Origin: a virus
Reading direction: 5' to 3' (one strand)
Virus record (IMG/VR): IMGVR_UViG_3300035670_011224
Location: 1 to 64,000 of that record
DNA length: 64,000 bases
How positions within the stretch are numbered: the stretch's first letter is position 1; each line of letters begins with the position of its first letter. Positions 1 through 64,000 of the stretch are shown here, piece after piece. The position numbers and the translations under genes are program-made. The notes under the pieces were generated by a model. That model was given only the letters and a program-made list of their open reading frames with translations. It did not search any database and had not been told where the DNA came from.

Positions 1-2
1 GA

Positions 3-3000
3 TCTGAATTTTCGGTTGCTGATTCTGTTATACAAGCAAATAAAGCTGCTCAACAGCAAATAATACTACAAGAATTATTAGCACAAAAAGCTAAAGAAGC
101 TAATCAGTCTACAGCAGAATATATATCCGGACTACAACAAGAAATTGATGCTAGATCAGTTGATATTATGGAACAAGATTTTAGCAATGCTTTAGGGTCA
201 GAAGCTCCGTCGGTACCAGAAGCAAGACAACAAGCACTTAATGAAACAATTAGTTCCAGAGGACTACAAGCATTTAATGTTCCTAGTTTAGGAGAAGGTA
301 CTGATTTAAATAGTATTATTGCACAAGTATCAAAAAACAATGACCTTGCCGCCGAGGCAGACAAAGCCAAAGCAGCAGCTGCTACAAGAGCGGCTGACGC
401 ATTAGAACTCATGAGGCTCAAAGCAGAACAAAACGGACAAACACTATCACAGTATCAAAGTAATCTTAAACAAAATATTTTGAATCTTGCTAAAGATCTA
501 CAAAAATCAGCTCCTGGTAAAATTAGTAAGTTTAATGAAACTGCTGTTAGTTTACGAGGAGATATTAATAGTGGAGATGAAGATAAAATTACTAAAGCTA
601 AAGAACAATTAGCTAAACAATTAGCTGATCTTGGAACAAATCTTGAATCGTCTCAAATAACAACTATAATTGATGATTTAGCAGCAAGTATGGGAGATAC
701 CGATAAAACATTTGTTGATATTATTAATAATTCGCAAGAATTACAAGAAGCATTCAAACAATCATCAACAGATGCAACAGCTTTACAATCAGCAACCCAA
801 AAACTTAGCGTTAGTTTGGGTATTCCTGAGGAAGCTTTGCAAAAACTAGCAACTTCTGCCGAATTAGCAGCAAGTAATCTTTACGACAAGAACGTAGCAG
901 CTGCTCAAAAAATGGCGTCTACATTGGCTAAAACTAGTTTAGCTATTGGTGGAATAGGATCTGTCATATCGTCTACTATCAAATCATTAGGAGGGTCGGA
1001 AAATAAAGATACTGCTGTTCTTAGTGCTGGTATAAGTAGCGTAGCTAGTACCGTCAGTACATTAGGAGCTTCTCTAAGTCAATTACCAGGAGGTATAAAA
1101 TTTGTTTTAGATACTATGCAAGGAATGGGAGGCGGTATAGGTAAAGTAGCCACTAGTTTAGCTCCTAAGATAATGGGTTTTATAGCAAGTCCTATGGCTT
1201 TAGTCGGAGCATCGTTAGCGGGTGGGGCAGTTGCCATAGCAGCTGGTTTTAAAGAAGCATATAATGCTGCTAGAGAGTTTGATTTACAAACAAGTCAAAA
1301 AAGAGTAGACGAAAGTTTAAGTAGAGTAAGCGATCTATTTGCACAATTTGAAAAAGATACTACTAATATAGATTTTCTTAGTAAAATTGATAGTGAATTA
1401 AGTTACGGATCCAAACAGTTGATGAAAAATCTTGAAACTGATTTAAAAGTTCCAAAAGCAATGTGGGCTAATCTATTAGATCTTGGTGGTGGTTCGCAGG
1501 CTGCTGGTAGAAGTATGATATTGGAAAAAGAAGGTATTGGAAGCTATATCTCATCTGTATTTTCTAATAATGCTCAACAAGCGGCAATAGGCAGAATTGC
1601 ACCAGAAAAGGCCGTTGAAACAGCTCAAAAGGTTCAGCCACAAGGCCAAAATATATTAAAACAGTTCGAAAATAAACTTCGGTCCGGTATGGACATGGAT
1701 ACTATTCTTGCTGAATTAAATGCTGCTGGTAATCAATCAGCTGAAGTTCTTGCTAGAATGAATCCGAAAATCAATGAACAAATTATGTTGATAGAGAATG
1801 ATAGAAACATATCAGAACAACGCAAAAGCGCTATTATCAAAGAAATAACAGCATCCGAAGCTAACAGAGTTGCTAGTGTTAATATGAAAAATAGTATGAA
1901 ACAAATTGAGTTTGAGAAACTAGGTAGACAAACCAATAATTTTGCAACAAGTTTGGAAAGAATGTTTAATGGGATGGAACAGGCCATAAATAAAACAGAC
2001 TTTGAATTAAGTAAACTTTCTCGTTCAGCAGAATTATCAGCAGCAGCTTTAAGCGGAAATGCTAAGGCTGGAGATGTTATGCTCGACAGTATTAATGTGT
2101 TACAAAATCCAAGAGCATATTCAGGACAAGAGCAAGGAGCAGCTTTTGATCAAGCAGCAGGATTTTTTGGATCTCAAGCTGATCTTGTTAGGCCACTATT
2201 GGGACTTGGAGATAAGTTAGAAAGTACGGTAATGAGTACTATCAATCGTTCTGTTCAGGCTAATCCAACAGGTAGCACAGAAGGAATAGCGTCAAATATT
2301 AGAAATGCTCTAGATGCTCAATTAAAAGATTTAGGATTACCTCCTAATATAGCAGATAAGTTAGCAGGACAAACTAAATTAGCTTTTGAAAAGATAAGAA
2401 GCGAAAGAGGCGGAGAAGATACAAGATTAAACTTTGATCAGATAACAGAAGAAGTTCCCGCTTTTGCAAAAGCTATTAGCTCAGCACAAAGAGCACAAGA
2501 ATTAGCTGTTAAAGCTATGGAATTTTATCAAAAGAATCTTAATGAGTATGCTCAAGCTATGAATCAAATGGTTGATTTTCAGATAGAAGCTAATAATAGG
2601 ATGAGAAAAGCTAGCGAGGTTCAAGCTAAAGGAGCTATGGAACTAGCTAAAACATTAGGGCAAACAGTATCTTTAACAGAAACAAGAAATGTAACAGAAG
2701 CGCCAATAAGATCTATGACAGGAGGATTAACAAATCCTGGTGATATTGGTAGAAATGTTGTGAATTTAGAAGCTCAAAGACGAACCTTACAAACAGCTGC
2801 TGATAATGCTGGCAATAGAGGTCCGGCCGCAAAAGACGAATTCGCCGTTATGCAAAATCGACTAAGAAACACTAACGTGGCTCTTAGAGAAAATATTGAT
2901 GCATTAAAACAAATGGCGGATAGTACCGATTTAGCACAAGCAGCTCTAGCTAAAATTCAAGAGGTACAAGCTAGAAGACAAGCCGGAGCTAATCTTATAG

Positions 3001-6000
3001 AAAAAATGGTAACTTCTAATCCGGAAGAATTAGCCAGATTAAATGCTTCAATAGGACGATTAAATAACAATATGAGAGGCGGATTAAATGTTGGTAGCAC
3101 AGCAGAACAAAGAGGTGAAAGTTTACAGGCTTTTAATATGCTTGCTCCACTATTAGGAGATGGACAGCAACAAAATGAATTAAAAGCTAATGTGTTAGAA
3201 AGTATGCTTAAAGAAAGCGGTGTTGGTATAGATAGTACTTTTCAATCAGTTTTGGACAGTTTAAGAGATCCCGAAGGTGATCCTCAAATGGCAGAAGCTA
3301 TTAGTGTTTATAGAGAAAGTTTAGCTAAACAAACACAAGCTAATACTGTATTAAGTGAATTACAAAGAATGATGAGCGAGAATACCGCAGAAATAGCAGC
3401 AACAAAACTAGCAACAGCAATTAGTGGTGTTACTTTAACTTTTGAACGACAAGTATTTAATGATATAAGAGACAATATACAAAAATTAGTGGAGATCGTA
3501 GGTAAAAGAGACGAAGAAGGAAAAGACCCTATTCCTGCTCAAAACAAACGCAAAGGAGGTGTAATATACGCATCAATGGGCAGGGCTATTGATTTTGCCC
3601 CAAAAGGAACTGATACTGTTCCTGCAATGTTGACTCCCGGAGAGTTTGTGGTTAATCGAGCAGCAACAAAAGCTAATCTTCCATTATTACAAAATATTAA
3701 TAGTAACAAATATAGTAATGGGGGAAAAGTAAGATACTACAATGAGGGAGGATATGTTTTAGCTGGAGGAGTAGCAACTGCTGGAACCGGAGGAGGTGAT
3801 GATACGCCTAAAATAGAAAAAGCTATCGAACAATCTACAGAAAAACAACAAAAAATTAAACAAAATCAAAAGTCGATTACTATTCCTATTATTCCAGATA
3901 CGGCCAGTTATGCTCCTAAGCTTATATCGATGGGAAGTATCCTAAATGCAACTCCAATAGCCACACAAGAAGATGGCAATAATACAGGCATAGGCGTTAC
4001 ATATCCTGTTATACAAAAATTAAAAAATAGAGGCGCTTTCGATATGGGTATGTTTAAGGATAACTATTATAATAATCCACAAGGTCAGCTACCAAATCCA
4101 CCCATATATCAACCTAATTTATTTTATGGAGTTAAATCCATTAAAGATATTCTTAATAAAGAAGCTGATATTGATGTATCCAAAGCAACAACACCACTGA
4201 ATAGATTATTTGATCTTTTAAGAACATTAAGAAAAGGACCTAAAAATAATGATTTAGAGATATTTCTTGCTCGTAATCCAAAAATGTTATCTAATTTACC
4301 AAAATTACAACCGAAAAAAAATTTGCAATGGGATGGATCGAAACCAATAGGCTGGGGTGAAGAAATTTCTAATACATTAATATCTCCACCTATACCATAT
4401 TGGGGATTATTTTTAGATAATAATCAACCAATTTCTGCAGGAGGATATGGTGGTATCGGATATGATATAAAAGGAGCCATAACAGATAGTCCACTTGCTT
4501 TTGCTCCTGGTTTGGAAAAGACATACAGTTTTAAACTACGAGGAGATCAAAAAGCATTATCAGAAAATATGGAAGAAAAAAAGAACTATTTGATGAATAC
4601 GCTTGAGATAATTAAAAAGGTTCGAGGTGTACTTAAAACAGCATCGTCTAATAACGTATGGAATAAAAAATACCAAAATACAGAGTTGGGACAGTTAGAT
4701 CAAAAAGCTAAAGATGATTATAAAATTAATATTGGTGAAGATGATCCTATGGAGGATAATATAAAAGAAGATTCTAGTGATAATATTAAGGTTAAAGAAA
4801 CTTTAGCTAAACTAGATGCGTTATATAACAATAAAATATTTAGTGCAAGTATTGAGGATCCTGATTATGTTAAATTACCAACAACACTATATAATATGCC
4901 AAAAGATAAATGGGAAACTATTCAATCAAATCCTAGTTATAAGCAAGCAGTAGATGATAAAACAGCCATGTCCGATTGGGATTATGCTATAAGTATTCTG
5001 CCTATAGTTGATGGTCAACCAGACATCGGAAACAAACGTCAATTTCCATGGTATACAAATGATACAAAATTAGATCCTAATATTTTTAAATCAGCAGAAA
5101 AAGAATTTAATACACAAGCTGGAGATGCTTTATTTAAGGTAACAGAAACACCAATTGGATCTGCTGGTGGTCGCTTTTTAATTCCAGCAAAAACTATAAC
5201 AGGTAACCTACTAAATACAACATCGCGAAACTATGGTGGGCCTTACGAATATACTTATATTCCACCAAAAGCCGGAGATCCAAAATTAAATCCATTGTAT
5301 AATACAGAGAAGCCGATACTGTATACTGGAACAAATCTTAATGAATATTTAGGCGCTAGATTACCATCATGGAATATTGAGACAAGACAAGAGGTAGCCC
5401 CAACTATAGAAGACCTTGGGACTTTGCCAAGTTTAATATTGAACGGAAACCCAATAGGAGGCGTAAGTAGAATCGATACCAGTCAATTTAGTATAGTTAA
5501 AGATTTACCAGAAGATATTAAACCATATATTATACCATCTAGTGATGGTATGACTCCTATTTTAGAACGTATGACTATTGATGCTACAGAATACCAAAAA
5601 GCAAGAGACGAAAGAATAAAAGCTAAAGAAATGCAGTTGACTAAAGAAAGAGCCTCAAAAGTTACAGGAGATAGATTCAAAAAATTATCAACAGCAGAAA
5701 GCGCATTTACAACAGCAACAAGAACAAAATTAGCACAACAAATACAGGGATATGCATCTACTGCATTGAGTGCCTACGGAATCGGAGTTCCCAGCATAAC
5801 AAAAATAGAAGATGTTGGAGGTGTTGCTGGATATTTAAATAATTATCTCAAAAAAATAGATAATAAATCTCCTCAATGGGCAGAAATTAACGCTTGGAGA
5901 GCACTATTTAGCGAATTATATCAACCAGGAGGTATAGGTAAAGATGCAGAAAGCAGAATACCAGCCACTGTAGCATATTTGAAAACTTTTGGTGTCGATG

Positions 6001-7316
6001 TTGAAAATGGAACAGTTAACGAAGATGGAATTAAACAAATTATAGCAAGAGAAAAAGCTATAGCTATTAGTAAAAATGTCAGTGGAGAAATACCAGAAGA
6101 TTCATTAAAAAGTTTAGATTTGGAAGCATCAAAAACAAAGCTATATACTGTTGATAAAGATGGTAATAAAACAGAAATAAAATCTGATAATATAAAAAAT
6201 CCTAAAACTATTCAGGATGTTGAACGTATAGGATTAGCTCCAGAAAATTTATTTGAAAATAGCGAAAAACGACAGAGCTATCTTAAGGTTTTATCCGATT
6301 ATTTTACTAAAAATAATTTATCAGAATTTGCAGCAGCAGCAGAGGGTCTTAAACCATGGTACACGGCGCAAGACACTTTATTAAATGCTGGATTAAATAA
6401 TGATATGTTACAAGGCAGTTTAGATGCTCTCAATGGTAATGCCCCCAAACCAGATACTACGGCTGGTGGTGGTAGGAATTTAGAAGATCCTGTTACAACT
6501 ATTGGGAATAAAGATAATTATATTCAGCATCATAAGTTATTAACCGCAGATAAATATGGCGAATTACCAGACGCTAGCAGAATGAAAGATTTAATAACAG
6601 TTAGAATAGAAGAGTCTAAAACAGAAGAACAAAAACCAGAAAAACAACAAGCTCTTGCTCGTGGAGGTATAGTATACGCTAGCAATGGGAGCTTTATTAA
6701 TTTTAGACCAAAAGGAACAGATACTGTTCCGGCCATGCTAACTCCTGGTGAATTTGTTATTAACAGAGCTTCGACTCAAAAATACAGACCAGTCCTTGAA
6801 GCTATTAATAATGGGAATTATAGCAGAGGAGGTATTGTAAACTATCTTAGCGGTGGTGGCTATTTGCCACTATACAGAGAAGGCGGAGGAGGAACACCGG
6901 CCGGATCCGGTTTCGATTTTACCTCTTTTATGAACAATATTATGGTATCTGTTTCTAGTAGTATAACAGAAGCTTTCAATAAAGCTGTTTCGGCACTAAA
7001 ACAACCAAACAATAGCTCTGGTGGTGTATCTAACAGTGGCGGTGATATTTCTAGTATTGATAATTTTGTTAATAGATTAAATAATATCGCCAATATACTT
7101 AGTAATATTTATATACCTCCACAAATTACTATCACAGGAAAACACGATGTTGTTGTTACTATCAACGGAGACACAGTTTTGAATCAATTACGACCAGACA
7201 TGGCAGGAATAGCCATATCTGCTATAAGATCCGCTTTCCAAGATCTAAAAGCTAAAAATCCAGAAAATAATACTATCAACTTTGATATAGATATTAACCC
7301 TAATGATATTGCATAG
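3..7316 (+). CDS. Tape-measure-like protein (5'-truncated, >2400 aa)
   Basis: The frame is open from nt 3, so the real start lies upstream of the window. The N-half is long, Ala/Gln/Leu-rich and helical, with a Gly-rich hydrophobic segment. It has two copies of the GTDTVPAMLTPGEFV(V/I)N motif seen in tape-measure C-terminal regions and sits ahead of tail genes. Confidence 0.8.
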   Translation, partial: SEFSVADSVIQANKAAQQQIILQELLAQKAKEANQSTAEYISGLQQEIDARSVDIMEQDFSNALGSEAPSVPEARQQALNETISSRGLQAFNVPSLGEGTDLNSIIAQVSKNNDLAAEADKAKAAAATRAADALELMRLKAEQNGQTLSQYQSNLKQNILNLAKDLQKSAPGKISKFNETAVSLRGDINSGDEDKITKAKEQLAKQLADLGTNLESSQITTIIDDLAASMGDTDKTFVDIINNSQELQEAFKQSSTDATALQSATQKLSVSLGIPEEALQKLATSAELAASNLYDKNVAAAQKMASTLAKTSLAIGGIGSVISSTIKSLGGSENKDTAVLSAGISSVASTVSTLGASLSQLPGGIKFVLDTMQGMGGGIGKVATSLAPKIMGFIASPMALVGASLAGGAVAIAAGFKEAYNAAREFDLQTSQKRVDESLSRVSDLFAQFEKDTTNIDFLSKIDSELSYGSKQLMKNLETDLKVPKAMWANLLDLGGGSQAAGRSMILEKEGIGSYISSVFSNNAQQAAIGRIAPEKAVETAQKVQPQGQNILKQFENKLRSGMDMDTILAELNAAGNQSAEVLARMNPKINEQIMLIENDRNISEQRKSAIIKEITASEANRVASVNMKNSMKQIEFEKLGRQTNNFATSLERMFNGMEQAINKTDFELSKLSRSAELSAAALSGNAKAGDVMLDSINVLQNPRAYSGQEQGAAFDQAAGFFGSQADLVRPLLGLGDKLESTVMSTINRSVQANPTGSTEGIASNIRNALDAQLKDLGLPPNIADKLAGQTKLAFEKIRSERGGEDTRLNFDQITEEVPAFAKAISSAQRAQELAVKAMEFYQKNLNEYAQAMNQMVDFQIEANNRMRKASEVQAKGAMELAKTLGQTVSLTETRNVTEAPIRSMTGGLTNPGDIGRNVVNLEAQRRTLQTAADNAGNRGPAAKDEFAVMQNRLRNTNVALRENIDALKQMADSTDLAQAALAKIQEVQARRQAGANLIEKMVTSNPEELARLNASIGRLNNNMRGGLNVGSTAEQRGESLQAFNMLAPLLGDGQQQNELKANVLESMLKESGVGIDSTFQSVLDSLRDPEGDPQMAEAISVYRESLAKQTQANTVLSELQRMMSENTAEIAATKLATAISGVTLTFERQVFNDIRDNIQKLVEIVGKRDEEGKDPIPAQNKRKGGVIYASMGRAIDFAPKGTDTVPAMLTPGEFVVNRAATKANLPLLQNINSNKYSNGGKVRYYNEGGYVLAGGVATAGTGGGDDTPKIEKAIEQSTEKQQKIKQNQKSITIPIIPDTASYAPKLISMGSILNATPIATQEDGNNTGIGVTYPVIQKLKNRGAFDMGMFKDNYYNNPQGQLPNPPIYQPNLFYGVKSIKDILNKEADIDVSKATTPLNRLFDLLRTLRKGPKNNDLEIFLARNPKMLSNLPKLQPKKNLQWDGSKPIGWGEEISNTLISPPIPYWGLFLDNNQPISAGGYGGIGYDIKGAITDSPLAFAPGLEKTYSFKLRGDQKALSENMEEKKNYLMNTLEIIKKVRGVLKTASSNNVWNKKYQNTELGQLDQKAKDDYKINIGEDDPMEDNIKEDSSDNIKVKETLAKLDALYNNKIFSASIEDPDYVKLPTTLYNMPKDKWETIQSNPSYKQAVDDKTAMSDWDYAISILPIVDGQPDIGNKRQFPWYTNDTKLDPNIFKSAEKEFNTQAGDALFKVTETPIGSAGGRFLIPAKTITGNLLNTTSRNYGGPYEYTYIPPKAGDPKLNPLYNTEKPILYTGTNLNEYLGARLPSWNIETRQEVAPTIEDLGTLPSLILNGNPIGGVSRIDTSQFSIVKDLPEDIKPYIIPSSDGMTPILERMTIDATEYQKARDERIKAKEMQLTKERASKVTGDRFKKLSTAESAFTTATRTKLAQQIQGYASTALSAYGIGVPSITKIEDVGGVAGYLNNYLKKIDNKSPQWAEINAWRALFSELYQPGGIGKDAESRIPATVAYLKTFGVDVENGTVNEDGIKQIIAREKAIAISKNVSGEIPEDSLKSLDLEASKTKLYTVDKDGNKTEIKSDNIKNPKTIQDVERIGLAPENLFENSEKRQSYLKVLSDYFTKNNLSEFAAAAEGLKPWYTAQDTLLNAGLNNDMLQGSLDALNGNAPKPDTTAGGGRNLEDPVTTIGNKDNYIQHHKLLTADKYGELPDASRMKDLITVRIEESKTEEQKPEKQQALARGGIVYASNGSFINFRPKGTDTVPAMLTPGEFVINRASTQKYRPVLEAINNGNYSRGGIVNYLSGGGYLPLYREGGGGTPAGSGFDFTSFMNNIMVSVSSSITEAFNKAVSALKQPNNSSGGVSNSGGDISSIDNFVNRLNNIANILSNIYIPPQITITGKHDVVVTINGDTVLNQLRPDMAGIAISAIRSAFQDLKAKNPENNTINFDIDINPNDIA
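3555..6866 (+). repeat. Two dispersed copies (~3555-3760 and ~6663-6866) of a ~68-aa GG(V/I)(I/V)YAS..KGTDTVPAMLTPGEFV module
   Basis: Direct protein comparison. The DNA copies are similar but diverged at synonymous sites. Confidence 0.9.
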
Positions 7317-7322
7317 GCTAAT

Positions 7323-10300
7323 ATGAATAAAATTACTAAAATATTTAATAACATAGGATTTCTTTGTTCTGTTAGTAATAACACTTTTATTCAGCATAAT
7401 GCTATTAATGGCTATAAAGCATTAGAACAAGATACTATTGGATATTTTATTCCATACTTAATTCGTAATATTAAAGATGGATACAAATGGGAAACCGGAG
7501 TTGGCGAAATACAGTATAGTGATGGTTTATTAGTAGTTAAAAGAATAGAAGTTACAAATTCATCAAATAATAACAAACCAGTTAATTTTATTGGTAATGA
7601 AAATGAGTTTTATCTTTTTGTAAATAATAATAATTTTAATAGTAGTTTTAATAATGTTATTGTTAAGAACGATCATTTTACTATCGATAATGTAACAAGC
7701 ATTTATTTGGTAGATAACAATGATAAAAATATTGATTGTGTATTACCAGACCCTAAAAAAGCTAGAAATATTGTTATAGATATCAAAGCACTGTCTTCTG
7801 CTCACAACATAATAATTAGAGATTGTGATGGTTTAATTTTTGAGTCAACAAGCACATCAACCAGGCTGGTTTGCGATGGACAAGCATGGTATTCTCTTAA
7901 TCAAAATGATCAATTAAATTTTGCTTCGTTATCAGATGACTCTTTTTCGTCGTTAAGTAATCCTGGTGGAGCAGCATATTCTTTTCAATATAATGATGGA
8001 TCCAATGGCTTATTAGGCTCCGAATTGTATTGGAGTTCTGGAAATACTAATAAATTATTATTAGGATCAAGCTCAGAATCTTTGGCCCATACTGTTATAC
8101 CAACTTCTGGTTCAGCAAACACAATATTTAATCAAGATTTGCAACCGAGTGATTTTATAGTTTATGGCAGTGGGCAACCATATCGAAATCTTTTCTTTAG
8201 TTATGATGGTAGGGTTGGTATAAATATTCCATCAGGATCCAGACCACAAACTATTTTTCATGTTGTAAATTATAGTTGCAGTGAAATATTAAGACTGGAA
8301 AATAGAACAACTTGTCAACCAGCAAAATTAACAGTTTATCACAAACCATCATCACTTAGTAATGGTGGAGTATGTTCTATATTAAACTTAGCTGGAAGAG
8401 ATGTTAATAATAATCAAAAAGATTATGCAACCATATATAGTATAGCGTCTGACACTACCAACGGTAATGGTGGGTTGGTATTGACTGTTAGTTCTGGTTC
8501 GAGTCAACAGCCACTAGTGTCCGGAAGCTTAGATAGCATTAATCTTGGTTATAGTAATAATAAAAGAATAAATATTAATAATAATGGTAATGTAAATATT
8601 TCTGGTGATAATATTGATATTAGATCATCTACCCTAAGTACTATTGGAACATCTAATACATATATAACGCTTAATAATACCAATAGAAGCATATCTTTAG
8701 ACTATAATTCGCTGCTTTTGGGTACGGGATCCATCACCAGCAACGGCACCTTATCTGCTAATAATATTAGTTCTAATACCATAACACTACCCAATATAGC
8801 AACTAGTAGTTTGTTGACCATATCTAATAATAAGACTATTGTTCCAGTTAATGGTATAACAGTTAATAGTGGAAATAATGGCTTAATCTTTAATAATATA
8901 TCTGGTAATAAATTTTTAACCACAGACAGTACCAACAATCTTGTTGGATTATATGATTTAGATGATTATTTTCTAACAGAAAAAGATATAACCTGGAACA
9001 AATATACTCCAAAAATAGCTAGTGTGTGTTTAAAACAAGTTATTTTATCTGAGAATACTCCAATAGAAGAATTTAGTGTTGGAGATCAGGTAGAAATTAT
9101 TACTAGTAATAGTTCTATATATAGGAATATAACATCCTTAGTAACCAACGAAGCTTTCATAACAGAAATAATTTTAGATCAAAATGTTTCTACCAATGAA
9201 ATTAATAATATTACTATTTCTTCAGTAACAAAGGGTGGCTATTTAACAATTCAAAAATTTTCTTCTGAATCTTCATCGGATAGCACATCGAATATTCTTA
9301 GCGTAAGACCAAAAACGGAGACAGTCTTTAATACTGCTCAAAAAGATATTGATTTTACAGTTTATGGTGCTGATATTAGACCAGCACTAAAAGTACATGC
9401 TAGTGTAGGATCTATCACAACGGTTTCTGGAACATATTATAATTTTGCCACTAAAGACGATAATATAAAACCTATTGTAATAAATACTGTTGGTAGCGGT
9501 TTAACTAATAATTTTAGCACAGCTAATTATAACTATAGCTTAACTAATAATTTATTTAGTGGTATACTATCTTCTGTTGGTACTAATGGTAAGAGTAGTT
9601 ATTATGGAACATATGATCAAAATGGTAATGTTGCAGAGTGGATAGAGTCCGATATTACGGATGGTATAGTAACATTAGAATATGCTGCTGGCGGATCCTA
9701 CAGAACACCTGTTACTGGCAGCGTATCTCCGGATGCTGATTCTATCTATTTAAGAGGAATACAGCAATTTCCGATTATTTCCGGATACGATTACGTTGGT
9801 TTTAGAGTAGCTAGCATTAGTAATCTAGTTGATAATGCCAATATATCAAATAGTTCAAGTTTAAATTTAAGTTTTGTAAATATTATTAATGAGAATAATA
9901 TAGCAGATACAAAGGATCTGTACTTACAATTTTCTAACAATACTTATCAAAATATTATTATTCCAAATCTTGGTGTTGTGGATAAAAATTATCGTATAGG
10001 CAGATACGAGGTTACTAATAAGCAATATGTTCAATTCTTAAATAGTGTAGCAACCACTGTTGGAGATCCTGTTACTACCGGATTATATAATCCAAATATG
10101 ACAAATGCTCAAAATGGTGGTATACTAAGATCTACTAATGGTTTAGTATTTGAATATTCAATAAAACCAAATATGGAAGATAAACCTGTTAATTATGTTA
10201 ATTATATTAATAGCTTGCAATTTATTAATTGGTTACATAATGACGCTCCAGAAGAAGTTAGTTCAAATGATGCAAATAGTATTATTAATGATGGTGCATA

Positions 10301-10892
10301 TACAATATTATTAGCTGGTAGTACTTATTATATAACAGCTAATAATAATAGAAAGTATTTCTTACCCAGCTTTAACCAATGGCATAAAGCTGCGTATTTC
10401 GAATACCAGGAATCAATCTTTGTTAGTGGTTCACCAGCTATTACAATGGGTACTTTTGAGCCGTATGTTGTAGCAACAGAATTGTTATCTGAAAACAGTA
10501 CCGATCCACCAAAACAAGTTTTAGCTAATTTAACTGTTAGTGGTTGGTTGGTGGTTGATAAGATTTTTGTAAGAGACGGTACCGTTAGATCCTCATTGAA
10601 AGATATTGGATTCGTACCAGATCTTACCGCCGACACTATAGAACAACAAGCGGCTGGCGTAATACCTCCGTTAAGCACAGATGTCGGAGGTATCAATAGC
10701 GATACATTCTGGAATAATAATACTTCATCGAGTTGGGGTGGTGGAGGTGGTATATATGGCGAAACTAATCCACCTCCCATTGTTAATGCGGATGGAACAG
10801 AAAACGAAGGAGATTGTGAAGATGAAAATTTAATTGCTACAAATAATATTCCGCATTGGTGTCGAGACGATGGTAGACCCGGTTTATTCTAA
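7323..10892 (+). CDS. Tail fibre/adhesin-like protein with an inserted, circularly permuted FGE-sulfatase (SUMF1/CLec-fold) domain
   Basis: N-terminal WETGVG...SSNNNKPVNF fibre-type motif and an Asn/Ser-rich beta region. GTYDQNGNVAEW...GGSY...GFRVAS comes before YRIGRYEVTN...PVNYV...NWLHN...LPSFNQWHKAAY. Confidence 0.75.
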   Translation: MNKITKIFNNIGFLCSVSNNTFIQHNAINGYKALEQDTIGYFIPYLIRNIKDGYKWETGVGEIQYSDGLLVVKRIEVTNSSNNNKPVNFIGNENEFYLFVNNNNFNSSFNNVIVKNDHFTIDNVTSIYLVDNNDKNIDCVLPDPKKARNIVIDIKALSSAHNIIIRDCDGLIFESTSTSTRLVCDGQAWYSLNQNDQLNFASLSDDSFSSLSNPGGAAYSFQYNDGSNGLLGSELYWSSGNTNKLLLGSSSESLAHTVIPTSGSANTIFNQDLQPSDFIVYGSGQPYRNLFFSYDGRVGINIPSGSRPQTIFHVVNYSCSEILRLENRTTCQPAKLTVYHKPSSLSNGGVCSILNLAGRDVNNNQKDYATIYSIASDTTNGNGGLVLTVSSGSSQQPLVSGSLDSINLGYSNNKRININNNGNVNISGDNIDIRSSTLSTIGTSNTYITLNNTNRSISLDYNSLLLGTGSITSNGTLSANNISSNTITLPNIATSSLLTISNNKTIVPVNGITVNSGNNGLIFNNISGNKFLTTDSTNNLVGLYDLDDYFLTEKDITWNKYTPKIASVCLKQVILSENTPIEEFSVGDQVEIITSNSSIYRNITSLVTNEAFITEIILDQNVSTNEINNITISSVTKGGYLTIQKFSSESSSDSTSNILSVRPKTETVFNTAQKDIDFTVYGADIRPALKVHASVGSITTVSGTYYNFATKDDNIKPIVINTVGSGLTNNFSTANYNYSLTNNLFSGILSSVGTNGKSSYYGTYDQNGNVAEWIESDITDGIVTLEYAAGGSYRTPVTGSVSPDADSIYLRGIQQFPIISGYDYVGFRVASISNLVDNANISNSSSLNLSFVNIINENNIADTKDLYLQFSNNTYQNIIIPNLGVVDKNYRIGRYEVTNKQYVQFLNSVATTVGDPVTTGLYNPNMTNAQNGGILRSTNGLVFEYSIKPNMEDKPVNYVNYINSLQFINWLHNDAPEEVSSNDANSIINDGAYTILLAGSTYYITANNNRKYFLPSFNQWHKAAYFEYQESIFVSGSPAITMGTFEPYVVATELLSENSTDPPKQVLANLTVSGWLVVDKIFVRDGTVRSSLKDIGFVPDLTADTIEQQAAGVIPPLSTDVGGINSDTFWNNNTSSSWGGGGGIYGETNPPPIVNADGTENEGDCEDENLIATNNIPHWCRDDGRPGLF

Positions 10893-10905
10893 GTGAGGAG
10901 TTTAT

Positions 10906-13458
10906 ATGTTATGGTATAATATTCTTAGTCCCAGAAACTGGTCTGGAGTAAGATTACAAACAGGAAATAAAAAAGTAGATGGAGTATATTATAATCTATT
11001 AAGTAGTAAAGATGTTAGTCTAGCTGCTAGTGGAACAATGTACTTAGTAGCAAATAGCGGAATTAGATTAATAAGTCCATCTTTTGTTGATGTTAGCGGA
11101 CTAAGAAGTATAAGTCTTAGTTCTGTAGAATATTCCAAAATAGATAATTTAGGTAATCCTTTGCCTTTCTATCCGGGTGCGACTGGCGGTATAGCTGTAA
11201 AAATTGACGATGATAATATTTTGGCAACAGATATCATAACATATGATAGTGGAAATAATATTTTAAAATTCCCATCCGCTAATCCTGGCGGTCCTTTATA
11301 TGTTGTTCCGCCACATTATGAAGCCGGAGAAATAGTTGATTTGGCAAATCTTTCTTCATTTGATGGGCTTATACTAAAACCAGAAGAAACAGACGCTTCT
11401 GAACCACCAGTCATAACACCAGCAACCATAACAGCAAATACTATTATTTATGCTAATTCTGGAATAAATCTTGGACCAAATAATAATTTGGATTCTTATA
11501 GAGGATTCATACTCACACATGCTGGCTCAGGAGAACCAGCCGAATGGAAACCGGCAGTTTATCTAAGAGAAAATTATAGTGTCGATGCACCACTAGAAGG
11601 ATTAGAAAGAATAGGTATAAACTGGATTAGATATCCTAAAAGACCGGCTTTAATAAGAAATGGTCGAATATATATTTATAAGACAAACAGATCATGGTCG
11701 CCGTATCCGGCGATAGGATCTGATACAGAAATTCTTGCGAATGAATTGGGTACCGGTTCAGACACTTTATGTGTTGAAACTGCTATAGGAGATATTATTG
11801 TAGGATATACCAAATTTGCTTTCGTAGCGAAAGCTTCTAGCCAAGAAAAGATCGAAGCAGAATTTAATTTTGAGGAAAGTTTAAAAACCGTAAGCATAAT
11901 CGATCCAAATGGCCCAATTGATGAAGGTTCAGTTCCGGCCTACGAAATAGAAATAGCTCCCGAAGAACCAGAAGGAATAGGCTCAGGAGCAATAGGAGCA
12001 AATGTGTTCTTATTTTCTGTTACAAAAGGCGGCTATTTCCCTATGCAATTGGAACCAAATGCTACAGACAATATAACATATACTAACAACCAAAATGAAG
12101 AAATAGATGCTATTGGCACAATAGAAACACAAGATGATGGAACTCTGTTAGAAACACCTATTACTATTCCATTAAGATTTAAACCTTCTACAATTAATAA
12201 TCTTAGTATAAGACCAAGTATCCATACTGCTTTTAATATGCTAGGAGAGGATATAGATTTTGTTATTTATGGAAAAGAAAATACAAACTTTAATAACTAT
12301 AATAGTATCTTTGATCTTAATGATAATTTTCTACCACAAGGACTAACACCTGTTTTCCGTGTGGACGCTAGTGTTCCTAATAGCGTTAGTGGATCACCGA
12401 GTGGCGTAATATATAGTAAGTTTATAGATAGAGCCAAAACACATCCGATAGGCTGGGGTTTTGATCGCGCCGGTAAGGTTTGTATAAAAACTAATGATCC
12501 GTATAAAATGGGATCAATACCAAGTGGTAATGGAGAATTGATAGCTTATGCCGATGTGACGATTAGTGGTCATACATATAGTAAAAGTATTATTACAGAG
12601 GATATATTTCTTAGGCCAAAACCAGCTGTAGATAATAAAGGGAAATATATAAGAAATGCTTTATTAACAGTAAATTCGGAAGGTCAGATAGTATCAAGAA
12701 CTCCAAGAGTTAATCCTATTATACCAGACGCTCCGTCCGGCGTGGCCGGAATAGCTAATGGTTATGGTGGAATTGGAAATAATGAGCACTCTATTCGTTG
12801 GGACGCGCCAGTTAGCGATGGTAGATCAGCAATACTTAATTATCTAATACAACTATCTCATAATAATGGAGAAAACTGGATAGATGTACCTAACGAAACA
12901 ATCGGTGTTCTTAGGGGTTTTAATACTCAAACATCGGCTACAATAACACAGGTTGCTGCCCCAGCTATTTTTAGAGTAGCTGCACAAAATGGAGTTGGTA
13001 TTGGTCCTTATTCTGAGGCTACCGATATCACTTTTGTGAGCAACACGGGTCTTCCTCAGAGTCCAACAAATTTTACTGTTACTAGAAAAATAGATACTCT
13101 TACAATATCTGATGTTGATCTATCTTGGACACCGACTAATTCATGGGGATCATATAGTGCTAGTGGATATCTAATAGAAGAATCAACAGATGGTGGATCT
13201 AGTTGGTTTAATATAGCGTTTATTCCGTACAATGAAGACAGCTCTCATAATGAAACAGGCCTGGATGGTATTACAAATTATCTGTATAGAATTAGCGCTA
13301 TTAACACTAATAATGGTAAAAGTGCATATAATTATGTATATACTACAGGTGTTTTATTAGAAGATCCAGACTTAGAAGAAGAAGAGAATAAGAAAAATGA
13401 TGAATTGACTAATTTTGATTTTGGTGTTATATTATTTACTGGAATATGTGCTGTTTAG
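10906..13458 (+). CDS. Virion protein, partial paralog of 7323-10892, with two C-terminal fibronectin type III domains
   Basis: Shares the SVTKGGY...LS(I/V)RP...FN...DIDF..YG block with the preceding gene. FN3 signatures PDAP..WDAPVSDG..Y..FRVAAQNGVG and WTP..YLIEES..GL...Y.YRISAIN. RBS GAGGAG upstream. Confidence 0.75.
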   Translation: MLWYNILSPRNWSGVRLQTGNKKVDGVYYNLLSSKDVSLAASGTMYLVANSGIRLISPSFVDVSGLRSISLSSVEYSKIDNLGNPLPFYPGATGGIAVKIDDDNILATDIITYDSGNNILKFPSANPGGPLYVVPPHYEAGEIVDLANLSSFDGLILKPEETDASEPPVITPATITANTIIYANSGINLGPNNNLDSYRGFILTHAGSGEPAEWKPAVYLRENYSVDAPLEGLERIGINWIRYPKRPALIRNGRIYIYKTNRSWSPYPAIGSDTEILANELGTGSDTLCVETAIGDIIVGYTKFAFVAKASSQEKIEAEFNFEESLKTVSIIDPNGPIDEGSVPAYEIEIAPEEPEGIGSGAIGANVFLFSVTKGGYFPMQLEPNATDNITYTNNQNEEIDAIGTIETQDDGTLLETPITIPLRFKPSTINNLSIRPSIHTAFNMLGEDIDFVIYGKENTNFNNYNSIFDLNDNFLPQGLTPVFRVDASVPNSVSGSPSGVIYSKFIDRAKTHPIGWGFDRAGKVCIKTNDPYKMGSIPSGNGELIAYADVTISGHTYSKSIITEDIFLRPKPAVDNKGKYIRNALLTVNSEGQIVSRTPRVNPIIPDAPSGVAGIANGYGGIGNNEHSIRWDAPVSDGRSAILNYLIQLSHNNGENWIDVPNETIGVLRGFNTQTSATITQVAAPAIFRVAAQNGVGIGPYSEATDITFVSNTGLPQSPTNFTVTRKIDTLTISDVDLSWTPTNSWGSYSASGYLIEESTDGGSSWFNIAFIPYNEDSSHNETGLDGITNYLYRISAINTNNGKSAYNYVYTTGVLLEDPDLEEEENKKNDELTNFDFGVILFTGICAV

Positions 13459-13470
13459 AGGAGAATTTAA

Positions 13471-14034
13471 ATGAAATTATTACTGAAAAGAGATATAGAA
13501 GAATCAGGATTCCCGGCCGCAGATCAAGTTGATGTTGGAGAATTGGTTATTAATAGCACTACTGGTAGATTATACACAAAGTTAACAGATGGTAGTATTG
13601 TGGAGTTTATAAGTCAAAAAATTTGTTTTGAACCAATACCAGAAATTTTATTTTTTTATGAAAATACAGCAGTGGTTCCACCCAACTATCTTATAAACAA
13701 CTTCTGTTGTGCGGGTGGATTATTTACAATAACAGTGGACAAACTTAAACCAGCACCATTTGATTATAATTTTGTCTTAACAGAATTAACTCAAAATACA
13801 TTACCTCAAAATATCTCTTTATCATCTCCAAGTTTTGTAACATACACAGAAACCGAAAATGGAGAAGAACGAACATATAGAAGAGCTACAATACCAGCTA
13901 CTATTTCTATAACTGATACTAATTATAATAGCATAAGTTTATTTCAATTCGCAGTATATGATAATTTAAGTAATAAAATTATACGCGGTGGCGAAAAGAT
14001 ATTAACAATCAAGTGCCTCGAAGGTAATATATGA
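13471..14034 (+). CDS. Tail-associated protein with Mtd_N/hyaluronidase-N-like attachment motif
   Basis: N-terminal LLLKR...P...VGELVINSTTGRLY motif typical of phage fibre N-termini. RBS AGGAG. Confidence 0.55.
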   Translation: MKLLLKRDIEESGFPAADQVDVGELVINSTTGRLYTKLTDGSIVEFISQKICFEPIPEILFFYENTAVVPPNYLINNFCCAGGLFTITVDKLKPAPFDYNFVLTELTQNTLPQNISLSSPSFVTYTETENGEERTYRRATIPATISITDTNYNSISLFQFAVYDNLSNKIIRGGEKILTIKCLEGNI

Positions 14035-14960
14035 GTAATGATATTAAAAAAATCAATGTTAGTTTGGAAGAGGGAGATAAAGGATTTTTATTAACATTTC
14101 CTCCACCTCCAGAAACATCCGTACCCATATTAGATAGATATATAGTTAGTTTTGATGTTGCCTCACGACTGCCTCTGCATCCCCCGGCTGAAATAATATT
14201 CACACCAGACTCGAATAATAATCCAGCTCAAGAATCTTATCTAAAATCATCTGTTAAAGATAGTATTCAAATAGGAATTAGTATTAAATCTATCCATAAA
14301 GCAGAAACTCAGAGTTTGATTAGATTAAATATTAAAGATATATATAATAATATACTATATACTGATTATATCTTAGTTATTTGTTCACCAAATAAAGTAG
14401 TAAAATTAAATGGATCTATATTATCTAGCTTAGAAAAAAGAGGACCAAATAATGGAAGAGTTTTAAGAATTCGCACTGATGAGTCTGTGGATGCCGTAAG
14501 TTTGTTATTAACCAGAATGTCTGTTACTGGACCAGGAATACCAGCAGATCAACAAGTTAGTATCTATGGTTTTATAGATGGTAACAGAGCAGAAATGGAG
14601 CTTTTTCCTTTTGATTTTGTTCTCAGTTCTAATCTTTCCTATGATTCCGCAGCAGGACAGTATACGTTTACTCAAATAGTAAGTTGTCCTACGCCAGCTG
14701 ATCTTGCCGAGATAGAATTTAATAACAGGTTTTTGGTTCTTGATAAGGACAATAATTGGACTTTCTCTTTTAGAGACAGGGTTATTGCTCAATTTATTAA
14801 ATATAGTGGTATAAATGACGACAATATTTCTATATTGCTTAATATTAAAAATTTTGATGCACTAGTTGGCGAAAACTCTCCTGTTCCGATTCCTGGATTA
14901 GTAGATATTTATGGAGCAAATAGAGTTGTAAATGACTCTATATGTTTGTCAACTATATAA
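14031..14960 (+). CDS. Hypothetical virion protein
   Basis: 309-aa ORF with an ATGA overlap to the upstream gene, inside the structural module. Confidence 0.6.
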   Translation: MSNDIKKINVSLEEGDKGFLLTFPPPPETSVPILDRYIVSFDVASRLPLHPPAEIIFTPDSNNNPAQESYLKSSVKDSIQIGISIKSIHKAETQSLIRLNIKDIYNNILYTDYILVICSPNKVVKLNGSILSSLEKRGPNNGRVLRIRTDESVDAVSLLLTRMSVTGPGIPADQQVSIYGFIDGNRAEMELFPFDFVLSSNLSYDSAAGQYTFTQIVSCPTPADLAEIEFNNRFLVLDKDNNWTFSFRDRVIAQFIKYSGINDDNISILLNIKNFDALVGENSPVPIPGLVDIYGANRVVNDSICLSTI

Positions 14961-15012
14961 ATAATGATTTGGTGTATATTTATATGAAACACTTAAATTT
15001 AGAGAATAAATA

Positions 15013-16209
15013 ATGATTATTGATAAAAAATTTTCTATAGTCATATATGCGGGTTCTAAACCATTGAATCTAATGGAAAAAGATACCGAAATTGCTAACA
15101 ATCCGATTAAATCCAACGAGTGGGACCAGATTATGCAGGCTATAGACAGTATTCATGGGGCGCAACAGAACGACGAATCTATTCCTATTTTTTGGACAAC
15201 AAGATATCCTTTAAATGATAAATTTGGAAATATATTATATAGATATGCTCCAAATCCAGCCAGCACACTTAAAAAACTCGAATCCAAATCAGCATATTAT
15301 ATAGTTCTTAGAGATTCATCTTTAGCTCCTCTTAAAATACCTTCTCATGGTACATTGGTTCTAGGTTTTGGAGACGCAGAAGATCTACCTAGTGTTGATC
15401 CACCTATAGCAGATAAGGTTCTTAAAGATTCGTTTCAATATAATTTTAGGCCACAAATTGTTAATTTAAGACCATACGAAACATATTCTTACGAATGGAA
15501 AGTTGTTGCTAGTAATTGGCCAGTTGTAGCGACTCCGTCTTCTGGAGAACTTAAACCAGCCACATCTACCGGATTTATCAATGCGTCTATATCATTTTGT
15601 CCAACTACCGGAGTATGTTCAGATAATACGCTTTCTTTCGTGCTGCCAGAAGAAGGAACAATAGAAAAATTAGAAGATCCTTACGCAACACTACAACTAT
15701 CTGTTAGATCCAAATCTTTCGAAGGGGCAGAATCTTTAAGTGATCAATTCACCGTAAGATGTGATGATTGTTTACCAAAACCAAGATTAGTGCTTGAAGG
15801 TATCGGAGAGCCTTATATAGAGGAGCAAGACAGCGACAATGCTCCAATACCCTCGTATTCTTTTAATCTTTCATTTACTAATTTAGAATTAGGTCAAACA
15901 TATAGTTATGTTATTAATACCATAAAAAATGAGTGGCCTTTCTATTTTGCGACTCCGACCTCCGGAACTTTTACTGTAACATCTACTAAAATTGAAGATA
16001 ATACAATTAAAAATACTATGTATTTTTGTCCGACTACAGGATTATGTCCACCAAACAATAGTAGTATCCCAGCTTACAATATTCCAACATATCCAAAGTT
16101 TTTATCAGACGAACCAATATTTACTACTTATAATATAATTTTACAAGCCTCATTAATTAATTATGATTATGTTAGTGATCCGTTCGAAATCTCATACAAG
16201 AGAGTATAA
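15013..16209 (+). CDS. Cys-rich FN3-like repeat protein (2 repeats)
   Basis: Two L.P..TYSY...(N/E)WP...SG...FCPTTG.C units, one ending in CDDCLP. Confidence 0.75.
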   Translation: MIIDKKFSIVIYAGSKPLNLMEKDTEIANNPIKSNEWDQIMQAIDSIHGAQQNDESIPIFWTTRYPLNDKFGNILYRYAPNPASTLKKLESKSAYYIVLRDSSLAPLKIPSHGTLVLGFGDAEDLPSVDPPIADKVLKDSFQYNFRPQIVNLRPYETYSYEWKVVASNWPVVATPSSGELKPATSTGFINASISFCPTTGVCSDNTLSFVLPEEGTIEKLEDPYATLQLSVRSKSFEGAESLSDQFTVRCDDCLPKPRLVLEGIGEPYIEEQDSDNAPIPSYSFNLSFTNLELGQTYSYVINTIKNEWPFYFATPTSGTFTVTSTKIEDNTIKNTMYFCPTTGLCPPNNSSIPAYNIPTYPKFLSDEPIFTTYNIILQASLINYDYVSDPFEISYKRV

Positions 16210-16238
16210 TTCCGTAAACACTTATAAGAAATATTAAC

Positions 16239-17516
16239 ATGATAAACCATTCAATATATTCAACAGAGCCATCAGCACAAACACCGGCTCCTCCAGCTTC
16301 TTATAATGTTCCAACAAAATTTACTATTAATAAGCTTATAAAAACAATAATATACGAATACGAAATAGAATTAGACGGCAATCCTGGTAACTGGCCTGTG
16401 GTTGTTGTTCCTAGAAGCGGAGAATTTATCGCAACATCCAGAACAAAAGAAATAGATGCATTGGTAATTTTTTGTCCAAATACTGGGGTTTGTGATTCTG
16501 GCAATCCGGATGTTTTACCATTTAATCTAGATTATAGTTGTGGACTACAAAATAATTTATTATTTACTAATCTTAGAGTTAAGGTTAATGAAAAAAATAG
16601 TAATGAATATATATATAGTAATACCAGACATATAGAATGTACAGATTGTTTGAAACCTATCGATATGTCTTTGCTAGGCGTTAATCTAAAGAATAATGAA
16701 AATAATAATTCTTTAATGTTAACAGAAGCTACTGAGAATGTTATTAAGTTACAAACAAAATTTTTAAATGTTATGCCAGGACAGCAATACTCATGGTCTT
16801 TTAGTAGAGTTACTTCTAATTGGCCAGTTACGGTGACTCCGGCGTCCGGAACTTTTACAGCTTCTAATCACGAGTATGTTGCGGATAGTGTTTTAACTTT
16901 TTGTAGAGATTCTTCATGCTCTGGTATTAATGGATATATGACATATAATACTAGCAATTTTTCAAATGACTATAAGTTTATTACCTTAAATGTTACAATA
17001 AATAATAATGATCGTTGTCATTTTAATAACAATACTAAAACATTATCAGTATATTGTAATGATTGCATACCAACACCAAAAGTCTCATTCGGATCAGAAA
17101 ATATTCTAACAACAAAACCTTGCACAGACATTAGTGTGTCGCTTTCTGGACTAGAGTCATACAAAACATACTTGTATAATTTTAGCACATACCGAGCAAA
17201 TTGGCCAACATTGATTAGTCCAATATCTGGTTCATTTACTACTTCTTATAACCATGATACATCATTACCATTTAAGCTATCTTTTTGTGGTTCAGAAGCT
17301 ATTTGTTCTGGGGATGCTAATTTATTGAGCTATAATATAGATTATAATAAACTATATACTAATACAGAATGTGATAAATTTGCTTATATTAAATTCAATC
17401 TCAGCACTCAAAATGAACCCGGAACAAATCTGCTAGTAAATAATCTGCTTAAAATACACTGTAATGATTGTATTAATACAAGCCCTAATAATTTACCAAC
17501 AATCTCTAAGAATTAA
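16239..17516 (+). CDS. Cys-rich FN3-like repeat protein (3 repeats)
   Basis: Three NWP...SG.F...FC...C...CxDC units. Confidence 0.75.
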   Translation: MINHSIYSTEPSAQTPAPPASYNVPTKFTINKLIKTIIYEYEIELDGNPGNWPVVVVPRSGEFIATSRTKEIDALVIFCPNTGVCDSGNPDVLPFNLDYSCGLQNNLLFTNLRVKVNEKNSNEYIYSNTRHIECTDCLKPIDMSLLGVNLKNNENNNSLMLTEATENVIKLQTKFLNVMPGQQYSWSFSRVTSNWPVTVTPASGTFTASNHEYVADSVLTFCRDSSCSGINGYMTYNTSNFSNDYKFITLNVTINNNDRCHFNNNTKTLSVYCNDCIPTPKVSFGSENILTTKPCTDISVSLSGLESYKTYLYNFSTYRANWPTLISPISGSFTTSYNHDTSLPFKLSFCGSEAICSGDANLLSYNIDYNKLYTNTECDKFAYIKFNLSTQNEPGTNLLVNNLLKIHCNDCINTSPNNLPTISKN

Positions 17517-17530
17517 CCTGGAATTCTATT

Positions 17531-19468
17531 ATGAAGAATCATAAATTTATAACATCTTTTAAGAACCTTATGCCATTAACAACGTATTCGTATGTTGTAG
17601 AGTCATTAGATGGTAATTGGCCAGCGTCTGTTTCTCCAGCAAGTGGTTCTTTTTCTACATTAACAGGATCTATGGATATAGAAACAGAACTAAGTTTTTG
17701 TGCATCTTCAGTATCGTGTTCCGGTGTTACTCTATTAGAATACGAATCAGATAGTTGCTCATCCGATTCTATACCATTTGCTGATGTTAGAATAGCTTTG
17801 AGCTTACCATATTCAAATATTAAAGTATATGGAAATAAAGAACATTTTGAATGCGAAGAATGTTTACAAACACCGATTATATTAGTTCAAGAAAATGTTA
17901 ATTTAGATAATATTACATCTAATAGTATTAATTTTCCTATTGGAATCTCGGGATTAAATTATTATTCTACATATAATTATACTATAGAATTAGTTAATAG
18001 TAATAGTCTGCTTGGTTTCACAGATCTTTCTGGTACTATAACCACAAATGCAAATAGTTTTGAAGCTATTAATCCCAAAATGATTTTATGTGAAAATAGT
18101 GGAGAATGCTCTGGTTATTCTACACTAGGATCTATTTCTAATTGTTTAGACTCTTTGCCTTATGCTGATATTAGAGTAAAGATCACATCAGACTGTTTAG
18201 ATTATCCTATTTATAGCAATAGAGTTCATATTCAATGTGATTATTGTTGGCCAAAAATCAATTTCGACTTATTGAATGACACAGCTATTATTACTGATAG
18301 TAATAGTTTTGATCTAAATGTAACTATTAGCAACCTAAAGCCATACCAAACATATAATTATTCTATTACTAATATAGAATCTAATAATATTATGGCCTTT
18401 GAACATTTATCTGGATCTTTTATTACAGATGAGGAGACATCGTACGATCTTATTAATAAAATAATATTTTGTGATGTTAGTGGATACTATAGTAACTATA
18501 ATATTATTAATAACAATAATGCTATATGTGATCTTGATAAATATGTAAAATTCGATCTAACACTAGATTCTGATTGTTTAGACAATCCTGTAACAAGTCT
18601 AACCAATAAGATAGAATGTGATAATTGTTTACCAAATAGACACGACGTAGTATTAGATTCCAAAAACATATATCAAGCTGATTCTGCTATAGATATTAAT
18701 GGAACTCTTGATAATTTATTACTAGATCACACATACTCATATGAGTTTGAATCAAAGGGAGGTAATTGGCCTATTAAAATATATCCGGTCTCGGGATCTT
18801 TTATTGCAAAAACACAAACAAAAGAAATTTTATCTCAGGCATGGTTTTGTTGTCCATCAGGATCTTGTGGATCGACACCGTTTACTAAAACATATGATTC
18901 TTTAAGATATAAGACCAATTACTTAACACAAGACATAAGATTGAAAGTAACAGACACATGCGCTAATCATTTAGTATATGATGATAGAACGATTTTTATT
19001 CAATTAGCTGATTTGGAAATTACGCCAACAAATGATACATATAATGTTATCTTAGATAGCCAAACAAAAGGATGCTACGATTTCTCAATGAAAGTTAATA
19101 ACTGCATAAATACACACTCTTATACGTATCAATATCATGCTATTGATGGAAATTGGCCAGTTATTTTGAGCAATGTGTCTGGTTCTTTTACAAATCAACC
19201 GTTAATTCATAATATTAAAACACAATTAACATTCTGTCCTTCAACGGGCGTGTGCAATAATCAATCCAATGTTCTAACGCCTCCTAGTGTATTAAGTTAT
19301 AGTTCTTTACTAAATAGTACCTGTAATAATAGCAAATTTATTAGCTTGCAATTATCTGTTACTAGCAATTGCTATCCTAATCAAAAAGCATTTTTCAGTG
19401 AGCCCATTACGGTGTATTGTGAAGATTGCATACCTCTACCTTCTATCACGCTAGATATTGAAAAATAA
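17531..19468 (+). CDS. Cys-rich FN3-like repeat protein (5 repeats)
   Basis: Five ~125-aa units with Y.Y...N(W)P/N...SG(S/T)(F/I)...(F/L)C; four end in CxxC. Confidence 0.75.
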   Translation: MKNHKFITSFKNLMPLTTYSYVVESLDGNWPASVSPASGSFSTLTGSMDIETELSFCASSVSCSGVTLLEYESDSCSSDSIPFADVRIALSLPYSNIKVYGNKEHFECEECLQTPIILVQENVNLDNITSNSINFPIGISGLNYYSTYNYTIELVNSNSLLGFTDLSGTITTNANSFEAINPKMILCENSGECSGYSTLGSISNCLDSLPYADIRVKITSDCLDYPIYSNRVHIQCDYCWPKINFDLLNDTAIITDSNSFDLNVTISNLKPYQTYNYSITNIESNNIMAFEHLSGSFITDEETSYDLINKIIFCDVSGYYSNYNIINNNNAICDLDKYVKFDLTLDSDCLDNPVTSLTNKIECDNCLPNRHDVVLDSKNIYQADSAIDINGTLDNLLLDHTYSYEFESKGGNWPIKIYPVSGSFIAKTQTKEILSQAWFCCPSGSCGSTPFTKTYDSLRYKTNYLTQDIRLKVTDTCANHLVYDDRTIFIQLADLEITPTNDTYNVILDSQTKGCYDFSMKVNNCINTHSYTYQYHAIDGNWPVILSNVSGSFTNQPLIHNIKTQLTFCPSTGVCNNQSNVLTPPSVLSYSSLLNSTCNNSKFISLQLSVTSNCYPNQKAFFSEPITVYCEDCIPLPSITLDIEK

Positions 19469-19477
19469 GGAATTAAA

Positions 19478-22400
19478 ATGTATCATCATAATTTAAAAAC
19501 TAATATCGCTGGCATATTACCGAATCAATTATATAATTTTGTTGTAGAGGCAATCAATAGCAATTGGCCTGTTAGAACTTTTCCAGCAAGTGGATCGATT
19601 TCTTCTTTAACAAACACCGCAACTATCAATACCGATATTTATTTTTGCGAAGATCTTAACTGTTCAAATTATGATGTTTATAACTCTGGTACTTATCAAA
19701 TTGGTTATGATCCATTTGCAGATATTAGATTACGTATAACGTCTGATGCTTTAAGCGTTCCAATATATACAAATGTTACTAAAGTAATCTGTTCTGGATG
19801 TGCGGCTATCCCAACAATATCTCCACAATTAAGCTGGTTTGAACTTAAAGGTACCAACGAATCAACAATCAATGTAGATATTTCTGGACTAAAACCATAT
19901 ACAACTTATTCGTATAGATTTTTAGATATTGGATCTAATTATCCTATAGATTTACAATTAGTATCCGGTACTTTTACCACATCAAATAATAAATCATACT
20001 CACTAAGAACAGACTTCGCATTTTGCGGATATGAAGATTGTGACAATGTGGTGATAGGATCCGGATATTCTAATAAAATTGGACAAGAGCAATGTGATAA
20101 ATATTATACTAATCTTCAAATATCTTTAGATAGTTCATATTTTATTGAACCTATCATAGGACCTAAGATAACTGTTGAATGCGACAATTGTTTACCAAAA
20201 CCTGTAATAACTTTACCGGATAGTATAGATCTAGACTCTATTACTTTGAATAACTTTAATTTGATTACCAATATTACTGGTTTAAAACCAAACAGTCGTT
20301 ATGATTATAGTTTTCAACACATGGGTGGTAACCATTCTGTATTACTGGACAATGTGTCGGGATATTTTAACACAGACTCTGCCGGAACCGATATTGATCT
20401 TATTACACCTATGATCATGTGTGAAAGCTCAGGATTGTGTGGATCGACCAATGTGTTAGGAACTATTCAAAATGGAGATTGTGATAAAAACAAAAATGTA
20501 AAACTAAGACTTAAATTAGATTCTGATTGTTTAGACTATAGTATATATAGTAGTATAATAACAGTAAATTGTGATAATTGTTTACCTATACCAAATTTGG
20601 TTGTTCCAACATCTAAGATTTCTTTACTCGGAGTTGGAGACGAACCAAATATTTATAACTCTAGTATTAATATCAATAATTTAAAACCATATTCCACATA
20701 TTCTTTTGAAATAGTTGATTTCAAAAGTAATCACTTAATAGGATTCGAACAATTATCTGGCTCTTTTACTACCAATAACGAAACAACCCATACTCTAAAT
20801 AATTCGATTATTTTCTGTGAAAGTAGTGGCTATTGCAATAATTATCAAACTACTGGCACAATAAATAGTGATAGATTTGCAAATATTCTTAATACATCAT
20901 TTAGAGTAAAATTAAACTCAACATGTTTACCAGCTCCTGTATATAGTGATCCTGTTCTTATCGATTGCGAATATTGTTTGCCATATATAGATATTGATAT
21001 TCCATCAGAAGTTACTTTAACACAAGCTAGTGGTAATATATACTCATTAAATGTACCAATTAGTCCACTCAAACCATATTCTGATTATGAATATTCTATT
21101 AAAAATATAACAACAAATCATATGATAGGTTTTGAATCATTATCAGGATCTTTTAATACAGAAAATAGTGAGGCTTTTAACCTTACCAACAAGGTGGTGT
21201 TTTGCGAAAGTAGTGGCTACTGCAATAGTTATGTAAAAACCGGATCAATGAATAGTGATTCATGTAATAATAAATTAAACGCATCTTTTAAGATAGAATT
21301 AAACAATGATAATCTTTATTCGCCAGTATTAAGTAGATTAATTAAAATTAATTGTGATAACTGTATTCCTCAAATCAATATACAAACACCAAGTAAAGCC
21401 ACATTAACTTCTACGAATATTTATCCTATGAATATAGTTTTAACAAACCTAAAACCATATTCGGAATACTCTTACTCTTTTGAAAACATTAAGAGTAATC
21501 ACCTTGTGGGATTAAAAGAGCTGAGTGGCGTTATTAAAACCAAAACTAATACTACCGCAAATATTAGTAATTCCTTAGTATTTTGTGAAAGCAGTGGTTA
21601 TTGCAATACCTATTATACTAGTGGATCGATTAATAGTAATGCTTGTAATAATTTACTATCTACGAGTTTGCAAGTTAAAATAAATAGTTCTTGTTTATCT
21701 AGTCCGGTTATTAGTGATATTGTGGAGGTTGATTGTAACAATTGTATCCCAATACTTGGTGCTTCGTTACCATCAACTACTGTTAATTTAACATCAACTA
21801 ATCTAGTATCCATCACAGGCACAGTTTCAGGATTAAGGCCGCTTCAATCTTATGATTATTATTTTACTGGAGATAATAATTGGCCAATTTTATTAGATAA
21901 TATTTCTGGTTCTTTTGTTGCAAAAACATCAACAGAAAATATAGTATCTAAAGTATTATTCTGCTATCCATCGGGCAATTGCTCTAATGAAAATGGTCTT
22001 CTACCATACTCCCTCAGCTCTGCTGCTCAAAAAATCTTGAATAATAATGTGTTATTTGGTAAATTAAAATTGAATGTAAAATCTTCATCTTGCAATAGCA
22101 CAGTATATTCTAGTAATGTTAGCACCATTAATTGCAAAGACTGCTTACCTTGTGTAAGATACGCTGATGTACAAATTAGTGGATCTCCGGTTATAGCTCT
22201 TGACAATAATTGTTGTATTGGTCAAAAATTACTTAGTGTTAATGTTACAAACGCTGTACCGTCCGAGAAATATATATATTCCTTTAGTTCAACATCAGGA
22301 GTTGGTGTTAATCTATTACAGTTTAATCCTCAAACTGGCGAAATGTATTTTGGTAGCGGCGGAGCCGGAACAATTAATAGTATATGTGCAATAGACCTAA

Positions 22401-22504
22401 TTGATTATACTCAAACATTAATTAATTTTGAATTGACACATACTAATACCAACTTTAAAGTTTATGATAGCATAGGATTAGTATGCAACACAGGATCATG
22501 TTAA
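19478..22504 (+). CDS. Cys-rich FN3-like repeat protein (7 repeats plus 1 divergent)
   Basis: Repeated LKPY..Y.(Y/F)...SN(H/W)...SG.F...FCESSGYC...C(D/E/N)xC(L/I)P. Confidence 0.78.
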   Translation: MYHHNLKTNIAGILPNQLYNFVVEAINSNWPVRTFPASGSISSLTNTATINTDIYFCEDLNCSNYDVYNSGTYQIGYDPFADIRLRITSDALSVPIYTNVTKVICSGCAAIPTISPQLSWFELKGTNESTINVDISGLKPYTTYSYRFLDIGSNYPIDLQLVSGTFTTSNNKSYSLRTDFAFCGYEDCDNVVIGSGYSNKIGQEQCDKYYTNLQISLDSSYFIEPIIGPKITVECDNCLPKPVITLPDSIDLDSITLNNFNLITNITGLKPNSRYDYSFQHMGGNHSVLLDNVSGYFNTDSAGTDIDLITPMIMCESSGLCGSTNVLGTIQNGDCDKNKNVKLRLKLDSDCLDYSIYSSIITVNCDNCLPIPNLVVPTSKISLLGVGDEPNIYNSSININNLKPYSTYSFEIVDFKSNHLIGFEQLSGSFTTNNETTHTLNNSIIFCESSGYCNNYQTTGTINSDRFANILNTSFRVKLNSTCLPAPVYSDPVLIDCEYCLPYIDIDIPSEVTLTQASGNIYSLNVPISPLKPYSDYEYSIKNITTNHMIGFESLSGSFNTENSEAFNLTNKVVFCESSGYCNSYVKTGSMNSDSCNNKLNASFKIELNNDNLYSPVLSRLIKINCDNCIPQINIQTPSKATLTSTNIYPMNIVLTNLKPYSEYSYSFENIKSNHLVGLKELSGVIKTKTNTTANISNSLVFCESSGYCNTYYTSGSINSNACNNLLSTSLQVKINSSCLSSPVISDIVEVDCNNCIPILGASLPSTTVNLTSTNLVSITGTVSGLRPLQSYDYYFTGDNNWPILLDNISGSFVAKTSTENIVSKVLFCYPSGNCSNENGLLPYSLSSAAQKILNNNVLFGKLKLNVKSSSCNSTVYSSNVSTINCKDCLPCVRYADVQISGSPVIALDNNCCIGQKLLSVNVTNAVPSEKYIYSFSSTSGVGVNLLQFNPQTGEMYFGSGGAGTINSICAIDLIDYTQTLINFELTHTNTNFKVYDSIGLVCNTGSC

Positions 22505-22537
22505 TACATTTTTTGGTAAAGGATAAAATATAAATAT

Positions 22538-25411
22538 ATGAGCAATCCAGTATACACAACAGATATTATCAAAGCGCAATTACAAAACTTAATAGTTTGT
22601 CACAACTACAAAGTGTCTTATACTTTGCATTATACGAATAAAAATTTGGAAGCATATCTTGATAAAAATACTTTAGAGTTTAGAGCAAATAATACTATTC
22701 AGAATGTTTTTGTTGTGCTAACCAAAGATATTAGAATTAACGGAGTTTTATTAGAAATTAAAGCTGTGGATTTAGATAATGAATCCACTCTTGTTCATAG
22801 TAGTTTTGTGGTTTGCGATAATTTTGATAGTTGCGAACCAGCATATCCTAGTCCAACACCAACACCATCCGTAACAGTTACTCCTACTGTTACTCCTACT
22901 GTTACTCCAAGCTTTACTCCAACTGCTACAACAACGCCAAGTATTACTCCTAGTATAACACCAACAACTACTGTTACGCCCACAAATACTCCAACACAAA
23001 CAAGCACTCCAACAAATACTCCAACACAAACAGGTACTCCCACAAATACTCCAACACAAACAAGCACTCCCACGAATACTCCAACACAAACAAGTACTCC
23101 CACGAATACTCCAACACAAACAGGAACTCCTACTGTTACGCCCACAAATACTCCAACACAAACAAGCACTCCCACGAATACTCCAACACAAACAAGTACT
23201 CCCACGAATACTCCAACACAAACAGGAACTCCTACTGTTACGCCCACACATAGTCCAACACAAACAAGTACTCCCACAACTACCCCAACACAAACAAGTA
23301 CTCCCACAACCACCCCAACACAAACAAGTACTCCCACAAATACTCCAACACAAACAGGAACTCCTACTGTTACTACAACACAAACAAGAACTTCTACTGT
23401 TACTCCAACACAAACAAGAACTTCTACTGTTACTCCAACTCCAACAGTAACTCCTACTGTTACTCAGCCATCTACTGATTTTACAGCTGAATATATGTCA
23501 GATAGAAATATGACTATTAAATTTAATACTAGTAGTAATGGTATAGTAGATTTTGGTGATGGTGATGTTAGAGTTTTTAGTAATAATAGTAATTTTATCA
23601 AAAATGCTACGGGATGGACATACCTCGCGGAGCAACTAGGTAATATAACTTCGATTTCCTGTAATAATGATGGAACCAAGCTTGTAGCAGCAGCAAACAA
23701 TAATCGGCTTTATACCAGCACTGATAGCGGAGTTTCTTGGATAACACGAGGAGACAATAGAAATTGGAGTAGTGTGGCTAGTAGTGCGGATGGAACTAAG
23801 CTTGTAGCAGTAGCTGATCGGATTTATACCAGCACTGATAGCGGAGTTTCTTGGACAGCACGAGACAGCATCAGAGCTTGGAGTAGTGTGGCTAGTAGTG
23901 CGGATGGAACTAAGCTTGTAGCAGTAGCAAACAATGATCTGATTTATACCAGCACTGATAGCGGAGTTTCTTGGACAGCACGAGACAGCATCAGAGCTTG
24001 GAGTAGTGTGGCTAGTAGTGCGGATGGAACTAAGCTTGTAGCAGTAGCTGATCGGATTTATACCAGCACTGATAGCGGAGTTTCTTGGACAGCACGAGAC
24101 ATCTTCAGAACTTGGAGGCGTGTTGCTAGTAGTGCGGATGGAACTAAGCTTGCAGCGATTTCGATTACAAGTAATGATTCGTATATTTATATTAGCACGG
24201 ATAGCGGAATAACTTGGACGGTATCCGATCCTCCAACAGGTAATTATTATTGGAGCGATATTGCTATTAATGATAATAAGATTGTGGTCGCGAATGCTAA
24301 TGGTTACATTTATAGTAGTAATAATTTTGGAAAAACATGGTTCCAGCGAAACACAGTAACGGGGTCTGACATTGTTGCATACAGTGGTAATGGCTCTAAG
24401 ATTTTTGCAGGATACTATCAATCCAGTCCGGCCTCTACAAAGATATGGACTATTAGTAATAAAATATTAAACGTTAGTAGTGCAGCTAATAGAATATTTT
24501 TTACTAGCCAGAATAACTTCAATAATGTATTAATTTCAGTATCTAATTGGGGGCTTTTAACAAATATTGATGATATGTTTAGTAACAACATATATGGAGA
24601 CGATAGTTTATGCTGCTTTCCAAGTAATTGGAATAATATTACAAGTGCCGTCCGCGCTTTTGCCTACTGTAATGGCCTAGATGATATTACTATTAATGGT
24701 AATGTCTTAACTACTTTAGAGCAAGGTTTTATAAATGCTAGGCTCGGAAATATTGTTATTAATTCTAATACCTTAATTAATCTATCTTCCGGTTTTCAAT
24801 CAGCTATTGCTAGAGATATTACTATCAACAGTAGCAGTTTAAATAATTTAACATCTGGTTTTCAGTCGTGTTCTGCTAGAAACATTAGTATAAATACAAA
24901 TAATTTATCTGTTCTTAATTCATCGTTCACCGCAACAGTTGCGACAAATGTGAGTATTAATAGCATTAATCTAAATAATATTTCTTCGGCTTTTGCTAAC
25001 TCAACTATTAATAATGTAAATATTTATGCTCCAGCATTAAGTAATTGTAGTAATGCGTTTCAAGGTTCATCTATTGCTACTTTTACTATTACTAGCTCTA
25101 CCAGTTCTATTAAAACTTTAAATGGTATGTTTGATGGTTGTAGTAATCTAAATGGTGATTTTACAGGCTTTAGTTTATCTGGAATAACTAGTAATAATCT
25201 AAATACTTTTATGAGAGGAGTAACTTTAAGCAATGCTAATTATAACAGAACTTTGGTTTATTGGGATAATAATAAAGGTAATTATCCTTTTAATAATATA
25301 AATATACATATGGGGAACAGCAAACTAGACACAACTAGTGGAGGGGCTAATGGCATAATAGCTAAATTGAATTTATTAAATTATGGCTGGACTATTATTG
25401 ATGGATCATAA
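22538..25411 (+). CDS. Modular adhesin/receptor-binding protein: N-terminal Ig-like anchor, Thr/Pro mucin-like stalk, Asp-box (BNR) beta-propeller, DUF285/BspA-like LRR C-terminus
   Basis: [10 protein letters not shown] repeats, STDSGVSW Asp-boxes, L..MF..C repeats, and a GWTIIDG terminus. Confidence 0.75.
22848..23465 (+). repeat. Coding tandem repeat with a 30-nt unit ([10 protein letters not shown]) and an exact 102-nt higher-order duplication
   Basis: ACTCCAACACAAACAAG(C/T)ACTCCCAC(A/G)AAT units. The block starting at 23039 recurs at 23141. Confidence 0.95.
23671..24157 (+). repeat. Near-identical coding repeats (alternating 120/114 nt) encoding Asp-box propeller blades
   Basis: Units start with TGGAAC(C/T)AAGCTTG at 23671, 23791, 23905, 24025 and 24139. 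Confidence 0.95.
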
Positions 25412-25674
25412 TGGAGAATAATATAATGTCTATAACTACTACTAATTTTTTAAATCATATTGACTACAATAAAAATGGTAAAGTATTAATTTTTTATTAT
25501 CATGGTAATTTTTTTAAAGTTTTACCAGATGATGCTATAGATCTTGTTGAATATGCCAATAAAAATTTATTGAGTGGTATGAAATATAAAATTTTTGATA
25601 ATTATAATAGTATAAAGATTTTAAATATAGATGAATTAAAACTACTGTTTGAAGATGCGAACATAGTACCATAG
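25411..25674 (+). CDS. Small protein, possible tail-fibre assembly chaperone
   Basis: TAATG coupling to the adhesin gene. The size, position and weak ...ANKNL.SG.KYKI.D resemblance fit small fibre-associated proteins. Confidence 0.4.
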   Translation: MENNIMSITTTNFLNHIDYNKNGKVLIFYYHGNFFKVLPDDAIDLVEYANKNLLSGMKYKIFDNYNSIKILNIDELKLLFEDANIVP

Positions 25675-25702
25675 TTACTATTTAGGATTTTAAAGTACAG
25701 AT

Positions 25703-27667
25703 ATGATTTATAATCAATTAAATTTACAGGATAACAATTTTACTAATCAAAGTATTGGTAGTAATCCAAAAATAATTATTGAATATAATGGAACAGATAT
25801 TCATAGCATAACTGGGCCAGTTCCTGTTGTGGATATTGGATATAGTTTTAATAATAATGGTAATGATCTGGCTGAGAGCGTAACCACAAGCATTAATCTT
25901 GTGGGCAAAATTTTAAGACGTCCAGACAATGGTGATTTACCAGGAGTAAATCCAAATGCTGCTATGCCAGGATTTAGTGGAATAATAGCTGGCGTTAGCG
26001 GATTAAGAAATCTTTTTACACAAGAACCTTACGGAGTTCTTAAATTTAAGTGTGATGGTACAGTATTGCACGAAGTAAGTGGATTAAGGGTGCGAGATAT
26101 ACAAATTAGTAACACAGAAGATAATTGGGTACAAACAGCAGATTATACTATTAATTTAGAAGGATCTCAAAGATTATGGTCAGGAGATCCAGTAGAAGCA
26201 TTTGTTACAGAAAGACAGGACAGTTGGAGCATAGAGCCGCTGGACGATGCTGTATTTACAGATTTTAATAGAAACGTACTTGGTAAATATGAATATAGTA
26301 ATCCAAAAATCAATAGATTGTCATCATCAAATACTCCGCTTATCGAAACTAATGCTCTAAAAATTTTAAATATTCCACAGTTCAGAATAACTCGTAGATT
26401 ATCAGCTAAAGGATCGGTTAGACCAAACGATCCGAGCGGAAGAATATCCAGATCAGAATTATATAATGAAAATACAAAACCCTATGTTTTTGCTAAAGCA
26501 TGGGTTGAATATATGTCCAAAAAAGGATTTCAAACATCCGATACGACCAATAATAGCTCTCCGTATTTTAAATCACCATTTGATCAAAATTTATTTGCTT
26601 TTAATCATAATAGAACTGTTAATATTGATATTTTTAATGGAACATACGAAGTTAATGATACTTGGCTAGCTATGCCTAGTGGGGTACCGTACACAGAAAC
26701 ATATACATTAGAAACATCAACAGGAGAAGATTATATTAGAACAGTAAGGGTTGCTGGCAATATTGCTGGTTTATCAATATCTAATCAAGGATTAATGACG
26801 GATAGCGGAGTATTACCGAGCGGAACAGGCAATGGTGGAGATATTGATTCACAACTAAAATTAAATACATATATGGTAAATGGACAGACTAATGCTCAAG
26901 CTTATAATACTTTAGATATGACAACACCTAGCACAACAGCATTTCCACCCTCTCAATCTATTGCTAATAATAAATATCAAAATGCTCTTAATGCCTGGCT
27001 AAACCATATTAAACCAATGTTATATAGAAGAGCTTGTTTAGCAGTAAATAGCGAAGATAGAACATTAAATTATACGCCTGCATATACTACTACGCCACCA
27101 ACAGCTCCTAATAATCCTATATATAGTAGAGAAACATTACTGAGCACCATACCAATTGGTACTAGTGAAGGTCATGATCCACGAAAAGGAACCATCAACT
27201 ATAGTTATGAATATACAACCAGATTAACTATTATAAGCGGTGTTATTAGTGAAAATATTAGTATTAGTTATGACAATCCTGTCGATAATACTAGCGAGCT
27301 ACAAATTATTGGTCGAGCATTAGGTCCCATAATACAAAGAACAGGCAGATCAACACCTAAAAAAACCATAAGCGTTGAAATCGGTATTCCGCCGGTAACA
27401 TCAGTACTCCAATCGTCATTAAATCATCCATCATGCCCATTGCATAAAAATGGATATTTATTTAGCACAATTGAGCAGCTTATAGAGGCCCATAGACCAT
27501 ATTCTCCTAGTTCTTTTTTAAATGAACCACCATCAATGTCAATAAATGGTGTAGTATACACATCTAGCGATAGCGAACAATGGAGTCCCACAACAGGAAA
27601 ATATTCTCGTAATGTTAGTTGGACATATCAGCAAGCTAATATGGGTATCGATTTTAGGGATCATTAA
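25703..27667 (+). CDS. Putative tail/baseplate structural protein
   Basis: 654-aa beta-rich ORF in the structural block. No catalytic motif recognised. Confidence 0.55.
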   Translation: MIYNQLNLQDNNFTNQSIGSNPKIIIEYNGTDIHSITGPVPVVDIGYSFNNNGNDLAESVTTSINLVGKILRRPDNGDLPGVNPNAAMPGFSGIIAGVSGLRNLFTQEPYGVLKFKCDGTVLHEVSGLRVRDIQISNTEDNWVQTADYTINLEGSQRLWSGDPVEAFVTERQDSWSIEPLDDAVFTDFNRNVLGKYEYSNPKINRLSSSNTPLIETNALKILNIPQFRITRRLSAKGSVRPNDPSGRISRSELYNENTKPYVFAKAWVEYMSKKGFQTSDTTNNSSPYFKSPFDQNLFAFNHNRTVNIDIFNGTYEVNDTWLAMPSGVPYTETYTLETSTGEDYIRTVRVAGNIAGLSISNQGLMTDSGVLPSGTGNGGDIDSQLKLNTYMVNGQTNAQAYNTLDMTTPSTTAFPPSQSIANNKYQNALNAWLNHIKPMLYRRACLAVNSEDRTLNYTPAYTTTPPTAPNNPIYSRETLLSTIPIGTSEGHDPRKGTINYSYEYTTRLTIISGVISENISISYDNPVDNTSELQIIGRALGPIIQRTGRSTPKKTISVEIGIPPVTSVLQSSLNHPSCPLHKNGYLFSTIEQLIEAHRPYSPSSFLNEPPSMSINGVVYTSSDSEQWSPTTGKYSRNVSWTYQQANMGIDFRDH

Positions 27668-27669
27668 TT

Positions 27670-30600
27670 ATGAAAATTGTAGGACAAACATTATTTTTAG
27701 GAGCTAGTGTTAGTAGTTTTAGTAGTAACATTGGATGGGGTGGAACTAGTAGTTCTATTACCGTAGAATTAGTAGAAGATTTTCAACCTTTTGGAAAATT
27801 TCCTTTTAGAAAATTTAATCAAAATAAAACTGCTGATTATGGCGAATTGATTGTGGATGGAACTAATACTTTGCCGAGTGGTCATACCGCCACTCCAGGA
27901 CGATCAATAGGAGACGATGCTTATACCGTTCCTCATTATATTCCAAGCTCTTATTCTGATGATCATTATTATACTTGTGGTGGAGTGGATAGTTGTTATG
28001 TGGACGAACTAGGAAGACCATATAGTAGTAGTCCAACAAAAAAAGAAAAGAATGTTCCTGGTAAAATATTTTATGAATGGGTCAATGGTAAATTTGTTTC
28101 TAAGTATTGGTATGCAGAAGATCCTGGTTTTTTTGCTACTGGAACACGAATTAATCATAATGGCGCATACGTCCCTTCTTTGGGTCGCGGTGGATCAAGC
28201 TCTGATTTATTTATTTATGATATAATAAACACACCCGTTTATTTTAAATTCGATAATTTTGAATTTATAGGATTAGTAAAAAATTGGGAAAGAAATAATA
28301 GACCTGGTGGTATATCGTATACTGTTACTATAGAAAGTTTTGATGAGATATTAGATAATTGTCATGTTATTTTACAATCTTTCAATGGAGCTATTTTTAA
28401 TGTTAACTCCTCTGTTCTTCAAAGCATATTAGATGGTCTTGGAGATGCTGGAATAGCATCTACAACCAATCTACAACCAAACCAAATAGGAGGACCAGTT
28501 AATTTTCCATTAGCTAACACTGCGCCTGGTACTATTCCAAGATTTGATGAAAAAATAAAAAGAGGAAATTTACCGAATGTATTTAATGTATATGGATTTT
28601 TGGAAAGTATGGGCAATAGTGGTTTCGGAGGATCCAAATTAAATAGCGAGGGTTTAAAAGCAAGTGATATTATAGACGCATTACAAGCATTAACATCAAG
28701 CATTAATTTTAATAGTAGAACAACAGTATCTGATAAAGCATTTTCACCATTTGGTAGAATTATTACAAAAACAATATCTGATGCAAGAACCGGCTCTGTG
28801 GTGAATAGTCTTGGATCTTTTGGTATTATTGGACCAACAATACCACAAAGAACACAAGCGGATCCATCAACAGGCTATAATAGCTTTAGACTAGATTTGA
28901 GTAGTTTGCCAAGACCTCCGGATTTGTATAGAATTCAGGGAAATCCCAGTTTAAGCATATTGTCTTTGATTAGACAAATAACAGATGATACTGGAGTAGA
29001 TTTTTTATCAATAGTTGTTCCTGTACAAAATGGTGCTTATACAGACTTTATCATAAAAATTCTAACCGTTGATCGAAGAAACTATAATCCTCTTTATCAA
29101 ATACCAAATGTTATTTTAACTTTGGAGCGAAATAACTACGAGATAGAAAATAGTAGTTTTGGTCAAGAAAAAAATAATAATTTTACTCGTAAATTAATCT
29201 TTGGAGGAAATCAACAAAGACTATACCAAGTCAAAAATTATAGATTATCTTATCATCAAAATAATTTAGTATATAATCCTATTACTAAACAATTTATGAA
29301 TTTAAATTCTAATAATCCAAAAAATAGAATTAATAAAATTCGTAATCCTGATTTATCTTCTACTAGAAATAAAATCGTATCAGACTTTGTTCATCCGGTA
29401 GAAAGCCCGATCTTTTTAAGAGATGATAACGATGCAAATATCAGATTTACTTCTCCAATACCGGAGTGGGCAGATACAGAGCTAGGAAGAGCAGAGAATA
29501 TAGTACGAGGTAACTATAAACCAACAATTATTGACCCACAACCAACCACTCCTGTTACTGTACAAACCAGATTTGTATCCTTATCAAATGATGTAATTAG
29601 TCCATATTTTGGTTTAAAATCAGAAACTAGAGCGCCTATAGGAGATAATACTAACGAATTTAGATCGCCAAGACCAGTATTATTTGATACATGGACTCAC
29701 CAGATTACTGTATTATTTAGTTTAGATGAATTACCAATTTTATCAGTTGGCGAACCACTAAGTATATACAACCCTAATCTTTTTCCTCAACAATCAGGAG
29801 CAAATCAAACAGGAGGCGGTGTCCAAGGAGCATCTTCAGAGATAACAGCTGGTGGCACCCCACCAGTACCTCCCGCAACAGATTTTGGAGGTCCAGCATC
29901 TAGTGGTATTAATCCAACAAGAACCTTAAATTATACTTTTCCTGGTTTTACTATTAAAGAATCAGAATTTAGATGTCCAAATTTTGATAGTTATTTGACA
30001 TATTGTTTAGGTAAATCAAAGTATAGTAAGCCTGATTTGTTTGTAATGTTAGTTAACGCCTATAAAGCTAAAGGTCTTTTTACAACAGCTCCATCACCTA
30101 TGCCCTCTGTTGATACTGGAGGAGGCATTAGTGGTATCGATGGAAAACTAACCTCAAATAGTAGCACTTCTCAAAATGGTATTCCGTCAAGTCCAGTGCC
30201 GGGATTAAGAACAAAAATGGATATGAATTGGGATATATGGCTAAATCATAATTTTATTAAAGATTTACAAATAATATTTGCTTTTATTAAGAATATCGGT
30301 GATACATATTATGGTAAAAAATATGCTATTAAATCTCCTGCTTTGTATTCCTATAAGGATACTCAATATGCTAATATCCAATTGCCATCTACTGTTGGAA
30401 ATATTTCTGTGTTTCAAGGAAGCAATCAAATCTTTTATGACTATGAAATTGTTGACGGAGCATGGGAGGAGTATGGAAACTATATAGACGACAGTATTGT
30501 TTGTGGAGATCCCAACTGGCATGTGTTGAGAAACGAAGACGGTTTGATTCCAACAATTCTAGGCTATAATAATAGCTCTAATATTGATGATCTTACCAGA

Positions 30601-33552
30601 TATTGGTGTTCTCTAGATGCTGCTGCAAAAAGAGATCTTATATCTCAAGCTGGTTTTACAACAACGAATAACGCTAATAAGCCAGAAGAATTAAGGAGAC
30701 TGATCAGAGACAACATAGCTTGCTCCGATCCGACCAAAATATATATTCCTTCATTGGATATATCTAGCATAGAACCAGGATCATATGTTAATATCCAAAA
30801 AAATATACTAAATACGGATAGTTTTAACAGACCCGTTCCATCAAATAAACTGTATACAAAAACTAATTCAGATAAGATTGTTTTTATCAATCCAATTAAT
30901 CTTTCTGGTCCTAGAATTATTGTTGATGCACCTGGAATTACTTTGGCAAATGCTAGCTATAGTTATTCTACAGATCCTAATTTATCTGTTATAAGCAATA
31001 TTGCTTTAGAAGATTATTGTATGTTTATGAATCTAGAAAATCTTATAAGAACTGATCGCACAATACAAGCCAGAATAGAACCGATAGAACTACAATATCT
31101 AGAGTATTTATTAAGTTTTATTTCACCACTAGCTATTGATATTAGAAGATTAGTACCTCAAGGACCAACCGCTAATTCGTCTCCTGGTAATCAATCATTA
31201 AATCCCAAAATGGCCACTCCGTTTTTTGCTGCTGTTCCTCTAAAAAGCAACAGGGCTGTTTACGGCCCTTGGACCAATTATCCGGGCCTTGCCCCGAACA
31301 TGAATCCAAATATAGCTGACAATTTAATTGGAAATATTAAAGTTGAACAGAATAATGATTATGTGCCGTGGAATTATGGTGGAATGAGTCAATTAGATAA
31401 AGTAATTTCTTATAGTATGAATGTGGATGTTAATTATCAAAGCATAATAGAAAATGGTAGAGTTTCAATAGTTGGACCTCCTATTTTTGGCATAGGCGGG
31501 GCTTTTTCTTATGAAAGAGTATCTTCGGTAAATAGTTATAGAGGAAATGCTGCTTATATAGTTTATGATAACAGTTTCTACAGTAAAACTGATTATTCTG
31601 TTGTTTTTATAGACAATAATAACTCTAGTCCAAGTCCAATATCGTATCAAACCATACAATTACAACAACAAAGTTATGGGGTGAGCGCATTAATAAGTAA
31701 TATTAGTATACAAACATCGTCTGATGGAATAAGAACCAGTTATAGCTTTCAGACATATAGTCCAAAAACAGGATTATTTAATAAAGAATTTAGTGACAAT
31801 ATTAAAAAACAAAATTCTCAAGCATTAAAATTTAACAAATTACTTTTTGGTAAATCTAACCAAATAGGAAATAAACAACTTAAAAACATTTTGGATATTA
31901 AAGAAACAGCAAAAACATCTAGAGAGCCATATAGTATAGGAAAAAACGCTACGCAACTATTCGGAACAAGTCCTGTAGAATTAATAGTTGGTCAAGCAAC
32001 AGAATTTGCTCCGTCTCCGCCTTCTGGGGCTCGCACACTAGAGTCATTTAATAAAAGTAGAAGAAACCATCATTGGGCCGGTATAATTCCAGGAGTTGAA
32101 ACCGGTGCCGAATTAATGAATGACTACGATAGTAAATCGGCTATGAGTCTTGATGGATTATTATCTCCTATTTCTTTCTATCCAACCAGATTAAATACAA
32201 CATATAGTCTTAGTGATCATTCTATAAAAATATCTGGCTATCCTATTACTCCAATATGTCCAAGGTGTGGAAATACTAGATTTATTACTATGAGTTATGT
32301 TGACTATAATAGTAATCAAAGAACAAAAACTGATTTACAAATTGCTTGTCCAGTTTGTTCCAAGTCTCAAACAACTGTTATTAAAACAGACAAGAACCCC
32401 ACCAGAGATACTGGTTTACCAGATATAAATCTATATAGTTTGAATCCGATCATAGTATCAAATGGAGAATTTGCAAATCCTTATTGTCCATCTGGACATA
32501 TTGGCAGACACAGTGTTTTAGCAATATCAAGGGGATCTTCTTTACCAACTGGAAATAAAAACTTTTTAGTATATGCTAATAGTGGCGAATTCGATTATGG
32601 TCAATTCGATACTAGTTTTCCTGTCAACAATAGCGGAATATTGATGAATCAAAGATTTTTTTCTCTTAGGGGACCAATCATGTTACATGGTTGGGGCTTT
32701 GATATTGATGGATATCCCGTACCTAATGCGACAGGACAACCTTTACAATTTGATAATTATAATAGACCTTTAAGATTTGTGTTAGACACAGGAACTATGA
32801 AAAATGATCTAAATCGAGCTGGACAATATGTACCATCTGCTGGAACTAGACTAGGAGATATTATTCCAATTAATTACCAATTTATTAATAATAGATGGAG
32901 TAAAATATCAAATAAAAAATCTAAATTTTTTCATCCAAAATGGGGAGAAAGACCCGATCTTTGGCCAGTAGGACCCATAGATCTAAGATGGGATAGCGAA
33001 AGAAGAGTTTGGGACGCTAGTGGCGGATGTAAAGAAGAGGCACTGCCACCGTTCATAGTCAGTAATAAAAGCGATATAAATACATTACAAGAATTTTTAG
33101 ATAATAGAACAACAAATAGATGTCCATATAGAATGATAAATGTTGTATTAGAACAAGATATGGTTAAAGAAGATAATTTTGATAGTACATATCCTACAAG
33201 AGCTTTTATAGACGATTTAGAGTATAGCAAAGAACCTTTACAAAATAATTATAGAAGATTAGTATATGTTATAGATACTGCCGGATATACAGCTCCAAGA
33301 GGAGCAAAACTATTATGTCGATACAACAAAACTACAGGGTTTTATGAACCGATAGCAAAACCAATATTAACAGCTATAGGAACAATAAGTAATAATCAAG
33401 TTAGTATAGAAATGTCTTATGTACAAGGTCGTAGATCTAGCATTGTACCAACATATGTTTCATCTTTTGTTAATCCATTAAATTTATCATTAGGAACACG
33501 AGGATTATTTAATTATATTAATGGGAAATGGACTCTTATATCCACAGGATAG
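27670..33552 (+). CDS. Large putative baseplate hub/tail-tip protein with a CxxC...CxxC motif
   Basis: 1960 aa. Its N-terminal SF.SNIGWGG.SS.ITVELVED and downstream beta-strand pattern resemble hub proteins. CPRCG...CPVC at ~32257-32358. Confidence 0.55.
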   Translation: MKIVGQTLFLGASVSSFSSNIGWGGTSSSITVELVEDFQPFGKFPFRKFNQNKTADYGELIVDGTNTLPSGHTATPGRSIGDDAYTVPHYIPSSYSDDHYYTCGGVDSCYVDELGRPYSSSPTKKEKNVPGKIFYEWVNGKFVSKYWYAEDPGFFATGTRINHNGAYVPSLGRGGSSSDLFIYDIINTPVYFKFDNFEFIGLVKNWERNNRPGGISYTVTIESFDEILDNCHVILQSFNGAIFNVNSSVLQSILDGLGDAGIASTTNLQPNQIGGPVNFPLANTAPGTIPRFDEKIKRGNLPNVFNVYGFLESMGNSGFGGSKLNSEGLKASDIIDALQALTSSINFNSRTTVSDKAFSPFGRIITKTISDARTGSVVNSLGSFGIIGPTIPQRTQADPSTGYNSFRLDLSSLPRPPDLYRIQGNPSLSILSLIRQITDDTGVDFLSIVVPVQNGAYTDFIIKILTVDRRNYNPLYQIPNVILTLERNNYEIENSSFGQEKNNNFTRKLIFGGNQQRLYQVKNYRLSYHQNNLVYNPITKQFMNLNSNNPKNRINKIRNPDLSSTRNKIVSDFVHPVESPIFLRDDNDANIRFTSPIPEWADTELGRAENIVRGNYKPTIIDPQPTTPVTVQTRFVSLSNDVISPYFGLKSETRAPIGDNTNEFRSPRPVLFDTWTHQITVLFSLDELPILSVGEPLSIYNPNLFPQQSGANQTGGGVQGASSEITAGGTPPVPPATDFGGPASSGINPTRTLNYTFPGFTIKESEFRCPNFDSYLTYCLGKSKYSKPDLFVMLVNAYKAKGLFTTAPSPMPSVDTGGGISGIDGKLTSNSSTSQNGIPSSPVPGLRTKMDMNWDIWLNHNFIKDLQIIFAFIKNIGDTYYGKKYAIKSPALYSYKDTQYANIQLPSTVGNISVFQGSNQIFYDYEIVDGAWEEYGNYIDDSIVCGDPNWHVLRNEDGLIPTILGYNNSSNIDDLTRYWCSLDAAAKRDLISQAGFTTTNNANKPEELRRLIRDNIACSDPTKIYIPSLDISSIEPGSYVNIQKNILNTDSFNRPVPSNKLYTKTNSDKIVFINPINLSGPRIIVDAPGITLANASYSYSTDPNLSVISNIALEDYCMFMNLENLIRTDRTIQARIEPIELQYLEYLLSFISPLAIDIRRLVPQGPTANSSPGNQSLNPKMATPFFAAVPLKSNRAVYGPWTNYPGLAPNMNPNIADNLIGNIKVEQNNDYVPWNYGGMSQLDKVISYSMNVDVNYQSIIENGRVSIVGPPIFGIGGAFSYERVSSVNSYRGNAAYIVYDNSFYSKTDYSVVFIDNNNSSPSPISYQTIQLQQQSYGVSALISNISIQTSSDGIRTSYSFQTYSPKTGLFNKEFSDNIKKQNSQALKFNKLLFGKSNQIGNKQLKNILDIKETAKTSREPYSIGKNATQLFGTSPVELIVGQATEFAPSPPSGARTLESFNKSRRNHHWAGIIPGVETGAELMNDYDSKSAMSLDGLLSPISFYPTRLNTTYSLSDHSIKISGYPITPICPRCGNTRFITMSYVDYNSNQRTKTDLQIACPVCSKSQTTVIKTDKNPTRDTGLPDINLYSLNPIIVSNGEFANPYCPSGHIGRHSVLAISRGSSLPTGNKNFLVYANSGEFDYGQFDTSFPVNNSGILMNQRFFSLRGPIMLHGWGFDIDGYPVPNATGQPLQFDNYNRPLRFVLDTGTMKNDLNRAGQYVPSAGTRLGDIIPINYQFINNRWSKISNKKSKFFHPKWGERPDLWPVGPIDLRWDSERRVWDASGGCKEEALPPFIVSNKSDINTLQEFLDNRTTNRCPYRMINVVLEQDMVKEDNFDSTYPTRAFIDDLEYSKEPLQNNYRRLVYVIDTAGYTAPRGAKLLCRYNKTTGFYEPIAKPILTAIGTISNNQVSIEMSYVQGRRSSIVPTYVSSFVNPLNLSLGTRGLFNYINGKWTLISTG

Positions 33553-33555
33553 TTT

Positions 33556-36500
33556 ATGCCTCTATTAGACTTATCTCAAAATTGTAATATCACAAATAAT
33601 ACTTTTCAACAAGATTTATTTTCTTATTCTGTTTCGGGTGATAATATAGTCTGGTCAGATAATTCGACAACCCCATATTCTGTTCAATTAATTAATGGGC
33701 AATCAATATTCGATATTGTTGCAACAACAGGGCATTGGACACCTTATATTATCGATTCGGACACTCAGGTATTATATAAGACTATTAGTCATTATGGATC
33801 AATATGGAATAATAAAGACTTTACTACAAATAGACTAGGAATAGATGATTTTATAACTTTTGCGCCAAAATTTAGAAATTGGACCTCCAACGGAACAATG
33901 ACTATAGACTGGATAACAAACAGAGCAAGATCGCCATATACTGTGTACGGAGGATTATCTTGTTGGGGCAAAATTATACCACCTAAAACAGGTAGTATAG
34001 ATAAATTTCCCATTTATAGCAAACTAGAATATAATAATAATACTTATATTAAAATAGACTCTAATATTGTTAGGCGTATAACTCCGGATAGAGGATCTTC
34101 TTACACCTTTTTATCAAATAATATTACATTTAATTATGATAATTATGGAGATATTCTTCTTAAAGAACCACCGGCTACAAACGCAGAAGGATTAACAATA
34201 AGAACAATTTTTTCTTTATATGGCTCAGGAAAAAAGGTTCTTTGGATCCCTGATGGAGATCAGATTTTTTACTTCTATAATAATGTGGAAAAAGAAGCAA
34301 ATCTGAGAAAAGATATAGGACCACGATCATACATATCAGCATCCTTGTATCAGTATTATACTAATATATATAATGCTTTAACTATAGATGCTCCTTTAAT
34401 AAGTGTTAATCAAAGCAGATCGCTAAGAAAACTAAGATTATTTAAAAAGCTTTCTCATTCATTAGCTACTAGTCCATTTATATCTGAATTTTTTATTAAT
34501 GCTTTATTGGATCCATCAAATACGCTAAAAACAGCCGTTAATACATATTTAAATTCAACATCATCTTCTATATCTATCGATTTTAATAACCTAAGAACTG
34601 TTTTGGACGCTATAGCGATAGAGTTTAATACTTATGAAATATCTTCTTTTAATAATATTATTAATAATAATTCAGAATTATTTCAAAAATTTATTAACAA
34701 ATATGGAGCTAAATTAAAACTTACGGGAAATGCTTCAGTATCACATCAAGGACTTAAATATGGAGATAGTGTTCTATATAATGAAGTTGGAGATATGTTT
34801 GTACCGAAAGAATTAACGAACACAACGGTTATAAATAATAAGATTGTTAGAGTCGGTCAATTAAGTTATGAAACTAATTTTTCTGAAGAAACAGCAACAA
34901 TACTATTAAAAGTTAATAATGTAACTAAAAATACAATATATCTTAATAATCATATAAAACCAAATATTGTTAATACAATAGATCCTTATTACGATATTAG
35001 AGGAAGGCTTGCTAGATATGGATCTAGTCTTGGTATTGTTTTAAATACTAATTATATTGATGGTATCTCTAATACTCCTCGAATTATTGAGGGCGCAACA
35101 GGACCTGTTGATTATAGTCCTTCATCGTGGCAAGGTAATGGTTCAGTATTATACTGGAATTATACTGCTCCATTAGTAGAGAATATAGTAGATGGTCAAA
35201 GAACAAGCACTATACAAAAGCCTCCTATTAGAATATATCCAAGATTAAGGGTTTTAGACTTAGCTGTTGATCTAAGATTAAGTCCTGTTGATGCTGCTAT
35301 ATATGGCAGGGGAAATAATGCATACAATCTTATTGCTAATCAATTTATTTGTCAGTGGGAAAAAGTAGAAGGCCCAGAATTAAGATTTGTGGATTTTAAT
35401 AAAAAACCTAATCTAAATCAGCCTTTGGGTATTAGTCCGGACACAGACATATACGGAGAACCTATTGGTAATAGTAATACTACTGCTTTAGGTTTTACAG
35501 CGAATGGACCCGAAGTAATAATGATACCATCTAATTTAGGTAAATATACTATAAAATGCACTGTAAATAGTCCTTACGGATCCTATGTTTTGTACCGTAC
35601 CATTTTTGTTGTAGATGGTAGGCCAGGCATATTCTATAATCGATATTATGAAGTTACTGACGATATGATGCCTATTTATACTAGACAAGAAGGTGATGAC
35701 CCTATTTTAGCTTTAGATCATTATTCTATTGGAATGAATTTTGTTTATCAAAGAGATAATAATACAGGACAGGAAATTGTTCCAAACGATATATTTCCTT
35801 TGGTAACTCAAGATATAATTAATGAATTTTCTTTACAAAATCGTAGAATACGAATTAATCAAGATAATCTTAAAATACATGGAGCTAATTTAGGATCATA
35901 CGCTATTCATCGTAATGGATTATTTACAGGTATAGATAGTGAATACTATATTGAAACAGTCTATCAGAATGAAAGACCAATAGAGAAATTATCTAATAAT
36001 AATTTTCAGTTTCTGTTTTCCGAATCAGAGCCTATACAACCTAGAACACAAGATTCAAGTTTCACCATAGACTATATATTAAATAATACAGTAGTAAAAC
36101 TAGATAGTATTATTTTAGAAAATATTAGACAAGACAACGAGGAATGCTCTCAGTGCTATAGTCTGTACAATCCAAAATTTAGAGCTTACATTACTAAGAA
36201 AAATTCTGCTGATACTGGACGAACAATTTTCGAAAGATCAAGAAAAGCCCCAGACGATTTTGGTGTTCAAAAATATAATTATAATCTTCAGACAAATTCT
36301 GTTACAACTTCTGATATTATATATTACCAATATCCAATAATTAGCACAGATATTGCTCCTCCTATTAAATCATACGGCGGTTATGGATACAAAGTATTAA
36401 ATAAAATAGGAATTACAGGAATACCAAATCATACTAAGCCAACAACCACTAGAAATAATGTTGGTATTATTGCAGAAAGTCCCTATGTATTACCATCTGT

Positions 36501-39500
36501 TACTGGGCATAAATTAGACTATGAAGATGATTATGAAAATCAAATGACCCCAGGACCATTGGGCGGTGGAAAGATAGGTTATAAGTTTTGTTATCAAAAA
36601 TATATTGATCAAACAAATAATTCTATAGAATTTACTAAAGGTGTTTTTAATCCCAATAGTGGATGGATAATGAATAGTAATGATAATTTATCGAGTGTAT
36701 TAAAATTTAATCCCGGAGCAAGAGATTCTTTTAGTTTTGTTGGACCGTCGATTGATAGATTATCTACATTTACCAGCACAGATATGCTAAAGCCTTCGAT
36801 TTATAGTAGTTCAATTAGTATTAAAATAAATCCATTAATAGTGTGGAGCCCAGGACCAGAGATTATGGGCGATTCGAATAAATGTTGTGGGGCTCCATGC
36901 GTACCAGGAGCTAAGGCCGAATATTATTGGGGTAATGATATCGGCTTAGATATTTCTGATCAATTCCAAGCCACAGTACCAGACGAGGCCGGTGCTGGAT
37001 ATCATCATGGATATAGAATACTGGGAGGTGGTTTATCTAAAACGGCGGAGACTAATTATAAAGATCAACAGGATCCATCCAATGATGAATTTAAGCTTTT
37101 TACAGATAAAATAAAAAATAAACATTCGTATTATTTTAATACTGTTGGATATAACAAAAAAATAACACCGCCACCAAGTTTTATAAATATCTTTTCTCTT
37201 GATCCTAGCCAACAAGATCCATTGTTACGAAACCAAGCTATCGAAGAGTTGAACTCTCCAAATAGATGGGGTCTGAGGAATCCAAAAATATTATCTTTAA
37301 ACGCTTCTGATATTGAGGTTAAATTAAATTTTCTAAATAGTATCAACACAAAAAATTTAGCCATATGGATCGAAATGAAACCGTCGGCAGGATCTCTATT
37401 ACCGCCTTTGACGAATGATAACAGAAGACCACAATCTCAATCTCCAATAGTTACTACAAATAATTTTATTGATCAAATTTTTGATCCAAAAACATATATG
37501 GGTGATTATTTGAATTATGCTGATCCAAATTTTCCGTCATCATACTCTATAGATGTATCAAACCAGGATCTTAGTCGATTTTTAATTGATCTAACCAACC
37601 ACAATTCTGTTAGTGGTTCATATGAGACTATGAAATTATTCTTGTTGAATCAAGAAACTGTTCAAAATCAACAATATAATTTTTCATTAACTTTTTCTGA
37701 TAGAGCCAATGCTTCTAGTTGTTTATTTGATATCAACTCGTATTCTAATTCTAAAATTAAGCCTAATCAAGAAATTTTATTAAATAATGGAAGATGTAGA
37801 CCCTCTTATTCTAGTCCTGGATATTCAACAAAACAAAATAGCTATTATCGTAATCTTATTCAATATCATAAATTAAATATTACAAATAATACATTGAGTA
37901 AGTTTTGTTCCAAATCCTTATTTATTGGAGTTTTACAATCTGATAGTTGTCAACCAATATTTCCTATTCATAATTCTTCTACAGAATTTGTTCTTAAAGT
38001 AGCTATTTTGGATGAAGAAGATGAGATGTTTCCTATAGATACTATTATTTCGAGTGATTTATATACTAATTTAGTTGGTTCTACTAAATTAAGCCCAAAT
38101 AATATTTTTAATAATTTATGTAATTGGGAAATTATAATTCATGGAGGAAAAACACCAAAACCTTATGTTCAATCAGTAAATAATATAGATACATACGGTT
38201 CAACAGATGCTCTAAGTTTAATAAAATACGGTGATCATCCTCAATATCCAGGCTATAGTTTTATTGCTGATCTTAGTGATAGTTTATTTTTATTACCATA
38301 TATTAATCAAAATGCTCCTAATACATTTTTTCAAAATTGTGATCTATGTAATAATTTATCCATAGATCCTATTATTCGTAATCAACCATTTATAGAAAGA
38401 CCAAGATTTCCAAGCGAGGCAATTTTAGCGATCACAGCAAATAGAGTTGGGGCCTTAGTTTTGGGTAGGGGTGGTCCGTATCAGGCTTTGGTTGATTATT
38501 TTAATGCGTCTGCTGCAATTTATAACTTAGAATTTGCACAAAGAGAAACATATGATATAGAGTACGATTCTTATACAAACGGCGGATCGGACAAAGTATT
38601 GTTGAATGTTAGTGACGATGGTTGTTTTTGGTATAAGTTGGAGGCTAGTATCTTTAAATTAGACAATACTCCGGCTCTTCCTCTTCAAAAATACCAGTTT
38701 CATAAGGGATCTGGCGATTTGTTTAAGTTTGATTTTGAAATTATAAATCAGAAAAAAGATTTGATAGATGAAAGTTTTATAGATAATTTTATTGATGAAC
38801 AATCGTGCCAAGACAGCACGTCTGTAGAATGTAATCCGAATAATATTCCAACCATAGATCTATTAAATAATAATGAATATATATCATACAATAAAGTATT
38901 AGCTTTTAATAATATTTTTCAATATTTAAATAATACATCATATGAAATTATATCAATAGATAATTCTATAGCATATGATCTATTCGATAGAAACGATATA
39001 GTAAGATTAACAAATTGTTCTCTAGAAAATGATAACTCTGATATACCTATTAGAGTAGTTGCAAAATCTTTAATTTATAAAGACAATTCTTATAAAACTA
39101 TTTTAGTTCTATACAAAGGATCTGCTGTGATACCATGTGGTCAAATAAGAGTACCAAATAATATTATTATTGTTTATGCCAGCAATAATACACATTATAG
39201 TTTAAATAAAATTAGTCCAATTTCTGATATGGGATTACATGTAGATAGATTTCCAAAACCGGATCAAATGAATACGTTTTCCACTAACAGTATCGGATCT
39301 TATGGCGACGGCTCTGTTGTTAAAGAAAAAAATATATTATCAGATACAATTAGTTTATATAGCCTGGAGCCACTATATGAATTGTTAAATAATCATAAGC
39401 ACGATAAATTGTTTTATAATTCTTTATTTTTAAATGGGTCCGGGATTGATCCGTCCTCTATAAAAGCGTATCCTGCATACTACAATACATCTAATATTAA

Positions 39501-41358
39501 TAGCAATAGTATTAAGAATTCTTTTTATTATATTCAACAAGATAGTGTGCAAAACATTGAAAATCTTTTAGATAATAATCATAATACATTAAAAGACAAT
39601 AAAACCTATTTAAAAGATAAATCATATAATATACTATATCTTAAAATTTCTGATACTAATAATTTTATATCTAGTTTACCAACAGGTATAGTAGGAGATA
39701 TACAAATAGAAAATAGCTATACTTATAAAGAAACAATAGAAAAATTAACAGATACGGAATTCTCCACATTAACTAGTAGACTAGCGGTAATAAATATGGA
39801 AAAGATACAATCTTTGGACAATCTAGTTGGAAATACAAGAAGCACAGCATCTATTTTGAATAGTGATTCTATTAAATACATACAAGACCATTACTCTGCT
39901 ATAGAAGACGATCCAGCAAATTGTGGTAATTTGTGTTATAAAAAACAAACACTTAATAAATTAAGAAAATTATACACAGAACGTAGCGAGATACTGAAAC
40001 TATTAGAAGATCAAGGAATTAAAAAAGCCAAAATTTATGTTAGAGAAAATGATGGACCCATAGAGGGCGAAATATTATATGATGATTTTGGTAGTCAAAA
40101 AATTAAGCTCAATAATAGTCAAGAATTTGATAAAAATTCTATTTTTAAGATAGAATATTTCTATATACCTAATCCAGAAAAAAATATATATACGACAACT
40201 AGTGGTGGTATTTTACCGAATCAAAAAGCTATTATTACATCTAATATAGATGGATCGATTAATATAGTATATAATAATTTAACTAAAAATAAATACTGGA
40301 TTAATATCGATCCTAGACAATCATGCAGTATAGCAGAAGAACTTAGACCGAAGGTTTTAAAAGCAACCTATTATAGAGTAGATTTAACCAATCCTCCATC
40401 GGAGACTAGAAGAAACTTAAATGCCAACAATAATATTTCTCCAGATTTCTTATATAAGGGTGGAAACGTATTTTTTGGCGATGTCAAAGTGTATAACGGC
40501 CCTTTTAGTTTTACTTATTTGGAGAAGGGGGCTGATTTGAACTTGGCCGGTCAGGCTAATGCTTATGCTGGTATTCCTGTTGAAAGCAACACAATAGAAT
40601 TAGACACCTCTGGTCCAATAGCAACAAAAAAAACAGAAATAGAAAATCAATTTGCTGGTAAAATTTATGGATGGAAAGAAAAATTTGTTGAAAGAAGATT
40701 TAGAATTCATAATGATAAAGCCATCGATAGTATTCTTGATGATAATGAATTTATAATTAGGGTTTTAGAAGTGTATGATGTTGCTATAACTAGATTAGAA
40801 TTTTTTTCCGATCTTAGTATTTCGGATTTGGTTTCACAAAATATTGTTGAAAATGATTTTTCAGCAGATGTTGGTGGTGGTCTATTAAATGGCTTATCCA
40901 CCGACACAAAAAATAGAAGACCGACGAGAGTGTATAACATATTTAATATGAATAATCTATCAAGTCTTAAAGTACAATTTCGTAAAACTCCTAGATTAAT
41001 TAGAGGCGTAGATCTTGCTGGTACCGTACTGAGATATGGAAGCAACACAAGCTACAGGCCACAATCTATTGTTCCGGCAGAAGCTCCAAATGACGTATTC
41101 AGTATAGCTAATTTGAATCAACCATCATTAATAAATAATATGTATTGTTGGCATTGCTATCAGTTAGAACCAGAGACATATCGTATTATTTCGGCAGAAA
41201 CACCACCTATTTTTCAGCATATGAACGAAATGTGGTTTAGATCATTTTATGGAAGTGCAGATAATATTGAAGTCAAAGGAAAGGTTATGAAGAGTCAATA
41301 TGACTGGGAAACAATTCCTTTCGAATACTTCACCAAAAGGATAGAAAATTCCGAATAA
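33556..41358 (+). CDS. Very large virion protein with a PKD-like segment and a putative P-domain-like module
   Basis: 2600 aa. CQWEKVEGP...GKYTIKCTV is PKD-like. DIEVKLN...FSLTFSD...LSKF...FVLKV...NWEIII is spaced like a P-domain. Confidence 0.55.
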   Translation: MPLLDLSQNCNITNNTFQQDLFSYSVSGDNIVWSDNSTTPYSVQLINGQSIFDIVATTGHWTPYIIDSDTQVLYKTISHYGSIWNNKDFTTNRLGIDDFITFAPKFRNWTSNGTMTIDWITNRARSPYTVYGGLSCWGKIIPPKTGSIDKFPIYSKLEYNNNTYIKIDSNIVRRITPDRGSSYTFLSNNITFNYDNYGDILLKEPPATNAEGLTIRTIFSLYGSGKKVLWIPDGDQIFYFYNNVEKEANLRKDIGPRSYISASLYQYYTNIYNALTIDAPLISVNQSRSLRKLRLFKKLSHSLATSPFISEFFINALLDPSNTLKTAVNTYLNSTSSSISIDFNNLRTVLDAIAIEFNTYEISSFNNIINNNSELFQKFINKYGAKLKLTGNASVSHQGLKYGDSVLYNEVGDMFVPKELTNTTVINNKIVRVGQLSYETNFSEETATILLKVNNVTKNTIYLNNHIKPNIVNTIDPYYDIRGRLARYGSSLGIVLNTNYIDGISNTPRIIEGATGPVDYSPSSWQGNGSVLYWNYTAPLVENIVDGQRTSTIQKPPIRIYPRLRVLDLAVDLRLSPVDAAIYGRGNNAYNLIANQFICQWEKVEGPELRFVDFNKKPNLNQPLGISPDTDIYGEPIGNSNTTALGFTANGPEVIMIPSNLGKYTIKCTVNSPYGSYVLYRTIFVVDGRPGIFYNRYYEVTDDMMPIYTRQEGDDPILALDHYSIGMNFVYQRDNNTGQEIVPNDIFPLVTQDIINEFSLQNRRIRINQDNLKIHGANLGSYAIHRNGLFTGIDSEYYIETVYQNERPIEKLSNNNFQFLFSESEPIQPRTQDSSFTIDYILNNTVVKLDSIILENIRQDNEECSQCYSLYNPKFRAYITKKNSADTGRTIFERSRKAPDDFGVQKYNYNLQTNSVTTSDIIYYQYPIISTDIAPPIKSYGGYGYKVLNKIGITGIPNHTKPTTTRNNVGIIAESPYVLPSVTGHKLDYEDDYENQMTPGPLGGGKIGYKFCYQKYIDQTNNSIEFTKGVFNPNSGWIMNSNDNLSSVLKFNPGARDSFSFVGPSIDRLSTFTSTDMLKPSIYSSSISIKINPLIVWSPGPEIMGDSNKCCGAPCVPGAKAEYYWGNDIGLDISDQFQATVPDEAGAGYHHGYRILGGGLSKTAETNYKDQQDPSNDEFKLFTDKIKNKHSYYFNTVGYNKKITPPPSFINIFSLDPSQQDPLLRNQAIEELNSPNRWGLRNPKILSLNASDIEVKLNFLNSINTKNLAIWIEMKPSAGSLLPPLTNDNRRPQSQSPIVTTNNFIDQIFDPKTYMGDYLNYADPNFPSSYSIDVSNQDLSRFLIDLTNHNSVSGSYETMKLFLLNQETVQNQQYNFSLTFSDRANASSCLFDINSYSNSKIKPNQEILLNNGRCRPSYSSPGYSTKQNSYYRNLIQYHKLNITNNTLSKFCSKSLFIGVLQSDSCQPIFPIHNSSTEFVLKVAILDEEDEMFPIDTIISSDLYTNLVGSTKLSPNNIFNNLCNWEIIIHGGKTPKPYVQSVNNIDTYGSTDALSLIKYGDHPQYPGYSFIADLSDSLFLLPYINQNAPNTFFQNCDLCNNLSIDPIIRNQPFIERPRFPSEAILAITANRVGALVLGRGGPYQALVDYFNASAAIYNLEFAQRETYDIEYDSYTNGGSDKVLLNVSDDGCFWYKLEASIFKLDNTPALPLQKYQFHKGSGDLFKFDFEIINQKKDLIDESFIDNFIDEQSCQDSTSVECNPNNIPTIDLLNNNEYISYNKVLAFNNIFQYLNNTSYEIISIDNSIAYDLFDRNDIVRLTNCSLENDNSDIPIRVVAKSLIYKDNSYKTILVLYKGSAVIPCGQIRVPNNIIIVYASNNTHYSLNKISPISDMGLHVDRFPKPDQMNTFSTNSIGSYGDGSVVKEKNILSDTISLYSLEPLYELLNNHKHDKLFYNSLFLNGSGIDPSSIKAYPAYYNTSNINSNSIKNSFYYIQQDSVQNIENLLDNNHNTLKDNKTYLKDKSYNILYLKISDTNNFISSLPTGIVGDIQIENSYTYKETIEKLTDTEFSTLTSRLAVINMEKIQSLDNLVGNTRSTASILNSDSIKYIQDHYSAIEDDPANCGNLCYKKQTLNKLRKLYTERSEILKLLEDQGIKKAKIYVRENDGPIEGEILYDDFGSQKIKLNNSQEFDKNSIFKIEYFYIPNPEKNIYTTTSGGILPNQKAIITSNIDGSINIVYNNLTKNKYWINIDPRQSCSIAEELRPKVLKATYYRVDLTNPPSETRRNLNANNNISPDFLYKGGNVFFGDVKVYNGPFSFTYLEKGADLNLAGQANAYAGIPVESNTIELDTSGPIATKKTEIENQFAGKIYGWKEKFVERRFRIHNDKAIDSILDDNEFIIRVLEVYDVAITRLEFFSDLSISDLVSQNIVENDFSADVGGGLLNGLSTDTKNRRPTRVYNIFNMNNLSSLKVQFRKTPRLIRGVDLAGTVLRYGSNTSYRPQSIVPAEAPNDVFSIANLNQPSLINNMYCWHCYQLEPETYRIISAETPPIFQHMNEMWFRSFYGSADNIEVKGKVMKSQYDWETIPFEYFTKRIENSE

Positions 41359-41361
41359 GTA

Positions 41362-41685
41362 CTATTCTTTATCTTTAGTCCACTTATGCCATCCACTGTG
41401 TGGCAAATAATTGCCGTTATCGTCTTTACGTTTGGGAAATAAAGTACCACCCTTTTTGTGTTGACCAAAGGCTAAAACTGCTCCACAATCAGAGCATCTT
41501 AATTCATAATAATCATTTCCATCAACATTTCTAACAACAAATTTAATATTAGTACTACCACACATTCCACACTTGGCTTCTCCAAAAATTTCTTGGATTA
41601 AAGCAAGCTCTTTGAATATTTCTTTTTGTCCGCTGCCTTCTAATTCAAATTGTAATTTATCATTAGCTTTATATAGTACTTTCAT
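41362..41685 (-). CDS. Zn-ribbon protein
   Basis: CGMCG...CSDCG, 107 aa. Confidence 0.7.
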   Translation of the reverse strand: MKVLYKANDKLQFELEGSGQKEIFKELALIQEIFGEAKCGMCGSTNIKFVVRNVDGNDYYELRCSDCGAVLAFGQHKKGGTLFPKRKDDNGNYLPHSGWHKWTKDKE

Positions 41686-41688
41686 AAA

Positions 41689-42417
41689 TTATTTCCATTC
41701 GTTAGAGTAGCCTAAAATATCTTGTGGTATACTATCAATATTTTGTTGGTATTTTGATAATAATCTTATTATATCAACAGCGCTCTCGTGTGTCAAACTA
41801 TAAATATTCTTAGTTTCCATATTATTTTGTTCTAATAATTTGACAACATTAATATTTAATCTCTGAGCTAAAACATCTATGAAATTAATTTGTTGATTAC
41901 TAATCTTATTTACTGTGTTTTGATCAGGATGATCTTCTATATCTTTTGATAGCTCTTCGGCTGCTACTACTTTGCGTAATCTTAATGCTCTTCTTAAGGC
42001 TCTTCCTTCTGCTCTAGTTTCCGCAACTGCCACTGGATGATTGCGGTATATTTTGTCGCAGTTGCCCCAATAAACGTCTGCGGAGCCGTCCACAGACACA
42101 ATATTTAAACCGTTTAAGTCCTGAACGGTTGGATTTAAACAGTACGCTAGAGAGTGTATAACTGTTGCTCTTTTTTCATTTTCTGGACTAGGAGATTGAA
42201 CAACCGAGCTTGTTGACGATATTAATCTACAATTTAGTACAGTTTCGAAAATACGTCTTAAACCATCAGTTGTTGGATTACCAGCAATCTTTTCGTCATC
42301 CGATAAAAGTCCAAGAACATAATCTGTCCAATCTAAGTCAGCAATAGTTGGAATTTTCTTTTCAACGATATTATCTTCAGTAGTCTCAATCGTTTCGTTC
42401 TTATCTTTTTTAGCCAT
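41689..42417 (-). CDS. Rad52/Sak-like single-strand annealing protein
   Basis: G.AD...AVAETRAEGRALRRAL motif plus a short C-terminal helical domain (ISNQQINFI...LT...A..II). Confidence 0.6.
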   Translation of the reverse strand: MAKKDKNETIETTEDNIVEKKIPTIADLDWTDYVLGLLSDDEKIAGNPTTDGLRRIFETVLNCRLISSTSSVVQSPSPENEKRATVIHSLAYCLNPTVQDLNGLNIVSVDGSADVYWGNCDKIYRNHPVAVAETRAEGRALRRALRLRKVVAAEELSKDIEDHPDQNTVNKISNQQINFIDVLAQRLNINVVKLLEQNNMETKNIYSLTHESAVDIIRLLSKYQQNIDSIPQDILGYSNEWK

Positions 42418-43222
42418 TGGTGTCCTTTATAGTAAATTTCTGTTGCCCAGAAATAAGGTTGGAATGATTTGTTTTTATAATTTGGAGTATTTGATCATAA
42501 ATTAAGAAGGCGCGAGCATCAGAATAATCTTTGGTTTGTATGATCCTCAATAAATTCCATCCTTTACCAATTATTAGTCCTTCTTTTTTATTATCGTAAT
42601 TTTTATTTCTTTTTAATGATTCTTGGCCCCAAACAGGGGTGAAGTGAGACGGACCATCGACCTCTATCGCTAGGTTTATACTAGGAACGAACAGATCAAT
42701 CTGCAACCTCGTATTCACCAGAGTTTGTTCTTTATGAAATTCTACTTTATATCCGTCGTTTAATAGTCTTTTATGTAGATATTTTTCTAGTTTTGATCCC
42801 ACTTTACTAGTGGCTCTGACCGCGGTATTAGCAGATTTAAGGATGTTCTCTTTTGTATTATCGTCTAAGTTTTCCCAATTTTGTTTAGCTTGAAGTTTTC
42901 TTTTTTGTATTTCATCATCTTCTAGATTTTCCCATGCATTCAATACGCCCATACCTATCTTTTGTTTTGTGTCTTGAGATCTTTCTTTACCTTTTGTCGG
43001 ATGTGAGTGTTTACCAGTTTTTAGAGCATTTTTTTGAGCTTCGCTTTTATCTCGTATTTTAATATTTAATTTTTTAGCATCCCTCCTTATTCTATTAGCG
43101 TACGTATCATACATAACAGCTATATCTGCAAAACTTTTTCCCTGTTCAGAATATAGGGACAGAATTAAGTCTTTTTTGTCTTGGTCAGACAAATTATCAT
43201 AAGATGTGTTGTATTTTTTCAT
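42410..43222 (-). CDS. DUF559/Vsr-like endonuclease with N-terminal HTH and NUMOD3-like segment (possible free-standing homing endonuclease)
   Basis: SFADIA...ANRIRR HTH, KGKERSQDTKQKI, and IDLF...LAIEVDGPSH...GWNLLRI. Confidence 0.7.
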   Translation of the reverse strand: MKKYNTSYDNLSDQDKKDLILSLYSEQGKSFADIAVMYDTYANRIRRDAKKLNIKIRDKSEAQKNALKTGKHSHPTKGKERSQDTKQKIGMGVLNAWENLEDDEIQKRKLQAKQNWENLDDNTKENILKSANTAVRATSKVGSKLEKYLHKRLLNDGYKVEFHKEQTLVNTRLQIDLFVPSINLAIEVDGPSHFTPVWGQESLKRNKNYDNKKEGLIIGKGWNLLRIIQTKDYSDARAFLIYDQILQIIKTNHSNLISGQQKFTIKDTNG

Positions 43223-43655
43223 AATCGAAATGCTCCATAGTATCTAATGGTTTTTTCCAACATATTTCATATATATCATATAGGTATTTGTTTGTTGTTA
43301 CAAAATCCAACTTATTATCATAAATTTTTGACCATTCGCTATAAAAATTTTCTCTATTTTTAATCCAAGGCATATCATTACAATATAGTACCTTTTTATC
43401 AATATTTGTAAAGTTTTTGCTAACTATAATTCCTATAAGATCGAACAGCCATAAATCTCCACTAAAAAATTTTGCATGACTTAGATGAAGAATTGGTATG
43501 TTATATGTTATGATTTTATCACAAGTACTATTAAATATTACTATATTTTTATAGGGATTATTTTTTATTAATAGAGAAATTTGCTTTAATATACTATCAT
43601 AGTAGTCTGTATTCTCTATCGTCGTAAGAAGAAAACCTAGGTTATTTTTTATCAC
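43197..43655 (-). CDS. Hypothetical protein, possible glycosyltransferase-like N-terminal fragment
   Basis: 152-aa ORF overlapping its neighbours in the GT-like cluster. Confidence 0.45.
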   Translation of the reverse strand: MIKNNLGFLLTTIENTDYYDSILKQISLLIKNNPYKNIVIFNSTCDKIITYNIPILHLSHAKFFSGDLWLFDLIGIIVSKNFTNIDKKVLYCNDMPWIKNRENFYSEWSKIYDNKLDFVTTNKYLYDIYEICWKKPLDTMEHFDYEKIQHIL

Positions 43656-44358
43656 TTAACAACACCTTTAAAAAATTAGAATACGATTGAAAATTTTTGC
43701 TGCTCTTAAATTTTTTGGGTTCTAATGACACAAGATCCTCCACTGTCAAAACTTTTGATCCACATGCCCAAGCTTCCGGAACATAGTCTTCTTCTAGTGC
43801 TAAATAGTATTCTGATTGTTGCAACAAAGACGCTTTATCTTTTTCGAGAAGCAATCCAAGGTTTTGTGGATGAATAATATTTTTGTTGTTAAATAATTTA
43901 ATCGGAAGATTTGAAACGGGATAAAGGAATTGGTTTAATTCCATTGGCATGGACTCCATAGAGTCTAAGAAACTTATGATCTGATAATTCTTTTGCACAG
44001 AACTATCCATATAAAAAATTTCATTATTCACTAATTTTGGTATAGATATAATTTTGTTTTTGGATTCATTTTTTTCTTTTTGTATTACTGCTCTGATATT
44101 TTTATTATAGGGTATATTTGAATGTGTATCATTGTATATAAAAATATTTACATCTTTACTAAATTCTAAAATAAATTGATTGATTTCATTATTTAGTAAC
44201 GAAGCAATAAAAATACAATCTGTAAATTGATATTTATAGTATATTTTATATAGTTGATTATCAATATTTGTAACTAATTTAGAACAAAAATCTAGTGACG
44301 ATAAAGCTATGTTATTAATAAACTTATCATTCTTTTGTTGTACTAGTAGTTTTATCAT
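43642..44358 (-). CDS. Degenerate GT-B glycosyltransferase-like protein
   Basis: C-terminal YVPEAWACG echoes the GT4 EA.ACG motif. Confidence 0.5.
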   Translation of the reverse strand: MIKLLVQQKNDKFINNIALSSLDFCSKLVTNIDNQLYKIYYKYQFTDCIFIASLLNNEINQFILEFSKDVNIFIYNDTHSNIPYNKNIRAVIQKEKNESKNKIISIPKLVNNEIFYMDSSVQKNYQIISFLDSMESMPMELNQFLYPVSNLPIKLFNNKNIIHPQNLGLLLEKDKASLLQQSEYYLALEEDYVPEAWACGSKVLTVEDLVSLEPKKFKSSKNFQSYSNFLKVLLSDKK

Positions 44359-45023
44359 ATAAATACTTTAGCCTTGCTTAGATCTTTAGAATTATTTATT
44401 TTCATAACGTTATTTTTATTAAGATATATTTTTTCAAACTTGATATTATTCTGTAGTAGAAAATTTATGGTTTCGAACAGATACATTTGATCGAACATTC
44501 CCGTGTCTTGATTTACTAAAATATCAATTGCTTCACTATTTAAATAAACAATCTCGGCCCAGGGTTGTTCCATATCAAAAAATAGATACTCCAAGTTATT
44601 GGATATAGAAGAACCCACAGAAAAATTATGTTTAGGTTTATTTAGCATAAAAATTTTAGAATTATCTTGCAAATATGACTTGTGAATAGTCCCGTCTTTA
44701 AGTAAAAGTCCACTCGTAAATATTAATAAATTATTAGGTCTGTGTTTCTTAATATATAGAAGTAGATTATTGGCCTGATTAGTTAGTTCATATTTTTCGT
44801 TGATTAGATACTTTAAACTTCTATACCTATATAATTTAGACATAATATTTTCTGAATCAAATCCAATATTTATTGTAATAGATGCATTTCTAGATATTTT
44901 TTGAGCCTGCATAACTTGGTATTCTATAATACTTAGATTTTTTCTTAATGGAAGTAAACATTTGGAACCAACAGATTTCATCCCTTTTGTTATTTCTGGC
45001 GTAATAATAAGAATATCAATCAT
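44355..45023 (-). CDS. Sugar/choline-phosphate nucleotidyltransferase-like protein (degenerate)
   Basis: IDILII...GMKSVGSKCLL matches the NTP_transferase N-terminus but has no GxGxR. C-terminal KINNSKDL. Confidence 0.6.
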   Translation of the reverse strand: MIDILIITPEITKGMKSVGSKCLLPLRKNLSIIEYQVMQAQKISRNASITINIGFDSENIMSKLYRYRSLKYLINEKYELTNQANNLLLYIKKHRPNNLLIFTSGLLLKDGTIHKSYLQDNSKIFMLNKPKHNFSVGSSISNNLEYLFFDMEQPWAEIVYLNSEAIDILVNQDTGMFDQMYLFETINFLLQNNIKFEKIYLNKNNVMKINNSKDLSKAKVFI

Positions 45024-45744
45024 AATTTATAGTTAATACATTAGGACTATTTTCTATTAAATAATCATTTTTAGATGATAAGTTTATATAGTTATTCATA
45101 TTAATAAATATACCATAAAACTGAGAGTCTATAGATGAACACTTATAATAGTGAGCTGGTTTTTGTTCTACATTAATTATATAGTTAATATTTTGAATAC
45201 TATCATTTTCTACAACTTTAGTTAAACTATCATAATTTAATAACCATATAAGATTACCAACTTTATTTTTATTGGTCTCCAAAGCAATATGCAAAGATCT
45301 TGGCCCAGAAATGTTCTCTAAAAAATTATGTACTTTATAATCTATATCAAATTTTAGATTAGATTTCAATAAGTCATATAGTTTATTACCATCGGCATAA
45401 CAAATAATAGTTATATATGACGGTTTGATAGATAGTCTATTTATAGAATCTACACATGATTCGAAACTGTCTTCCGTTTCTACTATTAGTCCAATCGAAT
45501 ATTTTACTATATTTTGTTGTTTAACATATTCTTGCATATCCAAAGAACTTAGTTTATCAATATGCTCATTATATATTTTTTTACTAAAACCATATCTACA
45601 ATTATAGTTTTTAATTATATTATATCCCTGATAGGTTTCTATATTTTTATATTCTTGAACAATATTTGGTATATTAAATACACATGGTTTATCTGAGGTT
45701 GTTGGTTGTGCAAAATAGCAGTCCTTGCATATGGTGTTGATCAT
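45016..45744 (-). CDS. Cys-rich N-terminus plus degenerate GT-A (GT2)-like domain
   Basis: CKDC...C...C followed by YSIGLIV...CVDSI...KPSYITII. Confidence 0.4.
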   Translation of the reverse strand: MINTICKDCYFAQPTTSDKPCVFNIPNIVQEYKNIETYQGYNIIKNYNCRYGFSKKIYNEHIDKLSSLDMQEYVKQQNIVKYSIGLIVETEDSFESCVDSINRLSIKPSYITIICYADGNKLYDLLKSNLKFDIDYKVHNFLENISGPRSLHIALETNKNKVGNLIWLLNYDSLTKVVENDSIQNINYIINVEQKPAHYYKCSSIDSQFYGIFINMNNYINLSSKNDYLIENSPNVLTINYD

Positions 45745-46148
45745 AGTTCTTTTCTCTCGAAAACGATGGTTATAAAAGTGTTGGTAATATCTAAATCGAT
45801 CATATCAAATAATGCAAAATCCATAAAAGTATATAATGATTCGACTGAAATAAGGCTCTGCTTATTTGCAAAGAAATTGAGAAAACTATCATTGGATATA
45901 GCGCTCTTTATGTATTGTTGAGCTATGCTTTTGGCATTGCTTATAATGATACTCAACCTACCACTCTGTCTAAGTTTCTCCAAAAGAATCCTAATAATAA
46001 CCTGATGATCGCTTTCTTTAAGATATTCTAATATATCTATTGTTATAGAATCACAAGAATGATTAACTATAGAATTTAGATTATTTATATGTACATGAGA
46101 ACTGTCTTCTTTTGATGGATCTATCACTATGGTTATATTACGTTTCAT
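45741..46148 (-). CDS. Degenerate class I SAM-methyltransferase-like protein
   Basis: SCDSI...ILEYL...LLEKLRQSGRLSI resembles Methyltransf_11 motifs. No Gly-rich SAM loop. Confidence 0.5.
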   Translation of the reverse strand: MKRNITIVIDPSKEDSSHVHINNLNSIVNHSCDSITIDILEYLKESDHQVIIRILLEKLRQSGRLSIIISNAKSIAQQYIKSAISNDSFLNFFANKQSLISVESLYTFMDFALFDMIDLDITNTFITIVFERKEL

Positions 46149-46992
46149 ATTTAAATACTCTTTGTGAAATTTTAGAATATAAATCTGTCATATTACTATA
46201 AAATGTGTTTAATGAATAATGTTCTGTTATATAATTTTTACTTGATTCTATTATGTGTTGTAAATTATCCCAATTATTAAGAGTATTATTAATATCATTA
46301 ATAATAGAATTATAATTATCTATATAGGATATATTAGATATATTTTTATCTATTAGTAAAGATGATGAGAACACCCATGTTCCGCAAGATGCGCTTAGAA
46401 TTGTATCATATATATTATGAGGGCTAATACAAATCTTATAAAAAGATATGTTTTTAATTGGATCGCTATTACTATTCGTAATCAGATCACAATTAATGTA
46501 ATTATTTATATGTTGGTATAATCTATTGATTCCATCATTATTTTCAAAATTTAAAATACATACGTTTTTTTCTTTAGATACTATATCCGATTTTGGAACA
46601 CCATAAGACATAGTGAGAGTTTCGTTTGTGTCTGGTAGCGCCCAAAGAGATCTTATCTTATCGTTAAAAAATACCCTATAAGTATTATCTAGTTTTTTAT
46701 GTAGTATAATACGATCTTCTTTTTTAAGATGTGTCGGTGGGCTATCCATAAACAATATGAGCGTGTTAACATGGTATGCCAATGATAACTTATTTATTAT
46801 TTGAGAATAATTTAGAGGATTATCAGCGATAATAAAAGAAAATGGTTGATTTGCTTCATAAATAAAGTTGGCATCCCTATGCTGCTCCAGAATATTGGAA
46901 AATAAATTCTTATTTCCAAGATAGTAAACAGTACTGTGTTTTCTGTTTAATGTATTGACAATAATATTTGTGATATCTAAATTATTGAGCAT
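46138..46992 (-). CDS. Degenerate GT-B glycosyltransferase-like protein
   Basis: Two-domain layout with SASCG in place of EA.ACG and a GT4-like terminal helix (KNYITEHYS...F). Confidence 0.5.
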   Translation of the reverse strand: MLNNLDITNIIVNTLNRKHSTVYYLGNKNLFSNILEQHRDANFIYEANQPFSFIIADNPLNYSQIINKLSLAYHVNTLILFMDSPPTHLKKEDRIILHKKLDNTYRVFFNDKIRSLWALPDTNETLTMSYGVPKSDIVSKEKNVCILNFENNDGINRLYQHINNYINCDLITNSNSDPIKNISFYKICISPHNIYDTILSASCGTWVFSSSLLIDKNISNISYIDNYNSIINDINNTLNNWDNLQHIIESSKNYITEHYSLNTFYSNMTDLYSKISQRVFKYET

Positions 46993-47956
46993 GAGTTTCT
47001 AGTATTTCTTGAATATTATCTTTGGGAATTATATTAGTATATGTAATATCTTTTATATTAGAATCGTTTAAGCTAGATACACTTCCGTTCTTATTAAGAT
47101 CAAGTTGATTCCACCAAATATGATTATTAACAGATATATTAATGATGGGTCTATTTAATTTATTAGCAAATAGCATTTGAATATTATCGCTTAATGAAAG
47201 AAAAACATCCCCAGTATTATGTGCTGTGATTACATTAGAAATAGTATTATCTATTGGAACAATAACTATATTAGTAATACTATAATTAATTTCAAATAAA
47301 TTATACATATCTTTTATATATTTATTATATGTCTCTAGCGTTTGCTGAGATATATTACATATATACAAAATTAAACAAGTATTGCTATTGTCCTCGAAAG
47401 TTTTTATGAAATTGATAATAACATCTTTAACAATATATTCTGGTAAATTATCAATAATAGTATAATATTTTTTATATTTTGAATATATTCCTAAGTTATA
47501 TTTACCTATATTATTTTGTGAATAAAATCTATGATTTATTGTATATGTTAGTTCTTTTTTATTTTTAATATCAATATTATCTAGTATGAATTTAGTAGTA
47601 TTATTACTATACAAATAATTTATTTTTTCATCTAATATAGCATATTTTTGTTTTTGCTCATAAGATGGCATTATATTATGTGTTATTGGCCAAAATATAT
47701 GATATGGTATTTTTGATGTATAACAGTAATTCAAAATCGAGACATTCTGTATAATAACATCAAATGAATTTATCTGTTTATTTTCTGTTATTTCTAATAT
47801 ATCTGTAAATTTTTTATCTTTTATTGTTTTTGTTCCATCGAATACTGGTCTGCTAACTACATCTAATCCCATATCATGTAAATTACATAGTAAATTTATA
47901 GATTCGTATCCTATACTATTTGATAATCTATATGGTGCAATATATAATATTTTCAT
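46982..47956 (-). CDS. Degenerate GT4-like glycosyltransferase
   Basis: MKILYIAPY...GY N-terminus and AHNTGDVFLS, but no EGFG.P..EA after it. Confidence 0.55.
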   Translation of the reverse strand: MKILYIAPYRLSNSIGYESINLLCNLHDMGLDVVSRPVFDGTKTIKDKKFTDILEITENKQINSFDVIIQNVSILNYCYTSKIPYHIFWPITHNIMPSYEQKQKYAILDEKINYLYSNNTTKFILDNIDIKNKKELTYTINHRFYSQNNIGKYNLGIYSKYKKYYTIIDNLPEYIVKDVIINFIKTFEDNSNTCLILYICNISQQTLETYNKYIKDMYNLFEINYSITNIVIVPIDNTISNVITAHNTGDVFLSLSDNIQMLFANKLNRPIINISVNNHIWWNQLDLNKNGSVSSLNDSNIKDITYTNIIPKDNIQEILETHAQ

Positions 47957-49605
47957 GTGTTATTTTTTAGATGTGCGTATTGAATAAAGTCTTCTTCGAA
48001 TTTATGATTTGTTTTTCTTATATCTTCGGACCTATTATTGTTATCTATCATAACATTTATATAATCATATATATTATTAATATCATATGCGGATATTTGG
48101 GTTGGAGAATTATAGCTAAATCCATAATCAGCGTTTTGTAGCATATTCAAAAATTTAAATGAAGATAATAAATCTGCATTTCTTACATAATTATTACAAA
48201 GATTTGCTAATACGCTAAAATTATTTTTATTACCATCTGACTGGGTTTTATCGGCTTTATTTAAGATAGTTAACGGTACGTTCCAGTCTGCTCTATATTC
48301 CAGATTATCAAAATAGTTTTCCCATACTTTTGATATATCATCCCAATTATAATATTTTTCTGTTAGTTGTCTTATTTTTAATCTTTCTGTATTTCTAATC
48401 GGTATTGGTTTGGCCATTTGCTTGAGTATAATACCAATTAGATCTTTGTTATTTGGATATACACGAATTGCTTTTGTTTCTAACTCTTTGAAATAAGAAC
48501 TAGGATTAACTTTGAATGCTTGTAATTTTTCTATAATGTCAACCATTGCACTATAATCTACGGTAGCAATAGGTATCCCACACGCGCCTGCTTCAACTTG
48601 TGGCATACCAAAACCTTCACAAATAGCATATTGTACATAAAGATCGAATAGATTGTATATTTCACTTAATTGAGTATCTGAAACACCATTTGATACAGAT
48701 GGAAACTGACAGGTTTTATTTAAGCATTTTGAACACACTTTTAATGGGCCACTAAAAACACAAGCCTCAGTATTCTGACAAGTTTTGCATAGGTATGTAA
48801 ATAGGACATGATTGGATACTTGGTATTGGCTAAGTAATTCCGGTATATCCCAGCCCATGTCCGGATATGTGGTATGTAGATATAGGTAAATTTTTTGATT
48901 AGTCTTTTGTATTTCGGGCAAGGAGATTATCTGTTTAAGGCTATATAAAAGTTCTGGTATTAGTTTGCGTTTCTGATTTCTCATCACGGAACCAAACACA
49001 AAAGCTTCTTGTGGTATATTGAATTTTTGACGTAGTAGATTTTTATCTTTGATAGAAAAAATATCTAAATTTACACCTGGGCTGGTTGTTGCTATGTACT
49101 TGATTTTATTATTAGTTTGTTCTTTTAGAACTTTTGCCCCCCAATCACTATATGTAAAAATGGCATCTGTTGATAGAAATACGTCTACCCACTCTTCTTG
49201 TTGTGGAGCAGAATCTACTGTGGGCATAAGGATATGATGAAAATAAGATCTTAAAGGAGATAAGGTTTGGTAACCGCTCATCCAAAAATCTCTTACGTCA
49301 ACAACAACATCCGGCTTAAAGTCTAATAGAACTTTCTCAAATCTCCACCTTCCAAATTGATTATCTGTCCTAGACATGTATTCCTTATATCTAGGATCAT
49401 TATCCCTCACAGCATTTGCATAATAAATCCAGTCTATATTTTTATCTCTCGGATCATTGACCATACCATAGGAAGCAAATTCTGCAACAACGTATTTGTT
49501 AGTTTTATGCCATCTGGATAAAATCTCGTAAGCATATTTACCAAAACCAGAATTTATGAAGCTGGCTTCGGAGCACATCAATATTTTTAGTTTAGATTTT
49601 GCCAT
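47953..49605 (-). CDS. GT4 family glycosyltransferase with a Zn-ribbon insertion
   Basis: KILM...SGFG, RNQKRK, DLYVQY..CEGFGMPQVEAGACG, and CKTC...CSKC insertion. Confidence 0.88.
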   Translation of the reverse strand: MAKSKLKILMCSEASFINSGFGKYAYEILSRWHKTNKYVVAEFASYGMVNDPRDKNIDWIYYANAVRDNDPRYKEYMSRTDNQFGRWRFEKVLLDFKPDVVVDVRDFWMSGYQTLSPLRSYFHHILMPTVDSAPQQEEWVDVFLSTDAIFTYSDWGAKVLKEQTNNKIKYIATTSPGVNLDIFSIKDKNLLRQKFNIPQEAFVFGSVMRNQKRKLIPELLYSLKQIISLPEIQKTNQKIYLYLHTTYPDMGWDIPELLSQYQVSNHVLFTYLCKTCQNTEACVFSGPLKVCSKCLNKTCQFPSVSNGVSDTQLSEIYNLFDLYVQYAICEGFGMPQVEAGACGIPIATVDYSAMVDIIEKLQAFKVNPSSYFKELETKAIRVYPNNKDLIGIILKQMAKPIPIRNTERLKIRQLTEKYYNWDDISKVWENYFDNLEYRADWNVPLTILNKADKTQSDGNKNNFSVLANLCNNYVRNADLLSSFKFLNMLQNADYGFSYNSPTQISAYDINNIYDYINVMIDNNNRSEDIRKTNHKFEEDFIQYAHLKNNT

Positions 49606-49611
49606 TATATA

Positions 49612-49648
49612 ATAGAATAAGGGGGATGTTTCACCCCCAATATTCTAT
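49612..49648 (-). terminator. Intrinsic terminator-like hairpin after ssb
   Basis: Minus strand ATAGAATATTGGGGGTGAAACATCCCCCTTATTCTAT: GGGGG/CCCCC stem, extendable by ATAGAATA/TATTCTAT, with a U-rich tail. Confidence 0.7.
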
Positions 49649-49670
49649 ATTCATTCCTCTTTGAGTCTTG

Positions 49671-50039
49671 TCAGAAAGCAACCGATTCTGATTCTTCTGC
49701 CTTTGATCTACTAAGCTTAGTGATCTTCGAAAAGTTATTAACTCTAACTTTTAGACTACTATGCTTAACTCCATCTTTTTCCCATGTGTCATTTCTAAGA
49801 GATCCTTCTACCATAACCAAATCTCCCTTTTTAAGGGATTCGGCAATAGTTTCTGCTCCGCTGTCCCATGCTTCGCAGTTAATGAAAGATGTAATTCTGT
49901 CTTTTTCTCCATTAGACTTTACATAGTCTCTATTAACAGCAATAGTAAAGTTTACTACGCTAGTTTGTTTTCCATTTGGATTAACAACTCTTAGCTCAGG
50001 ATCTCGTGCAAGATTACCCTTCAACAATGTGATATTCAT
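49671..50039 (-). CDS. ssb: Single-stranded DNA-binding protein
   Basis: LKGNLARDPELR...F.IAVNR...FINCEAW...KGDLVMVEGSL. ATG at 50039 with AGGAG 8 nt upstream. Confidence 0.95.
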   Translation of the reverse strand: MNITLLKGNLARDPELRVVNPNGKQTSVVNFTIAVNRDYVKSNGEKDRITSFINCEAWDSGAETIAESLKKGDLVMVEGSLRNDTWEKDGVKHSSLKVRVNNFSKITKLSRSKAEESESVAF

Positions 50040-50080
50040 TTTCAAAACTCCTAAAAGTAAAAACGCTACAACTATATAAC

Positions 50081-50108
50081 ATTATACCAAGCGGCAGCGT
50101 TTTGTCAA
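50081..50108 (-). promoter_or_regulatory. Consensus sigma70-type promoter for ssb
   Basis: Minus strand TTGACA-16 nt-TATAAT with extended -10 TG. The -35 overlaps the stop codon of the dnaE C-terminal piece. Confidence 0.85.
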
Positions 50109-51718
50109 GATCTTGGTATAAAACATTTTTCTACTATAAAAGAGTCTTTTTTAGGACTCTTATTGCCTAGAAATATTAGTACATTTCCTTCGAATAGATA
50201 GTTTCGATATTTAGACAATTGATCAGGAAATAGGATAACGGAATCCAAGGATGCGTATTGATCCTCTATTGTGACAAAAGCCATTTCTGCACCAGCATTT
50301 TTCCCATTCTTTGTCTTAACAAAATTTATATTACTAATTTCACCAGCTAAAATAATATTTTTAACATTATTGGTATGTTTAAACATTTTGCAATCACAGT
50401 TGGTCATACTAATGTCGTATGAGTCTATTTTAAAACAGGTAATAGACGCCCCAAGCAACGCATTTTCTGTGTCAGATAACCATTCTATTTTATCGTTTAG
50501 TGAGTATGGTGGATTTTTATATAGTTTAATCAAATTTTGTATATTAGTTTTTCGTTTGATATTAATCTTACTATTAGTCAGTAGATTTTCTAAAACTTGT
50601 CCTAGATATTTTTGGTTTATATCTAAAAGATCTAATTCTCTAGATGTTAATTCTGATATTATGTCATATTCAAATAACATTTGTGTGCGTGACATATGAT
50701 AATAATCAAGGGCTCCGCATGATATTAGTGCCTTAGCGGCTGTAGAGTTTATTTTATTGAGCAATTTTACTAAGCATCCATACCATGATATAGAATTAAG
50801 ATCAATATTTTTGACTATTTCCATAATCTTATCATATACCGAATAACCAACACCTTTTATATCTGTTAAACCAAAATAAATTTTATCATCGTTTATAGTA
50901 AAGTGTTTATTAAGTTTTCTTAAATCTGGAACGCAAACAGTAACATCCATTTCTGTCGCGTTTCTAATTAATTCCTTGATCTCTTTTTGGGGATCCATCT
51001 TGTCTTTTGCGAACTTTAAATATGATGCAAAAAATACTTTGGCAAAGTGTGCTTTTGCATATGCTGATGAATATGCATTCATAGCATAACTTACAGCGTG
51101 GCTCTTGTTAAAGCTATATCTTTGACTTTTTTCTATCCAACCAAAAATTTCTTCGCTCTCGTCTTCTGAGACAATATTAAGTTTTTTAACACCATCTTTG
51201 AATTTAACTTTGATTTTTGCCATTTCTTCTGGTTTCTTTTTGCCTATGGCCTTACGAAGCATATCGGCTTCTTGAAGATCGAACCCGGCCACCGCCTGAG
51301 CGATTTGCATGGCCTGTTCTTGATAAATCATCTCGCCATAGGTGGATTTTAATGAAGGCTCAAGAGAAGGATGGAAGTAGTCTAATTCTTCTAGACCATT
51401 TTTTTTATCTATATAATGATCACTGATGCTTTTGCCTTCCCTATATGCCTCTAATGATCCTGGTCGCATAATACTAATCAATGCAGAAAGTTGCTCTATA
51501 TTTTGTGGTTTAAGTTTTTTGGACATGCTAGAGCCTAGTCTGGATTCTAATTGGAAAACGCCTTTTGTGTTTCCTTGTGCTATCATATCCCATGTTTTGG
51601 AACATTCTAGATTCAGATTTTCTAGTTTGCCATCGAAATCTATTCTAGGAATACCATCCTGGGTATAGTCCAATACCTTAAATTTACAACCACAATCAAA
51701 CGTATAGTGATGATTCAT
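50105..51718 (-). CDS. dnaE: DNA polymerase III alpha, C-terminal piece (fingers, HhH, OB)
   Basis: GVFQLES, MRPG, YQEQ.MQIA, LRKAIGKK, YSFNKSHA, GLTDIKGVG, and MAFVTIED. Confidence 0.93.
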   Translation of the reverse strand: MNHHYTFDCGCKFKVLDYTQDGIPRIDFDGKLENLNLECSKTWDMIAQGNTKGVFQLESRLGSSMSKKLKPQNIEQLSALISIMRPGSLEAYREGKSISDHYIDKKNGLEELDYFHPSLEPSLKSTYGEMIYQEQAMQIAQAVAGFDLQEADMLRKAIGKKKPEEMAKIKVKFKDGVKKLNIVSEDESEEIFGWIEKSQRYSFNKSHAVSYAMNAYSSAYAKAHFAKVFFASYLKFAKDKMDPQKEIKELIRNATEMDVTVCVPDLRKLNKHFTINDDKIYFGLTDIKGVGYSVYDKIMEIVKNIDLNSISWYGCLVKLLNKINSTAAKALISCGALDYYHMSRTQMLFEYDIISELTSRELDLLDINQKYLGQVLENLLTNSKINIKRKTNIQNLIKLYKNPPYSLNDKIEWLSDTENALLGASITCFKIDSYDISMTNCDCKMFKHTNNVKNIILAGEISNINFVKTKNGKNAGAEMAFVTIEDQYASLDSVILFPDQLSKYRNYLFEGNVLIFLGNKSPKKDSFIVEKCFIPRS

Positions 51719-51723
51719 AAATA

Positions 51724-52425
51724 TTATGCGGACGCTGTGGCGAACGCGTTTTTGAATTTAACCTTATTACCAAGATTTCTATGAAGTTTCATAAATCTAA
51801 TAAGAATATCAGCCGTGGCTCTTACATCATTTAGAGCATCATGAGATCCACTATTGCCAAGACCTAGGTATTCTCTAACATTATCTAATGTATAGTTTTT
51901 TAGTTCATTGTTTCCTTCAAACCAATAAAATATAACATTCATTAGATCTATAACGTCTCGTGGATAAAAAAGAGATGTTCTTCCCTCCTTATTGACATTA
52001 TTATATTTCGTACTTAGTCTTTCTATAATTCTAAGATCAAATCTATTTATATTGTATCCAGCAGCTATTGGTGCTGTAAAACAAGATTTTTTATCTGATC
52101 TTATATGATATTTCTCTAAATAAGATACGAACATTTTCCATCCATTATCCTGATTTTGATAAGATTTCCAGTCCTCTAATATTTTAGTTTTGTCGCATCC
52201 TCTAACCTTGGCATGGAAATCAAGAACATCACTATCATCATATATATAATCAGGTTTTTCATCCAATATGGATGGTTTTAGATTAATATTAAATTCTGAG
52301 TCTTTGATAATTTCTAATTTATATGGATCTATTATCAGAGAGGCAATTTGAACGGGGCTACAAAGGTCAGGATTAGCCCCGTCCGTTTCTAAATCAAATA
52401 CACAAATTTTTTGTAAATTAGCCAT
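51724..52425 (-). CDS. DEDDh 3'-5' exonuclease (DnaQ/epsilon-like)
   Basis: Exo I FDLETDG, Exo II GYNINRFD, Exo III HDALND. Confidence 0.9.
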   Translation of the reverse strand: MANLQKICVFDLETDGANPDLCSPVQIASLIIDPYKLEIIKDSEFNINLKPSILDEKPDYIYDDSDVLDFHAKVRGCDKTKILEDWKSYQNQDNGWKMFVSYLEKYHIRSDKKSCFTAPIAAGYNINRFDLRIIERLSTKYNNVNKEGRTSLFYPRDVIDLMNVIFYWFEGNNELKNYTLDNVREYLGLGNSGSHDALNDVRATADILIRFMKLHRNLGNKVKFKNAFATASA

Positions 52426-52600
52426 TTGTCTCCACTACTGTGTTTCCTGGGAAAAAAGTCCTTTGATTACTATCTGTTGCAACATGACAATTAACGCTTC
52501 TGCAACAGCTTACTCTAACTTCTTGGATCTTAGTATATTCTACATTATTAGCTTTAAAGTTTTCGCCCACAGCAACTTGGTCTAATGTTTTTGTTAACAT
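52418..52600 (-). CDS. Small hypothetical protein (60 aa, CC..C)
   Basis: Overlaps both neighbours, with TAATG coupling at 52600. Confidence 0.65.
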   Translation of the reverse strand: MLTKTLDQVAVGENFKANNVEYTKIQEVRVSCCRSVNCHVATDSNQRTFFPGNTVVETNG

Positions 52601-53484
52601 TATAGTTCTCCGTTTTTTAGGTATTCTGATACAGACATGATTTTGTCCAAATAAGCGATACCCAATATATCAAATTTAATTAAACCCAAACTCTCTAGAT
52701 CATTCATCTCCATGCCCGCTATCAGCTGATCATTTCTATTATCATAGACCATAGGACACAGAGATGCAAGATCTTCGGTACCTATTATTACACCAGCAGC
52801 ATGTTTGCTTTGATTAGATTTTGTTCCTTCTAGTCTTATGGCCTGTTCAAATCTTTTTGACAATGGACCAGCCAACGAACCATCTTCTGCTATGTAGCAC
52901 CATTCTTTAAGCTTGTCTGTGTTATTCTCTAAAGCCCATCTAATAATCGAGGCTTCTCCGGTATCTTCTTTCATCTCCTGAAGTTCGTCGGCTATTTTGG
53001 CTTCGTCAGGAATAAATTTGGTAATAGAATTCATTTCTTCGAAAGATATATTACCATATACTCTTAGCACATCTTTTAACGCCCCTCTACCTTTCATAGT
53101 ATTAAAAGTAATCATTTGTGATACTTTGCCATGTCCATATTTACTTTTTATATATTCTAATACTTGTTCTCGTTTATCTATTGGAATATCTATATCGATA
53201 TCTGGCATTTGTATTCTGGCTGGAATGCTTTGTATTGGGCGAGTATTATCAAGCTGATCGACAATACCATATATCCACATTATATAACTATTAATAGTGT
53301 TTTCGGATAAAATATTTTTATTTACTATTATATGATTATAGTATGATATATTTTCTGGAGCCGAAAGAACTATAGAGCATTCATGTTCAAGAAATCTATT
53401 ATTTTTTTCTTGTTCTAACCTTTCGATTATAGGCTGGCTTTTAATCTCATGTACTAGTCTAGTAAGTGTAGAATTTTTTTCCAT
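52600..53484 (-). CDS. dnaE: DNA polymerase III alpha, middle piece (catalytic palm/thumb)
   Basis: MPDIDID at residue 93, SKHAAGV, and IKFDILG, so all three catalytic Asp are here. It has a 92-aa N-terminal extension. Confidence 0.93.
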   Translation of the reverse strand: MEKNSTLTRLVHEIKSQPIIERLEQEKNNRFLEHECSIVLSAPENISYYNHIIVNKNILSENTINSYIMWIYGIVDQLDNTRPIQSIPARIQMPDIDIDIPIDKREQVLEYIKSKYGHGKVSQMITFNTMKGRGALKDVLRVYGNISFEEMNSITKFIPDEAKIADELQEMKEDTGEASIIRWALENNTDKLKEWCYIAEDGSLAGPLSKRFEQAIRLEGTKSNQSKHAAGVIIGTEDLASLCPMVYDNRNDQLIAGMEMNDLESLGLIKFDILGIAYLDKIMSVSEYLKNGEL

Positions 53485-54272
53485 TTGTAGTCTATATATA
53501 AATGATTGTTTAGTAAATATTTTGCTATAACTTTAATTTCACTCTTGTTTTGGTATATTAACTGATATAAGTCTTTATTTTTTATTTTTGTTGGTTTTTT
53601 ATATTTTACAGGCAAGGCTTTGGACACTGTTTCCAAATTTTCTGGAAGATATGAACATATACCTATGTTGTAACCAGTGTAGACTTTATTTTTATTGGTT
53701 TGTTTTTTTATACTAACCCATCCATCAGCATCCCAATATCCTCTTATAAAATCTGGCCATAATAATTGATCCGACGGTAATTTTAAAGTACTATACCATG
53801 TTTTTCTTGGTATAATACCATATTTTGATATATTATTTGCTAAAATATCGCTAGTAAATTGAAATGTACACCTATTATCGTAGTCTTTTACTATATTAGA
53901 GCCTATTAAAAATTTAGAAAATTTAATCAAATGTTTTTTTGATTCTGACCCCAAGCATAATTGTAGCTTATTACTATCACTAATATTTCCATCGCCAAAA
54001 ATAAAACCAAGCCAATAAGCTGATGCGGCATCTAATTTAGAAAAATCATTTAATAATTTTTTTTTACTATTTTTAGTAAATCTAGTTGATTTTGCTAAAC
54101 AACCACAACTTTTAACATGGTTAATCTTTATCATAGATAGTTTCTTATAACAGATATTGCCGCATTTACATTTACACTTAGCAATTGTTTCTCCTTTACT
54201 ATCCGGAACTAAAGTTATTATAGTAAGTAAATTATAACTCTTATTTTTATAGTCTTTTATTTTAGTTTTCAT
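53454..54272 (-). mobile_element. Free-standing LAGLIDADG homing endonuclease gene with an N-terminal Cys-rich (CKCKCG...SCGC) module
   Basis: AYWLGFIFGDG and FIRGYWDADG motifs. Likely ATG at 54272 with GGAGG upstream. No intein splicing blocks seen. Confidence 0.88.
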
Positions 54273-54276
54273 ATTG

Positions 54277-54336
54277 CCTCCGGAATTATACTGTTTATAC
54301 ACCATTCTTAAATGTTTGTATAGAAAATTCCGGAAA
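54277..54336 (-). promoter_or_regulatory. RNA hairpin sequestering the homing endonuclease RBS
   Basis: Minus strand TTTCCGGAATT...AATTCCGGAGG outer stem, plus inner TATACA/TGTATA and CATT/AATG stems. GGAGG lies in the 3' arm. Confidence 0.7.
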
Positions 54337-55593
54337 AGATATGTGTTCTTTTACATTCCTGCCATCGGAATAAAATCTTTCAAATAGTAATTCATGTTTA
54401 ATAGGATCTATATCTGTAATACCTATTAAATAAGAAACCAAGCATCCGGCTGCGCTTCCTCGTCCTGGTCCTGCTAACCAATTATTATTTTTAACATGTC
54501 TTAGTATGTCTTGAACAATTAGAAAATAACTACTAAGCCCAGCATTTTGCAAAACCTGTAGTTCATATTTTATTCTATCAACATAAATATCGTGTTGTGA
54601 TTTGTCAATATTCGGTATAATTCTATTTTTCCAACCTTTTCTACATAATTCTCTTAAATATTCATCCGGAGAGAATCCTTCGGGACATTCGAATTTAGGC
54701 AATTTAGGTGGCGATAGTATATCAAAATTTTCTATTAGACTATCCACAAACAAAGTGTTTTCTATCTCTTCGTCATTATGAAGAGTTTTCATTTCTTCTG
54801 GAGACAGAATGTAGTATTTATCGCTTTTAAAGAAACACTCCATAGGCACAGATTGATTATGAAGCATCTTAGTATTTATATCTGATAATGTTGTTTTAAG
54901 ATTATTACAGAGCAATATTCTTTGATCTATAGCATCGTCCTGTTCACAATAATGAGCATCCGGTGTGCATACCGCTTTTGTTTTACTTAATTCAGAAATT
55001 CTTCTTATTGTATCTGTCAAATATGTTTGTTGTTTTAAATATGCTTGATCAAATAGTTGTGTCTCTAGAAAAAAATTATCAGTGCCAAATATAGTTTTCA
55101 TATAGTCCACAAAAGATAATCCATTGTCTATAGCTTTGGATTCGTCGCATAATATCTTATCTGCTAATGTTGATCCCAAATGTCCACAAATACCTATAAT
55201 GTTACCATCCAGTATTTCTGCTAATTTAGCCAGGCTTAAACGCGGCTTATGATAAAAGTAATCGGGTCTGTTAGATTCGGAAACAATCTTTATTAAGGTT
55301 TTCCATCCTTGCAAATTTTTCGCCAATACCAAAAAATGTGATAATGAAGCATTTTCTTTTGTTTGTATACTCGGATCATCTTCACATATATATAATTCAC
55401 AACCAAGAATTGGTTTTATATTTTTATTTCGCATTTTCTGATAGAACTGTACAGAGCCGGCGATGTTACCATGATCGGTTAAGGCACAAGAATTAATGCC
55501 TAATTTAGAACATCTATTAGCTATTTGTTCTGGACGATTAAGACCATCCAAAAGACTAAAATGCGAATGACAATGAAGAACAGAATAGGTCAT
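54295..55593 (-). CDS. dnaE: DNA polymerase III alpha, N-terminal piece (PHP domain and start of palm)
   Basis: HCHSHFSLLDG, TDHG, GCE, DAHY, GPGRGSAAG, and LLFERF. Confidence 0.95.
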   Translation of the reverse strand: MTYSVLHCHSHFSLLDGLNRPEQIANRCSKLGINSCALTDHGNIAGSVQFYQKMRNKNIKPILGCELYICEDDPSIQTKENASLSHFLVLAKNLQGWKTLIKIVSESNRPDYFYHKPRLSLAKLAEILDGNIIGICGHLGSTLADKILCDESKAIDNGLSFVDYMKTIFGTDNFFLETQLFDQAYLKQQTYLTDTIRRISELSKTKAVCTPDAHYCEQDDAIDQRILLCNNLKTTLSDINTKMLHNQSVPMECFFKSDKYYILSPEEMKTLHNDEEIENTLFVDSLIENFDILSPPKLPKFECPEGFSPDEYLRELCRKGWKNRIIPNIDKSQHDIYVDRIKYELQVLQNAGLSSYFLIVQDILRHVKNNNWLAGPGRGSAAGCLVSYLIGITDIDPIKHELLFERFYSDGRNVKEHISFPEFSIQTFKNGV

Positions 55594-57578
55594 ACTGATC
55601 CTGGTGCTTTGTAAGATCCAAAAGAATGATTCGGGTGTTTGTACATACTCATTGTAGCATCGATCCCGTAAAGTTCAAGGTCGTGCTTGACTTGTTCGCA
55701 CTTTGTCATGACAGATCCTTTTTGACATATTTGTCCATCTCTATATTCCTCCAAAGGTTGTATGCTAGTATTTTCAAAAGTGGTTTTACCGAAATGGCAT
55801 AATTTATTACACATCCATGTTTTATTAAGCTTAGGACGTTTTGTTTTCTTAATAATATCAAATTTTTCTCTCAACATATTTTCTGTGTCTATGAGATCGC
55901 TATCATGAAATACCATAGAAAAAGGACCACCATCATTAATAAAGTAGATAGAAAAAATTACATTTTCAATATGCGGATATAATTTTTTAATAGCATAGTG
56001 ATAAATTTTAAGTTGTGGATCTTTTTCTAACTTTTCTTGGGTTTTTTCTTGACCGGTTGCCCAATCTAGTCTTCGTCCAGTATTATGTGTTGGAATATAA
56101 TTTTCTGTACACAGATAAGTATTGTCTGGACTGTCTACGGAAATGCATTGAGTTTTTTGTATAATCGATTCTTCTATTTTAGAAACTCGTCTAACCCTAG
56201 ATCTTCCAGATCCCCAATTTACATCCACAAGTTCTTTTTTCCTGTTCAATAGAAAAGGATTAATATCAATTGGACGAAACGAAATAGGATATATGATTAC
56301 GTTTTTTTTGTAATTTGTATCTCTTTTAATACACGCTTGATTCGGTCTTTGCCCAAGGGTTAAAAGTAGGTCTTTAACATCGTCGGATAGTTTTTTATTA
56401 CAAGAAGTAAAGATGGTTTGTTTTCTAATTGGATTTACATTTCCGTCTGTATCCATCAAACCCCTTAGTAAGTCTAGTCTTTGTTGAAAAGATGCTCTCA
56501 AATAAATTTTTGGTATATGTTTATTATTCAATAGGTTTAAAGATTTTAGTATTTTTGTCACATTTAGGATCGATACTGTCTTATTTTTTGATCTTTTATC
56601 ATTTTGAATTTTTCCTAGCTCATAACCTCTTGCTTGTATTTCTTCAAAAATTTCGATATCATTGCCACTAATCTCGCAGCCTCTATTTCTTCCGTCTCCT
56701 AACCAGACTCCTAATAGATAAGGATCTATTGGTAGGGATTGTTCATTACATTTTAATGGTTTTGTCACATTAATAGTATCGCCAATAGCTAGATCCTGTA
56801 TAGATACCGTTTCACCATTAGATAATTTCCATAAATGCTCATCGTCACAAATTACCGATGTTTTGTCATCAAAAGTTACTCTGAAACATTTTTTTGTTTT
56901 GACTTTTGATTTTCCAACAACGCGACATATATTACCGTATTGATCAAAAACATTACATCCCACATTTATATCTGCAATTGTTGTCCATCCGTCAAGAGTA
57001 GGTAATTTTGTATCTAATGGCAATCCTTTCCAATCTATGACCTCAATAGTATTATCATTGGCCAAAGTTATAAGATCTATAGTGCCTTTTAAACCCAAAT
57101 ATCCATCTAGTTTTTGATTATTGATATTATACTCGTATTTAGCCCATGGTTTTTCTATTACCAAATCAAAATGTTGTTCTGGTCTAAGAATTGTGCGATT
57201 TCTAGGATCAAACATACCACCATTAAATTCTATAGCCTTGTAAACCCAATTATAGCAGTCCTTATAATCTTTTAGAGTCCAAGTATGATGACTATTAGCG
57301 GTACTATAATGCTTGTATACTTTTTCTATTATGGTATTAAGACTATAGTCGTTTATATCTATAAGACCTAAGAATTCGTCGTCGTTTATATGAGATAATT
57401 TATCTTGCTGACCTTGTTTGATCATAGCAAGAATTTCTAAAACTTTATGGACTATTGTTCCTTTATCCGCCTTTTGTCCACTTGGACCCCTCCATCCTAG
57501 TACATATTCAAAAAAAAATTGTTGTTCACACATAGAATGGGCATTATAAGATGAACTACGGAAATAAGTTATAATCAT
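55590..57578 (-). CDS. PD-(D/E)XK (RecB/AddB/Cas4-like) exonuclease, intein-containing
   Basis: GTIVHKVLE, E..F, GTIDLI, IDWK|TG and QLKIY motifs. One N-terminal Cys plus a C-terminal Cys cluster suggest an Fe-S staple. Confidence 0.88.
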   Translation of the reverse strand: MIITYFRSSSYNAHSMCEQQFFFEYVLGWRGPSGQKADKGTIVHKVLEILAMIKQGQQDKLSHINDDEFLGLIDINDYSLNTIIEKVYKHYSTANSHHTWTLKDYKDCYNWVYKAIEFNGGMFDPRNRTILRPEQHFDLVIEKPWAKYEYNINNQKLDGYLGLKGTIDLITLANDNTIEVIDWKGLPLDTKLPTLDGWTTIADINVGCNVFDQYGNICRVVGKSKVKTKKCFRVTFDDKTSVICDDEHLWKLSNGETVSIQDLAIGDTINVTKPLKCNEQSLPIDPYLLGVWLGDGRNRGCEISGNDIEIFEEIQARGYELGKIQNDKRSKNKTVSILNVTKILKSLNLLNNKHIPKIYLRASFQQRLDLLRGLMDTDGNVNPIRKQTIFTSCNKKLSDDVKDLLLTLGQRPNQACIKRDTNYKKNVIIYPISFRPIDINPFLLNRKKELVDVNWGSGRSRVRRVSKIEESIIQKTQCISVDSPDNTYLCTENYIPTHNTGRRLDWATGQEKTQEKLEKDPQLKIYHYAIKKLYPHIENVIFSIYFINDGGPFSMVFHDSDLIDTENMLREKFDIIKKTKRPKLNKTWMCNKLCHFGKTTFENTSIQPLEEYRDGQICQKGSVMTKCEQVKHDLELYGIDATMSMYKHPNHSFGSYKAPGSV
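56082..57026 (-). mobile_element. Class-3-type intein (315 aa) with LAGLIDADG endonuclease, first residue Gly
   Basis: Block A GLPLDTKLPTLDGW, block B CDDEHLW, LAGLIDADG motifs LLGVWLGDG and LLRGLMDTDG, block F TQCISVD, block G IPTHN/T. Confidence 0.92.
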
Positions 57579-57587
57579 GATATCCTA

Positions 57588-58181
57588 TTATTGGGGTATT
57601 ACATTAAAATGTAACATAAGTTTTTTAAGTTTATCGTATTGCTCTCTAACTGTCATATGTTCATTATTAATGATAGCATTAAAATTATTCCAATCATATC
57701 TACAAGCATCCAATATTGATTCACTAATATGTTCTGATTTGTGTGGATTTCTATTTAGTCGAAATACTATTCCTCCATTATTTTTTATAGCTTCTACTTC
57801 ATTAGGAAATCTACAATCAGAAACTATAACAACTTGAAGTTTACTCTTTTTAATTTTATTGATAAGAGCATTTACCCAAACATTATTATTTAATTTTCTA
57901 AATAAGTCAGTACCTATTAATTGCATTAAATCTCTAGCTGTTAGTTGCTTATCTTCCCAATAGGCATCAACTAGTTCATTCTTGTTATGATCTTCGCCAT
58001 AACACTGAGCATATGATAATCCAAACATATTCATGCATATGTCTTCTTTTAATGGGTCTGCAAAGTTATATATTTCAACATCAGAATATCCATTGGATAA
58101 TAATAATCCTTTTAAAAATTCTGAACAAATAGTTTTGCCAGACTGCTTACGGCCAGAAAATGCTATTATTTTAGTATTCAT
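57588..58181 (-). CDS. Deoxynucleoside monophosphate kinase
   Basis: FSGRKQSGKT P-loop, FADPLK, R..MQ.IGT, and DCRFPNE. Confidence 0.88.
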   Translation of the reverse strand: MNTKIIAFSGRKQSGKTICSEFLKGLLLSNGYSDVEIYNFADPLKEDICMNMFGLSYAQCYGEDHNKNELVDAYWEDKQLTARDLMQLIGTDLFRKLNNNVWVNALINKIKKSKLQVVIVSDCRFPNEVEAIKNNGGIVFRLNRNPHKSEHISESILDACRYDWNNFNAIINNEHMTVREQYDKLKKLMLHFNVIPQ

Positions 58182-59335
58182 TAGTATTTATCTTTTAATT
58201 GTGGTAAAATAATCTCTTTTACTTCAGCTACTGACATATCAGCAACATCACTGTGGTCAATATCAATATAGAAAACATTATATGTCTTATGACATTTATC
58301 ATAGATTTTTTGAGCAGCTCTTTTGCCAGCGTCATCATTGTCCATAAGTATATATATGCTCATTGCTCCAGAAATATCCAATAACAATTTTTGTTTTTCT
58401 TGTAATACAGAGCCGAATAGGGCTACGCTATTATGAATTCCGGCCTCTTCTAGTCTCCAAACATTTCCTGGGCTTTCAACCAAAATAATATTTTTATTCT
58501 GTTGTATATAGTCTTTTGCATACCATAGATTATATAAATACTCTTGTGTTTTAAATCCCTTATTATGTTTCCACTTAGAATATTGCCATGAATAATCTGA
58601 ATTCGGACAATCTTTTGTTAAATTATGATAACTTTTACATTTAGAGCATTGAGTAAAAATGCTTCTGCCAGAACAACCTACCATATGTTCATGAGTGTCG
58701 TCGTATACTGGCACAACAGCCCTATCGCCCATTTCTTTTTCGGAACTTAAACATTCACCAACATCATATTTGATAAGTATCTCAGGAGAAAATCCTCTAC
58801 TAATAAAATAATCTGATGGAATTTTTAAATTCTTTACTATTTTATCTCTTGTGATTTTAGGAGTATCGTCAACAGATCTAATATCTGTTTGTATATTATT
58901 AACAATATTTACAAAATTATTTTTTTCTACTTCTTTTTTACTAACTTTTATTTGACTAGGATTCTTTTTAGTAAAATTAATAGCATATTCTACAGCATCA
59001 TTAAAAGAAACGGTTGGATCGCCCGGTCCTGTCCAACCATTTTGTTTAGACAAACAACCTCTTATAAATCCTATAATAGATCCTTTGAATGTTTCTTCGC
59101 ATTGATGCGTTCTGCATTTCCAGTTGCCTCTATATGAGTCTCCTTTGTAATATAAATTACAAGCAGAATTATTATCTCCGCCATGAATTGGACATCTCAT
59201 GGCTATCATGCGATCAAAAGTTTTGTATTCTCCAACATTTAAATTATCTAGTAAATTATCTATATCTTCACATAAATAATCAGATAGTATCTTAAGTTGT
59301 TGTTGATTATACGAACGGGATTTCTTGATCGTCAT
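58181..59335 (-). CDS. dnaG: DNA primase (CHC2 Zn finger plus TOPRIM)
   Basis: CPIH...WKCRTHQC, LVESPGNV, and MDNDDAG. The start is uncertain (59335-59350). Confidence 0.88.
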   Translation of the reverse strand: MTIKKSRSYNQQQLKILSDYLCEDIDNLLDNLNVGEYKTFDRMIAMRCPIHGGDNNSACNLYYKGDSYRGNWKCRTHQCEETFKGSIIGFIRGCLSKQNGWTGPGDPTVSFNDAVEYAINFTKKNPSQIKVSKKEVEKNNFVNIVNNIQTDIRSVDDTPKITRDKIVKNLKIPSDYFISRGFSPEILIKYDVGECLSSEKEMGDRAVVPVYDDTHEHMVGCSGRSIFTQCSKCKSYHNLTKDCPNSDYSWQYSKWKHNKGFKTQEYLYNLWYAKDYIQQNKNIILVESPGNVWRLEEAGIHNSVALFGSVLQEKQKLLLDISGAMSIYILMDNDDAGKRAAQKIYDKCHKTYNVFYIDIDHSDVADMSVAEVKEIILPQLKDKY

Positions 59336-60773
59336 TGTTGTTCTCATCATTAACGATAAATCCTTTGTCTGTGTTAGTATTATTATTTACTAATTCCAAT
59401 CTTGTCTTACCTTCTTCAATTTTTGCACACCAGCCCTTCATGTGACAATTAATATAGTCATTGTCGTCTAGACCTCCACCGTGTCTACTAATAATAGGAA
59501 CAAGTTTTCTATTACCATTAGTCGGTCCGTCTTCGGCAATCTCTTCGTCGCTTTTTCTTTTGAAAATAGTAAAATTGCTACATAACCATATTATACGATC
59601 AGAGCCGCTGGCGGTATCTGTGGTTTCTTTTGTTATACCATCCCTATTTAATTGTATAAAACCAAGAATAGGAACTTTATATCTGACAGCAAAATTATGT
59701 AAGCTTGTCATCATAAAACCTAAAACCTGATACTCTTTCATATCCTGAGATATTCCTGCACTATCCATTAGTTTTAGATAATCATAAACAATAACGCAGT
59801 CTTTGGCTGTTCCATCTGGGTGTAGCCCAACCTCTTTAACCAACCATCTTCTCATGATAGCCAATTGTTCTTCAAATGGTTTACCAGCGATTGACTTGTA
59901 ATACAGTCTAACATCTTTAAGTTCTTTTTGAGCCGTTTGTAATCTATTATTTTTATCCGGAGACTCAAATGCTTTACCGGTTTCTATACTTGAAATCTCT
60001 ATTTCTGTCATCATGGCCAAAACCCTATTAAGATGATCGTCTGTGCTCATCTCGGTGTCCATATTTAATACTGGCACTTTGACATTTTTTGCTATGTGTA
60101 AACCAATATTATCTGCTAGCAGAGTCTTACCAGTTTTTGGTCTTGCAGCTATAATACTTACTGATCCTTTTCTAAGACCACCACCTATAGCATTGTCATA
60201 AACATGAAATCCTGTAGATATGCCAACTTGATCAATGGGATTTTCTTTGATATTATTGATATAATCATCAACGATATTTGCTATACAAACAGGATTATTG
60301 TCGGTATCATTTAGCAGTGTTGAGAAATTGAAGATACTATCTTCTGCTAATCCTATAATCGACGATATTGGTTCGGCACCGGTTATATCTAATAATTTTT
60401 CTTTTGCTTCTTCTAGTTGATCTCTAAGTAATCTAGCTATTTGTAGTTTTCTAATTTTAGCTGCAAATTTTCTAACATTTTCTAGATTAACCGGAAAATC
60501 TATAATAGCTTTTAAATGTTGAGTCTCATTTTTTTGAGATAAAATATGACCAAAATTTAATGATTGAGCAACAGATAGTATTGAGGCTATATCTATAGAA
60601 GGACTATGATCTTTTTCACATATTTCTTTTATTACTTGATATATCATTATATTACTATCAACAGTAAATGTTGATGGCTGTATAATATCCGCAATATCTA
60701 AGTATGCATTTTCACCGTATTTGCATATTCCAGACAATACCGCTCTTTCTGCGGCAGGATCACAAAGTATCAT
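59307..60773 (-). CDS. dnaB: Replicative DNA helicase
   Basis: AERAVLSG N-terminus, Walker A AARPKTGKT, DTEM, YDYLKLM, and QLNR. Confidence 0.92.
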   Translation of the reverse strand: MILCDPAAERAVLSGICKYGENAYLDIADIIQPSTFTVDSNIMIYQVIKEICEKDHSPSIDIASILSVAQSLNFGHILSQKNETQHLKAIIDFPVNLENVRKFAAKIRKLQIARLLRDQLEEAKEKLLDITGAEPISSIIGLAEDSIFNFSTLLNDTDNNPVCIANIVDDYINNIKENPIDQVGISTGFHVYDNAIGGGLRKGSVSIIAARPKTGKTLLADNIGLHIAKNVKVPVLNMDTEMSTDDHLNRVLAMMTEIEISSIETGKAFESPDKNNRLQTAQKELKDVRLYYKSIAGKPFEEQLAIMRRWLVKEVGLHPDGTAKDCVIVYDYLKLMDSAGISQDMKEYQVLGFMMTSLHNFAVRYKVPILGFIQLNRDGITKETTDTASGSDRIIWLCSNFTIFKRKSDEEIAEDGPTNGNRKLVPIISRHGGGLDDNDYINCHMKGWCAKIEEGKTRLELVNNNTNTDKGFIVNDENNNDDQEIPFV

Positions 60774-60776
60774 TTT

Positions 60777-61178
60777 TCATCCAGCGTTTGTTGAACAGTT
60801 ATTACATTTATAGCGAGAAGGACTATCATGCACAAGGGCCGGATTTATATTTTCTGTTTTTCCACATACTCTGCATTTCACAGATATCGGCTCGTATTCT
60901 CTTGTTCGTGCAACTGGTGGATGTTTTGCTAATTTTTCATCTATTAGATTATCATCTTTGTGCATATGAAACTCACTCATTTTTTCAAATTTATTACCAG
61001 ACTGTGCTGGAAGTCTTTTATTTTTAGTACGGATACTATTTGTTAGTTGAGTATCTTCGCTCTCGACAGAGGAAATCTCTTCTTTTGTTTCAGCTTTTTC
61101 GTCTGGTAACAAAGACTGAAGTACGGTAATTAAATTTTTTATTTGTTCTGGGTTGTTTAATAAATCTTTAAGATCCAT
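60777..61178 (-). CDS. Hypothetical protein with C-terminal Zn ribbon
   Basis: CRVCG...CNNC. Confidence 0.65.
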   Translation of the reverse strand: MDLKDLLNNPEQIKNLITVLQSLLPDEKAETKEEISSVESEDTQLTNSIRTKNKRLPAQSGNKFEKMSEFHMHKDDNLIDEKLAKHPPVARTREYEPISVKCRVCGKTENINPALVHDSPSRYKCNNCSTNAG

Positions 61179-61659
61179 GTTTACTTTTACTCTTTTGGAT
61201 GGAAATCATAACATCAGATAAGTTTTTTATACTATTAGCAAGATATTGCAATCTATCACTACGTTGTTTTGCATATTTTTTTATACTATTCAATCCATTA
61301 GCTTTTTCATTATGTTTAATAGCCTGTATTGATTTTTCAATATAACCATATCCTTTATAGTTATTAATATCGTCTGCTATAACTTCTTTTATATTTTCGT
61401 CCGCCCAGTTATATCTTGCTATTTCTCTATTTAAACTACGTTGTACATAGAAAGAGAATTGGGATAATCTATATGATATTTGCGCACAATCTTCTGGACT
61501 TAATTTCTCTATTTCATCTCTGTTCATTGATGTATATTTATTAATTTCTTCCGATGGTATAATACTAGCAGAGAATTCCGATAAACCTATAGAATTTTCG
61601 TATTCGTCTAAGATTTTATCCCAATACTGTAATTCTTCTTTAGATGATTTGCTGTTCAT
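61168..61659 (-). CDS. Helical hypothetical protein (possible UvsY-like recombination mediator)
   Basis: 163 aa, coiled-coil character, located between recA and dnaB. The function is inferred from position only. Confidence 0.45.
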   Translation of the reverse strand: MNSKSSKEELQYWDKILDEYENSIGLSEFSASIIPSEEINKYTSMNRDEIEKLSPEDCAQISYRLSQFSFYVQRSLNREIARYNWADENIKEVIADDINNYKGYGYIEKSIQAIKHNEKANGLNSIKKYAKQRSDRLQYLANSIKNLSDVMISIQKSKSKHGS

Positions 61660-62059
61660 GATTTATTCTTTGTGTCCATTGATCTATATTTTCATGATAT
61701 GGTAATTCTATGTATCTTATATTATTAATATTGCACCATTCTGATTTTTCTCTATCTTTTTTTTGAGCTTTAAGAAAACTCATCATGTTACCATGATAAT
61801 ATGGCACATACTTATAGTGTTGTTCTCCATGAACCTCAACACACCATTTTAATAGTGGTAGATAAAAATCTAAATATGCTATTTGGCCTTTTCTTATTGG
61901 TATCAAAACTTCTTCCAAGATTTGTAGTGTTGGATGAAGAGAAATTAATAGGTTTCTTGCCTGCAAATGGTATGACGACTTATTCTGTATTTTACCTTTC
62001 GAAACGTAACCTGTCAAGGCCCAAGAAACAACTTCTCCATCCAAATTAGTTATATTCAT
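61640..62059 (-). CDS. DUF559/Vsr-like endonuclease
   Basis: LDFYLP...VEVHGEQH...DREK..WC....I..IE. Confidence 0.75.
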   Translation of the reverse strand: MNITNLDGEVVSWALTGYVSKGKIQNKSSYHLQARNLLISLHPTLQILEEVLIPIRKGQIAYLDFYLPLLKWCVEVHGEQHYKYVPYYHGNMMSFLKAQKKDREKSEWCNINNIRYIELPYHENIDQWTQRINHEQQII

Positions 62060-63072
62060 TACTTTTTAATACCCAACAGGCTTTTAACAGAATCTTCGAC
62101 CTCTTTTGCTATTTCTGGATTTTCCATCAAAAATATTCTGGTTTTTTCTGCTCCTTGAAATTTATGAGAGTCTTTGCTGGTTTTGATGGTATACCATGCT
62201 CCACCTTTATTTATAACTCCGACGTCCGAGGCCAAATTAACAAGCTCTGTGAGCTTATCTATACCTTCGTTATACCGAATAAAGCTTTTTGCTACTCCTC
62301 CAGGAGGACCGAGAGCAGAACAAATAACTTGCCATTCAACCTCTTGGCCTATCTGAGTATCGTCTGCTCCTAAAGACCATGGTTTAGAACTTTTTGCTCG
62401 TAGTTTAATATCGGTTTGATACGCGATACCTTGACCGCTTTTCTCCTTAAATTCTGCCCCGTATCCTGTTGGATTACCCATCAAATGAGTAATCCCAATC
62501 ACAATATTTTTATTTACAGGAATAACATTAGAAACTTTTCTACAGAATTTAGCTAATAATTTTGCACCGTCTGCTCTTTGCATTTTATCCATATCGCTGG
62601 TGATTTCAGCTTCTGTGCATAGCGCAGAATAAGAGTCGATGATTACTATCGAGCCAGGAATTTCATTAATAATTCTTTCTGCTATTTGTAGATATTCTTC
62701 AGCATGTAAAATCTTACCCTGTTGAGATCCTATAATATGAAATCGAGTTAAATCTAATCCTTTAATACCCAATAAATCTCTTTGTTTTAGTCTACCTTCA
62801 ATATTTAGGTAGTACACTTCTCTGGGATTTTTTAGATCTCCTTGGTATTCTGGTTTTTGTGCTGTGGTGGCAAAGTCTAGTGAGGATAAAGTTTTTCCAC
62901 ATTTAGGTTGTCCTGTAAATATCACAAAACTACCTTCTGGTATTCCTCCGCCTAGAACTATATCCAGAGCAGGACTAATAGGAATAGTGAGTATCTTTTT
63001 TTCTACCAGTGAATTACCTGATAATATAATATCGTCTCCAAAATTTTTAATTATATCTTCTTTAAGACTCAT
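62059..63072 (-). CDS. recA: RecA/UvsX-like recombinase
   Basis: SPALDIVLGGGIPEG, Walker A GQPKCGKT, IIDSYSAL, and KGGAWY...KFQG. Confidence 0.9.
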   Translation of the reverse strand: MSLKEDIIKNFGDDIILSGNSLVEKKILTIPISPALDIVLGGGIPEGSFVIFTGQPKCGKTLSSLDFATTAQKPEYQGDLKNPREVYYLNIEGRLKQRDLLGIKGLDLTRFHIIGSQQGKILHAEEYLQIAERIINEIPGSIVIIDSYSALCTEAEITSDMDKMQRADGAKLLAKFCRKVSNVIPVNKNIVIGITHLMGNPTGYGAEFKEKSGQGIAYQTDIKLRAKSSKPWSLGADDTQIGQEVEWQVICSALGPPGGVAKSFIRYNEGIDKLTELVNLASDVGVINKGGAWYTIKTSKDSHKFQGAEKTRIFLMENPEIAKEVEDSVKSLLGIKK

Positions 63073-63484
63073 TATCTATATCCTCTAGTTTTGAAAGTAT
63101 ATTATTAGATTTTTTATGATTGTTTGTTTTATATTTTTTATGAGATGATCTGTCTATATCTTTTGAAAATTCTTTGTTTTGTGAATCTAAGATTTTCTGA
63201 TGATGTTCTATAATAGGTTTGAGCATGGGCGCTCGCAACGAATAAGTATTCACGGTTTTGCTATCTTGTAAGGCTTTTACTATAGCCAAAGGATTATATT
63301 GTTTGACTAACTTATTTGCTGTTGCAATCTGATTTCTATAAAAAGCAGACCATTCTTTATTTAGCCAAAATTTATAGTGAATATCTTTTTTGTCAAGTTT
63401 TGCCTTTTTTTCACAAATAATTTCTGTGATATATTGGGCAGCAGATACTTCCTTATTATTGGAGTATCTAGATATGAATTTCAT
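63062..63484 (-). CDS. Hypothetical protein
   Basis: 140-aa ORF overlapping both neighbours. Confidence 0.65.
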   Translation of the reverse strand: MKFISRYSNNKEVSAAQYITEIICEKKAKLDKKDIHYKFWLNKEWSAFYRNQIATANKLVKQYNPLAIVKALQDSKTVNTYSLRAPMLKPIIEHHQKILDSQNKEFSKDIDRSSHKKYKTNNHKKSNNILSKLEDIDNES

Positions 63485-63795
63485 TTGGTGAACGGTTTGA
63501 ATATATGGTCTGGTGACTTTTGCGGATTAGACAATTTTGATCTGTTATGGTCGTTCATCATAGATGCTTCTTGTGTCATAATAGCAACGGTGTTATTTTT
63601 TTTAACAGCAGTTTTTGTTATCATCAAATCTTTAGCTGTTGGTTGTTGATTCACTTTTATCAGATTTTCTGATTCTATCACCGATTGTACGCTCTCAACA
63701 GATAAATTAGTTTCAGAAGCTATTTGTTCTGTTGTAAAATTCTGAGAAAATAAATATTTGATAGCGTAAATATTATTTTTTGATATTTTTGCCAT
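63481..63795 (-). CDS. Hypothetical protein with N-terminal HTH
   Basis: The likely start is ATG 63795 (TAATG overlap with the upstream ORF). TTEQIASETNLSVESV is HTH-like. Confidence 0.6.
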   Translation of the reverse strand: MAKISKNNIYAIKYLFSQNFTTEQIASETNLSVESVQSVIESENLIKVNQQPTAKDLMITKTAVKKNNTVAIMTQEASMMNDHNRSKLSNPQKSPDHIFKPFTK

Positions 63796-63998
63796 TACAT
63801 CCTCTCTCTTTCTGCTTTGATAAGCCAAGCTGAATTGCCTGTTAATAAAAAATTTAGATAAAATGAAAATGTGATAGAGTTTACAGATACAAATTTACTA
63901 GCTGGTCTTACAACATTATGTAGAAAACTGTAGCTTTGTTCTCTGTCTAATTTTGATATTGGATTAAATAATTGATTATTATTTGAAACTTTTATTTG
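63795..63998 (-). CDS. Partial ORF running off the window end
   Basis: Open frame QIKVSNNNQLFNP...AWLIKAERERM* ending at TAA 63795-63797. Absent from the ORF track. Confidence 0.65.
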   Translation of the reverse strand, partial: QIKVSNNNQLFNPISKLDREQSYSFLHNVVRPASKFVSVNSITFSFYLNFLLTGNSAWLIKAERERM

Positions 63999-64000
63999 AT

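Follow-up and report, generated by a model that had tools for sequence, protein, structure and literature searches.

A LAGLIDADG endonuclease cassette divides a phage dnaE gene within the palm, with a probable two-polypeptide active site

Organization of the divided dnaE locus

The window, which is the whole 64,000-nucleotide stretch analysed here, derives from an uncultured phage of 152 kb. The DnaE domains PHP, palm (PF07733), fingers, HhH and OB are all present, divided over three pieces, A, B and C (Table 1). Piece A matches PF02811 at 2.4e-34 and positions 1–99 of PF07733 at 3.3e-32 (Pfam), and phrog_405 at 1e-111. It bears the GS motif, which binds the dNTP triphosphate in C-family polymerases, followed by FERF (residues 404–407) and GRN (residues 411–413), and ends in VKEHISFPEFSIQTFKNGV and a stop codon. 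Piece B matches PF07733 positions 96–260 at 8e-39 in an alignment starting at its residue 88. The division of the active-site residues, with RGS, FERF and the following Arg on A and PDIDID and KFD on B, agrees with the assignment in an earlier note made from the sequence. In the model of whole B, residues 94–274 align to residues 401–557 of E. coli alpha (Z 7.8) and 420–589 of Mtb DnaE1 (Z 11.7).

The DnaE of the whole family is split a second time, downstream of the cassette break, and the order of AB, small ORF, exonuclease gene and piece C is retained in 80 of the 80 related loci. This family-wide split and the split-intein break found in some relatives (see below) were missing from the earlier note.

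The open frame of the LAGLIDADG homing endonuclease gene, located between A and B, spans 53454–54305. Translation probably begins at the ATG at 54272, which follows a GGAGG sequence by 5 nt and the stop codon of piece A by 22 nt. The protein matches PF14528 at 3e-8, PF00961 at 0.008 and phrog_4645 ('endonuclease') at 3e-28, and its N-terminus, a Cys-rich module (CKCKCGN...SCGC), matches phrog_374. Two LAGLIDADG motifs, LGFIFGDGN (residues 88–96) and IRGYWDADGW (residues 176–185), each with a conserved acidic residue, are located in one chain. A hairpin predicted over the GGAGG sequence (MFE −20.3 kcal/mol, z −4.29; 0 of 200 shuffles fold as well) may repress the endonuclease gene. The relatives L010 and L085 do not share this hairpin, and that of L088 is a different one (z −2.97).

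The endonuclease gene overlaps piece B by 31 nt. Both this overlap and the 22-nt gap on the other side, given in the earlier note, were confirmed from the ORF coordinates. The note had also described an N-terminal dnaE piece, a LAGLIDADG gene and a separate ORF resuming at MPDIDID; all three genes are present, but the downstream ORF opens 92 codons before MPDIDID. At 27–29% G+C, stops would make up about 8% of random codons, so that such an in-frame stretch is unexpected by chance, and it is also conserved in relatives. The 89-aa head encoded here, the spread across diverged phages and the cis-fused form described below had escaped the earlier note. The start codon of the head lies inside conserved K-W codons of the endonuclease gene. 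No obvious Shine-Dalgarno sequence precedes piece B in this phage, so that translation of B may hinge on coupling to the endonuclease gene, itself possibly repressed by the hairpin; this speaks against the reassembly of A and B proposed below.

Table 1 Features of the dnaE region in the window
Feature	Position	Strand	Remarks
dnaE piece A	54295..55593	-	432 aa and stop; PHP domain and N-terminal half of palm
Foreign-sequence tract in piece A, co-conversion-like	54349..54561	-	210 nt, directly upstream of cassette
RGS, Pol-beta-like GS motif of palm	54454..54462	-	A residues 378-380
FERFYSDGRN, with R406 and R412	54355..54384	-	A residues 404-413
C-terminal tail of A	54298..54354	-	19 aa, VKEHISFPEFSIQTFKNGV; cassette-encoded
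Mobile cassette: tail, endonuclease gene and head	53219..54346	-	1128 nt (376 codons), absent from endonuclease-free allele
Predicted RNA hairpin	54270..54343	-	Inverted repeat I3; tail FPEF codons paired with GGAGG ribosome-binding site of endonuclease gene
LAGLIDADG homing endonuclease gene, free-standing	53454..54272	-	272 aa from ATG at 54272
dnaE piece B	52600..53484	-	294 aa and stop; head, then catalytic half of palm and thumb
N-terminal head of B	53218..53484	-	89 aa, conserved helical domain; cassette-encoded
PDIDID, strand bearing two catalytic Asp	53188..53205	-	B residues 94-99
KFD, third catalytic Asp and conserved Lys	52669..52677	-	B residues 270-272
Cys-rich ORF, 60 aa	52418-52600	-	Between B and exonuclease gene
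DnaQ-like exonuclease gene	51724-52425	-	Rest of polymerase region
dnaE piece C, fingers, HhH and OB	50105-51718	-	Rest of polymerase

Insertion, spread and selection of the cassette

In L011, an approximately 97% identical strain, one 621-aa ORF reads ...FERFYNAGRNTKDRISMPDIDID... without interruption, and the window differs from it by an insert of exactly 1128 nt, whose ends are ambiguous by a few nt in the MAFFT alignment. Since the L011 gene is uninterrupted, we consider the insert to be a mobile cassette of this length. Tail and head are missing from endonuclease-free alleles, and the absence of the endonuclease from a near-identical strain with a contiguous gene bears out its earlier description as free-standing. 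The difference from L011 may reflect gain in the window allele or loss in L011. The B cores of L011 and L012 are 99% identical.

The region directly upstream of the cassette resembles a co-conversion tract, in that identity to L011 is 96.7% in the first 1032 nt of A and only 79.2% in the adjacent 210 nt. The G+C content is 27.0% in the cassette, 32.2% in the A core and 35.1% in the B core, and no direct repeats were found flanking the cassette. Its presence is patchy among near-identical strains. The cassette allele occurs in seven contigs, each from a different metagenome dataset, and thus is that of a phage in circulation. At co-infection, the endonuclease would presumably cleave dnaE alleles that lack it, and recombinational repair would then spread the whole unit.

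The order of A, LAGLIDADG gene and head-bearing B is found in the window, L010, L085, L088/L089, L095 and L097, and partly in L086. Tail, head and a LAGLIDADG gene occur together in at least six diverged lineages, and the endonuclease stop overlaps the B start, by 13–43 nt, in every lineage with the unit. In L083 and L084, a single 689-aa ORF runs through tail and head, which are thus cis-fused.

Relative to L010, dN/dS is 0.17 for piece A, 0.10 for the B core, 0.26 for the tail, 0.22 for the endonuclease and 0.36 for the head, at a divergence across which synonymous sites are saturated. All three parts of the cassette code for protein and evolve under purifying selection, and the value for the endonuclease suggests a maintained protein. 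The head aligns with that of L010 without indels at 49% amino-acid identity. In piece A, RGS is invariant in 25 of 25 aligned A or AB sequences and in all seven of seven cassette-bearing lineages; F404, R406, F407 and R412 are invariant among the aligned A/AB sequences and retained in all split lineages, and every split A retains RGS, (E/S)RF and R. In piece B, P94, D95, D97 and D99 are invariant in 32 sequences, and K270 and D272 are also invariant. Judging from these residues, both halves, A and B, seem to be still needed.

Homing endonuclease insertions can be mildly deleterious, and the split dnaE might be inactive or decaying in a phage that uses host enzymes or is a defective variant. 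However, purifying selection acts on the three cassette parts and both dnaE cores despite the saturated synonymous sites, and the catalytic residues are invariant. The assembly of the same allele from seven datasets and the persistence of the arrangement in at least six diverged lineages also argue against damage, which we consider improbable.

Tail, head and reassembly of the palm

Eleven homologues of the head were found among 1.84 billion representatives, namely the N-terminal regions of B pieces from eleven 50%-identity clusters. The head has ten invariant residues, none of which is Gly, Arg or Lys, and its AF2 model consists of five helices with a pLDDT of 82.7. These properties bear on whether the insert could be a group I (or group II) intron with an endonuclease ORF, from which RNA splicing would restore the dnaE message. 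Phage group I introns that carry homing endonuclease genes typically have this length (1128 nt) and this layout, an ORF followed by approximately 270 nt. A covariance search, the check for a group I intron named in the earlier note, gave no Rfam 15 family at E ≤ 10 on either strand of 52300–54700 and no family at the gathering score in the 64-kb window, with models of limited sensitivity and no positive control from this phage family. The Rfam group I model is not fully sensitive and can miss divergent introns with large ORFs. However, the endonuclease stop and the DnaE core are separated by 267 nt that stay open in the frame of B, evolve under purifying selection without indels, and are homologous as protein to the B N-termini of the eleven clusters. 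Their product folds as a confident protein domain in the model and is translated in cis in L083. The 5' part of such an intron would be only about 75 nt long and is itself conserved as a peptide. An intron is therefore very hard to reconcile with the data.

Atypical split inteins with very short N-parts exist, and tail and head could be imagined as the halves of an atypically split intein, by which protein trans-splicing would ligate A to B. Relatives of this phage do have split-intein breaks, located in L027, L028 and L034 at GRG/S, 35 residues upstream of the break in the window, and a free-standing endonuclease gene is also known from fractured dnaE genes with split inteins (PMC2677866). 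Pfam gave no Hint match in A or B of the window at E ≤ 0.01, nor in the head even at E ≤ 10, and it detects Hint signals at the split-intein break of the same gene in L034, which served as a positive control. The head is all-helical in the model, whereas Hint domains are beta-rich, and the earlier statement that intein features are absent is upheld by both results. Tail and head together comprise 108 aa. The start of the tail has no conserved Cys/Ser, there is no His-Asn, and the junction has no conserved Cys/Ser/Thr, with residue 93 being Met, Leu or Phe across lineages. Since the break in the window has a helical head and neither a Hint domain nor splicing residues, the A–B product cannot be ligated, and we give trans-splicing hardly any credence.

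A search of the PDB with the head model alone points to the palm itself. Seven of the nine best representatives are C-family polymerases, and all seven matches fall on the segment just before the catalytic Asp, with 77–81 residues aligned. They include 9qpc (Z 5.7), residues 316–420 of 5lew (Z 5.3) and residues 287–401 of E. coli alpha (Z 4.4); these scores of 4.4–5.7 lie below the caution line of the structure-search tool for helical folds, and the query is an AlphaFold model. In the ESM-Atlas, the two best matches of the head (TM 0.60) are viral PF07733 proteins, with the others at 0.40 or below. BLASTP alignments of B to the intact DnaEs of two phages extend through the head, from residue 20–22, and positions 32–67 of phrog_21652 are matched both by A 380–411 and by the stretch starting at B residue 58. 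Sequence profiles did not detect the likeness of the head to the N-terminal half of the palm (hhalign E 0.1–0.3; PDB profile search E > 1). By its modelled fold, the head resembles the palm N-half (E. coli alpha 287–401), and it appears to be derived from the host gene itself.

The tail follows the pattern [ILV]-[STN]-F-x-E with a later aromatic residue in seven lineages, and F-x-E is invariant. Alignments of tblastn to intact DnaEs extend through the tail, to residue 144 of the 151-residue query. The tail seems to resemble the catalytic strand TKDRISMPDIDID in a decayed form, with E422 at the place expected for the first catalytic Asp.

The cassette splits dnaE in the palm, between the triphosphate-binding elements (RGS and FERF...R) and the PDIDID strand with its two catalytic aspartates. 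We consider it likely that A and B reassemble without RNA or protein splicing. A and B would be translated separately from a single transcript, and their non-covalent assembly with piece C and the exonuclease would yield an active polymerase, in which A gives the nucleotide-phosphate contacts and B the metal-binding carboxylates. Tail and head may be the cassette's own repair kit. The head would then be a structural copy of the palm N-half and the tail one of the catalytic strand, both of them decayed, and by docking with each other they would keep the cut ends adjacent.

In an alternative reading, the active site would not be composite, B being a self-contained palm with the head as its own reduced N-half on the catalytic sheet, and A contributing the PHP domain or structural contacts only. 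The head model has the palm N-half fold and directly precedes the catalytic strand in the native order, the invariant N65-S66 could be a relic of the GS motif, and the tail could likewise close the N-half of A. However, the head has an 11-residue gap at the GPGRGS loop, no FERF helix, and no invariant Gly, Arg or Lys. RGS, ERF and R of A are invariant across lineages at 36–42% identity, and this invariance, unexpected of a redundant copy, disfavours redundancy of A. In the whole-B model (pTM 0.55), only residues 94–274 superpose on DnaE structures, head and core together superpose on none, and the pLDDT drops to 56 around the catalytic strand. The head is probably located outside the native N-half site of B, and a self-contained B seems unlikely to us.

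As an extension of the reassembly of A and B, we tentatively propose that the active site of the target survives in the cassette as a fossil copy that serves as its antidote, with head and tail as decayed duplicates; we hold this to be possible but doubtful. The invariant Glu of the tail would stand where the first catalytic Asp was, and the tail would dock into the former GS loop of the head (invariant N62, N65 and S66), mimicking the docking of the strand with the N-half. A dead second pseudo-palm would thus latch both polypeptides beside the live site. If true, the fossil copy would give homing endonucleases a defined, structured and portable means of entering an essential gene without harm, as a third option next to introns and inteins, and this cassette strategy would be common to phage dnaE genes.

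Relation to known split genes

Fractured genes, in which a free-standing endonuclease gene lies between the halves of a split intein, include three dnaE loci (Dassa et al. 2009, PMC2677866). They share with the window the order of N-piece, endonuclease gene and C-piece, the dnaE gene, and phage-like environmental DNA as a source, whereas the break in the window has a helical head and lacks both a Hint domain and splicing residues. Dassa et al. also mention briefly endonuclease invasions of intein-less genes, with no dnaE case among those mentions (PMC2677866).

As far as the citation of Petrov et al. in PMC2677866 describes it, the family-B polymerase gp43 of some T4-like Aeromonas phages is encoded by two genes, separated in one case by a GIY-YIG endonuclease gene. 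On that description, gp43 and the window both represent a phage replicative polymerase made as two polypeptides, with an endonuclease-associated break and no splicing. They differ in the polymerase family (B versus C), the break site and the endonuclease family.

In the Aeromonas phage Aeh1, the free-standing HNH endonuclease gene mobE splits nrdA into nrdA-a and nrdA-b (Friedrich et al. 2007; Crona et al. 2011, PMC3045599), and the cassette-borne tails of NrdA are essential for activity (PMC3045599). In both Aeh1 and the window, an essential gene of nucleotide metabolism is interrupted in its active-site region by a free-standing homing endonuclease gene, neither intron nor intein is involved, and the insert extends the upstream piece at its C-terminus and the downstream piece at its N-terminus. 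The earlier note had named this precedent, which fits better than the note knew, since the conserved tail and head extensions added by the cassette resemble the NrdA tails (PMC3045599). Expression of mobE is held down by RNA structure, and the GGAGG hairpin of the window could act likewise. The two systems differ in the endonuclease (HNH in Aeh1, LAGLIDADG in the window) and the host gene (nrdA versus a C-family replicative polymerase). The downstream extension is a short charged peptide in Aeh1, whereas it is an 89-aa conserved domain, apparently host-gene-derived, in the window. Unlike the Aeh1 unit, that of the window, which is known from sequence and models, is spread over many diverged lineages.

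MobA elements of approximately 1100 nt split the large subunit of T4-type topoisomerase II into genes 39 and 60 (Bonocora et al. 2011; bioRxiv 10.1101/2022.08.31.505936), add conserved C- and N-terminal extensions, and leave cis-fused relics (bioRxiv 10.1101/2022.08.31.505936). Both MobA and the cassette of the window are about 1.1 kb long, always occupy one site inside a catalytic domain (Toprim for MobA), and divide a metal-binding site. Both add conserved in-frame extensions, and part of the N-terminal one is a divergent relative, apparently so in the window as well, of the host sequence whose place it takes. Unlike MobA, the window has no translational bypass cassette, the endonuclease family and host gene differ, and the N-terminal extension is twice as long as that of MobA and is modelled as a copy of a whole sub-domain. 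Some MobA lineages have lost the endonuclease, fused the gene again and kept the extensions, and L083 and L084 look alike in this respect.

Layout and expression of the dnaE cluster

The source record (152,429 bp, ~32% G+C) is rated complete, and the window comprises its first 64 kb. Six minus-strand ORFs in 50105-55593 form one group, in which the first two dnaE pieces, A and B, are split by a LAGLIDADG endonuclease gene and a third piece, C, lies further downstream. The spacing read earlier from the sequence was confirmed: the endonuclease ATG follows the stop codon of A after 22 nt, and the end of the endonuclease gene overlaps the start of B by 31 nt. The proposed division of motifs also held, RGS, FERF, and GRN being located on A and PDIDID and KFD on B. 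The earlier note had the downstream ORF resume at MPDIDID, but B actually starts 92 codons earlier. The cassette encodes the C-terminal 19 residues of A (hereafter the tail) and the N-terminal 89 residues of B (hereafter the head). No tRNAs were found in the window.

Features of the dnaE cluster and its surroundings in the window
Feature	Position	Strand	Details
Glycosyltransferase gene	47953-49605		550 aa; downstream of SSB gene
dnaE piece C	within 50105-52600	minus	fingers, HhH, OB
DnaQ-like exonuclease gene	within 50105-52600	minus	between piece B and piece C
60-aa Cys-rich ORF	within 50105-52600	minus	between piece B and piece C
dnaE piece B	52600-53484	minus	294 aa; PF07733 positions 96-260 from residue 88
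LAGLIDADG endonuclease gene	53454-54272	minus	272 aa; start is the ATG after GGAGG
Hairpin	54270-54343	minus	-20.3 kcal/mol, z -4.29
dnaE piece A	54295-55593	minus	432 aa; PHP domain and PF07733 positions 1-99
PD-(D/E)XK nuclease gene	55590-57578	minus	662 aa; upstream of dnaE

Since a promoter and terminator scan gave no excess over shuffled sequences and no minus-strand terminator within the dnaE cluster, the dnaE pieces are probably co-transcribed. The codons for FPEF in the tail form the 5' arm of a hairpin and pair with the GGAGG of the endonuclease, an arrangement over the ribosome-binding site that resembles the silencing of mobE and I-TevI. This hairpin is significant in the window, but neither of the related loci L010 and L085 conserves it, and in L088 a different one covers the start codon; we therefore do not count the window's hairpin among the defining features of the cassette.

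DnaE is broken a second time, after KFDILG...NGEL, within 50105-52600, and piece C opens with a novel Cys-containing N-terminus. An IMG/VR scan with piece B yielded 393 relatives, and in all of the best 80, which were retained (L003-L082), the order of B, the 60-aa ORF, the exonuclease gene, and C is kept. Rossellomorea phage phiT1 has two annotated DnaE genes with a 49-aa ORF between them. Other genes nearby also carry insertions. The PD-(D/E)XK nuclease upstream of dnaE contains an intein-like insert with a LAGLIDADG_3 match, ending in ...THN before T, and its orthologues in L034 and L027 (315-331 aa) are without the insert. The glycosyltransferase is 954 aa long in L010 (9885-12749), and the extra ~400 aa relative to the window look like an intein with an endonuclease domain.

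The cassette and the intron and intein readings

The alignment to an endonuclease-free dnaE suggested in the earlier note was made with L011, a strain ~97% identical to the window. In L011, the upstream frame is uninterrupted and forms one contiguous 621-aa ORF reading ...FERFYNAGRNTKDRISMPDIDID..., and the sequence ...AGGAATACCAAGGATAGAATTTCTATGCCAGAT... is the endonuclease-free counterpart of the window's junctions. The DNA alignment contains a single gap, which places an insert of exactly 1128 nt in the window (~54346-53219). Upstream of the gap, the identity is 96.7% over 1032 nt and then 79.2% over the last 210 nt, while downstream the usual identity is restored within 25 nt. Such a drop beside the gap is expected if the cassette was copied in with flanking donor DNA or was lost by the reverse event. 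At 27%, the G+C content of the cassette is below that of its flanks, and no direct repeats of the kind that would suggest site-specific excision were found around it. When the phage collection was searched at the DNA level, the sole match was 105 nt long and came from a Chryseobacterium phage with an intact dnaE. Among the best 80 of the 393 piece-B relatives, the window's allele was present on seven contigs from seven datasets; the B core is 99% identical in L011 and L012, which align to B only from residue 90, as do most other relatives.

Among contigs that encode head homologues, the order of A, the LAGLIDADG gene, and head-B is found wherever upstream DNA is present (L085, L088/L089, L095, and L097; partially in L086). 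The end of the endonuclease gene and the start of B overlap by 13-43 nt in every cassette lineage, and in several of them the ATG of B lies inside the conserved Lys-Trp codons of the endonuclease. Across these lineages, the tails of A follow the pattern [ILV]-[STN]-F-x-E-[FYCE] with an aromatic residue five residues on, F-x-E being invariant, and the head has ten invariant residues (E35, Y48, Y49, I53, N55, N62, N65, S66, W70, and V75). The downstream piece of L097 is head-B-C as one 816-aa protein, which means that the A/B break is independent of the second, family-wide B/C break. In these comparisons, the cassette stands out as a unit that is both old and conserved.

An intron would leave the tail and head without a coding role. 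A search of 52300-54700 on both strands with Rfam 15 (E ≤ 10) gave nothing relevant, its sole match being a chance snoRNA (E 7.2), and at the gathering score nothing was found in the whole window; the group I intron hit named in the earlier note as contrary evidence was thus looked for and not obtained. Taken alone, this null result carries little weight, since divergent introns can escape the group I model, and the intron is disfavored mainly because the parts of the cassette that flank the endonuclease gene encode protein. The three-part cassette architecture of the window recurs in L010, with DnaE pieces that share 64-70% identity with those of the window, and the 89 head codons ahead of the DnaE core align between the two without an indel, at 49% amino acid identity and a dN/dS of 0.36. 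The corresponding values are 0.26 for the tail, 0.22 for the endonuclease, and 0.10-0.17 for the DnaE cores, with synonymous sites near saturation. Among 1.84 billion cluster representatives searched with the head by phmmer, eleven were true relatives, every one preceding a DnaE catalytic core. In one of these eleven, P0007 (contigs L083 and L084), one 689-aa ORF runs through both the tail-like and the head-like segment, and the endonuclease gene is absent. Selection on the head and tail, the eleven head homologues, and this read-through in cis argue strongly against an intron.

An intein is strongly disfavored on other grounds. Hint domains are β-rich, and the head model, built from a 12-sequence alignment, consists of five helices (mean pLDDT 82.7, pTM 0.72). 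Pfam searches of A and B, and of the head at E ≤ 10, detected no Hint-type domain, and neither junction has a conserved nucleophile or His-Asn. The earlier reading that intein blocks are missing is borne out by all three lines. A positive control is provided by L027, L028, and L034 (region ~3536-6615), in which the same gene is broken after GRG, 35 residues from the break in the window. In these loci, the N-piece continues from GRG into CFVPDT... (an N-intein of ~95 residues), the middle gene encodes a 269-aa PD-(D/E)XK-like endonuclease, and the C-piece has ~50 leading residues (C-intein) ending in ...GVHN before SAAG. Pfam reported Intein_splicing (5e-6), Hom_end_hint, and Hint signals on this break, which is the "fractured gene" of Dassa et al., who described three dnaE loci of this type (PMC2677866).

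The dnaE cluster is a hot spot for endonucleases of several families. L025, L027, L028, L070, and L073 carry an extra insertion of ~720 nt between piece B and the small ORF; in L027 it holds a 227-aa ORF, without a Pfam match, that has an HNH-like C-terminus and a CxCxCG...SCGC module as in the N-terminus of the window endonuclease. The Cys-rich N-terminal 98 residues of the latter match positions 190-268 of phrog_374 (HNH endonuclease, 1.9e-9), suggesting a DNA-binding module common to endonuclease families. In the diverged L085 (2930-5511), the interval from head-B to the exonuclease gene contains a ClpP-like gene, a GIY-YIG gene, and a second LAGLIDADG gene. In the cis-fused lineage (L083/L084, 8218-11436), the DnaE fingers part is spread over several ORFs with a weak Intein_splicing match, and the fingers domain of P0009 has an intein starting after FNAC.

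Origin of the tail and head and the proposed active site

The tail appears to echo the catalytic strand position by position (VKEHISFPEFS, compared with TKDRISMPDID in the uninterrupted allele), Glu422 standing in place of the first catalytic Asp and Ser424 in place of the second. In tblastn searches with the end of A, alignments to intact phage DnaEs continue through the tail. The head was not significantly similar to A by BLASTP (E 4.9), nor by hhalign to AB (E 0.27) or to N-half-only sequences (E 0.098, although the register is as expected). Head alignment A4 against alignment A2 (hhalign, E 0.28) and the head profile against PDB sequences (E > 1) were not significant either, and an ESM-Atlas feature search with the head gave no usable match. 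Since these tests were not significant, the evidence for a duplication consists of structural matches and alignment extensions.

When the head model was compared with 48,161 PDB representatives, its best matches were C-family polymerases, at the helices directly before the catalytic aspartates: 9qpc (827-970, Z 5.7), Mtb DnaE1 5lew (316-420, Z 5.3), 7pu7 (316-420, Z 4.5), E. coli α 5m1s/5fku (287-401, Z 4.4), PolC 3f2b (828-973, Z 3.4), and Taq 2hpi (305-462, Z 2.9), these Z values being modest and the tool carrying a warning about helical folds. Seven of the nine top entries point to the same enzyme family and the same segment, which for this predicted structure is difficult to attribute to chance. 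Three other observations point the same way. An ESM-Atlas structure search with the head found two viral PF07733 clusters at TM 0.60, with all others ≤ 0.40. When B is compared by BLASTP with the intact DnaEs of phages PhiR41_1 and MTATph1, the alignments reach through the head from residue 20-22, with an 11-residue gap at GPGRGS. In addition, A 380-411 and the stretch from B residue 58 match the same region of one PHROG profile. We consider with moderate confidence that A and B overlap, such that A would carry the real N-half (the palm part with RGS and FERF...R) and a dead strand, and B a dead N-half and the real strand.

The head has neither the RGS loop nor the FERF helix and no invariant basic residue, whereas RGS, ERF, and R of A are invariant across lineages only 36-42% identical. 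Given this conservation, it is probably the N-half of A that still works, and the active site is probably composite, as the earlier note proposed. When B was modeled alone (pTM 0.55), superposition on DnaE structures was confined to residues 94-274 (Z up to 11.7). Confidence was lowest at the catalytic strand, and the head lay outside the native N-half position, consistent with that site being left for A. The tail may dock on the head, and the docked pair would form a dead pseudo-palm that keeps the cut ends together. The cis-fused protein of L083, in which the tail runs straight into the head, fits this docking picture.

Comparison with other split genes

Introns and inteins are the usual vehicles by which homing endonucleases reach essential genes. 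As a third route, the gene can be split and its pieces supplied with peptide extensions that let them reassemble; to our knowledge, biochemical proof of this exists only for Aeh1 NrdA, together with a comparative description for the T4-type topoisomerase. In Aeh1, mobE splits nrdA, and activity requires the tails that derive from the insert (PMC3045599). The T4-type topoisomerase is split within the Toprim metal site by MobA elements (~1.1 kb), which bring along conserved extensions at the C- and N-terminal ends, in part a diverged version of the host sequence that they replace, and leave cis-fused relics as well (bioRxiv 10.1101/2022.08.31.505936). Thus, the principle of a split gene with cassette extensions is already known. 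Among polymerases, some Aeromonas phages have a split family-B gp43, as mentioned in a passage of PMC2677866, and the same paper describes dnaE genes that are fractured by split inteins.

Endonuclease-free (in the 97%-identical strain), tailed split, cis-fused, and split-intein alleles form a natural series within one phage family. With these alleles serving as natural controls, the features that allow a gene to tolerate a break can be tested directly, and the family is an unusually good experimental system. If the binding proves true, the tail and head could serve as a non-covalent protein-assembly tag.

The earlier note knew of no such description for a C-family polymerase, and likewise a search of the literature outside subscription journals found no account of an intein-less, endonuclease-made break in one. 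Compared with Aeh1 NrdA and the T4-type topoisomerase, the enzyme here is a replicative C-family polymerase, the cut falls between the nucleotide-binding and metal-binding halves of the active site, and the endonuclease family differs (LAGLIDADG). The N-terminal extension, moreover, is a conserved domain of 89 aa that is predicted to fold and whose origin can be traced. What is new is the host enzyme, the cut site, the LAGLIDADG family, and the N-terminal extension with its size, its fold, and its apparent origin.

Follow-up and report, generated by a model that had tools for sequence, protein, structure and literature searches.

In a freshwater phage, a selfish endonuclease gene divides dnaE into two parts, the insert preceding the strand that carries the catalytic residues (RIS/MPDIDID). 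The locus lies in a stretch of 64,000 nucleotides (positions 1 to 64,000 of the IMG/VR virus record IMGVR_UViG_3300035670_011224), here called the window. According to our preferred reading, to which we give a probability of about 0.6, a homing-endonuclease cassette was copied into dnaE. A new tail on the N-terminal polymerase fragment and an extension (EXT) on the following fragment would be a degenerate duplicate of the target's palm segment and act as a splicing-free adaptor.

Layout of the split dnaE locus

The locus comprises the following features.

54295-55593, minus strand: dnaE N-piece, 432 aa, with the PHP domain and the beginning of the palm, in which the GPGRGSAAG nucleotide-binding loop lies
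54337-54672, minus strand: palm segment A, N-piece residues ~308-419 (phmmer alignment), the genuine copy that EXT apparently echoes
53209-54354, minus strand: inserted cassette, 1146 nt in place of 18 nt (TKDRIS codons) of unsplit alleles
54295-54354, minus strand: N-piece tail, residues 414-432 and stop, composed of VKEHIS (diverged host codons), FPEFSI (MPDIDI echo), QTFKNGV and the stop
53454-54305, minus strand: free-standing double-motif LAGLIDADG homing endonuclease (Pfam, PHROG)
52600-53484, minus strand: middle piece, an ORF of 294 aa made up of EXT and core
53209-53484, minus strand: EXT, 92 codons added to the N-terminus of the middle piece, starting with an ATG that lies 31 nt within the endonuclease ORF
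53269-53292, minus strand: NSYIMWIY, EXT residues 65-72, the most conserved EXT motif (alignments)
52600-53208, minus strand: middle-piece core, with the MPDIDIDI strand (53185-53208), the thumb and KHAAG...KFDILG with the third Asp

In blastn comparisons of the window with the unsplit alleles L009, L010 and L011, homology ends at 54355 and restarts at 53208. The cassette contains the new C-terminal tail of the N-piece, the free-standing LAGLIDADG gene and the 92 codons of EXT. Coordinates and reading frames agree with the original prediction, which had described split ORFs and a 92-residue extension of the middle piece.

The N-piece matches PHP in Pfam (E=2.4e-34) and, at residues 311-413, positions 1-99 of the DNA_pol3_alpha profile. 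Its phmmer matches are Pol III alpha chains of the PDB, and segment A aligns with E. coli alpha ~287-398, the same chain range that is matched by the EXT model described below. The middle piece carries profile positions 96-260 at residues 88-275, its residues 1-87 have no Pfam match, and its core shows 99.5% protein identity to unsplit L009 and L010. The active site is divided over two polypeptides, with the GS nucleotide-binding loop on the N-piece and the three catalytic Asp on the middle piece.

Concerning the endonuclease, the ORF matches LAGLIDADG_3 of Pfam (E=3.1e-8, 34.2 bits against a cut-off of 22.5) and the endonuclease family PHROG 4645 (E=5.7e-28), and contains two LAGLIDADG motifs, GFIFGDGNI and GYWDADGWV. 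As judged from the sequence, translation likely starts at the ATG at 54272, 4 nt after GGAGG, which would give 272 aa. Homologues are found at the same place in L008 (55%), L253 (61%) and L090 (32%). The gene is intact in these three and in the window clade, reduced to a remnant in L089 and absent from L254, where dnaE is nevertheless still split.

Unsplit relatives read in one frame ...GRNTKDRISMPDIDIDIP, while the N-piece of the window instead reads ...GRNVKEHISFPEFSIQTFKNGV and stops. Compared with ISMPDIDI, the tail sequence ISFPEFSI has Glu in place of the first catalytic Asp and Ser in place of the second, and the N-piece alignment extends to residue 425, past the MPDIDI position (tblastn, phmmer). 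Since the echo spans 6-8 residues with a DNA identity of ~9/18, it is statistically not strong by itself. In six tail-bearing alleles that diverge strongly, F420 and E422 never vary, and the motif h-S-F-x-E-h is kept in L088, L089, L090, L253, L254, P0132 and P0155. Between the window and L008, pN of the tail is 0.29 and pS 0.52. The N-piece had been predicted to end in a decayed ISMPDI with the catalytic Asp lost; aligned in register with unsplit alleles, this echo proves real, and short.

Translation, distribution and spread of the insert

The tail and EXT are translated and under purifying selection. In 40 distinct sequences the amino acids of EXT are conserved without stops. Its NSYIMW core is near-invariant in alignments of all lineages, and the motifs NSYIMW and YY.HI are kept even where the identity of the polymerase core is only 45-54%. 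For EXT, pN is 0.366 against a pS of 0.639, for the core 0.148 against 0.670. That EXT is never made, either because translation starts at Met93 (53208), as the original prediction had allowed for, or because a self-splicing intron removes it, is scarcely credible. The ATG at 53484 is not preceded by a Shine-Dalgarno sequence and databases hold forms of 201-203 aa that start at MPDID, but the conservation in 40 sequences, pN below pS (0.37 vs 0.64) and the presence of EXT within fused ORFs contradict a start at Met93. Moreover, an Rfam scan of 49500-58500 gave no intron match (E <= 1), group I cores included. The 201-203 aa proteins were considered as split alleles lacking EXT and rejected; as P0093 (203 aa) maps to an unsplit ORF in L171, they are probably gene-call artefacts. 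The flanks are conserved as protein, an observation which argues against an intron.

An EXT-only HMM run against 1.84 billion representative proteins found at least 35 clusters (defined at 50% identity; E <= 1e-3), all in DnaE context. In 33 of them EXT forms the N-terminus of a DnaE middle or middle+C piece, a few being short fragments. The remaining two, P0132 and P0155, encode N-piece, tail, EXT and middle piece in a single ORF. L256 confirms this arrangement at the DNA level. The genomic context of EXT-bearing alleles was read from IMG/VR and at least 5 metagenome loci. The HMM search revealed no source candidate outside DnaE. EXT alone has no match in Pfam (E <= 1) or PHROGs and no usable match in the ESM Atlas. 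The phages collection contains no close relative, the best nucleotide match being 105 nt in a Chryseobacterium phage, and no isolated phage with EXT was seen among 41 of 255 records listed.

The cassette is a presence/absence polymorphism among near-identical phages. Unsplit L009 shares 96.7% DNA identity with the window over 6 kb upstream. Altogether 139 of 160 related loci are unsplit (65/80 and 74/80), and tail and EXT are absent from every one. Conversely, the two occur together in each EXT-bearing lineage in which both ends are readable, and both are kept when the endonuclease has decayed (L089) or disappeared (L254), as well as in the re-fused genes P0132 and P0155. In the core tree, EXT-bearing alleles are scattered among unsplit ones. 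P0001 and P0005 share 93% in the core and 45% in EXT, P0007 and P0012 86% in the core and 100% in EXT. The histories of EXT and the polymerase core disagree, and therefore the cassette moves between alleles; this discordance shows horizontal spread. Good support for the proposal that the extension is an adaptor travelling with the endonuclease comes from these comparisons, namely the joint occurrence of tail and EXT, their absence from unsplit loci, the EXT/core discord and the survival of both after the endonuclease. The narrower expectation that EXT occurs only in endonuclease-split alleles holds for the majority, which are split at the same site, the exceptions being re-fused P0132 and P0155.

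The fused genes raise the question of order. Tail and EXT might have begun as an ordinary in-frame domain of DnaE, the state of P0132 and P0155, on which the endonuclease landed later and which then spread as a unit. We hold this to be improbable. Two divergent fused genes do occur in several independent assemblies, and the core tree places each of them together with split relatives that carry EXT. However, homologous endonucleases sit at the same tail/EXT junction from the window to L090 (32% identity), and the endonuclease is decaying in L089 and lost in L254. In view of the shared junction in distant lineages, this decay and this loss, fusion after endonuclease loss is the simpler reading. 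The core tree cannot be polarised, because its deep part is sampled only through EXT matches.

Atypical split inteins are known from phage metagenomes with sizes similar to the 13 + 92 residues found here. An atypically split, degenerate intein, with its short N-part in the tail and its long C-part in EXT, could accordingly rejoin the pieces, and Ser before MPD is indeed common in EXT-bearing alleles. Yet this is very improbable: there is no Pfam intein or HINT match, no His-Asn before the junction and no +1 nucleophile, and EXT is predicted to be all-helical. Before MPD the window has Gln, and other alleles have Glu, Ala or Tyr; the junctions of EXT-bearing alleles read RIQ/M, RIS/M, KAS/L and RFE/Y. 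What a true split intein looks like in this phage DnaE family is seen in sister alleles (L025, L178 and others), which carry a textbook one at GRG/SAAG (...GVHN/SAAG), 40 residues upstream.

Predicted resemblance of EXT to the palm segment

EXT had been predicted to resemble the palm segment of the N-piece and, as one of two alternatives, to descend from a duplicate of it. Every sequence test of this resemblance was negative. BLASTP of EXT against the palm gave E >= 5, and residue shuffles gave z values of -0.6 to 3.7, none significant. In hhalign (local, global and MAC modes), the check proposed by the original prediction, P was 0.21, so that no profile similarity to the DnaE palm is found at the sequence level, an outcome that the original prediction had named as counting against it. 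Permutation of profile columns gave z = 1.27, equalled in 9% of permutations, and no canonical palm segment was among the matches of the EXT-only HMM in the 1.84 billion proteins. When the middle piece is compared by BLASTP with two unrelated phage DnaEs of full length, the alignment is collinear through EXT into the palm, and the hhalign posterior alignment has the same EXT/palm register with the GS loop deleted; both alignments are non-significant.

The predicted structure points to the polymerase. An AF2 model of EXT alone, for which the alignment contained no unsplit DnaE, has a pLDDT of 74.9 and consists of five helices. In VIA-align, ranks 1-5 among 48,161 PDB chains, a library that includes only ~7 C-family representatives, are C-family polymerases: 9qpc_A (Z 5.7), 5lew_A (Z 5.0, 316-417), 7pu7_A (Z 4.4), 5fku_A (Z 4.3, 287-397) and 5m1s_A (Z 4.1, 287-399). 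A further one, 2hpi_A, stands at rank 9, and the best unrelated chain has Z 3.3. All five top matches fall on the palm segment that ends at the start of the catalytic strand (E. coli alpha 287-399, Mtb DnaE1 316-417), with an rmsd of 3.2-4.0 A over 77-84 residues for the predicted model. These Z values are modest, the tool itself warning that Z < 8 can be a common arrangement, and Foldseek found no match to the EXT model in the PDB at E <= 0.001. The fold match cannot count as wholly independent of sequence, since AlphaFold may follow a faint likeness to DnaE structures of its training set. The AF2 model of the whole middle piece is of low confidence (mean pLDDT 60, residues 56-104 below 50) and places EXT away from the position of segment A. 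As its PDB matches begin only at residue 85-100, it is silent on where EXT lies. Complex prediction of the N-piece with EXT alone scored 0.00 and gives no answer in either direction.

The resemblance to the palm is therefore seen in the predicted structure, by the five best PDB matches, and not in sequence. For a duplicated palm segment speak the predicted fold and the collinear, non-significant alignments; no significant sequence or profile similarity adds to them. From the model, we infer that EXT derived from the palm segment by duplication. The original prediction had offered either a duplicated segment diverged into a new dimer interface or an adaptor moving with the endonuclease; a combination of duplicate and adaptor is favoured here. 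Alternatively, tail and EXT may be foreign DNA, dragged in from the previous location of the endonuclease and later selected as docking peptides, the likeness to the palm being due to chance or to convergence on the same binding surface. The negative sequence tests and the Foldseek result favour such an origin, and Crona et al. prefer one for the NrdA tails (PMC3045599). We consider it unlikely, though likelier than the other alternatives: C-family polymerases take the five best places among the 48,161 chains, matched precisely at the collinear segment, the tail retains, in register, the h-S-h-x-acid-h pattern seen in the catalytic strand, and the EXT HMM shows no relative outside DnaE that could be the source.

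Proposed mechanism and comparison with known systems

In the preferred reading, the homing-endonuclease cassette was copied in exactly before the catalytic beta-strand, thereby splitting the active site of dnaE. Tail and EXT would represent a degenerate tandem duplicate of ~115 dnaE codons straddling the insertion point, in the order A - b' - [endonuclease] - A' - B. A and B would be the genuine palm segment and catalytic strand, respectively; the tail, b', would have lost its Asp residues and EXT, A', its GS loop. The endonuclease would cut the uninterrupted ...RISMPDIDID..., and repair would copy in the whole cassette. Thanks to the tail and EXT, the fragments would fold and bind each other non-covalently to give an active polymerase, comparable to the action of the mobE-derived tails in Aeh1 NrdA. 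EXT is predicted to fold like the polymerase segment beside the cut, and therefore the insert probably supplies a means of reassembling the polymerase without splicing.

More tentatively, the tandem duplicate of its own target could form a portable split-tolerance module, a version which we think rather doubtful. The real palm and catalytic strand would pair in trans, and the dead EXT and tail would pair into a silent pseudo-palm, resulting in a double handshake similar to a domain swap. If true, this would give homing endonucleases a general recipe for entering an essential gene at its most conserved part with neither intron nor intein.

For a homing endonuclease to do no harm in an essential gene, an intron or intein is normally needed. 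To our knowledge, Aeh1 NrdA is the only biochemically studied case of a third route, by insertion-derived tails.

Other split replication genes resemble the window in part. The fractured genes of Dassa et al. 2009 (PMC2677866), which combine split inteins with a free-standing endonuclease, include three DnaE loci and share with the window the gene family and the order fragment, endonuclease, fragment. Those pieces are rejoined by trans-splicing (Cys1 ... HN/Ser), whereas the window split lacks intein hallmarks and must work non-covalently. The cyanobacterial split DnaE (Ssp/Npu DnaE intein) is likewise made as separate polypeptides, but is split at a different site, at distant loci and by a split intein, with no endonuclease between. 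T4 gp39/mobA/gp60, as far as it is treated in the discussion of PMC3045599, is an essential enzyme split in association with an endonuclease and bearing tail-like extensions; in contrast to the window, no duplicated host segment is reported there for the T4 topoisomerase, and gp60 also involves translational bypass.

The closest parallel is Aeh1 nrdA-a/mobE/nrdA-b (Friedrich 2007; PMC3045599), in which a free-standing homing endonuclease likewise splits an essential replication-related gene at the active site. As in the window, the endonuclease gene overlaps the downstream fragment, and intron and intein are missing. The window shows the Aeh1-type features of an endonuclease gene between the fragments, unsplit close relatives, extensions that the unsplit loci lack and no splicing element. 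In Aeh1 NrdA, insertion-derived tails reassemble the split enzyme, by which the adaptor principle has been shown, and tail-mediated reassembly was predicted to be a general mechanism that is hard to find (Crona et al. 2011, PMC3045599). A splicing-free alternative to introns and inteins, as suggested by the original prediction, agrees with the lack of any splicing element found here, but given this precedent (PMC3045599) is not new as a concept. The model adds a structural hint that the adaptor may be recycled from the target protein itself. The Aeh1 endonuclease is of the HNH type, that of the window LAGLIDADG; the Aeh1 tails are short, oppositely charged and known from one phage, whereas EXT is a conserved predicted domain of 92 residues and apparently a palm copy. 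The function of tail and EXT here is putative; that assembly or activity of the split enzyme requires them is suggested indirectly by purifying selection and by their retention after endonuclease loss. The cassette is found in at least 35 clusters, with all stages in the decay of the endonuclease. Compared with Aeh1, this is a much larger and older case, which extends over dozens of freshwater and marine phage lineages, in which active endonuclease, relic and re-fused gene are all visible and sister alleles use a split intein instead. It offers a concrete, testable system for the splitting and reassembly of active sites and a possible natural template for engineered split polymerases.

An endonuclease cassette in dnaE

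In the window, the C-family replicative polymerase is encoded in three pieces on the minus strand, with a LAGLIDADG reading frame between the first two.

Features of the split dnaE gene
55593..54295, minus strand: N-piece, 432 aa; PHP domain and Pfam DNA_pol3_alpha profile positions 1-99
between N-piece and middle piece, minus strand: LAGLIDADG ORF, 283 codons, two LAGLIDADG motifs
53484..52600, minus strand: middle piece, 294 aa; DNA_pol3_alpha profile positions 96-260 at residues 88-275
51718..50105, minus strand: fingers/HhH/OB piece (Pfam)

The 283-codon ORF matched Pfam LAGLIDADG_3 (34.2 bits, cut-off 22.5) and the endonuclease PHROG 4645 (E=5.7e-28). A GGAGG four nt ahead of its second ATG (54272; window 54270-54300) suggests that this is the true start. 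With this start the N-piece stop (54295-54297) precedes the endonuclease start and there is no overlap. Residues 1-87 of the middle piece matched no Pfam or PHROG family, and Rfam detected no RNA family within window 49500-58500, even at E <= 1.

Relatives of the window form a large family of viral contigs, mostly from freshwater. Of the 80 best loci retrieved with the middle piece, 65 have N-piece and middle piece in a single ORF, and a second query gave 74 of 80; at the site this ORF reads ...ERFYNAGRNTKDRISMPDIDIDIP.... The unsplit allele L009 shares 96.7% DNA identity with the window across 6 kb upstream and 99.5% protein identity over its core (the part from the catalytic strand onward). 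Against L009, L010 and L011, nucleotide homology ends at 54355 (N-piece codon 413) and restarts at 53208, where Met93 of the middle piece is encoded; 1146 nt (53209-54354) thus replace 18 nt of the unsplit alleles. The insert is thus a cassette of three parts: the tail, which is a new end of the N-piece; the endonuclease gene; and EXT, a run of 92 new codons before the catalytic strand. The break leaves the GPGRGSAAG loop on the N-piece and places the MPDIDID strand and the KFDILG Asp on the middle piece.

The 3' end of the endonuclease ORF overlaps EXT, whose start codon is 31 nt upstream of that end (window 53454-53484); the overlap has the same length in the related locus L008 and is 20 nt long in L090. 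Together with the lack of a Shine-Dalgarno sequence at this codon, the overlap suggests that initiation is coupled or SD-independent. In 40 distinct sequences EXT is an open and conserved frame, and its motifs NSYIMW and YY.HI hardly vary even in lineages whose catalytic core shares only 45-54% identity. Compared with L008, pN and pS were 0.366 and 0.639 for EXT, 0.286 and 0.522 for the tail, and 0.148 and 0.670 for the core. Judged from these sequence comparisons, EXT and tail are made and under selection. Translation from Met93, by which EXT would never be made, is very unlikely given the conservation of EXT and its pN below pS. Database forms of 201-203 aa beginning with MPDID are probably gene-call artefacts, since one of them, P0093, maps to an unsplit ORF (L171).

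Tail, EXT and the polymerase palm

The original prediction held that each side of the split carries a degenerate echo of the other. On the N-piece, the window C-terminus GRNVKEHISFPEFSIQTFKNGV stands against GRNTKDRISMPDIDIDIP in unsplit alleles and is plainly host sequence through IS. The following six to eight residues retain the catalytic-strand pattern (F for M, P, E for D, F for I, S for D, I), and tblastn and phmmer alignments both continue through them, although the stretch is too short for a statistical claim. The tail motif h-S-F-x-E-h, with an aromatic residue a few positions later, recurs in L088, L253, L254, L090, L089, P0132 and P0155, whose N-pieces are down to 34-36% identical to that of the window; F420 and E422 are invariant across the tail-bearing alleles compared.

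For EXT, the proposed echo of the palm segment failed at the sequence level, judged by the criterion that came with the original prediction (profile similarity to DnaE). BLASTP of EXT against the N-piece gave E values of at least 5, and local alignments with the palm segment of unsplit alleles reached shuffle z-scores of -0.6 to 3.7, the best register differing from the one originally suggested. A hhalign comparison of the EXT profile (40 distinct sequences) with the palm-segment profile yielded a probability of 0.3% (P 0.21) and a profile-column permutation test a z of 1.27, and an EXT-only HMM run against 1.84 billion representatives retrieved 35 proteins, without any hit to a canonical palm segment. 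Three weaker observations agree with one another. BLASTP of the middle piece against two unrelated full-length phage DnaEs, of PhiR41_1 and a Moorella phage, is collinear through EXT into their palm segment; the hhalign posterior alignment keeps to this register for 74 columns and omits the GS loop; and the ERLEQE-to-SYIMWIYGI spacing in EXT equals the DRIKYE-to-CLVSYLIGI spacing in the N-piece (45 residues).

EXT was also modelled alone with AlphaFold, from an alignment of EXT-bearing split pieces only, giving five helices at a mean pLDDT of 74.9. Foldseek found no match for this model. Exhaustive comparison with 48,161 PDB representatives by VIA-align placed C-family polymerases, of which the library holds only about seven, at ranks 1-5.

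VIA-align matches of the EXT model
PolC 9qpc_A: Z 5.7, rmsd 3.2 A, 77 residues
M. tuberculosis DnaE1 5lew_A: Z 5.0, chain 316-417
M. tuberculosis 7pu7_A: Z 4.4
E. coli alpha 5fku_A: Z 4.3, chain 287-397
E. coli alpha 5m1s_A: Z 4.1, chain 287-399

Taq 2hpi_A ranked ninth, and the first unrelated chain scored Z 3.3. The matched range stops at the start of the catalytic strand in every case, as predicted for a collinear duplicate. EXT is therefore probably a diverged duplicate of the palm segment (N-piece residues about 308-419) that has lost the nucleotide-binding loop; since the Z values are modest, the structure is a prediction and AlphaFold may have picked up a faint likeness to DnaE, the support is good but not conclusive.

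Distribution and mobility of the cassette

Tail and EXT occur together in every lineage with both ends readable, and neither was found in any unsplit locus. The expectation that EXT accompanies only endonuclease-split alleles holds in so far as unsplit loci lack it, but the endonuclease itself is dispensable. The window clade, L008 (55% identity), L253 (61%) and L090/L255 (32%) have it intact, and L089 has a remnant that aligns to residues 241-278 of the window endonuclease. It is absent from L254, where the N-piece stop is only 37 nt away from the EXT start, and from P0132 and P0155, which join N-piece, tail, EXT and core in a single ORF (689 and 678 aa), a fused form present in several assemblies and confirmed in DNA in L256. 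Other lineages carry EXT at the head of a fused middle+C protein (533-1171 aa). These states fit the classic cycle of invasion, decay and loss of a homing endonuclease gene. Retention of tail and EXT after endonuclease loss argues that the scars are needed by the split or once-split enzyme and not by the endonuclease.

Within the freshwater clade of a core tree (195 residues), alleles with EXT appear at no fewer than a dozen separate positions, each next to unsplit alleles; the deeper branches carry a sampling bias, since divergent lineages entered the tree only through EXT. Identities of EXT and core are discordant: 45% and 93% between P0001 and P0005, 75% and 78% between P0001 and P0003, and 100% and 86% between P0007 and P0012. 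Scattered alleles and discordant identities indicate that the cassette, or its flanks, has been exchanged between alleles. Such exchange would be expected if homing carried tail and EXT along as passengers, and it agrees with the original view that EXT travels with the endonuclease.

The middle/C break (window 50105-52600) holds a 60-aa ORF and a DnaQ-like exonuclease, kept in essentially all middle-piece loci that extend far enough. In some relatives, about 720 nt of extra DNA between middle piece and 60-aa ORF (L023:6609-7340, L025:6609-7334, L068:2099-2810, L071:6545-7256) may be another mobile gene. In the distant phage L089 (4854-6830), several extra genes, including a 163-aa uracil-DNA glycosylase look-alike, lie between middle piece and exonuclease, and the locus contains no C-piece. 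Middle and C are one protein in distant lineages (P0121, 816 aa), with inteins in the fingers region of P0129 and P0149. The neighbouring PD-(D/E)XK-like nuclease gene (57578..55590) carries an intein (window 56084-57027) that is polymorphic in presence, L018 aligning across without it.

Proposed reassembly and known systems

The anatomy, polymorphism, selection and co-occurrence of the cassette are shown by the sequences. As a mechanism, we propose that the endonuclease cuts the uninterrupted RISMPDIDID site, that repair from a split allele would copy the whole cassette, and that tail and EXT would allow the fragments to fold and to come together with no splicing step. Should EXT be a copy (A') of the genuine palm segment A, and the tail a copy (b') of the catalytic strand B, the order becomes A - b' - endonuclease - A' - B. 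Catalysis would then depend on A and B meeting in trans, since A alone carries the GS loop and B alone the Asp residues. Attractively, A' may pair with b' as a second, dead contact; complex prediction of the N-piece with EXT gave no answer.

The suggestion of a splicing-free alternative to introns and inteins is not new as a concept. In phage Aeh1, nrdA is split by mobE, and the enzyme cannot be active without the unique tails that originated with the insertion; the authors considered such tails a possibly general way to neutralise fragmentation (PMC3045599). The principle demonstrated there is what we propose for dnaE of the window. Also known are fractured genes that combine split inteins with a free-standing endonuclease, three DnaE loci among them (PMC2677866). 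The window's own DnaE family has such alleles (L025:3536-6615; also L026, L032, L178, L179, L183-L185, L199), fractured at GPGRG|SAAG, 40 residues upstream of the window's split, with an intein N-part beginning CFVPDT, a 36-aa C-part ending GVHN|S and a different free-standing ORF of 269 aa lying between the two halves. These may be the fractured DnaE loci of Dassa et al. 2009 (PMC2677866). What is new in the present case is that the target is DnaE, that the adaptor is large and deeply conserved, that it appears to originate from the fold of its own target, and that the family is broad and includes every stage of the endonuclease life cycle.
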